Source: Octopus bimaculoides (taxonomy: Eukaryota). From it: 40,306 bases of DNA. This document shows, piece by piece, positions 1 to 40,306 of the stretch (positions within the stretch are counted from its first letter, which is position 1; each line of letters starts with the position of its first letter). The DNA lies in the NCBI RefSeq assembly GCF_001194135.2, contig NC_069004.1:34507037-34547342 (forward strand), in the 5' to 3' direction. The position numbers were made by a program, and so were the translations under genes. The notes below the pieces were generated by a model, which was not told the origin of the DNA, did no database searches, and saw nothing but the letters and a program-made list of their open reading frames with translations.

Positions 1-330
1 AGACTTAGAAATATTAATAACTCTATTTCTGAAAACCAGTGGATGGATTCCACTGAAATTAGATAAATAACCTTCGAGCAGATAGTCAGCAGCGCCGCCT
101 GGCTAAGGCTTGGCTACTCTGCATTGACAAGGGGCAACACCCTGAAACTAGTCTAGTCTGCAGATGCCAAACCAGCAGGGGGACACTGCTGACCTCCCCT
201 GTTCGAAGGTTATAAAGGACACAGGTTTCGTGTGTCACATAGCTAGCTAGAGGCGATGGCTTCTTGGAGCTAATTCACGGCAGCTTTCGTCCTAATTTTG
301 GGACTGCCATGTTGGCTTGGCGATAACTAT

Positions 331-475
331 TAATATATATATATAGATATATATATATGTACACACTTAACCAACCACACATGTATACGCATTCTTCTAA
401 CTATTTCTCTTTCTGGCAACCTATATACTTCACCATATACACATATACTTCGATCTATCGTTCTCTTTCTCTGAG

Positions 476-520
<45 letters not shown>

Positions 521-798
521 CATGTATGTATATATATATGCCTGTATGTATATATATATGTATGTATGTATGTATGCGTGTATGCATGTGTGTATATGTA
601 TGTATATATGTATATATATGTATGTATATATGTATATATATGTATGNNNNNNNNNNTATATGTATCTATCTATATACGTGTGTGTGTATATATGTATATA
701 TATATATATATATTATACATATATATATATACACATATATTATATATATACATAGATACATTAGATATACACATATATGTTATATATATACATATATT

Positions 799-829
<31 letters not shown>

Positions 830-835
830 GGTACG
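331..835. repeat. Compound (TA)n/(TATG)n/(TACA)n microsatellite containing a 10-N gap
   Basis: Direct reading; the overlapping YI/IY-repeat ORFs in the track are its translation. Confidence 0.95.
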
Positions 836-1145
836 TGTGTGTTCCTGTGTGTGTCGGTGTGCATGAATTAATGCTTATTTACTGTTTTGTTTGCCAAAAA
901 AGCAAATAAGTAATAATTATAACAAAATAAATAAATAAAAACCACTACTAAAACCAACAACAAAAACAAGAGGAACAACAACAACAACATCAACAACAAG
1001 AGAAAGATCAAATAGCTGGCTTGCTGCACATTTTTGCATTCACATGCACGAACACCAATATTGATGTAATGGAGAACAGAATGAACATCGAACACATTCA
1101 CACGATGCACAATATCTGCACACACATGTTCACAAATAATCTCAT

Positions 1146-1146
<1 letters not shown>

Positions 1147-1181
<35 letters not shown>

Positions 1182-1224
1182 GGTCAAATACGTAAACATA
1201 TACAGTATACGCACGAAGATATAC

Positions 1225-1298
<74 letters not shown>
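1147..1298. repeat. (CA)n tract followed by long (TA)n tract
   Basis: (CA)n at about 1147-1178 and pure (TA)n at about 1226-1298. Confidence 0.95.
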
Positions 1299-1310
<12 letters not shown>

Positions 1311-1564
1311 ATATGCATGCGCAGTCTTAATTTGCTCGCGCACACATACACCATATATAAATCACTTACAGTCATTTAACAATTTACACACATACTCATA
1401 AACAGCAAAAAGGCGACACACACACACGGACATACATACATACATACATACATACATACATACATACATACTACAGTACTCAGAGAAATGTGCAAGCACA
1501 CACACATGCGTATGTTTACGCATACACATGCAACACAACATCGCATTCATACACATTTTTGTAA

Positions 1565-1618
<54 letters not shown>

Positions 1619-1850
1619 GTATGTATGTATGCACACGGTTTACCATGGCACGTCAACTCGTATATAACCACACACACACACACACACACCCACACTCGTA
1701 CGTTACTCAAAAACAGTGCGAAGTACAACATACGTACATAAATGTGCGCGCGCACACAGACACATATGCGTGCGCACATACACTGGTGCACGTATTCCTT
1801 CAAACATAAAACACTTTTATTCGCACAGTCCTTCCACCGAAGTTACACTT

Positions 1851-1853
<3 letters not shown>

Positions 1854-1898
<45 letters not shown>
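1854..1898. repeat. (CT)n microsatellite
   Basis: Direct reading. Confidence 0.95.
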
Positions 1899-1904
<6 letters not shown>

Positions 1905-2144
1905 TGCATACATATACTGATACATACCACTGACCATATACACACAGAAACTCACATACACACACTCTCATACAATGTGTCTTGTATGCGGACACACATA
2001 CACATTGTGACCCACAAGAGAATCTCTACATGGCCAACCTATCTACTAGACATAGCAACTAAATCTTTCTGAAATCATGCTTTGATCTTCTTGGGAAAGG
2101 GAGGGGCACATGGGGAAAAAATAAAATGTACTTCCACATATTTG

Positions 2145-2225
2145 TAAAAAAAAGACAGGATGGCCCTTGCTGGAACGCTTCCTTGATATGTCGTTCCAGC
2201 CTATGGTTAAATCACAACAACATCA
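2145..2225 (-). mobile_element. Short degenerate interspersed repeat (my label E), copy 1
   Basis: Reverse complement ends ttccagcaagggccatcctgtcttttt, loosely similar to 8600-8685 (ttcctgctacaaccatccctgtcgtttt) and 33393-33470. Family identity rests partly on a recalled octopus repeat. Confidence 0.35.
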
Positions 2226-2613
2226 TATTCTGACATACAAACAAACGAATGAGGAACTTCTATGTGGTCGTAAAACCTGCTAAATATAGCAGCCACATCT
2301 TCAATTAAAAGCCCGCAGCGTTATAAAAGTAATAGAATGAGTATTAATGAAAGAAAGTCGTGATGATCACGGCGGGAAAGGCTTTTGAATATGAATATAT
2401 ATACATATGTATATCTTTGATTATATCTATATCTCTGTCAACGTTGTCCTGGGGTTCAACAATAAAAGCAGCCACACATCCAAACACCAAACACACACAC
2501 GCACACGAGCGAGAAGGCACGCGCAGATAGACATGTAAATGGTTATAGAGGTTCCGGTCACGTGCACACAAGCAAATAAACATGTTGCCTCGTAGTGCTG
2601 CTTTATGTCGTGT

Positions 2614-2723
2614 ATGGCGGCGCATAAACATGGCGGGTGCAAAAGAAAAGGGGAATAAACAGTTGATTGATATATCGGAGAGGGTTTCGTCCAATGATTG
2701 AACATGGCGGTCGTGACGGAAGT
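2614..2723 (+). promoter_or_regulatory. Putative promoter/enhancer-like motif cluster (YY1-type x2, CCAAT, ETS core)
   Basis: aacatggcgg at 2627-2636 and 2701-2710, ccaat at 2691-2695, cggaagt at 2717-2723, in a locally CpG-richer patch. Motif match only. Confidence 0.3.
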
Positions 2724-2797
2724 AGGCCTTCGCAGTGTGTGCGAATATAATGGAAGAGCATACGATATTAATGGGTGGGAACACATACAACTATATA

Positions 2798-3073
2798 NNN
2801 NNNNNNNNNNNNNNNNNNNNNNNNNNNNNNNNNNNNNNNNNNNNNNNNNNNNNNNNNNNNNNNNNNNNNNNNNNNNNNNNNNNNNNNNNNNNNNNNNNNN
2901 NNNNNNNNNNNNNNNNNNNNNNNNNNNNNNNNNNNNNNNNNNNNNNNNNNNNNNNNNNNNNNNNNNNNNNNNNNNNNNNNNNNNNNNNNNNNNNNNNNNN
3001 NNNNNNNNNNNNNNNNNNNNNNNNNNNNNNNNNNNNNNNNNNNNNNNNNNNNNNNNNNNNNNNNNNNNNNNNN
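2798..3073. other. Assembly gap (N run)
   Basis: N characters flanked by (TA)n. Confidence 1.
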
Positions 3074-3741
3074 ATATATATATATATATATATATATAAT
3101 ATACGTATACAAACATTGTATGTCTATATATATAATTATATACATAGACACGTATATGTATATCTATATATGCATACGTACACAAACATATGTATATATG
3201 TATATATATCGGTGTACATACATACACCGATATACATACATACATGTGTGTGTGTGTATATATATACGGGTATGATGTGTGTGAGTGCGGGGGAGATCGT
3301 TGGTTATGTAACCTGACACCATAACAACGGACCTCTAGCGAATATGGTCATGCACAGACAAACCCCCATTAAATGAGAAATAGGAATATCACGAAAGGAG
3401 TGGTCGAACAATAAACGGGGTCGGGGGGGGGGTAAGATGGCAGAAAACATGAGGCTTGTTGATGACTTTATCTACAGGGAGAAAGAGAGGGGTTTTCTGT
3501 GCTGGTGTGTAACTACAACTGCCTTATGCTTATGAATAACGATCCACAAATGTGTGGGTGGGTGCATCTCTGTGCGTGTCGTTGTAGCAATTCAAGGCAA
3601 ACTACTCAATACATAGATTAGAGTATGTAGAGCTTTATTAAATTAATGGCGCTGACAGAATTTGCTCTGGTTTTGAGTCTTTCTCTCGTAGTTCTTTGAG
3701 TGCCATCGATTCAATTCACATCCGTACACACATATATATGA

Positions 3742-3972
3742 CTGTGCGCATAATAATAATAGTAATAATAATAATAATAAATGCCCTGACGTAGTACCAG
3801 GCAGTAGCTCTCATAGCTTCTAATCTTAACTGATTTGAAGTATTATCATGTACATTGTCTTGGTTTAAAAGATGGGCTACAGCGAATATTCTGCTCAATA
3901 CCACAGATTTGCTTTTAACAAGATTGACCTTAACCAGTTGAACATGTTCCTTGCTGGATGACGTTATGTGCA
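3742..3972 (-). mobile_element. Probable 3' end of a retroposon with an (ATT)n tail
   Basis: (AAT)n at about 3742-3780 abuts a complex block (atgccctgacgtagtaccaggcagtagctctcatagcttctaatcttaactg...) that I recall as a high-copy octopus repeat. No second copy in this window. Confidence 0.45.
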
Positions 3973-4895
3973 CGCAGACACACACATGCGCATTTATTTA
4001 TGTGTGTGTATATAAATAGATATAAATATATTAGTAACACTAACTTCGGCGTTTCATCGGTCAGTCAACCCGTCAGATAATTTGATGAGGTGAACGACCG
4101 GCGAAATTCGAAGTTACTGTCGATAAACTATTAAATTTTTCAAACTTGACGTTTATAGTGAAACTTTTGTTCGTTTCATGTTCCCCTTTTCTATGAATAG
4201 AAAATACACATTTTAAATTAAGTACATAAATATATAATACACATTCGCACAAACCATATATAATGTATACACACACACATGCTTGTACACACACATGTGT
4301 CTGTGTTCCACTCAAAGTCATTTAGATTCGTTTGACTTGTTCACGTTAATACTCTTCGCATTCAATTATTTCAAATGGCCTTACCATTCATTCTCAATAG
4401 CTCATTGAAAGAGCCTATATACACACATCTATGGTTCAAAATTGCACAAAAACCAAAAGACAGACAGGTGAAGAAACAACAAACAAGGCGAATTAGTTTA
4501 ACGTTCAGCAGAAATGGAAGAGACTTTGCCGTTTCGAACTTATGCTCTTCTACAGAAAGGAATGAGGGGAAAAGACAGATGAAGACAAGGAGAAAAAAAA
4601 TGAGAGAAAAATAAAACGTGCCTGGGTTAACGGTTGCACATGTGGAATTGAGTGGAAATAAAGAAGTGGTCGTTGGAAAGGAGGATAAGTGTAGCCTGGT
4701 TAAAGTGTGTGTACGCTAGGATGTATATGTATGCGAAGATAATGTGTGCGTGTGTATATGTGTGCAAGCAGGTGTGTGAGCCTGAAGATTGTGAGCGTGC
4801 GGGCGGCGTGTATATGTATGTGTGAGTAAACAAGTACGTGTGCGTGTATGGAGCTATGTGTGTGTGTGTGTGTGTATGCGAGGGAGTGTGTAACG

Positions 4896-4942
<47 letters not shown>

Positions 4943-5404
4943 ATGAGTTTTTCATTTTTGTTTATAGATATTTTTCTTTTGTATTTACCTCATTGATTTT
5001 AATTATTATTTCCCATTTTTATTATTTCAAGTTTTTTTTCCCTCAATTTTTTGACCACAATTTTTTCATCTTTCTTATCCCCGTCCCCACCAACAGCCCT
5101 TAACTGCATTTTCTTCAGTTCTCTACTTCCCTCTCACTTCTCTGCTTTTCCCTTTCTACTCATTTATCTTCCTTTGCTATTTCTCTTTCTTTTCTCTTCA
5201 TTACAGCTGATATGTCGTTCCTCAAAAGCAACCACCTTCCTATTTTTGCTCCGTTCTTTTTTTGCCCTTCCTTCGTTTTTTTCTTTTTTACTCCCGTCTT
5301 TCTCACGTCTGATTTTCCTCCCTCCTACTCCTAGAGTTTCCTCTCAGTTCCTCCTACTCTCACCCGACACAAAAACAAACAAAACAATTCGGCCACTGTG
5401 TCGC

Positions 5405-6045
5405 TAAAGAATATTATACTATGCACCTTACAACCAGGCCTTCTAATAACAATGAACAGATACAACTTGGACAAATTTGATGACCTCCTCTATCTCGCTC
5501 GTGGGTTCATACAAGTAAGAAGTGCATTAAAACTAGCATTGTTAAAATATGGCCAGCTCTTTCAAAGATGAACATCATTTCGAAATTAAATCTAAAGAAA
5601 CAACTTAAGTCAAGATTAACTTCTTCTGAGCAAACAATATGGTATCACAAGATGGTATCACTAGATGGCGTCACTAGATGCATCCTATCAAAAGCACAGG
5701 ATGCAAAGACTTGATGGAACGTACACGAGATTTCTGAGAGCAGCACTTAACGTCAAAGTCCCATTCAACAAATCGGGTTCTTTATAGTAATCTTCCAATG
5801 AATGGAAAGAAAAGAGAAATTTCGACACTGCTTTCGTAGTAAAGATGAAGTTGTGAGTGAAATGCCGAAATGGGAACGAACACACGGAAAGTGTCCTGGG
5901 GGTCGACTTTCCAGGATACCTATCGACCACCTAGTTGAAGACATTGGATAGTTGAAGAATAACCAACAGCAATGCAGGAAAGGGAATTCTAGAGAAAATT
6001 GATTCATGGTGTTCGTCCGCTGATGTAGTAGTAGTAGTAGTATTG
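5405..6045 (+). pseudogene. Dead non-LTR retrotransposon (RTE/RTEX-like) ORF2 C-terminal fragment with 3' (TAG)n tail
   Basis: Frameshifted translation gives LDKFDDLLYL / SWVHTSKKCIKTSIVKIWPALSKMNIISKLNLKKQLKSR / RLDGTYTRFLRAALNV (5707-5754) / LYSNLP / HCFRSKDEVVSEMPKWERTHGKCPGGRLSRIPIDHLVEDIG (from 5826). This matches the typical post-RT region of RTE-group LINEs. It ends in gtagtagtagtagtag and has several stops and frameshifts. Confidence 0.85.
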
Positions 6046-6749
6046 AGTATAGATTTCCAGCCGCTTGAGGAACGGTAAGGTGGATCACTGAGAAAGGATA
6101 CTGTGTAGCAGACTCACATTTTCTGTAAATGTTATCCACTCTACCTGAAACCTTGAGTACTTTACACCACCGCTTCATTGCAATTACGGGATCACAAAAG
6201 CATTAAGCGTATACATGCATCTATATCTATATGTATGCATGCGTTTATTATGTAAATAAATACACATACATATATATGTACATATAAATACAAATATGTA
6301 TGTACCTACGCACGTGTGTATACATGTGAGTATACACATATGTGTGTGCATATATAATACACACACACACACACACATACATACACACACACACATATAT
6401 ATATATATATGGAATACACATACACATGATGTACAGAAGTACATATATAGATGCAATATATTTTCCTTCAAAGTTTTGCCAGCTTTAGTCATAGAATCAC
6501 TGGCCATGCTAGAGTAACTAAGACATTCTAGTTTATAGACGATTTCATCGGAGCCATTACTTATTGTAGATCGTCGGAGGTTTGAAGGGAGAGTAAGGGG
6601 TGAGTAAGGAGGGTGGGCGATAAAGGAGCGAATGGAGAGCAGCGACGAAGGAGAGAATAAATCAGTGTTTGTGATGTTGTGAGGTGTTGGAACGTTGAAT
6701 ATTTGGTTTGAATTGTGAGATGCGAGACAAGGGATGCGGGGAGAAAGGA

Positions 6750-7135
6750 AGAAGGTGGAGGAAGAAGAAGAAGAAGAAGAAGAAGAAGAAGAGCGAGAAG
6801 AAATATCTTTCGCAAGAAATGATGTGCCGGGGGTGAAGATTGATTAATGGCGGCGCATAAAGAGAAACCAAAACGAAAGCAGCAGCAGCAGTAACAGCAG
6901 CATCAACAACAACAACAACAACAACAGGAGCAATAACAACAATCACAACCACAACAACCACCATAAGAATGAACGACAGTAACAAGACCAGCTGCAGCAG
7001 CAGCAGCAGCAGCAATGATGACCATTCCAGGAAAGCAAAGAAAAAAAAAACGTTCTTCATCCTCAGCAGCGCCGCCATCATTAAAAACATATACAAGTAC
7101 AACAATAAGAACAACAACATCAAGGGTATTAATAA
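6750..7135. repeat. Mixed triplet-repeat region (GAA)n, (CAG)n, (CAA)n
   Basis: Direct reading. Plus-strand frames are interrupted by stops; minus-strand frames give only poly-V/L/A/C. Confidence 0.85.
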
Positions 7136-7366
7136 CTGCCACCGGAGTATAAATTAGTGAAAGTTCAATTCTAAGACAGCTCGTTATTTCTGCCGCGGTA
7201 CATGAACGGAATAAAACGAAATTCGCTTCACATGTACAGGTCCGTGCCTGCTGTTTATGCGCATGCGTGAGCAATTCTAGAAAAATCTGTGCAAGACGCA
7301 CGCGTGTAGATGTAGGAGTTCGAATTCAAACTGGGACATATGTGTTTTATAATTTTACCGCTACTT

Positions 7367-7578
7367 AGGGCGAGGAGCGGGCAGAACCGTCAGCATGCCG
7401 AACAAAATGCTTAGTGGCATTTCGTCCGTCTTTACATTGTGAGTTCAAATTCCGATGAAGTAAACTTTCCCTTACGTCCTTTCGGGGTCGATGAAATAAG
7501 TACCAGATGAAGACTGGGGTCGATGTAATCGACTTAGCCTCTAATTCTGAAATTATAGGCCTTATATCAGAATTCCAG
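7367..7578 (+). mobile_element. tRNA-derived SINE family A, near full length
   Basis: Degenerate A-box region (gagcgggcagaaccg), B-box gagttcaaattcc, body cctttcggggtcgat...aagtaccag...ctggggtcgatgtaatcgac; colinear with the copies at 11663 and 17588. Confidence 0.9.
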
Positions 7579-7597
7579 ACCAACATTTTGCTGCTGT

Positions 7598-7668
7598 TTA
7601 GGGCTGCGAGCGAGCAGAGTCGTTAGCACGCCGGACAAAATGCTTGGCGGCATTTCGTCCGTCTTTAC
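7598..7668 (+). mobile_element. SINE A 5' fragment (left arm of a fold-back)
   Basis: ttagggctgcgagcgagcagagtcgttagcacgccggacaaaatgctt..., truncated just before the B-box. Confidence 0.9.
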
Positions 7669-7757
7669 GGAATTTGAATTCAGAAAGTAAGGACGAACGA
7701 AATATTGCTAAGCATTTCGCCCGGCGTGCTAACGATACTGTCAGCTCGCAGCCTTAA
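7669..7757 (-). mobile_element. SINE A 5' fragment including B-box (right arm of a fold-back)
   Basis: Reverse complement ttaaggctgcgagctgacagtatcgttagcacgccgggcgaaatgcttagc...ttctgaattcaaattcc. Confidence 0.9.
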
Positions 7758-7916
7758 TAACAACAACAACAACAATAATAATAATAATAATAATAATAAT
7801 AGCCCTAATAAGGATTTGTAAATTCAGTAGAAACACGCACATATATATAAATATATATAAATATATACACACACATGTATGTATATATACACACATATAC
7901 ACATATATATACATAT

Positions 7917-7947
<31 letters not shown>

Positions 7948-8073
7948 ATCATATACAACATATATATGTTGTGTGAGTGTGTAATTACACGTGTATATTC
8001 ATGTAAAGCTCACTTTTTATCTATGTATAAACGTAAGCACGTACATGTATTCATACACACGCGCACATTGATG

Positions 8074-8109
<36 letters not shown>

Positions 8110-8524
8110 CATATACAGGGACAAGTACGTCGAATGTCTATCTTCTGTACCATTCATGTCATAACGTGTCATAGCTGCCAACGGGATATATTTTAATTAC
8201 ATCATATCTTGTCTGAGGTTGGTTGTTACGTCACTGAGCCCCTCCTCATGTCATCCAGTGCAGATAAGAGGTGATGATAACGAACGAGTGTGTGTGTATG
8301 TGTACGAGTCTTTAGTGTGTGTGCGTTTGTATATATGTGCGAGTGTGTGTATGTCTTCTCGTGCAAAGATTCTAGAGATGTTGAACCGTTCTCCGCATGA
8401 AGGTATGTATATCCTTTTACCGCGCATGTATACGTGTGTGTGAACATGCATACATATACATGTGTTTGTAATTGTATCGGTGTACGTGTATGGTAGAGAA
8501 ATCAAACATGGTAGATGAGCAAAG

Positions 8525-8685
8525 GAGTTCGTTTCAATCCTCCATCGTGACACCTTGAGCAAGGTCTTTTTTTGTTTGCACCATAGCTGTTGTGGTTCTT
8601 TAAATCCAGTTCAGTCCTGTTTGAACCAGCCTAGGATCAATGTTGTTCCTGCTACAACCATCCCTGTCGTTTTGTCTAGCTAAGC
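8525..8685 (+). mobile_element. Degenerate SINE B-like head followed by a repeat E copy
   Basis: tttcaatcctccatcgtgacaccttgagcaaggtctt resembles the B segment ttcagtcccactgcgtggcaccttgggcaagtgtctt; 8600-8685 resembles 33393-33470. Confidence 0.4.
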
Positions 8686-9604
8686 CTCCATTGATGTAGA
8701 GTGTGTGTCTGTGTGTCTGAGCATTCATGAAACTGTGCATGTACGTGTGTCTGAGTATGCAGTTATTGATTCTGTGTGTGTGTGTATGTGTGTGTGTGTG
8801 CTCGTGTGTGTGTGTGTGTGTGCACAGTATTATTGCTATAGCAACGTTAAATCCATTATTATGTCACGTGGTACAGAAAGGGTACGGAAGCTCTTGAATG
8901 ATTCTCCCTAGGGGCAGGGGCATGTGTATGCTCGCGCACATGCGTGTGTAAGGTATGTAAATGTGTGCTAATGTACATAGCGCGTGTATTTCTGATTGTG
9001 TGACTCTGTGGAAGTTGGTGCTCGCATACTCATGTGTGTGTGTGCGTGAGTGTGGTTACGTGTGTTTGTGTGTGCGTAGATAGAGGATTGTTGGTCAAAA
9101 CCCTTACCCCTTTAAACACGTACCACCTGTCTGGCCCCTCGAGCGTCTTTAGTTGAAGTCACTCCTTTCCAAGCATTCAGAACTTCCTACATTTCTCTCA
9201 TCTGTCACTACTCTTTTGAATTTAACAAACAGATTCCATGAATTAGGCAGAATTGTTAGAAAGTTGTACAAAATTCTTTGTTGTGTTTCTTCCTCCTCTC
9301 TGTGCTTTGAGTTCAAATTTAGCAAGAGGTCAACTTATATACTTTTTAACTATAAACTTCATCAACTGAATCAAGTCTGAGGAGCATGTATAGAGTGAAA
9401 CATGTGAACATTTGTAGCGAATCATTTATATTTTAATTTACTCTAACATATAGAATTATAACTTTAAATATAATTTGTAATATCATTATCCACGACTAAC
9501 CTCGTCATGTGTCATTTAATTGCAACTGGCTTCGAGTTATTAACTAACCTCTTTCATATACAGTATATACGAATGTGTTTGTGTGTATACATACATATAT
9601 ATAT

Positions 9605-9638
<34 letters not shown>

Positions 9639-10182
9639 CTGTGTGTGAGTGTGTGTTTTGTATTCAAAATTTCGCTATGTCTACACCAACCGCCAGATGT
9701 CGTAATCACTTGCACGCAATAATCATCCATCGCCGAGAAGCCTCACAGCTCACTTAGGCTTTCATAGTTGTCATTTTCTACCAATAAGCCTTTAGTGTTT
9801 AAAACGTCAGGAATTTTTATGAATAGAAGTTATAGGGTTAAGAATTACCGTCTAGATTTGATGTACAATTTGAAATTTTCTTAAACACACTCGCACACGC
9901 CGCATACACACACACATCCAATAACAATATTTCCGCAATAACCATCAAGATTTCATAATTGCTTTCATGAAATAATGTCGTTGAAATATAAAGAATCCTT
10001 AGAACTTATCCAATTTGGCCGTCATCTCCTTAAAAAGAAGACCGCAGGATTTGAAGCGTTGAGAAATATTAACAATAATCTTCATAGGATTGGACGTAAG
10101 AGCTCGCTGAGTGAGACTTGGCTCTTATGTCTGGAAAGTTAGGCTACAACCCAGAATTTTGATCAAAGTCTTCATTCGAAGA

Positions 10183-10344
10183 GCCCCTTGGCTGTGCGGT
10201 AAGGGGCTTGCTTTTCAGCCATGTGGTTCCAGGTTCAGACCCACCATATCGTACTTTTGGCAAGTTTTTTTTTCAATAGCCTCAGACCTACCGAAGACTT
10301 GTCAGTGGATTTGGTAGATGGAAACTGAAAAGCCAGTCGTGTGC

Positions 10345-10345
<1 letters not shown>
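10183..10345 (+). mobile_element. tRNA-derived SINE family B, 5' half ending in a microsatellite
   Basis: A-box tggctgtgcggtaag, B-box ggttcagaccc, then gtcagtggatttggtagatggaaactgaaaagcc; homologous to 34770-34899. Confidence 0.85.
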
Positions 10346-10389
<44 letters not shown>

Positions 10390-11662
10390 CATACACCCTC
10401 TTTTTCAAAGTTTATCTATCCAATAATGAGGTTTTATGACCTAAGAGACTCAATTTCCTAGTGTTAGCGCTCAGTCGAAAGATACACATGTAACAGGATA
10501 ATTATGCGTAGTTAAGTAATTATTTAATTATTTTAATGAACTCTGTCGGGACACGACTCACGATGCGAACCGCTGACCGAGATGCTTACTATGGGGTTCG
10601 AACTACGATGTGTTGTTAAAGAAAATTTGGTTGTTCACATGACACATGGGTGCATTCCGTGTCTTTTGTTGTGACGTGTGTAGACTGTCCCTGTTTGAAG
10701 CTTATTTCCGGAAGCTTAAAATGATGAAAGGGTGTTACCAGCTACATAAATGTATCTGTGTGTGTGTGAACCTGTGTGTGTCCCTGCGTTAGTATGTGTG
10801 TTTGTAGAGATGCTGCAACGTATAGGACATCAAAGTTACAAAACGAAGAATGACGGCAACAGCACTGAACATTAAAATACCACAAACGTGGTCAGAGAGT
10901 GAGTCACGTTAGTGTACGTGCGAAGGCACTGTGTGACAGGACACTTCCTGTCCAAGAGATGAGAGACGATTGAAACCCTAAAACAGGCAATTTCACTGGC
11001 AGATTCTCATTGTCAGTTACGGCTGAGATATTTAGTGACACAAACATTGATTTTCGCCACCGAAGTTCTCCAGAGAGTGAGAACTCGCTCGTGCGTGTTA
11101 AATGAGAATACAAGTTTGACAGAACATGTATATATGTGCGTATGTGTGTGTATGTGTGCGCTTGTGTGTGATACTGGACGAGGTTATATTTAAGTAAAGC
11201 CCTCTCTCATATATATATATATATATATATACGCACGTACATATATTTATGAAACGACTAGTTCATGTTCCTTCATGAGCAGCTGAAAATGCCCACCTGG
11301 GACCTAATTTTACGACGAAATTATCAACATGACGAAGTACACGTATATATTTATTGATATTCTGCGCTGTTAGTTGATCGCCATTAGTTTTTGCGATAAC
11401 CATTCAATTGTTCACCCAAACATGCTGTTTATTCAAGTAGTTGAGTACACCACAGAAAAAAATGGGCCCTTAATGTTTAAATAACGCTCAAATTACGGTT
11501 TGAAGGGTACAGTTATGAAAATAGTCCAGATTGATAAAAACAGGATTCCAATTTAGGATTTCATGATTCTGAAGAATTCATGACTTTGGAACTCTATTAC
11601 GGCATGAAAATAATTATGATATATGATGAAACTGCAATATATATAGCAATAGTGATGGAGAC

Positions 11663-11873
11663 TAATCTTTTCTACACTAGGCACAAGGCCCGAAAATTTT
11701 GATGAGTCGATTAGATCGACCTCAGTACGCAACTGGTACTTAATTTATCGACCCCGAAAGGATGGAAGGCAACGTCGACCTCGGCGGAATTTGAACTCAG
11801 AACGTAGCGACAGACGGAATACCGCTAAGCATTTCGCCCGGTGTGCTAACGATTCTGCCAGTTCGCCGCCTTA
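11663..11873 (-). mobile_element. SINE family A, full length, well preserved
   Basis: Reverse complement aaggcggcgaactggcagaatcgttagcacaccgggcgaaatgcttagcgg...gagttcaaattccgccgaggtcgac...ggccttgtgcctagtgtagaaaagatta. Confidence 0.95.
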
Positions 11874-11885
11874 CTTTATAAAAAT

Positions 11886-11972
11886 ATTCTTTTCTACTTT
11901 AAGCACAAGGCCCGAAATTTTTGGTGAGTGGAGGCAGTCGATTAGATCGACCGCAGTACACAACTGGTACTT
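11886..11972 (-). mobile_element. SINE family A, 5'-truncated 3' half
   Basis: Matches the 3' part of the adjacent copy (ttttctac...gcacaaggcccgaaa...gtcgattagatcgacc...caactggtactt). Confidence 0.9.
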
Positions 11973-12059
11973 GTGATTGTGACTAATGCCCTTAGTCTAT
12001 TTAGTGACGAATATATTTCTGCCTTTTTACTTTTCGGTTCTAAAATTGCGCCGATCATA

Positions 12060-12250
12060 GTGCTTGGTAGGTTTTTCTTCCGGTAATTAACGTTGTGAGT
12101 TCAAATACCACCGATGTCATCTCTGCCTTTCACCGTTTCAGGATCGATTAAATAAAATCTCATTCCTGTACTAGGATCGAGGTAATCGACTTGCTTCGCT
12201 GGTTTTTTTTTTATTTCTCAAGACTACTGACCTTCTACCAAAACTAGAAT
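12060..12250 (+). mobile_element. SINE family A, degenerate
   Basis: gttgtgagttcaaataccaccgatgtc...tgcctttcaccgtttcaggatcgattaaataa...ctaggatcgaggtaatcgac aligns with family A. Confidence 0.75.
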
Positions 12251-14276
12251 TACTTTACGTTCCCTGGTTTGGAAATTCCATCAAGATGTAGCAAAGAATT
12301 GCAGCACAATCGCTGCCGTTATTGACGAGTCCAATTCGATTGATCACCAATTGATAGATAATTGGATATTAGAAAATTAATTAACTGTTGGTTATATGAC
12401 GAGGAGTGAATTTTCTAATAAATGGACCAAAAACGAAAATAAGAGGGAATTGAAGAGGTTTTTTTTCCCCTTCGTATTTGTGGTAAATATAAGCATATAT
12501 AACGGGATTAAAGCTCGTTTTTGCAATGATTTAATCTAATTGAAAACCTCTTCCTTTTCTCCCACATATACATACACAAACACTCGTTCATACATCACAT
12601 ATACAAATATACACACGCATACACATAGACACAGAAAACTATGCATTCACAGAGATATTCACTCATACACACAACATATACAAAGGCACACTCATACACA
12701 CACACACGAAAAGAAACATTCAATTATACATACACACACAAAACTCACACACGTGTATACAAAGACTCTCACTACCCACACATTTACATACACTCATACA
12801 CACGCATACATACAGAAACCCTCACTTATACACACACACACACACACACTTTATTAAGACTTGCAAGCATACATTAGAACATACTTCAACGTATTACTGT
12901 CGACCATCAAAAACTCTGAAATTAATAAAATATTAAATGCCATGTACAAAAACCAATTCCTAAAATCCTGGGGACCACAATTATAATCCCATCCCCCACA
13001 GAACACTTCACACCCACTCGAAAAGCATAAACGAAAATAAGAGAAAAAAAAAAAGCAGCAAATTTCTCTTGAGGAAAAGAAGCAATAAACACACAAAAAG
13101 AGAAGAAAAAATAATTAAAAAAACAGAGAAAAATGTCAAATTTAAGACGATGTATTTAAAAAGTCTTTGAAATTCCGCTGCCAAATTTTGGCTGTAGTAA
13201 ATCTTCATAATGAATAAATCAGCAACTTTGGATTTAGATATTTCAAAAAAGAATGTTATATGGATGAATGAAAGCCATTTGCCTATAATAATAATAATAA
13301 TAATAATAATGTTGGCTTTGGTGTTTTTGTTTTTGTCGGCATAGCATAAGATTTAAATTTCTTTTGATATTTGACTTTGACACAAGTCACGCATTACATC
13401 CAGGTTAAACTAGATTTTTTTTATGAATCGTCTACAAATGTCTTTCATTTTATTCGTGTGTGTGTATCTATTTACATATCTGTACATACAAGCATAGTTA
13501 TGCATTCGCATATACATATACATTTATAAACATATATACATTTATTAATATTCGGGGCTTTTTTGCGTAGTTTTTATCCATAACTGGCAACAAACACACA
13601 AATCGAAGTTTCACTCAAAAGCGTTTAATAGACTATCATATTTCTTCTAAGAGACAGGGTTTAGAGTTGCTTCGAAGTTTCTGTCAAACTCTTCCTCGCA
13701 AAAATAATATGGCCAGGCAGAGATGAATATATTAGTATGTATGTGTATATGAATATGTAGAGTGAGGGGTGAGACATACATAGGTTAGTAGTCGAGTTTC
13801 ATCCTCAGAAATATTTCAGGCCGCTAAGCAGGATAAGAAAACGGCTAGAGTCCTTTCAGCGGCCTATCATTTTCCTAGGCCCAATATCTTTGGGTGAACG
13901 TGTGTTTGTGCACGTATTTATATAGTGGCCAATGCGTCGTATCTATTCGATACGAAAAGATATCTGATGTTTTTCCAATGTCCAAAAGTGGGGCAAAAGT
14001 AATGGCGAATCATATCTCGTGAGAAAAGGTTGAAGTTATCAGGAATCGAACACACCGGCGAGTCCGAATAATGTTAGGGAAATTTCATACAGAAAACGAG
14101 AAAAATATAAATTATAACTAAATAAAAACACTTCGTTCTTACATTCAATAAATCTTAATTAACGCTTTTACGTGGTGAATTGGCAGAGAGATAAAAGTGG
14201 TTTCTCTCCCGTGTCTCAGCGCTTGTTCACCGAGACCATTTTCGTAATTTTGGTGTCAATAAACGATTAGCAATCT

Positions 14277-14340
14277 AGGGTAGTGGCTTGGCAGAACGGT
14301 TTGAATGTCAGCCGACATACTTGCGATGTATCTTCTGGCT
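14277..14340 (+). mobile_element. SINE family A head, very degenerate
   Basis: agggtagtggcttggcagaacggtttgaatgtcagccgacatacttgcgatgtatcttc is weakly colinear with the A head. Confidence 0.4.
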
Positions 14341-14659
14341 TTTGCGTGCTAGGCGCCAAGTTGTATCGATCCTTATCTGCAGCTAACCCTTTGGATAATA
14401 ATTTCGGTGGCTTGAAAAAAGTTTAGTTTACATGGGTAAATGAAAGTCTTCCTAAGAACAAAATTTTGTCAAGACCTTTCTAACTGTGGGCAGATGTATG
14501 TTCAAAAGCGAATAACGGAGTACTTCGAATATAATTGGACGTTTATAATTTTCATTCTTTGTCGAAATGTTTTATGACTATTGACTGAAATGTCACCACA
14601 ATTTGGATTGCGCAGGCGCAAGCAACCGGGTCTCTACGTCGTGATTCATTTTTTTTTAA

Positions 14660-14662
<3 letters not shown>

Positions 14663-14694
<32 letters not shown>
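14663..14694 (+). repeat. Poly(A) tract (32 A)
   Basis: Direct reading. Confidence 0.95.
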
Positions 14695-14696
<2 letters not shown>

Positions 14697-15140
14697 AATA
14701 CTAATAGAAGCAACACGTAACAGCAATACTTACGTTTTGAAGCAAGGTTTTGTTGCTATATAATAGATTCTTCGCAAAGTTTGGCATCGAATTAAGGTAT
14801 GAATCGTTAGGCGAGAAGGCTGTAAAGTACGCATCGGTACTGTTATGATTAATCATGTCGGGAAGAACTGTGGCTGCCTCGTTGATGGAACTGGAAGTAG
14901 AGAAAGACGGAGAAGATAGAGATATGAGACTGAAAGAGAATGGAATAAGTTCAAAGGTCATTTGGGTACAAGGGAAATTAATGTGCGCCTCAAATGCACA
15001 ATCTTGAACGGGAATTTATTTATGAATACTGAAAGAAAGAAAAATAAAATTCTTACAGGACCTACCTGCGATTTGAACGCAGGACGCAGAAATTGAAACA
15101 AAACAAGTCATTTATACATAAGTACGTATACCCATATGTT

Positions 15141-15508
15141 GTCGTCGTGGCACTCCGTCGGTTACGATGTTGAGGGTTCCACTTGATCCGATCAATGGAA
15201 CAGCCTGCTCGTGAAATTAATGTGCAAGTGGCTGAGCACTCCACAGACACGTGTACCCTTAACGTAGTTCTCGGGGAGATTCAGTGTGACACAGAGTGTG
15301 ACAAGGCTGGCCCCTTTCAAATACAGGCACAACAGAAACAGGAAGAAAGAGTGAGAGAAAGCTGTGGTGAAAGAGTGCAGCAGGCTTCAGCACCATCCCC
15401 TGCCCGGAGCCTCAATAAACTCTCAGAACGCCCAGTCTGGGAATGGAAACCGCGATCCTACGACTGCGAGTCCGCTGCCCTAACCACTGGGCCATTGCGC
15501 CTCCACAC
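15141..15508 (-). mobile_element. tRNA-derived SINE family C, copy 1
   Basis: Element strand starts gtgtggaggcgcaatggcccagtggttagggcagcggactcgcagtcgtaggatcgcggtttccattccc (A-box tggcccagtgg, B-box-like ggtttccattcc); about 350 bp colinear with 29308-29672. Confidence 0.92.
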
Positions 15509-15627
15509 CCATATGTATGCAGAGTTAAACACAAGAGTACACACCCGTACATAGATACATCTACACACACGCACACACACCCATATACTTATATATCGAA
15601 AAACATTAACACACACACACACACACA

Positions 15628-15903
15628 NNNNNNNNNNNNNNNNNNNNNNNNNNNNNNNNNNNNNNNNNNNNNNNNNNNNNNNNNNNNNNNNNNNNNNNNN
15701 NNNNNNNNNNNNNNNNNNNNNNNNNNNNNNNNNNNNNNNNNNNNNNNNNNNNNNNNNNNNNNNNNNNNNNNNNNNNNNNNNNNNNNNNNNNNNNNNNNNN
15801 NNNNNNNNNNNNNNNNNNNNNNNNNNNNNNNNNNNNNNNNNNNNNNNNNNNNNNNNNNNNNNNNNNNNNNNNNNNNNNNNNNNNNNNNNNNNNNNNNNNN
15901 NNN
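15628..15903. other. Assembly gap (N run)
   Basis: N characters between (CA)n and (TA)n. Confidence 1.
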
Positions 15904-15937
<34 letters not shown>

Positions 15938-15985
15938 TGAGAGGTTTGTAAGTATATGTGAGCCTATACAGCATATATACTGTCC

Positions 15986-16020
<35 letters not shown>

Positions 16021-16401
16021 GATATATACATATATATGTTTAAGTTATAGTTAATCAATATTTGTTTGTATTTTTCGGTGAAATATTAATTTACTTTCAC
16101 AGTTAACTGAGATGTATTGAATGAAACCGGAAGCCGCTCGTTCGGCGGAAATTGTTTCTGATATTGCTAGTCGTAGTTTTTCTCTTGTTGTTTTTGTTGT
16201 TCTCTATAATGCAAGTCGTGTTGGAATTGCTACGGGGATTACATCTACCGTGGTTTATCATGTCTGTTGTATATACGCATGTGTATACACACACATTTCT
16301 AATCATATATACATACAGATGACTACACACACACACACACACATATAAATGCTTACACATATAAATGCCTACACATATCCATTGATATGTCTATATATAT
16401 A

Positions 16402-16593
16402 TTCTTTTATTCATCTTTGTGTTTCAGTCATTTCACTGCAGCCATGCTGGAGCACCGCCTTTAGTCGAACAAATCGACACTAGGACTTATTTTTTGTAAG
16501 CCTAGTACTTATTCTACCGGTCTCTTGTCGAACCGCTAAGTTACAGGGACGTAAACACACACATACATATCCGTTGTCAAACACAGACGCACA

Positions 16594-16596
<3 letters not shown>
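16402..16596 (-). mobile_element. SINE 3' segment (probably the family B 3' half)
   Basis: tttcagtcatttcactgcagccatgctggagcaccgcctttagtcgaacaaatcgac... recurs at 24313, 26103 and, inverted, at 36480. The link to the B head comes from a recalled consensus and is not shown in this window. Confidence 0.85.
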
Positions 16597-16636
<40 letters not shown>

Positions 16637-16749
16637 GTATGAATATACAACATGTAATTGCATATACAAGCAGAGGACTTAACACACACACATATATATC
16701 TATCAATACATATACATGCGTACATATATATTTGATATATATATATTTG

Positions 16750-16791
<42 letters not shown>

Positions 16792-17269
16792 ATATATGTG
16801 TACATATGTGAATATATCATATATTTATATATGTATACATATATATCTGCGTGTGTGTAGGTGTCAGTGTGTGTGTGTTCTTGGTTTCGCGTTGTTTTGA
16901 GTTCGATTCTATTCATTTCGTTTATATTCCATTTTTGTTGATTCTTTCCATATTTCATTGCAAAGAACTTCCAATATCATTACCATTCCTCATTAGAAAC
17001 CAATATCTCAATACCTTATTCTTGCAGTTGGTACTACAATCAGGCTAATATCTTCCGTTACCAGATTCCATGGCTTCCATATCATGATAACTTATTCCTT
17101 TCGGCTTTTGTTCACAAGACACTCTCAGGAGAATTTTTCTCGTTGTTTGTTTGGAGGTTATGTTCAAGGTGAGATATTAAATAATCGACATCATAAATTG
17201 AATTTTAAAGCGATCCATGGAAAATAACGCCAGTGCGTCGTTGAATATAAGATTGTAAAGAGATGATCA

Positions 17270-17470
17270 TTCGTTCAATTCTTCCGTTGTCCATCACGAT
17301 AGACAGACACGCTACCATCGTGATGGACAACGGAGGGAGGAAAAAATGTCGAACGGAAGACCAAGGAATATATGGCATAGTACGTTCTGGGGCGACGTAA
17401 GTGTGATGGAAATTGGTCCGAGTGAAGCTAGGAGGAGGGTGAGTAATGAGGGGTGTAACCGGGAGTAATC
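17270..17470 (+). pseudogene. Dead RTE-like LINE ORF2 extreme C-terminal remnant
   Basis: Frameshifted pieces DRHATIVM / WTTEGGK / GRPRNIWHSTFWGDVSVMEIGPSEARRRVSN (GRPR from 17355) resemble the usual W-T-P-x-G-K-R-x-R-G-R-P-R-x-T-W ending of RTE ORF2. Confidence 0.55.
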
Positions 17471-17587
17471 GCGAAAGCTCAGTACCCGTTCTCCTCACAG
17501 TACAACATCGTTCCCTTCTACAAAAATTCAACACTAAATTATTAGTGAACCTTAGTGAGTGGTTATGCAATCGAACCCAGAACTTTT

Positions 17588-17804
17588 TTCTTTTCCACTC
17601 TAGGCCCAAGGCCCAAAATTTTGGGGAGGGGGGACAGTTGATTAGATCGACCCCAGTACGCAACTGGTGCTTAATTTATCGACCCCGAAAGGATGAAAGG
17701 CAAAGTCGACCTCGGCAGAATCTGAACTCAGAACACGAAGACTGACGAAATACCGCAAAGCATTTCAGCCAGCGTGCTAACGTTTCTGCCAGCTCACCAC
17801 CTTA
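17588..17804 (-). mobile_element. SINE family A, full length, with 20-bp target-site duplication
   Basis: Colinear with 11663-11873; flanked by caatcgaacccagaactttt (17568-17587) and caatcgaacccaggactttt (17805-17824), 19/20 identical. Confidence 0.95.
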
Positions 17805-18515
17805 CAATCGAACCCAGGACTTTTGAATCACACAGCTTTGCTTCAGTTTACAAGAAGTAGAAAGCATGCATTTACTGTCATCTATATTTGACTATCAGTT
17901 TATTATTTTCATTTGAATATCTGTCGCTGCCCTTCTCAGTGAACTTTATATGTGATTGTTTCGCTGCGATAGGATGATGTTCCGATACCGTTGGGAAATC
18001 TGGTCGGTTCCAATATTATTTCTGATGTCCCCTGATAGTTATGCGCAGAAATCTAGTATATTGTGTAAGCTCTTTTTTTTTTTTTCCTGAATTCAGTCTA
18101 GAAGGAACAACCCACCATTTCTGGAATTTCAATCAGGAAAATAATATATTAAATCATATCTAGTTGATAAAAAAGAGGAAGGGAACGACGATGGTACAAC
18201 GGCATATGTGTCTGAATATATGTTGTTTCGTACATTGACGTCTCTGTTCATATGGAAATCTCTGTGTTTATACCAACATACATCCGGCAAAGACACACAC
18301 ACACACACACACACATACACATATATGTACGTACGCGTGTGTGTATGTAGGGGTGGAGTGAGTCTGTGTACGTCCGAAATTTTACGACAGTCACTTCTTC
18401 GAAGTATCGCCATCACTGGCTTCCTGAAGCTGCAACAGTAAATTGGAGGTGCTACATAAATTTATTAAGGAATCCTTCAACGAAAGTTTTACTGTTTTGT
18501 TGTAGGACTTCATAA

Positions 18516-18559
<44 letters not shown>

Positions 18560-19205
18560 TATTTCGTCTTACGTTAAGAAGCGGTGTACGGAACCATTAT
18601 TTTTGACTCCAGTTTGATATAAAGAGCTACTCCATATCTTTGTTAGAGTATTCATATAAGAGGAGTCAAGGTCAGCGAGTCTGTGCAGGTATCGAGTCGC
18701 ATGAGTTGTAATAGTGAAGTCAAACCGAATAGTGATAGTTTCAAATCTTTCAGTTCGTAGGTTTCAAGTTTGCGTAATATAAATTCTTCCAAATTCTATT
18801 TACGGAATAATTACATCAAAACAAAAAGGCTGGAAAAGTTTGCTATTTTGTAAACCCCATGTTACACGTGTTTCGTTATAGGCTAGGCGTTACAACAGCG
18901 TACATGCAGAAAAACAAAATGAAAACATGTATAGAATCTCTTATCCGTAATTCTTCAGATAAAGATTAAAAAATAATATATACGAAAGAGAGAGAGAGAG
19001 TGGGAGAGAGAGAAAGAAAGAGACACTGGGTGGTCACTACGGGAACGAGTTCAAAGATAGGCATCGCCAGATGAGGTCATGACTCTGATCAAAGCACCAA
19101 CACTGAATGTAGAATCGCATAAAACTTGCACTACTTGCGTAACCTTTACTATCTCCATTACTGCAACCACTGAAACCACCGTCGGATTCTTCATCAACAC
19201 TATCA

Positions 19206-19241
<36 letters not shown>

Positions 19242-19368
19242 GACTACAGGAGCACCATCTGATACCCTATTCTTCACTATCTCTTTTGTATTATACCTTT
19301 TACAGATCATTCACTCACCGTATAGATACGCATGCAGAGTACACACATACATGTGTGTGTGTGTGTGC

Positions 19369-19400
<32 letters not shown>

Positions 19401-19410
19401 NNNNNNNNNN
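19401..19410. other. Assembly gap (10 N) inside (TA)n
   Basis: N characters. Confidence 1.
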
Positions 19411-19447
<37 letters not shown>

Positions 19448-19941
19448 GTGTGTGTATGCACATATACACATGTCTAAGCATACGCACACACAACACACCC
19501 ACGTACTTAACCAATTCCTTCTGATCTCTTTCCTATTCAGAGGTGTTCGTTCTCTGTTTTAGCTTCCATCGTCCCATTTTTCCCCCTTTTTTTTTCGTTT
19601 CGTTAATATCTTTTTTTTTTCTCTCTCTCTATTCATCGCTTCCTTTTTTTGTCTTTACTCTCTCTTTTGTACTCCTTTGTACTTCTGGTTCACTCTGGTG
19701 AAAACATCATACAGCAAGACTTGATTAGATAGAATGGTAAAGAATGGGACTTTGATGATCAAATGACGTATTAAATACAAAATGCACACGTTTCACCCGC
19801 GTTTTGCTCTTATAAAAGTTAGTTTTTTTTATTTATTATTTTTTCCCCATGCAATCAAAGTGTAACACGTGATAAAAAAAACCCCAACAAAATACATGAA
19901 TAGAATGAAATACGCAGTCACCTACATGCACACACACACAC

Positions 19942-19982
<41 letters not shown>

Positions 19983-20084
19983 AACACATACACATACACA
20001 CATGGACACATACCCTCAGGTATAAATTGTACAGCACAGTTACACACAACACGCATACTATTACACATATGCACACACATACAC

Positions 20085-20201
<117 letters not shown>

Positions 20202-20439
20202 TAAAATACGTACATGCATGAATACACATATATTGATATACAAAAAAACTGTGAATAGAGTTTAGCACACATGCGTATACATACGCATTTATAGATACCT
20301 GGATGCGTATGCTGACACCTAAGCACACGTTCACACAAATACAAGCATAAATATATTAATACACACACACACGCCCACATTTTCGTTAGTAGTGTACAGA
20401 TATCCACATACATTTGCGCATAAAAACGGCGACTCAATA

Positions 20440-20491
<52 letters not shown>

Positions 20492-20705
20492 AATATGTGA
20501 ATGCGTGTGTGTGTATGTGTGTTTATGGATGATTATATCTATAATCACCCATGTATAGACGCTACTGCGTCGACGCTAGTATCCATACTAATGCAGAGTT
20601 AATTTTCTCGACTCAAATAACTATAAACAAAATAGAGAGAGAGGAAGGAGAGAGAGGGGGTAGGAAAAGAGAGAGAGAGAGAGAGAGGGAGAGAGGGAGG
20701 GAGGG

Positions 20706-21229
20706 NNNNNNNNNNNNNNNNNNNNNNNNNNNNNNNNNNNNNNNNNNNNNNNNNNNNNNNNNNNNNNNNNNNNNNNNNNNNNNNNNNNNNNNNNNNNNNN
20801 NNNNNNNNNNNNNNNNNNNNNNNNNNNNNNNNNNNNNNNNNNNNNNNNNNNNNNNNNNNNNNNNNNNNNNNNNNNNNNNNNNNNNNNNNNNNNNNNNNNN
20901 NNNNNNNNNNNNNNNNNNNNNNNNNNNNNNNNNNNNNNNNNNNNNNNNNNNNNNNNNNNNNNNNNNNNNNNNNNNNNNNNNNNNNNNNNNNNNNNNNNNN
21001 NNNNNNNNNNNNNNNNNNNNNNNNNNNNNNNNNNNNNNNNNNNNNNNNNNNNNNNNNNNNNNNNNNNNNNNNNNNNNNNNNNNNNNNNNNNNNNNNNNNN
21101 NNNNNNNNNNNNNNNNNNNNNNNNNNNNNNNNNNNNNNNNNNNNNNNNNNNNNNNNNNNNNNNNNNNNNNNNNNNNNNNNNNNNNNNNNNNNNNNNNNNN
21201 NNNNNNNNNNNNNNNNNNNNNNNNNNNNA
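20706..21229. other. Assembly gap (N run) inside a (GA)-rich tract
   Basis: N characters. Confidence 1.
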
Positions 21230-21707
21230 AAGAGAGAGAGATTTTATAATATTTACACCTTGTCACAGTTTTATAGTTAACTGAGATACACAAAACCGAA
21301 AACACACAGAAATCAGACACATTTACACTCTGTTCAATACTTCCATAATTACTGGAACACACATACACACAAACACATTCACACATTCACACGCACACAC
21401 ATATACACACACTGTTCACCGGTAATTTTCGCTCCTCACATTTCACTCTTTATTTCACAAGTTAAAACTTTACGCAGGAGGAACGTCTCACCGGCAGAAA
21501 TTGACACACACACACACACACACACACATACTATTTCAATCACTGAACATACACATCTAGGCGCAACAGTGCACACGCAGATACACACACACACAGATAC
21601 ACGCACACACAGATACACACACATACATGAACAATGTCCTCTACTCAAATTTCAATCTTATTTTATACACCATAATTTACAAGAAAAATCTACGCACACA
21701 CACAAAT

Positions 21708-21742
<35 letters not shown>

Positions 21743-22363
21743 CTCACGAACACATATACACGCTGATATATACACTGAGAGCCACAAGTAGAAACACACA
21801 TGTACACAAATACAGAAATACATACAAAAATAATTTTCTACTAAAGTTTTAATTTTCATCACACGCATATCCAAACACATACACCTTTGCACACGATTAC
21901 TCACGAACGCATACACATAAATTACACATCTTCGCACACATACATACAAATGCATACCAGCCTCAGCCAATTACACACACGTGTAAATAAACATACACAC
22001 AGGTGTTCACACAGATACGTATCCTTTTCTTCTCGTATTTCATTCTTTATTTCACCAACAAAAACCACAAAATGGAAAACAAATTTGAAACTATAAAACA
22101 ACAAACACAGAGGAATAAACACACACAATGATCCCCCCCCCCTCACACGCTTTTTTTCCTTTCTTTTTTTCTTTCAACTTGCAATTCATTCGAACCCTCA
22201 CATCCCATACGACACTTCAGTACCTCGTCACATTATTTTTTCTCTTTTGCTATTTCTATATAACAGAAGACGCTAAACAAAAGTCGTTTCCGTTTTCTTT
22301 CTCTTCGTTCTGCTTTTTCTCTCTCTCTATCCCGCTCTCTCCCTCTCTCTGATTTTATGCCAT

Positions 22364-22405
<42 letters not shown>

Positions 22406-22638
22406 GCTGTCTCTCTTCATATCTCACTCTCTGATACAGATTCTATATACTCTCTCTCTTTCCCCCATCTCTCTCTCCGTCTCTCTCTTTTATTTTCGGT
22501 CTTTTTGAATTCCCGAATCTTTTGTCCGCCATTTTGTTTCATAGAAAATTCATTTCTTTTTAACCATTGTCTCATGGAATTTGTATCCGTAAAAGAAATA
22601 ACACATACTGAGTTAAACACACAACAACACGTATGTGT

Positions 22639-22687
<49 letters not shown>

Positions 22688-22839
22688 ATATATATATTTA
22701 CGTGTGTGTGTGTGTGTGTATTTATATAAATATATACATGCATGTACGTACATATATATATATATACATATATATATTGGTAGTTTCAGTTTCCCTACTT
22801 CATCCTCATTTTAATATCCGTTTCATTTTTGATGCTGTT

Positions 22840-23070
22840 GTTTTATTGTAGTTGCAATTGTTGTTGTTTTCGTTACTGTTGCATTGCTATTTTGCTGTTA
22901 CAGTTTAAGTTGTAGTCTTTTATGTCGTTGTCATCGCAGACGTCATTATAGTCGTTGTTGTTGTTATTCTTGTAGTTGTTGTTATTAATGTCACGTAGCT
23001 GTTGGTGCTGTTGTTGTTGTTGTTGTTGTTATTGTTGCTGTAGTTGCAATTGTTGTTGTTGTTGCTGTTA
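22840..23070. repeat. Degenerate (GTT)n/(GCT)n triplet region
   Basis: Direct reading. Confidence 0.8.
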
Positions 23071-24130
23071 AAATTTTATGATATTTTTCGTTCCCTCTTC
23101 TTGATGCCACTGTCGTTCTTTAATGTTTTATGGAGCCATGTTGTGTGTGTTTAATACGGTTTTCTGAAGAACTCGTTCCTTACATGTATCTTTACAAAAA
23201 GTTATATTTGTCATTTTTTTTTCTTTCTATTTTTCAACCTCCTCTCCACAAAGACATACACGCCACACCACACACAAAGACATACACACAAGCACTAAAA
23301 AACACTAATTCACAAAAAAATCCACCCACCGTCTATAAACACATGCTTAAGTACAAACAGACACGTACATACACATATATAGAAAACCCATATGACCAGC
23401 TTAAAAAAAAGCACCAAATATTCTAACAAAAAAATTGTAATAAAAAATAGGAAGTAATTTTGAGACAAAAATACGAAAATAAAAATAAAAGGAAAATCTA
23501 TATATAAAAATATATTTCTAAAAAAAAAAACACACCAAGAAAAAGAAAACATATGTAGAAATTCATACAAAAACATGTATTGAAATTGGCTTACTGGATT
23601 CTTTATTTATTTATTTAGTGGACTGTATTTTTATAATGAGTTTTTTATTCACATTTTGTTGTGGTTATTTTTATCGATGTTGGTAATATAGATGTTTTAA
23701 ATACATATATTATTTAGTTGTAGCTATGCATGTACATAGATGTGTGTGTGTGTGTGTGTGTGCGTATAAGCGTGTACATGTGGTATACATGCATGTATCA
23801 TGTGTATGTATATATATACATGTATATATATGTATATACATATGTGTGTGTGTGTATGTGTGTGTGTGTATACATATATGTATGTATTTCTACATAATAT
23901 CCACTGGCAGCAGTTTTTGTTGTTGATATTAGTACTCCTGTACTAATAATTCAAATATCTCTCTCTCCATATATGTGTGTACTTTTAATTCTCTCTCTCT
24001 TTTCTCTCTCACACACACACTCACACACAGGCATATAGATTATATATACATATTCACACATTAGAAATGTGTGTGTGTTGCTATATATATATATATATAT
24101 ATATATCTATATATATGTGTGTGTATAAAT

Positions 24131-24168
<38 letters not shown>

Positions 24169-24312
24169 GCAAACACGACGAGTTTCCCAAAAGTCGGACT
24201 GAATCTGAAACACAAAACTGCATCTTTGTGACGCGAACCTCTAAACAGGACACCCGCGCTAGTAGCTGCAGAAGCATGGATCACTGCCACCCTACTTATA
24301 TATAGAGATTTG

Positions 24313-24401
24313 TTCTTTTACTTCTTTTCCTTGTAATTTGATTGCGGCCATGCAGGAGCACCGACTTCAATCGAACAAATCGACCCCAGGACTAATTGTT
24401 T
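24313..24401 (-). mobile_element. SINE 3' segment (same family as 16402), running into a gap
   Basis: gattgcggccatgcaggagcaccgacttcaatcgaacaaatcgaccccaggactaatt. Confidence 0.85.
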
Positions 24402-24870
24402 NNNNNNNNNNNNNNNNNNNNNNNNNNNNNNNNNNNNNNNNNNNNNNNNNNNNNNNNNNNNNNNNNNNNNNNNNNNNNNNNNNNNNNNNNNNNNNNNNNN
24501 NNNNNNNNNNNNNNNNNNNNNNNNNNNNNNNNNNNNNNNNNNNNNNNNNNNNNNNNNNNNNNNNNNNNNNNNNNNNNNNNNNNNNNNNNNNNNNNNNNNN
24601 NNNNNNNNNNNNNNNNNNNNNNNNNNNNNNNNNNNNNNNNNNNNNNNNNNNNNNNNNNNNNNNNNNNNNNNNNNNNNNNNNNNNNNNNNNNNNNNNNNNN
24701 NNNNNNNNNNNNNNNNNNNNNNNNNNNNNNNNNNNNNNNNNNNNNNNNNNNNNNNNNNNNNNNNNNNNNNNNNNNNNNNNNNNNNNNNNNNNNNNNNNNN
24801 NNNNNNNNNNNNNNNNNNNNNNNNNNNNNNNNNNNNNNNNNNNNNNNNNNNNNNNNNNNNNNNNNNNNNT
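24402..24870. other. Assembly gap (N run)
   Basis: N characters. Confidence 1.
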
Positions 24871-25231
24871 ATATATATATATATATACAGGCACGTGCAC
24901 GCGCATTGTCAACTCCAGCCAATATCATTTGCATAAGTGTGAAGTTTATTTGTATTTATGTTCGCTTCTGCAGAGAAACTTCTATGTGTTTACATGCGAC
25001 CCGGAGTCCGAGTTTGTGTTGTTTTGGATTTAAAATTAGGGCAAATATGTGTTATTTTATTGTACACACACACACACACACATATATATATATGATGCTT
25101 GAACAGCATACACTTGCATTTAAACAACACTACGTATGTAGAACCATAGAAAATACTAACAATATACGTACAGAAGCGGGAGAGTAATAAACATTACTTT
25201 ATTAATATATCGTCAATTGTTCAAAAAGACT

Positions 25232-25267
<36 letters not shown>

Positions 25268-25371
25268 ACATAATAATAGCGATAATGCATAATGGACTTG
25301 TAGATATAGACGAGATAATAAGACTAACGTACTTCTCTCTCTCCCCTCTCTCACGTATATACACACATACA

Positions 25372-25405
<34 letters not shown>

Positions 25406-25542
25406 CACGCACACCTGCACACACACTTTCGTATAATTTTACTTTCATCTATACGTACTCATTTACATTCGATTTATTGATGTGCAGATATCGATACATA
25501 TGAATTTGTGCAAATTGAAAGTGTGCGTGTAGTGCTTCTGAG

Positions 25543-25575
<33 letters not shown>

Positions 25576-25711
25576 TTGAGGGAGGGGCATGTGTGGGAAG
25601 GTTGTGATGGTGGTTGTGTTTCCGAATGGGAAAGGAAGAAAAATTAATTTCAAGCTTGTTCTCATTTTACGTTTCGCCTTCTATATGTGTGTATACATAT
25701 ATATGTATACA

Positions 25712-25755
<44 letters not shown>

Positions 25756-25886
25756 NNNNNNNNNNNNNNNNNNNNNNNNNNNNNNNNNNNNNNNNNNNNN
25801 NNNNNNNNNNNNNNNNNNNNNNNNNNNNNNNNNNNNNNNNNNNNNNNNNNNNNNNNNNNNNNNNNNNNNNNNNNNNNNNNNNNNNN
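25756..25886. other. Assembly gap (N run) inside (TA)n
   Basis: N characters. Confidence 1.
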
Positions 25887-25895
25887 TATATTTAC

Positions 25896-25936
<41 letters not shown>

Positions 25937-25985
25937 TACATATATATATAAACACTCACACACACATATATATATACACTCGCAC

Positions 25986-26022
<37 letters not shown>

Positions 26023-26102
26023 TACATACATATATATACACCCACATACAGACATATTTATATATGCACACGTATGATGAATATATTTATAGTTGTAAGT
26101 AT

Positions 26103-26160
26103 TTACTTTCTACTTGTTTCAGTCGTTAGACTGCGGCCAAGCTGGGGCGGTACTTTGAAG
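26103..26160 (-). mobile_element. SINE extreme 3' fragment (same family as 16402)
   Basis: ttctacttgtttcagtcgttagactgcggccaagctggggc matches the start of the 16402 block. Confidence 0.7.
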
Positions 26161-26195
26161 AACCTCAGTCAAACAAAAAAGGATCCGTCAATTCA

Positions 26196-26450
26196 CGCTT
26201 TCAATTCTTAGACCGGGTGGTGTGTTTCATTCTTGAGCAAAACACTTCACCTCACGTTGCCGTGTGATCATTTCGACACCCGATGCGTGAACCTGTACAC
26301 CGTGAACCTGTTCATTAACCGTCGATTTGATGGAGAGACTGAGCTAATGTACCGTACATAAATTTCATTTCTAGAAACAAATTATTTGTGCAGATCATTC
26401 GGCAAAAGCTAAACGATCATGCAACGTCTTCAGCGGAAAAGTCTATCATA
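26196..26450 (+). mobile_element. SINE with a family C-like head and a different body
   Basis: tttcaattcttagaccgggtggtgtg...ttgagcaaaacacttcacctcacg aligns to the C head (tttcgattcccagactgggcgttgtg...ttgagcgaaaacacctaaagctccacg); the downstream part does not match C. Confidence 0.6.
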
Positions 26451-26848
26451 GAAGGAAAGAGAGAAATAGATGTATGTGTGTGTATCTTCAGGTCTGTCGA
26501 TCTATGGCTATAAATGCGTTTCTATTTATGGAGATATGTTGGTGTATGGATTCCTGTTAGCTTCCTTTCATGAGTATTTCATCAACGCTGGAATCGTAAC
26601 TCAGTATGGAAACCGTAAATGTTGAGGATTATGTCAACATGTTCCAATGCTGTTGTTTCTCTACTTCAACGAGTATCGTTTAATGGAGGGAGAATAAGAA
26701 ACATTTATCGAAGTGGCGTGCTGACCCAAACCGGACTTTTGAGATGGTAGACTTCGCTGTTTAAAACCTGTTGTATGTACATGTTGCCGTCATTTACTAA
26801 GGAGACTGAAATATCAATCGAAACACAGCGTGGATTCTACGGAAAACT

Positions 26849-26942
<94 letters not shown>

Positions 26943-27328
26943 ATATATATTTGTGTATATATATATGTATGTATGTACGCATGTATGTGTATGTCAATAT
27001 TTGTACATTTTCATAGCTTCTGCATTTATATATACAGGTACATATTGCATTATATTTTGGGACTCTGCTTTACGTTGTCTAACACTCATCTATTACATAT
27101 AGCTATAACGAAACACATGGAGAATATATAGATGCACGCGGACATGAATACCGATACATACATGGTACAGTACATTCAGATACATACACACACACACATA
27201 TATATATATATGCATCGACACATGGACATTTGTGCGTGTATGTATAAATATATGTATTATATATACACGTAGACATAAGTATGCTATGCGTGTGCATGTG
27301 TATATATTCATGTATGTATGCGTGTGCG

Positions 27329-27398
<70 letters not shown>

Positions 27399-27776
27399 NN
27401 NNNNNNNNNNNNNNNNNNNNNNNNNNNNNNNNNNNNNNNNNNNNNNNNNNNNNNNNNNNNNNNNNNNNNNNNNNNNNNNNNNNNNNNNNNNNNNNNNNNN
27501 NNNNNNNNNNNNNNNNNNNNNNNNNNNNNNNNNNNNNNNNNNNNNNNNNNNNNNNNNNNNNNNNNNNNNNNNNNNNNNNNNNNNNNNNNNNNNNNNNNNN
27601 NNNNNNNNNNNNNNNNNNNNNNNNNNNNNNNNNNNNNNNNNNNNNNNNNNNNNNNNNNNNNNNNNNNNNNNNNNNNNNNNNNNNNNNNNNNNNNNNNNNN
27701 NNNNNNNNNNNNNNNNNNNNNNNNNNNNNNNNNNNNNNNNNNNNNNNNNNNNNNNNNNNNNNNNNNNNNNNNNNNN
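27399..27776. other. Assembly gap (N run) inside (TA)n
   Basis: N characters. Confidence 1.
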
Positions 27777-27818
27777 TATATATATATATATATGCGTGTG
27801 TATAAATATATGTATATA

Positions 27819-27858
<40 letters not shown>

Positions 27859-29020
27859 CCTATTTCCTCCTCTGTTCTCAGCACATCTATTGGCCTCTCG
27901 ATGAGCCAGCCTGGAGCATTTGTCGTGTAGGTTTTTTTTTCTTCCCCTTCTTCCCTTCTAAACCAATTATCCCAGCATACAGCTGTTGTTGCCGAGCAGG
28001 TGTGCACTTATTGTTGAAGAAGAAAAGATCCTCTTGTCTTTTGTAGTGCAGGAAACACATCGACTAACAACAGATGCACAACATTCGTAAAAAATATACA
28101 TAAATATTGTTCAATGAAAAATAAGGAAAAATATGGCGGCGAAACAAAAGGATACACGAGAAAGGGACAATGAGATGTTACATATAATTGTGCAGACGTT
28201 TATATGCAACTGTGCATGTTTTGTGTTATGAGTATTGCATTTCAGCAGAGACGCCTGCATTCCTTTGCAGTCTATCGGTTGTTTTCTGTGTTTTTTTTTT
28301 TTTTCTGTTTGGGGGTAGCTGCGTCTGCCTGTTTCTCCATTCTGTTTGTTTCGAACTGTCTTTCTCTCCGTCTCTCTCTATTTTGCTTCTTGTCGGATTT
28401 TCTCCTTTGCTATTTGCTCGATCAGAAATCGTGCCTTTGTCTCTGTGTGAGACGGAAAATATGCGTATGGAGGTTGACTGTGTGTGTACAGGCGAGTGTG
28501 TGAGTTTGTGTATATATGTGTGAGTGAGTGAGTTTAGATGTGACCTAAGTTTCTTTTGTCTACTTGGCTCTTACTCTCTTTCAATGTTCACAGACGTGTG
28601 CATGTCTGTATTAAGGAACCCATAGCCATAGGATTAAGTTATCTGAAAAATATTATATTCAGCAGGCATAAGGTGAAAGTTGCAGATATCAACACAGCGG
28701 CCTGTACGTTACGCACAAATGCATACATATATATTTGCCCGAACACATACATATATGTGATACTGTCTTACAAGTTCAAAATCTCTCTCCCTGATGAAGT
28801 ATCAATCCCAAAACGTCATATTCTACCTCTCTTCTCTCTATAACATACAAATTTATTCAGATTTTATAGATTTAATTTAACATTTGCCGATGCCGAACAT
28901 CACCAATTGCGTTAGTATTTTTCAACGTTATCTGGTTTTAACACTCGCCATCTCACTCTCTGTAGCAGCAATTACAATACAAAAAAAAAAACAAGACAAA
29001 CTGTTGCATGAGCCTGGGCA

Positions 29021-29023
<3 letters not shown>

Positions 29024-29113
<90 letters not shown>
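29024..29113. repeat. Pure (GT)n microsatellite, about 90 bp
   Basis: Direct reading; the longest uninterrupted GT tract in the window. Confidence 0.95.
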
Positions 29114-29117
<4 letters not shown>

Positions 29118-29307
29118 GTCTGTGTGGTTCAGTATATGTTTGTTAACATATTGTCGTTTGTGTATGGTACGCTCTGTGTTTATATGAAGCTGTGTGAATC
29201 TGTTTGTGGAAGTATGTGTGTGGTTTATTTGTGGTTTATCTATCGCTGTACTCATATGTCTGTATGCAAATCTCTCACTCTCTCCCATACATACATACAT
29301 ACATATA

Positions 29308-29672
29308 TCGTGGTACTCCGTCGGTTACGACGGCGTGGGTTCCAGCCTGCCCGTGAAATTAACGTGCAAATGGCTGAGCACTCCACAGACACGTGTACCC
29401 TTGATGTAGTTCTCAGGGAGATTCAGCGTGACACAGAGTGTGACAAGGCTGGCCCCTTTGAATTACAGGTACAACAGAAACAGGAAGAAAGAGTGAGACA
29501 AAGATGTGGTGAAAGAGTACAGCAGGGTTCGCTACAAGTTCCTGCCGGAGCCTCGTGGAGCTTTAGGTGTTTTCGCTCAATAAACACTCACAACGCCCAG
29601 TCTGGGAATCGAAACCGTGATCCTGTGACTGAGAGTCCGCTGCCCTAACCACTGGGCAATTGCACCTCCACA
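29308..29672 (-). mobile_element. tRNA-derived SINE family C, copy 2
   Basis: Colinear with 15141-15508 (shared ctgagcactccacagacacgtgtaccctt...gtgacacagagtgtgacaaggctggcccc...gagtccgctgccctaaccactggg). Confidence 0.92.
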
Positions 29673-30104
29673 TACCTACATAAGAATTCTGTCAAACACG
29701 CCTAATCTATCGGTTTGTCTGTATTTTCCTTTTATGTTTACTTCTGCCTGTCTACCTTTGTGGATAAGTCTGCATCGGAGTATATATACGTATGTGAGAT
29801 TTTGCGATGTGTACATGTAAAGTGGTTTTAGCTTACGTCTCTTTATTTATTTTTTAAAATTTATATATCTGTGCACCCATCAATCTGTCTATGGTAATTC
29901 CTTTGTATCCCCTAACAACCAGAATCTGAAAAATTACAGTCAACAAACACACAAACAAACAAACAAACAAATAAAAACCAACCAAAACACAAAACAACCA
30001 CATCACAATCACAAATAAAGGTGTAGATTAATCACTGACGAACAACACCTCGCGATGACAAGACTCCACTTAACTCGAAATCTTTTGAAGAATACATTCC
30101 ACTC

Positions 30105-30430
30105 ACACTGTTGTTGTTGTTGTTGTTGTTGTTGTTGTCAATATCATCATTATTATTATTATTATTACAATCATCACGATTATTATTATTATTATTAGTA
30201 ATAGTATAGTAGTAAATAAAGAAAACGTTATTATATTATTATTAGCTTTATTATTTAACAATATGTCTTCCTCTTCTCTGAAAGGCAAAAATTACCAGAA
30301 TGACTATACTACAACCACCACCACCACCACTGCCGCCGCTACTATCAGCAGCAGCAACAACACCGCCACCACCGTCAACAACAACAGCAACAACAACAAC
30401 AACACCACCACCACCACCACCGTTACCCAC
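30105..30430. repeat. Triplet-repeat cluster (GTT)n, (ATT)n, (CCA)n, (CAA)n
   Basis: Direct reading; the poly-T/N/P ORFs here are short and made only of repeats. Confidence 0.85.
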
Positions 30431-30735
30431 ACCGCCATCTCCCGTTACAAAGAACCACTACAATAAACAGCAACAGGCCCCAAAATAATGAACGATATAG
30501 GCCATTCTCACCGAAATAATGCATAATAAAAGACTTTACATTTAAAGCAATATATACAAAAAAAAACCAAACAACAACAAAAAAAAAAGAGAACGCAGTA
30601 AACAAACAATAAAATAAAAACAAATTCTAAAACAGAAACATACAAATATGGCTGCCTCTTCGGTGAGTGGTTTTATCTATTTATCTATATAATTTCGCAG
30701 CGCCCACACAGACACATATATATACACACACACTA

Positions 30736-30787
<52 letters not shown>

Positions 30788-30899
30788 CAAACACATTAGA
30801 GATGCTGGTATCATTAATCATAAGACGTGACTTTCTGATATTTATATTAGACTCTTGTCATATACCTGTATTTCCGTGTTTGTGAGTTTGTAAATATGC

Positions 30900-30946
<47 letters not shown>

Positions 30947-31719
30947 TGTAAATTTGCTTGCATATATATATGTGTGTAAATATGTATATATGCATGTGTG
31001 TGTGTGTGTGTAAATGTGCATATGTATATATATGTGTGTAAATATGCCTTTATATATGTGTTGTGAATGTATGTTTGTGAATGTAAGACTACATTATATA
31101 TTTGCATTATATATATGTATTTATAGAAACACACACACTCACACACACACATACACACACACACACATGGTCCATTGAATCTGCTTCTCTCATTGTTTGA
31201 TCAGGTGGTGCTATAGTGTTGTTGCTGTTGTTAGTGGTGGTCGTGGAGGGGGGGGGCGCGGGAGTTGTAATGGTGCAGCAGCAGTTCTTCTCAATATTGG
31301 TGGAACCACTACCAAATCTTTTATTATTATTCTTTGCATTGACCAATTCCATCGTTGATGTTTTGTTTTTTTTTGTTATTTGTTCTTGGTCTCGTTGTGG
31401 TTTCTCGTAATTTTTATGGTGTTTTTTTTTTAATCTTTTCTTTTGTAATTTTCTTTTTTTTTTTCATATACATTTGTTTTTTTTTGTTTGTTTTTTTAAT
31501 TTTCCGGACCGAAAATGTTTATGTATTCTTTTATAGATGGTCGTTGATGATGGCGTTTCTTGTTATTAAGTATGTCTGTTGTGTTACCGTTGTTGCCGTT
31601 AGCTTTGCTGTTGTGTTTAAATGCGAAAATAAACGACTTCCAAGACAGGTGAAACTGAACATCACCAAGCAACACCAATAATAGAAGATGTTGACTACAA
31701 CGCCAAAAATACAAACGAC

Positions 31720-31925
31720 GTTGATAACAACAACAACAACAACAACAACAACACCTACTACTACTACTGCTACTACTACTACTACTACTACTACTACTGC
31801 TATCAATAAAGTCATCTTATTACTTTCTTGTTGCCGTGTATCAGTTGTTAGTTTTTGTAATTTTTGTTGTTCTCCCTACCGGAGAAGTAGTAGTCATAGT
31901 AGTAGTGGCTGTAGTAGTAGTAGTA
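31720..31925. repeat. Triplet-repeat cluster (CAA)n, (CTA)n, (TAG)n
   Basis: Direct reading. Confidence 0.85.
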
Positions 31926-32177
31926 AAACTAAATCAGGAAATGGTCACTTAGCATTTTACCATTTGTAGTTTAGAGTACGTTGTAATCTGTTCTGAAGCC
32001 ATCTTTTCGTTATTCGAAAGTGGGGAGGGCGATATTTCCCCTATATCGAATTTGTGAACTTTCTCCAACTGTTTGCAGATAGCAACCTCTGTTTTTCGAC
32101 CCTGTGCTGTGCCCTTTCTACTACTACTATAGTATTATTATTATTAATAATAATAATAATAATAATAATATCATATA

Positions 32178-32296
32178 AGTGCTGGCGTGGCCGTGAAGTT
32201 AAGAAGTTAGTTTCCTATTTACATGTTCTGATGACGAGTTCGTGGGCAACTAATGTGTTGTGAATAAAATCAGTAATGGAAAATTGTGCGGAAGCC
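32178..32296 (+). mobile_element. SINE family B head, degenerate and internally deleted
   Basis: ggcgtggccgtgaagttaagaagttagtttcc resembles the B head at 34770-34899; ggaaaattgtgcggaagcc resembles the pre-microsatellite end of B. Confidence 0.5.
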
Positions 32297-32796
32297 TAAC
32301 GTTGAATGATGTCCTCCCTCTCGCTCGCTCTCTGCACGTGAAAACATCATTATATTAATAATGAGAATTCGTAAAATACGTTTATGTCAACAAGTTTTTT
32401 TTTTCATCTGAACCAAACGTTTTTATCTAATCAGTCTAAAATATTCTTTGGATTGTACGAATGTTACATTATTCTAAAACACCACAAAAATTATACCCCT
32501 GTGGAGGAAGAATTTTATTGGATATGTAATATTGATTGCGGAAGATGTGGGATGATTGTGAAGTTGGTGACAGTCGTTATTTGGAGCAAAATAAATATGG
32601 AGACGAGGTAATGGATTGTCTTATTCCGAGTCTTTCTATTTGGGTTCTGATTTGTGCTGCCGTCATCTCTATGTAAACCACCGTCATCTCTATGTAGAGT
32701 CATATCTAACTCTCCTTTTCATTTGGGGCATTATAAATAATTCGATGATGTCACTTGCTTCCTTAGACACACACACACACACATGTATATGTTTGT

Positions 32797-32842
<46 letters not shown>

Positions 32843-33392
32843 TATATATATATATATGTGTGTATGTATATACATATATATCTATGAATGTATATATAAT
32901 ATGGGTGTGTGTATTTATATGCAAATGTGCGTATACATATACATTAAGATATAGCTTCGTTTCATCACGAATCTTTTTTACTTTTTCTTATTCCTATTCA
33001 CTTCCGTGCTAATAATCATTTATCTTCTAAAGAATCCGGCCGTCGATTATTCTCCATTTTAATTGTCTTATCTTTCCTCTCTCGCTGCCATGAAATGTTA
33101 TTGTCACGGCATCTTCGCTGTCAAGTGATCTGCGAATAATTATTTCCGGTTTTTTCTTCGTCTTCTTCCTCCTCCTCCTTTATATTCTCCATTTTCTTCA
33201 ATAAGAATTGGTCTCAGAACTAACTAATCTACTAGAAATTCTTTGATTGTATACTGACTGCACTGACAAGCAAAGAAAAAGCGACACAAAAAATTGCAAT
33301 GCTTGTCTAGAATGGAAAATATATCGGACAGATTATTTGATTGTTAATCTGACTATTTCTCATTATCTTGTCTCAAAAAATGTTGTTGCTCT

Positions 33393-33470
33393 TGTTTAGC
33401 CTAAGGCCTGGCCCGATCGAGATGACCTTTGATCAAAGGACTTTAGGCCACTGCAACCCCAGCTTTTCTT
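33393..33470 (+). mobile_element. Repeat E, degenerate copy
   Basis: gtttagcctaaggcctggcccgatcgagatgacctttgatcaaagg...; loosely similar to 8600-8685, both starting after a GTT-rich run. Confidence 0.4.
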
Positions 33471-34689
33471 TCTGAAATGTGTTTACAGGGACAAATTATG
33501 AGTTTTTATTTATTTACTTATTTTTGTTTTGACAGAAACGTTTAGTACAAGGGCAGCTATGTTCGGACATTGCATATCTAGGACAAAGTTAGACAACATG
33601 ACTTTCTCTGTTTAAAGTAAACAAAGAGATATGTGATTGGTATTTCCAGCAGGTTGTGTTGCCAGTTAGGAGAATCACTTTCTGAGGCCTGAATCCATAC
33701 AAACTGAACGCGTCTTATCTATCTGTCTGGTTGCCTGCCTCTCCGTCCGTCCATCCAATCTGTCTGTCTGTCTGTCTATCTATCTCTTTCTATCTAATCT
33801 TACCTATCCGTGCGTGTGTTGTCGTTCGAAGCCGCTCTTGAATCACTCTGCTCCATCCTTATTCCAATTATTTATCTTCTAGGATATGTTTAGGTTATAA
33901 AAAAATGAAATGAACTTGTAGGGGTTCGCCGCTGAGCAAGTCACTGTATAAAACACTATATAGTTCTCTCCCTCTCTGTCATTCTTCTTGCCCAATTCCA
34001 TCAACCTGTTTGTGTCCATTTGTGACCACCTCTACGTCTGAGTCATCCAATAAAATCGAAAATAGCAACATCTCTTGTCCTGCCACAACAGTCAAAACAA
34101 AATAAAGCGAACCACAACAACAACAACAACAGCAACAACGACAACAATCAAAATGCCGGATGGAAACGCTTGGTGTGTGTTAAATATGGCGGAAGGTTGA
34201 AGTCGTTGAAGTAGTCAGCGTTAGGGATGGGTAAGGATGTGTGAGGGCGTATATGGGAATGGGGATTTGATGTGTGTGTGAGTGTTAAATGTGCATACGT
34301 GTAACTGTGTCTCTATGCGTAAGAAAATGTATGTGTATAACTGTGTATGTGTAAATATGTGTGTGAGAGAATGTGTATGCCTGTTGCTTTATGGGTGCAT
34401 GCGTAAGAAAATGTATGTCTGTGTGTGTGTGTAGGAATGTGTATACGTGTAGCTGTGTGTGTGTAAATCTAGGTTGGATGGAGTGTATGTATTAGCATGC
34501 GTGTGTTTGCGCATGACTATGTGTGCGTGTGTGTTTGAATATGTGCGTAGGTATGTGAGCGACTGTATGAGTGTGTATGCTGAATGCAGAGTAAAATATA
34601 CAAGTAGAAAACGCCGAAGGACAAGAGAAAAAAAAAAACAAGAGGAAAAACAACAATTCCAAACATAAAAACCATGAAATATAAATAAC

Positions 34690-34746
34690 AGAAGTTTGCT
34701 TTCCAACTGCATGGTTCCGGGTTCAGTACCACTGTGTGGCACCTTG
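34690..34746 (+). mobile_element. SINE family B head fragment
   Basis: agaagtttgctttccaactgcatggttccgggttcagtaccactgtgtggcaccttg. Confidence 0.85.
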
Positions 34747-34769
34747 TTTATGTATTTATATAGAAATTA

Positions 34770-34899
34770 CGTCTACCAAATCCATTCACAAGGCTTTGGT
34801 AGGATCGAGGCTACAATACTGGTCCAATGAGCCGCGCAGTGGGACTGAACTCGGAAACATTAGGCTGGGAAGCAAACTTCTTACCAAGCAACCACGCCT
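34770..34899 (-). mobile_element. SINE family B 5' half
   Basis: Reverse complement aggcgtggttgcttggtaagaagtttgcttcccagcc...gagttcagtcccactgcgcggc...aaagccttgtgaatggatttggtagacg. Confidence 0.88.
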
Positions 34900-34995
34900 A
34901 TCTATCTATCTATCTTTCTCTCTTTCATATATATATATTTACAGAGAGAGAGGGGAGAGAGAGTCAGAAAGAGATACAGACAGAGAGTGACAGAC

Positions 34996-35015
34996 AGATA
35001 GATAGATAGATAGAT

Positions 35016-35069
<54 letters not shown>

Positions 35070-35089
35070 GGAGAGATAGATAGATGGAG

Positions 35090-35145
<56 letters not shown>

Positions 35146-35170
35146 GGTCAGATAGATAGATAGACAGATA
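34996..35170. repeat. (GATA)n tetranucleotide microsatellite
   Basis: Direct reading. Confidence 0.95.
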
Positions 35171-36051
35171 GAAATCGATAAATGGATAGACAGATGCGCC
35201 ACCTTTTGCCTACCGAATACATCAACTAACCAAATCAACCAAATCAACACTTTGTCGTCAGGAGAATATCTTCTAACAGAGTAAATGAAATTTCACGCAC
35301 GTTTTTGTCAACAGATCGTCGTGGAACTCGCCTCCCAGCACCATTTAATTAACTCCTGATGATGCTCTTAATCACATACAAACGGCAATCTTGGAAGACA
35401 ACGCAAAATTTACATAGCAACTGTGTTCTAGCGTCATCTGTATTACAACTAACAAGTCAGTTGCTTAGTAACTATACATAATTAAACACTATGTCTATTT
35501 ACATTTGTTTCGGGGTTCTGTTGGTTGGCTGTGTGAATATGGTTTCTTTGTGTTTTTGTGCTTTATTTTAGTTTTTGTGAGAGGTTTTGTTGTTCTTTTT
35601 TTATGCTGTGACTAAGATATGTTTGGTCACCTGAAATGTTAGTGCCGTTGACCATGTTAAGACAAGTCATTATTGAAGTGGTCGGTCATCATTCGACGGA
35701 AAATCAGATTGAGCTATTTCTTAACACGTCTGTAGCGTGGTTAATGGACGGATACACGCACACACAGAGAAACCTCCTTCCCTACCACATTTCTCACTTA
35801 ATTCTTAATAAAGTATCAGTTATTCAGAAACGAACAAGCAAGGTGTTTGGTGCACCCTTGTTTATACATCTTGCAAACATAATCTTTATATGCACTCAAC
35901 ACCAGTCGATAATTGCGGGAGCCTGCTTCATAGAGAAAGGGCTTCTGCTCCCCAACTCACCGCCAAATAATTTTTATCTTCTGAATTTTTTAATCGAGCA
36001 ACGAAACATCACTTATTCAGAACCCCCATTAGGGCCTGCCTCTCTCTTTCG

Positions 36052-36083
<32 letters not shown>

Positions 36084-36140
36084 ACAGGAATGGCAGCAAA
36101 AGAAAGAAAGAGACCTCGATATTATGCAAATAGAGGAATT

Positions 36141-36358
36141 TATCTGAAAAAATGTGACACTTATTCAGTAGCCATGATAAAACTCCGAGGTTCGTATGCC
36201 AGGGTGGGGGGTCCACTCCAACATCTCTTCAGAATTTTTCAAAGGAATTTCCAGTGGCTGGATAACTGAAGAGATGTTGGAGTGGACACCCACCCTGTCA
36301 TCCGAAACTCGGAGTTTTATCATGGCTACTGAATAAGTGTCACATATTTTTACAGATA
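36141..36358. repeat. Near-perfect ~90-bp inverted repeat with a 33-nt spacer (MITE-like or hairpin locus)
   Basis: Arm 36141-36232 pairs with 36266-36358. Perfect blocks of 38 bp (36152-36189/36308-36345) and 22 bp (36211-36232/36266-36287). The ORF track shows the same peptide CDTYSVAMIKLR on both strands. Confidence 0.95.
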
Positions 36359-36373
36359 TGTGTGTGTGTGTGT

Positions 36374-36410
<37 letters not shown>

Positions 36411-36479
36411 GGAGATAGTATACAAGCATCGCATACGAAAAGCGTGAAGCTGATTGATGTGCTTTCGGTGCAAAATCGG

Positions 36480-36660
36480 GGATCCAGCACCATAGTTTGT
36501 TTAGGTCCCATTAACTTAGCAGATTATTAATAAAAGACTGATAGAATAAGTACCAAACTTGATAAAAGAAAATAATTCCTGGAGTGGGTTTGTTCGATGA
36601 AAATCTGACAGTGCTCCAACATGGCTACAGCCAAATGACTAAAACAAGTAAGAGGTAAAA
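36480..36660 (+). mobile_element. SINE 3' segment (same family as 16402), degenerate
   Basis: gatagaataagtacc...tttgttcgat...gtgctccaacatggctacagccaaatgactaaaacaagtaagag is the reverse complement of the 16402 block. Confidence 0.8.
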
Positions 36661-37246
36661 ACACGAAACGTAATTATTTCTGATCGACAACGCTGCTTCA
36701 GTTTACAAGTGTAACTCGAATCATCGCAGCGCTCGCTTATGTAACTACTTAAATAATGGACACGAAACGACGGCGGTTTTCAAGCACAACATAAAACGGC
36801 GAACTAATTTTTTTTTGGTTTTGGTTTTGGTTTTTTCGACAAATTGAATCTATAATGCAATAAAGAGAAGTGTGAAAATATGCAAGATATAGCTCACGAT
36901 TACTGCTTGCTGTTATCTAAATTTCTCCGATCGAGCTTTTATGTCTTTGCTAAAACACCGACACCTTTTCTTTCTCTTTATTTTTTGCTCACAAAAACAA
37001 TCCAAAGAATATATAAAAGAAAGACACACACACACACACACATATATATATAAACACATCTACGTACACGCACATACACACAATAGCACACTTCATTGCT
37101 GTCACAGTTTTTACATCAAAAAATTTGATTGTAGTTCTTGTATCTCAAGTAATGTTTACTATACTTCATGGTTGTATATCAACATCACTTATCACACGCG
37201 GTCCTCCACAACCTTCGCCACCATCTATTTGCGTAGATTCCTCATC

Positions 37247-37297
<51 letters not shown>

Positions 37298-37427
37298 TAT
37301 TTCTCCTCGGTTGTCCTTCTTGAAGGCTCCTTCAATTAGTCCTTACAACGTCCTCATTATTTATGATTTTAGCTGCATTTTTATCTGCTACCTCTGTCGT
37401 TTGTGTCTTTCGTCATTTATTTACAGC

Positions 37428-37469
<42 letters not shown>

Positions 37470-37675
37470 ATGTGTGAATATGTGTATATATATATGTGTG
37501 TGTGTATATGCATGTACATATATGCTTACATACTTATATGCGTGTTTATATATATGCGAGTATGTGTGTGTGAATTTCATTTGCTTAATTCTATTTGTTT
37601 ATATTTAACATTCATTATCACAATTTTTCTACTTTCACTTTCGTTTTTCAGTTCAGCAGCCATTCTCTCATCATG

Positions 37676-37731
<56 letters not shown>

Positions 37732-38330
37732 ATTTGTTTCGTTTCGTTTTCCTTCAATACTTATTTTTTCTCCAATTCGCTCATTTGTTTTCAAGAGTGT
37801 CTTTAATAAAGATTTATCTGTGACGACATATCAAAGCTGCGATGTAGTAGAGAGCGTTAAATAAATTACAAACATTCGTCTTGTTATGTGTTTCAAACTC
37901 GAATTTTTAGCCACTTGTATTTTCTTTATATGTCGTCCATTTTGTTATTAACGATTTTGTGGCTGTTGCTGTTGTTGCTGCTTCTGCTGATGGCTTATAT
38001 TTTTAATGTTTACTAATTCTTCATCTTCGCTCTTGTTGATACAATATTTTATATTACATTTGTAATTTCTTTATTTTGTGAATTCATTTTTTTCTCCGCT
38101 TATTTTCTATATTAAGATATTTACCAGGACATGTGTACATACAAATATACAAATTAATATACGCATACATGTGTAGATATATAGATATGTAAATATGCGT
38201 GGAAGTCATAATTAAGTATCTATATATCTACACACAAGCACACACATATCTACATATATGCATTCCGTTCTAACTTGAGGAAGTCATTACGCCAAAAATA
38301 CAAAAACAAAAGTGAAGTGATGTGTGTGTC

Positions 38331-38361
<31 letters not shown>

Positions 38362-38970
38362 TATATATTATATATATATATATATATACACACAAAAAAA
38401 ATTCATATGTACATATTTGGCATGAATATATCTATACAAGTATTATATAATATATATATATATATATATACATATATATAAATACCTCCAACATATACAA
38501 CACAATGATAGTATCGCAAATTCGATATATGGGTAGCGTAGACCGATTTCTCCTTGAACAATTTCACTTTTATATGGTTTGCTCTGATAATGAGTACCAA
38601 CAGAATGACAATGCAGCGTTCAATCTCTCTCTCACTCTCTGTCTGTTTGTCTGTCTCTCATATTCTTAACGTGTCGTTCGGTAAAAATGTGGAAGCGTCC
38701 AAAGTGTATCCATGTCTGCCCATCACAATACAAGCAGCTTAAATAATTAATGAAAGAATGGTACAAGCTGTCAAGCCATGCTTCTCCGTCACATTCCTCT
38801 TTCCCTTACTTTGTGTTCCTCTCTGGTACATCTTCACCTTTACTCTTCCTCTCTCACTCTCTCTTTCTGCTCCTCTCTGACACTTCTTTGTGTTCCTCTC
38901 TTTACTCTTCCTCTCCCTCCCGTACTACATATATTTCCTATTCGTACATACTGGTGGGCCTATATTGTCC

Positions 38971-39040
38971 GACGGATGCAATGCCGCTAATGGTTTTGCT
39001 GGACGTGCTAACGATATTGCCGGTTTGTCACCCGCCTTAT
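38971..39040 (-). mobile_element. SINE family A head, degenerate
   Basis: gacggatgcaatgccgctaatggttttgctggacgtgctaacgatattgccggtttgtcacccgccttat matches the reverse-strand A head. Confidence 0.7.
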
Positions 39041-39144
39041 ATCAAAAACAAATATTACTAACAATTTGTTCCATTTCTTTACTTCCTGACTTCAAATATT
39101 TCTGATATCTACTTACATTTTCATTCATTCGGATGCAATATATC

Positions 39145-39530
39145 AAAGTACCAGTTATATAACTGGGAGAACCAATTTAATTGACAAATTCCGTTGCCTT
39201 CAAATTTCAACCGTTGTGCCTATTCTAGTAACATTTATTTACTTTTGGTTCGGCACTTGTTCACCTCAAATATCCCGGTGTCAACGTTAACTGTAAACAT
39301 TTCAAGATTTGTGAAAGTACCAGCTATACACTAGGATCAATCTAATCAACTAAGCCCCTCCCCTCAAATTCGATATTCTCCTTTTTAGAAAAATCATTTG
39401 TCCCAATACTGCACATTCTGACCTCAAGTCCCGTCCATGCCAACTCTGAATTTCATCCTTTGAAAGATCAATAAAAATGTACCAGTAATAAACTGGAGAG
39501 AAATAGTTTAATAGACTAAGCTCTGTTCTT
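39145..39530 (+). mobile_element. Three degenerate, headless SINE A 3' fragments in tandem
   Basis: aagtaccag...ctgg module at 39151, 39320 and 39482; the third is preceded by a degenerate B-box/body segment (cattctgacctcaagtccc...tttcatcctttgaaagatcaataaaa). Confidence 0.65.
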
Positions 39531-40306
39531 TCATATTTCTGACCCTGTTTCAATGCTAGAAATCGATATTCGTGCCTGTTGTTAGTGATTCTACTGATAA
39601 CAAAGGCAGCAGAAATAATGTAAGCGGCAAACATTTGGATTGAATGCAACTTGGACAGATTCAAACATCTCCTTGTTTCACAGCCAAGGTATGAAGATCT
39701 CTAATATTACAAATGAATATTTGAAATTATCGTATATTTGTAGTCACCAATTCTTGAAACTGTCACGTATTTCTATTTCAGACTACTTAGGAAATTCTTT
39801 ATATTGGTGTCCCATAAAAAACGTTCCCATATATTTGAAATGTTCCATTTCTTTAATAGTCTCTCTGGGGAAGATGTTCTCAGTCTTCAGAGCCCAGGCT
39901 CTCAAATAATCCAGCTTTATAATGACAAGAACATTGGATAGTTTGCCAAAAACTCATAATGACTGTTACACGAAATTGTCTTTGTGGCAATAATACAGGG
40001 AGAGAGAAAGAGAGAGAGGGGGAGCAAGCAACGAAGACAAATGAGGAAGCTAACATATTTCTACTTTAAGTCCGATTTAATCTTAGTATCGTGAGATGAC
40101 TATGGCTTGTGTTCGTCGGCCATGCAACATATTTTCATCTGATGAAGAACACACAACACACCTTCCAACAATACCATCTCCTCCTTAACATGTATGGAAG
40201 GTCATGCAACATCCTCAAAAACACACATGTAGGTATATATAGAAATGGATAGATGTGTACACACATACACACAGAGTAACGTATATATATATATATATAT
40301 ATATAT

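What the first reader, a model, noticed from the sequence alone, without database searches (positions are those of the whole stretch)
36141..36358. Near-perfect ~90-bp inverted repeat: strongest structure in the window
The arms contain perfect 38-bp and 22-bp blocks. The internal differences cluster in 36190-36210 and are transversions or an indel, giving real bulges rather than G:U pairs. The 33-nt loop has its own tccag/ctgga mini-stem. The ends read TA-tctg...caga-TA, compatible with a TA-targeting MITE, but the sequence has no other copy here and is unrelated to the SINEs. If transcribed it would be a good Dicer or ADAR substrate (hairpin RNA, endo-siRNA). It could also extrude a cruciform.
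Basis: partly seen in the sequence, partly recalled or inferred. Interest (0 to 1): 0.7.

Follow-up and report, generated by a model that had tools for sequence, protein, structure and literature searches.

The report
Solitary 218-bp palindrome, probably a MITE relic
The window really contains a 218-base near-perfect inverted repeat, most likely the remnant of a small non-autonomous DNA transposon or a local inverted duplication in repeat-rich non-coding animal DNA; nothing found here suggests it is more than ordinary.

Summary
Window 36141-36358 is a 218-nt palindrome with arms 36141-36232 and 36266-36358. The arms share 87 matches, 4 transversion mismatches and 3 single-base indels. The loop is 33 nt and has its own 5-bp mini-stem. 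It is the strongest fold in the window (RNA -152 kcal/mol, z = -18.5), and no second copy exists in the 40 kb.

The interpretation could not be settled. The palindrome stops exactly at TA...TA, is short, non-coding and about 93% symmetric. It sits beside a much older SINE copy in microsatellite-rich DNA. This fits a palindromic MITE of a TA-duplicating superfamily, like human Made1. However, TA is 10% of all dinucleotides here. The termini (TCTG...) do not look like canonical Tc1 or mariner ends as I recall them. Copy number, the decisive test, is untestable: a control showed that the databases hold nothing from this genome. A one-off inverted duplication next to the (TG)24 tract remains a serious rival.

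There is no support for an RNA gene. Rfam gave no family hit, no difference between the arms preserves pairing, and T5/A6 runs would stop Pol III on both strands. An assembly artefact is unlikely, because the arms differ at 7 sites and the loop is asymmetric.

Verdict: real, ordinary, low interest.

The parts
36141..36142 (.). Left TA: the outermost paired dinucleotide of the palindrome, and a candidate target-site duplication
   Evidence: Read directly from the sequence. Base 36140 (T) and base 36359 (T) do not pair, so the symmetry ends here. TA makes up 9.9% of dinucleotides in the window.
36141..36232 (.). Left arm, 92 nt
   Evidence: It contains the perfect 38-nt block 36152-36189 and the perfect 22-nt block 36211-36232.
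36233..36265 (.). Asymmetric 33-nt loop, 33% GC, with mini-stem TCCAG 36250-36254 / CTGGA 36258-36262 and a T5 run at 36235-36239
   Evidence: The centre of the mini-stem (36256) lies 7 nt from the centre of symmetry (36249).
36266..36358 (.). Right arm, 93 nt, ending in the right TA (36357-36358)
   Evidence: 87/94 aligned columns are identical to the left arm.
36359..36407 (.). (TG)24 microsatellite directly abutting the right end. It is context, not part of the palindrome.
   Evidence: (period 2, 24.5 copies).
36495..36660 (+). Old, diverged 3' part of a SINE copy, used as an age yardstick for the neighbourhood
   Evidence: 72% identity to 16420-16560(-), with weaker matches to 24315-24397(-) and 26099-26148(-). 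No SINE head was found in the left flank 35850-36140.
36052..36081 (.). (TA)15 microsatellite, 59 nt upstream of the palindrome (context)
   Evidence: inverted repeat I5.

Best explanation
The palindrome is most likely the relic of a miniature inverted-repeat transposable element (MITE). It would be an internally deleted, non-autonomous cut-and-paste DNA transposon, reduced to two long terminal inverted repeats of about 90 bp joined by a 33-nt remnant of the interior. A transposase supplied in trans would have inserted it at a TA dinucleotide, which was duplicated. That is the rule for Tc1/mariner/pogo-type elements.

Shown: the structure, its exact limits at TA/TA, its lack of coding capacity, and its youth relative to the neighbouring SINE.

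Inferred: that it was mobile, that the TA pair is a target-site duplication, and that other copies exist elsewhere in the genome.

Today it is probably inert DNA. If a host Pol II transcript reads through it, the RNA would form a 92-bp imperfect duplex that dsRNA-binding enzymes such as ADAR could act on, but that would be a by-product and not its purpose.
For: (1) It is 218 nt long, 42% GC, has stop codons in five of six frames, and has no protein relatives.
(2) It is almost entirely palindromic, with arms 93% identical. Human Made1 has the same architecture: two terminal repeats around a short loop (PMC1784062).
(3) The symmetry ends exactly at TA on both sides and the next bases do not pair.
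(4) The arms differ at 7 sites, whereas the adjacent SINE copy is only 72% identical to its paralogue. The palindrome is therefore a later arrival in older repeat-rich DNA.
(5) Both outer ends stop at the same position of the repeat unit. This is expected for one element and not for two independent insertions.
(6) If the source is an octopus (my recollection of the SINE, not a test), Tc1-Mariner is the most abundant recently active TIR group there, and MITE finders report many palindromic candidates (PMC13282606).
Against: - No second copy, whole or partial, exists in 40 kb.
- The flanks match no other repeat in the window, so no paralogous empty site is available.
- TA/TA at the ends has about a 10% chance expectation in this DNA. 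TA is also its own reverse complement, so it cannot be told apart from one more paired step of the palindrome.
- The termini read TCTGAAAAAATG. As I recall them, this is neither the CAGT of Tc1/pogo nor the AGGT-type end of mariner.
- No autonomous partner or transposase remnant is visible nearby.
Confidence: 0.45

Rival explanations
1. It is a one-off local inverted duplication. During replication or break repair next to the (TG)24 tract, the nascent strand switched template or folded back, and copied about 90 nt of neighbouring sequence in reverse. That left a single-copy palindrome with a short spacer, which has since picked up 7 differences.
For: It is single-copy in the window. It directly abuts a long (TG)n tract and lies 59 nt from a (TA)15 tract; such sequences are known from general knowledge to stall forks and break. 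The loop contains a short inverted repeat that could nucleate a fold-back. The termini do not resemble canonical transposon ends.
Against: Fold-back priming on the mini-stem would put the centre of symmetry on that stem, but it lies 7 nt off-centre, with 17 unpaired nt on one side and 3 on the other. The exact TA/TA limits would be a coincidence of about 10%. In most animal genomes, near-perfect palindromes of this size are more often transposon-derived (general knowledge).
Confidence: 0.3
2. It is a hairpin RNA gene, or a hairpin co-opted as one. Its transcript would be processed into small RNAs (hpRNA or miRNA-like) or serve as a dedicated ADAR substrate. This does not exclude a transposon origin.
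For: The fold is very stable on both strands (-152 and -148.5 kcal/mol). Made1-type palindromic MITEs did give rise to the mir-548 family in humans (PMC1784062).
Against: No Rfam family reaches its threshold. The best matches are generic single-hairpin miRNA models at 40 bits against a gathering score of 94, and they score equally on both strands. All four substitutions between the arms give purine-purine or pyrimidine-pyrimidine clashes, with no G:U-preserving or compensatory change. A 92-bp stem is far longer than a Drosha substrate. T5 at 36235-36239 and 36347-36351 and A6 at 36147-36152 would terminate Pol III on either strand. If the host is a mollusc, a survey of 32 mollusc species found no convincing endo-siRNA production (PMC12479628).
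Confidence: 0.05
3. It is an assembly artefact: a contig end folded back on itself in a draft short-read assembly.
For: The window is a gapped draft, with 2072 N and very many microsatellites.
Against: Fold-back artefacts give identical arms joined at an exact palindromic k-mer. Here the arms differ at 7 positions, the 33-nt loop is not self-complementary, and unique sequence continues on both sides.
Confidence: 0.05
4. Two independent copies of an unrecognised dispersed repeat landed head-to-head, like the inverted SINE pair at 7585-7757.
For: Head-to-head repeat pairs do occur in this window.
Against: Both arms begin and end at the same positions of the unit and are 93% identical, whereas the SINE pairs are 74-79% identical with ragged ends. 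No further copy of the unit exists in the window.
Confidence: 0.05

Closest known systems
Made1 (Hsmar1-derived palindromic MITE of primates; source of the hsa-mir-548 family), PMC1784062
   Same: A short, non-coding element made almost wholly of two terminal inverted repeats around a small loop. It is flanked by TA and folds into a near-perfect hairpin if transcribed.
   Different: Made1 is 80 bp, with 37-bp repeats and a 6-bp loop. It has thousands of copies, a known autonomous parent and documented small RNAs. Here the arms are 92 nt and the loop 33 nt. Copy number, parent and expression are unknown, and there is no sequence similarity.
Tc1/mariner/pogo-derived MITEs in general (for example Stowaway-like elements)
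   Same: TA at both ends, size range, AT-rich loop, and location in non-coding repeat-rich DNA.
   Different: The terminal bases TCTG... do not match the termini I recall for Tc1/pogo (CAGT) or mariner (AGGT-type). TA alone is weak evidence here.
Drosophila hpRNA loci (long-hairpin endo-siRNA genes)
   Same: A long, nearly perfect intramolecular duplex.
   Different: hpRNA stems are several hundred bp, are conserved with their target genes, and need a dedicated siRNA Dicer/Ago2 pathway. None of this is shown here, and that pathway appears to be absent in molluscs (PMC12479628).
Short-inverted-repeat-mediated palindromic duplications (fold-back or template-switch products)
   Same: A single-copy palindrome with a short spacer, next to break-prone simple repeats.
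   Different: The centre of symmetry does not sit on the short inverted repeat. Such events do not predict TA limits.

Membership tests
MITE (miniature inverted-repeat transposable element) | Short (under about 800 bp) and without coding capacity | tested here: met
   218 nt. Five of six frames carry stops. The one open frame has no relatives.
MITE (miniature inverted-repeat transposable element) | Terminal inverted repeats | tested here: met
   Arms of 92 and 93 nt, 87/94 columns identical.
MITE (miniature inverted-repeat transposable element) | Target-site duplication flanking the repeats | tested here: inconclusive
   TA is present on both sides. However, TA is self-complementary, so it is indistinguishable from one more paired step, and it is 9.9% of dinucleotides in the window. 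No longer direct repeat flanks the element.
MITE (miniature inverted-repeat transposable element) | Several to many copies with unrelated flanks | not testable with these tools
   No other copy in 40 kb. All external searches were empty, but so were the multi-copy SINE control and ten window ORFs. The source genome is therefore not in the databases.
MITE (miniature inverted-repeat transposable element) | Terminal sequence shared with an autonomous element that encodes a transposase | not testable with these tools
   No transposase-like ORF in the window and no genome to search.
Tc1/mariner superfamily derivative | Canonical termini (5'-CAGT for Tc1/pogo, AGGT-type for mariner) next to the TA | tested here: not met
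   The ends read TA|TCTGAAAAAATG and CATATTTTTACAGA|TA. The canonical termini are recalled from memory, and lineage-specific variants exist.
Known miRNA or other RNA family (Rfam 15) | Score at or above the family's gathering threshold | tested here: not met
   0 hits at gathering thresholds in the whole window. The best permissive hit is mir-3923 at 40.4 bits against 94, scoring equally on both strands.
hpRNA / endo-siRNA locus | Phased 21-23-nt small-RNA duplexes mapping to the stem | not testable with these tools
   No expression data are available.
Structured RNA under selection | Compensatory or G:U-preserving changes between paired positions | tested here: not met
   All 4 substitutions are G/T or C/A transversions that break pairing. 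This compares only the two arms, since there are no orthologues, so it is weak evidence.
Fold-back (short-IR-primed) palindromic duplication | Centre of symmetry coincides with the priming short inverted repeat | tested here: not met
   The mini-stem centre is at 36256 and the palindrome centre at 36249, with 17 against 3 unpaired nt on its two sides.
Assembly fold-back artefact | Identical arms joined without a non-palindromic spacer | tested here: not met
   7 differences between the arms and an asymmetric 33-nt loop.

The most novel reading that the evidence does not exclude
The most novel reading my evidence does not exclude is a single-copy, lineage-specific long-hairpin RNA locus. It would be transcribed within a Pol II unit and would act as a dedicated dsRNA substrate. 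It might be heavily ADAR-edited, or processed into small RNAs in an animal group where endogenous siRNAs have not been detected.
Probability: 0.04. Interest if true: 0.6.

Novelty: new member of a known kind. Interest (0 to 1): 0.15.

Why it matters
As it stands, it matters little. Palindromic transposon relics and small inverted duplications are common in repeat-rich animal genomes.

It would matter modestly as a marker of a recently active TA-inserting DNA transposon family in this genome, if copies are found. It would also be a natural 92-bp dsRNA-forming site if the locus lies in an intron or UTR of an expressed gene. That would make it a candidate site of hyper-editing, or a raw material for new small-RNA genes as happened with Made1 and mir-548. 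It is also a potential fragile site beside a (TG)24 tract.

Tried and rejected
1. Exact-word scans for a 26-mer from the 38-nt block and for the 21-mer inner block. I scanned the metagenome contigs (both words), the prokaryotic genome contigs (both words) and the viral contigs (26-mer only). All gave 0 hits. This was expected, because these collections are not animal genomes.

2. The translated open frame of the hairpin (66 aa) against 5.8 billion protein clusters gave no candidate. Against 1.84 billion representatives with phmmer it gave three hits. The best, P0001, is a highly repetitive EukProt protein. It matches at 35% identity over 37 aa and its E-value is inflated by 7 repeated stretches. 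The other two are repetitive proteins of different composition. I rejected all three as noise.

3. Control: a translated SINE ORF gave no hit, and ten window ORFs looked up by exact sequence were absent. The databases therefore cannot speak to copy number in this genome.

4. The Rfam permissive scan returned only generic hairpin matches far below threshold.

5. I looked for a nested insertion that would give a paralogous empty site. The flanks are unique apart from a SINE tail downstream, and the left flank has no SINE head. It is tempting to think that 277 nt (59 nt plus the hairpin) split a SINE-internal (TA)n(TG)n. This cannot be supported, because microsatellite junctions make any short duplication uninformative and the 277-nt unit has no terminal repeats.

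6. Alternative target-site duplications (TTA/TAA, TTAA, 8 bp) do not fit the flanks.

7. The clustering of arm differences is not significant (P = 0.08).

8. Full-text searches for k-mers of the hairpin and of the SINEs found 0 papers. The supplement of PMC13282606 has no matching sequence.

9. Taxon: the SINEs look to me like octopus SINEs, but this is recollection only. No tool confirmed it.

10. I did not run a Pfam scan of six-frame translations around the locus. By eye, the frames are microsatellite translations without any long clean ORF.

Full report
**Observation**

Reading 35900-36600 and the repeat finder show a long inverted repeat centred near 36249. A global alignment of 36141-36232 against the reverse complement of 36266-36358 gives 87 identical columns, 4 mismatches and 3 one-base indels.

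- The perfect 38-nt block (36152-36189 = reverse complement of 36308-36345) is confirmed, and it never occurs in 100 dinucleotide-preserving shuffles.
- The perfect 22-nt block is 36211-36232 paired with 36266-36287.
- The internal differences are at 36190, 36195, 36199, 36206 (indel) and 36210.
- The 33-nt loop (36233-36265) contains TCCAG/CTGGA at 36250-36254 and 36258-36262.
- The symmetry ends at TA on each side, and bases 36140 and 36359 (both T) do not pair.

As single-stranded RNA the 241-nt stretch folds at -152.2 kcal/mol (z = -18.5). As DNA it folds at -97.2 kcal/mol (z = -22.4). No shuffle came close. A sliding 240-nt scan of the whole window ranks it first: -150.6, against -114.5 for the next independent locus and a median of -47. 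The apparent clustering of differences is not significant (P = 0.08).

**Context**

The window is a gapped draft of a eukaryotic genome. It has 2072 N, GC of about 35%, and dozens of TA, TG, TC and AGAT microsatellites. It carries several SINE families and no convincing protein-coding ORF.

From memory the SINEs resemble those of octopuses. No tool confirmed this, so every taxon-dependent remark below is conditional.

The palindrome lies 59 nt downstream of a (TA)15 tract, and its right end directly abuts a (TG)24 tract (36359-36407). About 90 nt further on begins the 3' part of a SINE copy (36495-36660, + strand). That copy is only 72% identical to its paralogue at 16420-16560. The left flank holds no SINE head and is otherwise unique in the window. 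The arms of the palindrome are 93% identical, so the structure is clearly younger than its neighbourhood.

**Search for relatives**

- No other copy, whole or partial, exists in the window.
- Exact-word scans with two arm words found nothing: both words in the metagenome and prokaryote-genome collections, the first word also in the viral collection.
- The only open frame across the element (66 aa) has no relative among 5.8 billion protein clusters.
- A full phmmer pass over 1.84 billion representatives gave three weak hits to repetitive proteins. Their E-values are inflated by repetition, and the best is 35% identity over 37 aa. I regard them as noise.
- A control query from a SINE that has two copies in this window was equally blank, and ten ORFs of the window are not in the collection.

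These resources therefore hold nothing of this genome. The empty results say nothing about copy number, and the one decisive test of the MITE idea could not be run.

**RNA-gene reading**

- Rfam finds nothing at curated thresholds in the whole window.
- With permissive settings, the only matches over the hairpin are single-hairpin miRNA models at about 40 bits against thresholds of 72-109. They score the same on both strands, which is what any perfect hairpin produces.
- The four substitutions between the arms all create purine-purine or pyrimidine-pyrimidine clashes. None is a G:U-tolerated transition. The sample is tiny, but there is no sign of selection on pairing.
- A T5 run in the loop (36235-36239), another in the right arm (36347-36351) and an A6 run in the left arm (36147-36152) would stop RNA polymerase III on either strand (sequence; termination rule from general knowledge). 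Any transcript would have to be Pol II read-through.
- If the host is a mollusc, a survey of 32 species found Dicer-type endo-siRNA signatures at least five-fold below those of species with siRNAs. The authors suggest that editing deals with dsRNA instead (PMC12479628). That makes the endo-siRNA suggestion unlikely and the ADAR suggestion the more plausible fate, if the locus is transcribed at all.
- Cruciform extrusion in duplex DNA is disfavoured by a 33-nt spacer (general knowledge), although the loop is AT-rich.

**Most likely nature**

The anatomy is that of a palindromic MITE. It is short and non-coding, and it is made almost wholly of two terminal repeats around a small asymmetric interior. 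It is bounded by TA, and both arms stop at the same position. Human Made1 is the textbook parallel, with two 37-bp repeats, a 6-bp loop and TA insertion (PMC1784062).

In Octopus vulgaris, Tc1-Mariner is the largest group of recently active TIR elements. MITE-finding software there reports 65 recent "families" with a single insertion each (PMC13282606). That figure is a reminder that solitary palindromes are easily labelled as MITEs.

Three points count against the MITE reading:
- TA makes up 9.9% of dinucleotides here and is self-complementary, so the "duplication" is weak evidence.
- The termini TCTG... do not match the Tc1/pogo or mariner ends I recall.
- No partner element is visible.

I put the MITE explanation at 0.45.

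**Main rival**

The main rival is a one-off inverted duplication produced by template switching or fold-back repair beside the break-prone (TG)24 tract. I put it at 0.30. Its weak point is that the loop's short inverted repeat, the obvious primer for a fold-back, lies 7 nt off the centre of symmetry.

**Minor rivals**

- An assembly fold-back artefact is unlikely, because the arms differ at seven positions and the spacer is not palindromic.
- Two independent head-to-head insertions are unlikely, because both arms share both end points and are far more alike than the inverted SINE pairs seen elsewhere in the window.
- A purpose-built hairpin RNA gene has no positive support.

**Verdict**

This is a genuine and striking hairpin-forming sequence of a familiar kind. 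It is either an unclassified palindromic transposon relic or a small inverted duplication, lying in non-coding, repeat-rich DNA. Novelty is limited to being a possibly new family member. Interest is low (0.15). A genome-wide copy count and an orthologous empty site would settle its origin, and RNA data would settle whether it is ever a dsRNA substrate.

Noticed in passing
window 7585-7757: Two pieces of one SINE family lie head-to-head with no spacer. 7585-7668 is the reverse complement of 7668-7756 at about 78% identity. Together they form the second strongest fold of the window (-114.5 kcal/mol per 240 nt).
   Followed up: partly
window 11705-11805 and 12090-12191: The same SINE family occurs again as an inverted pair, 74% identical and 285 nt apart. 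Recurrent inverted SINE pairs are potential dsRNA sources, analogous to inverted Alu pairs.
   Followed up: no
window 67-215: A 149-nt unit is bounded by 15-nt inverted ends ATAACCTTCGAGCAG / CTGTTCGAAGGTTAT. It folds with z = -6.5 and could be another small TIR element.
   Followed up: no
window 34690-34746 and 34825-34881: Two tRNA-related SINE heads lie in inverted orientation (79% identity, 79 nt apart), immediately upstream of an (AGAT)52 array at 34992-35195.
   Followed up: no
window 15628-15939 and 27359-27670: The longest 'inverted repeat' listed by the repeat finder (312 nt, 98%) appears to be an assembly gap (N run) matched to another gap plus microsatellite, judged from the X runs in ORFs over those coordinates. 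It looks like a tool artefact rather than a structure.
   Followed up: partly
window 36052-36407: The order (TA)15, 59 nt, palindrome, (TG)24, SINE tail mimics a SINE-internal (TA)n(TG)n split by 277 nt. No SINE head lies upstream, and the junctions are uninformative.
   Followed up: yes
window 36190-36210: All four substitutions between the arms are G/T or C/A transversions and none is a transition. With n = 4 this carries no statistical weight.
   Followed up: partly
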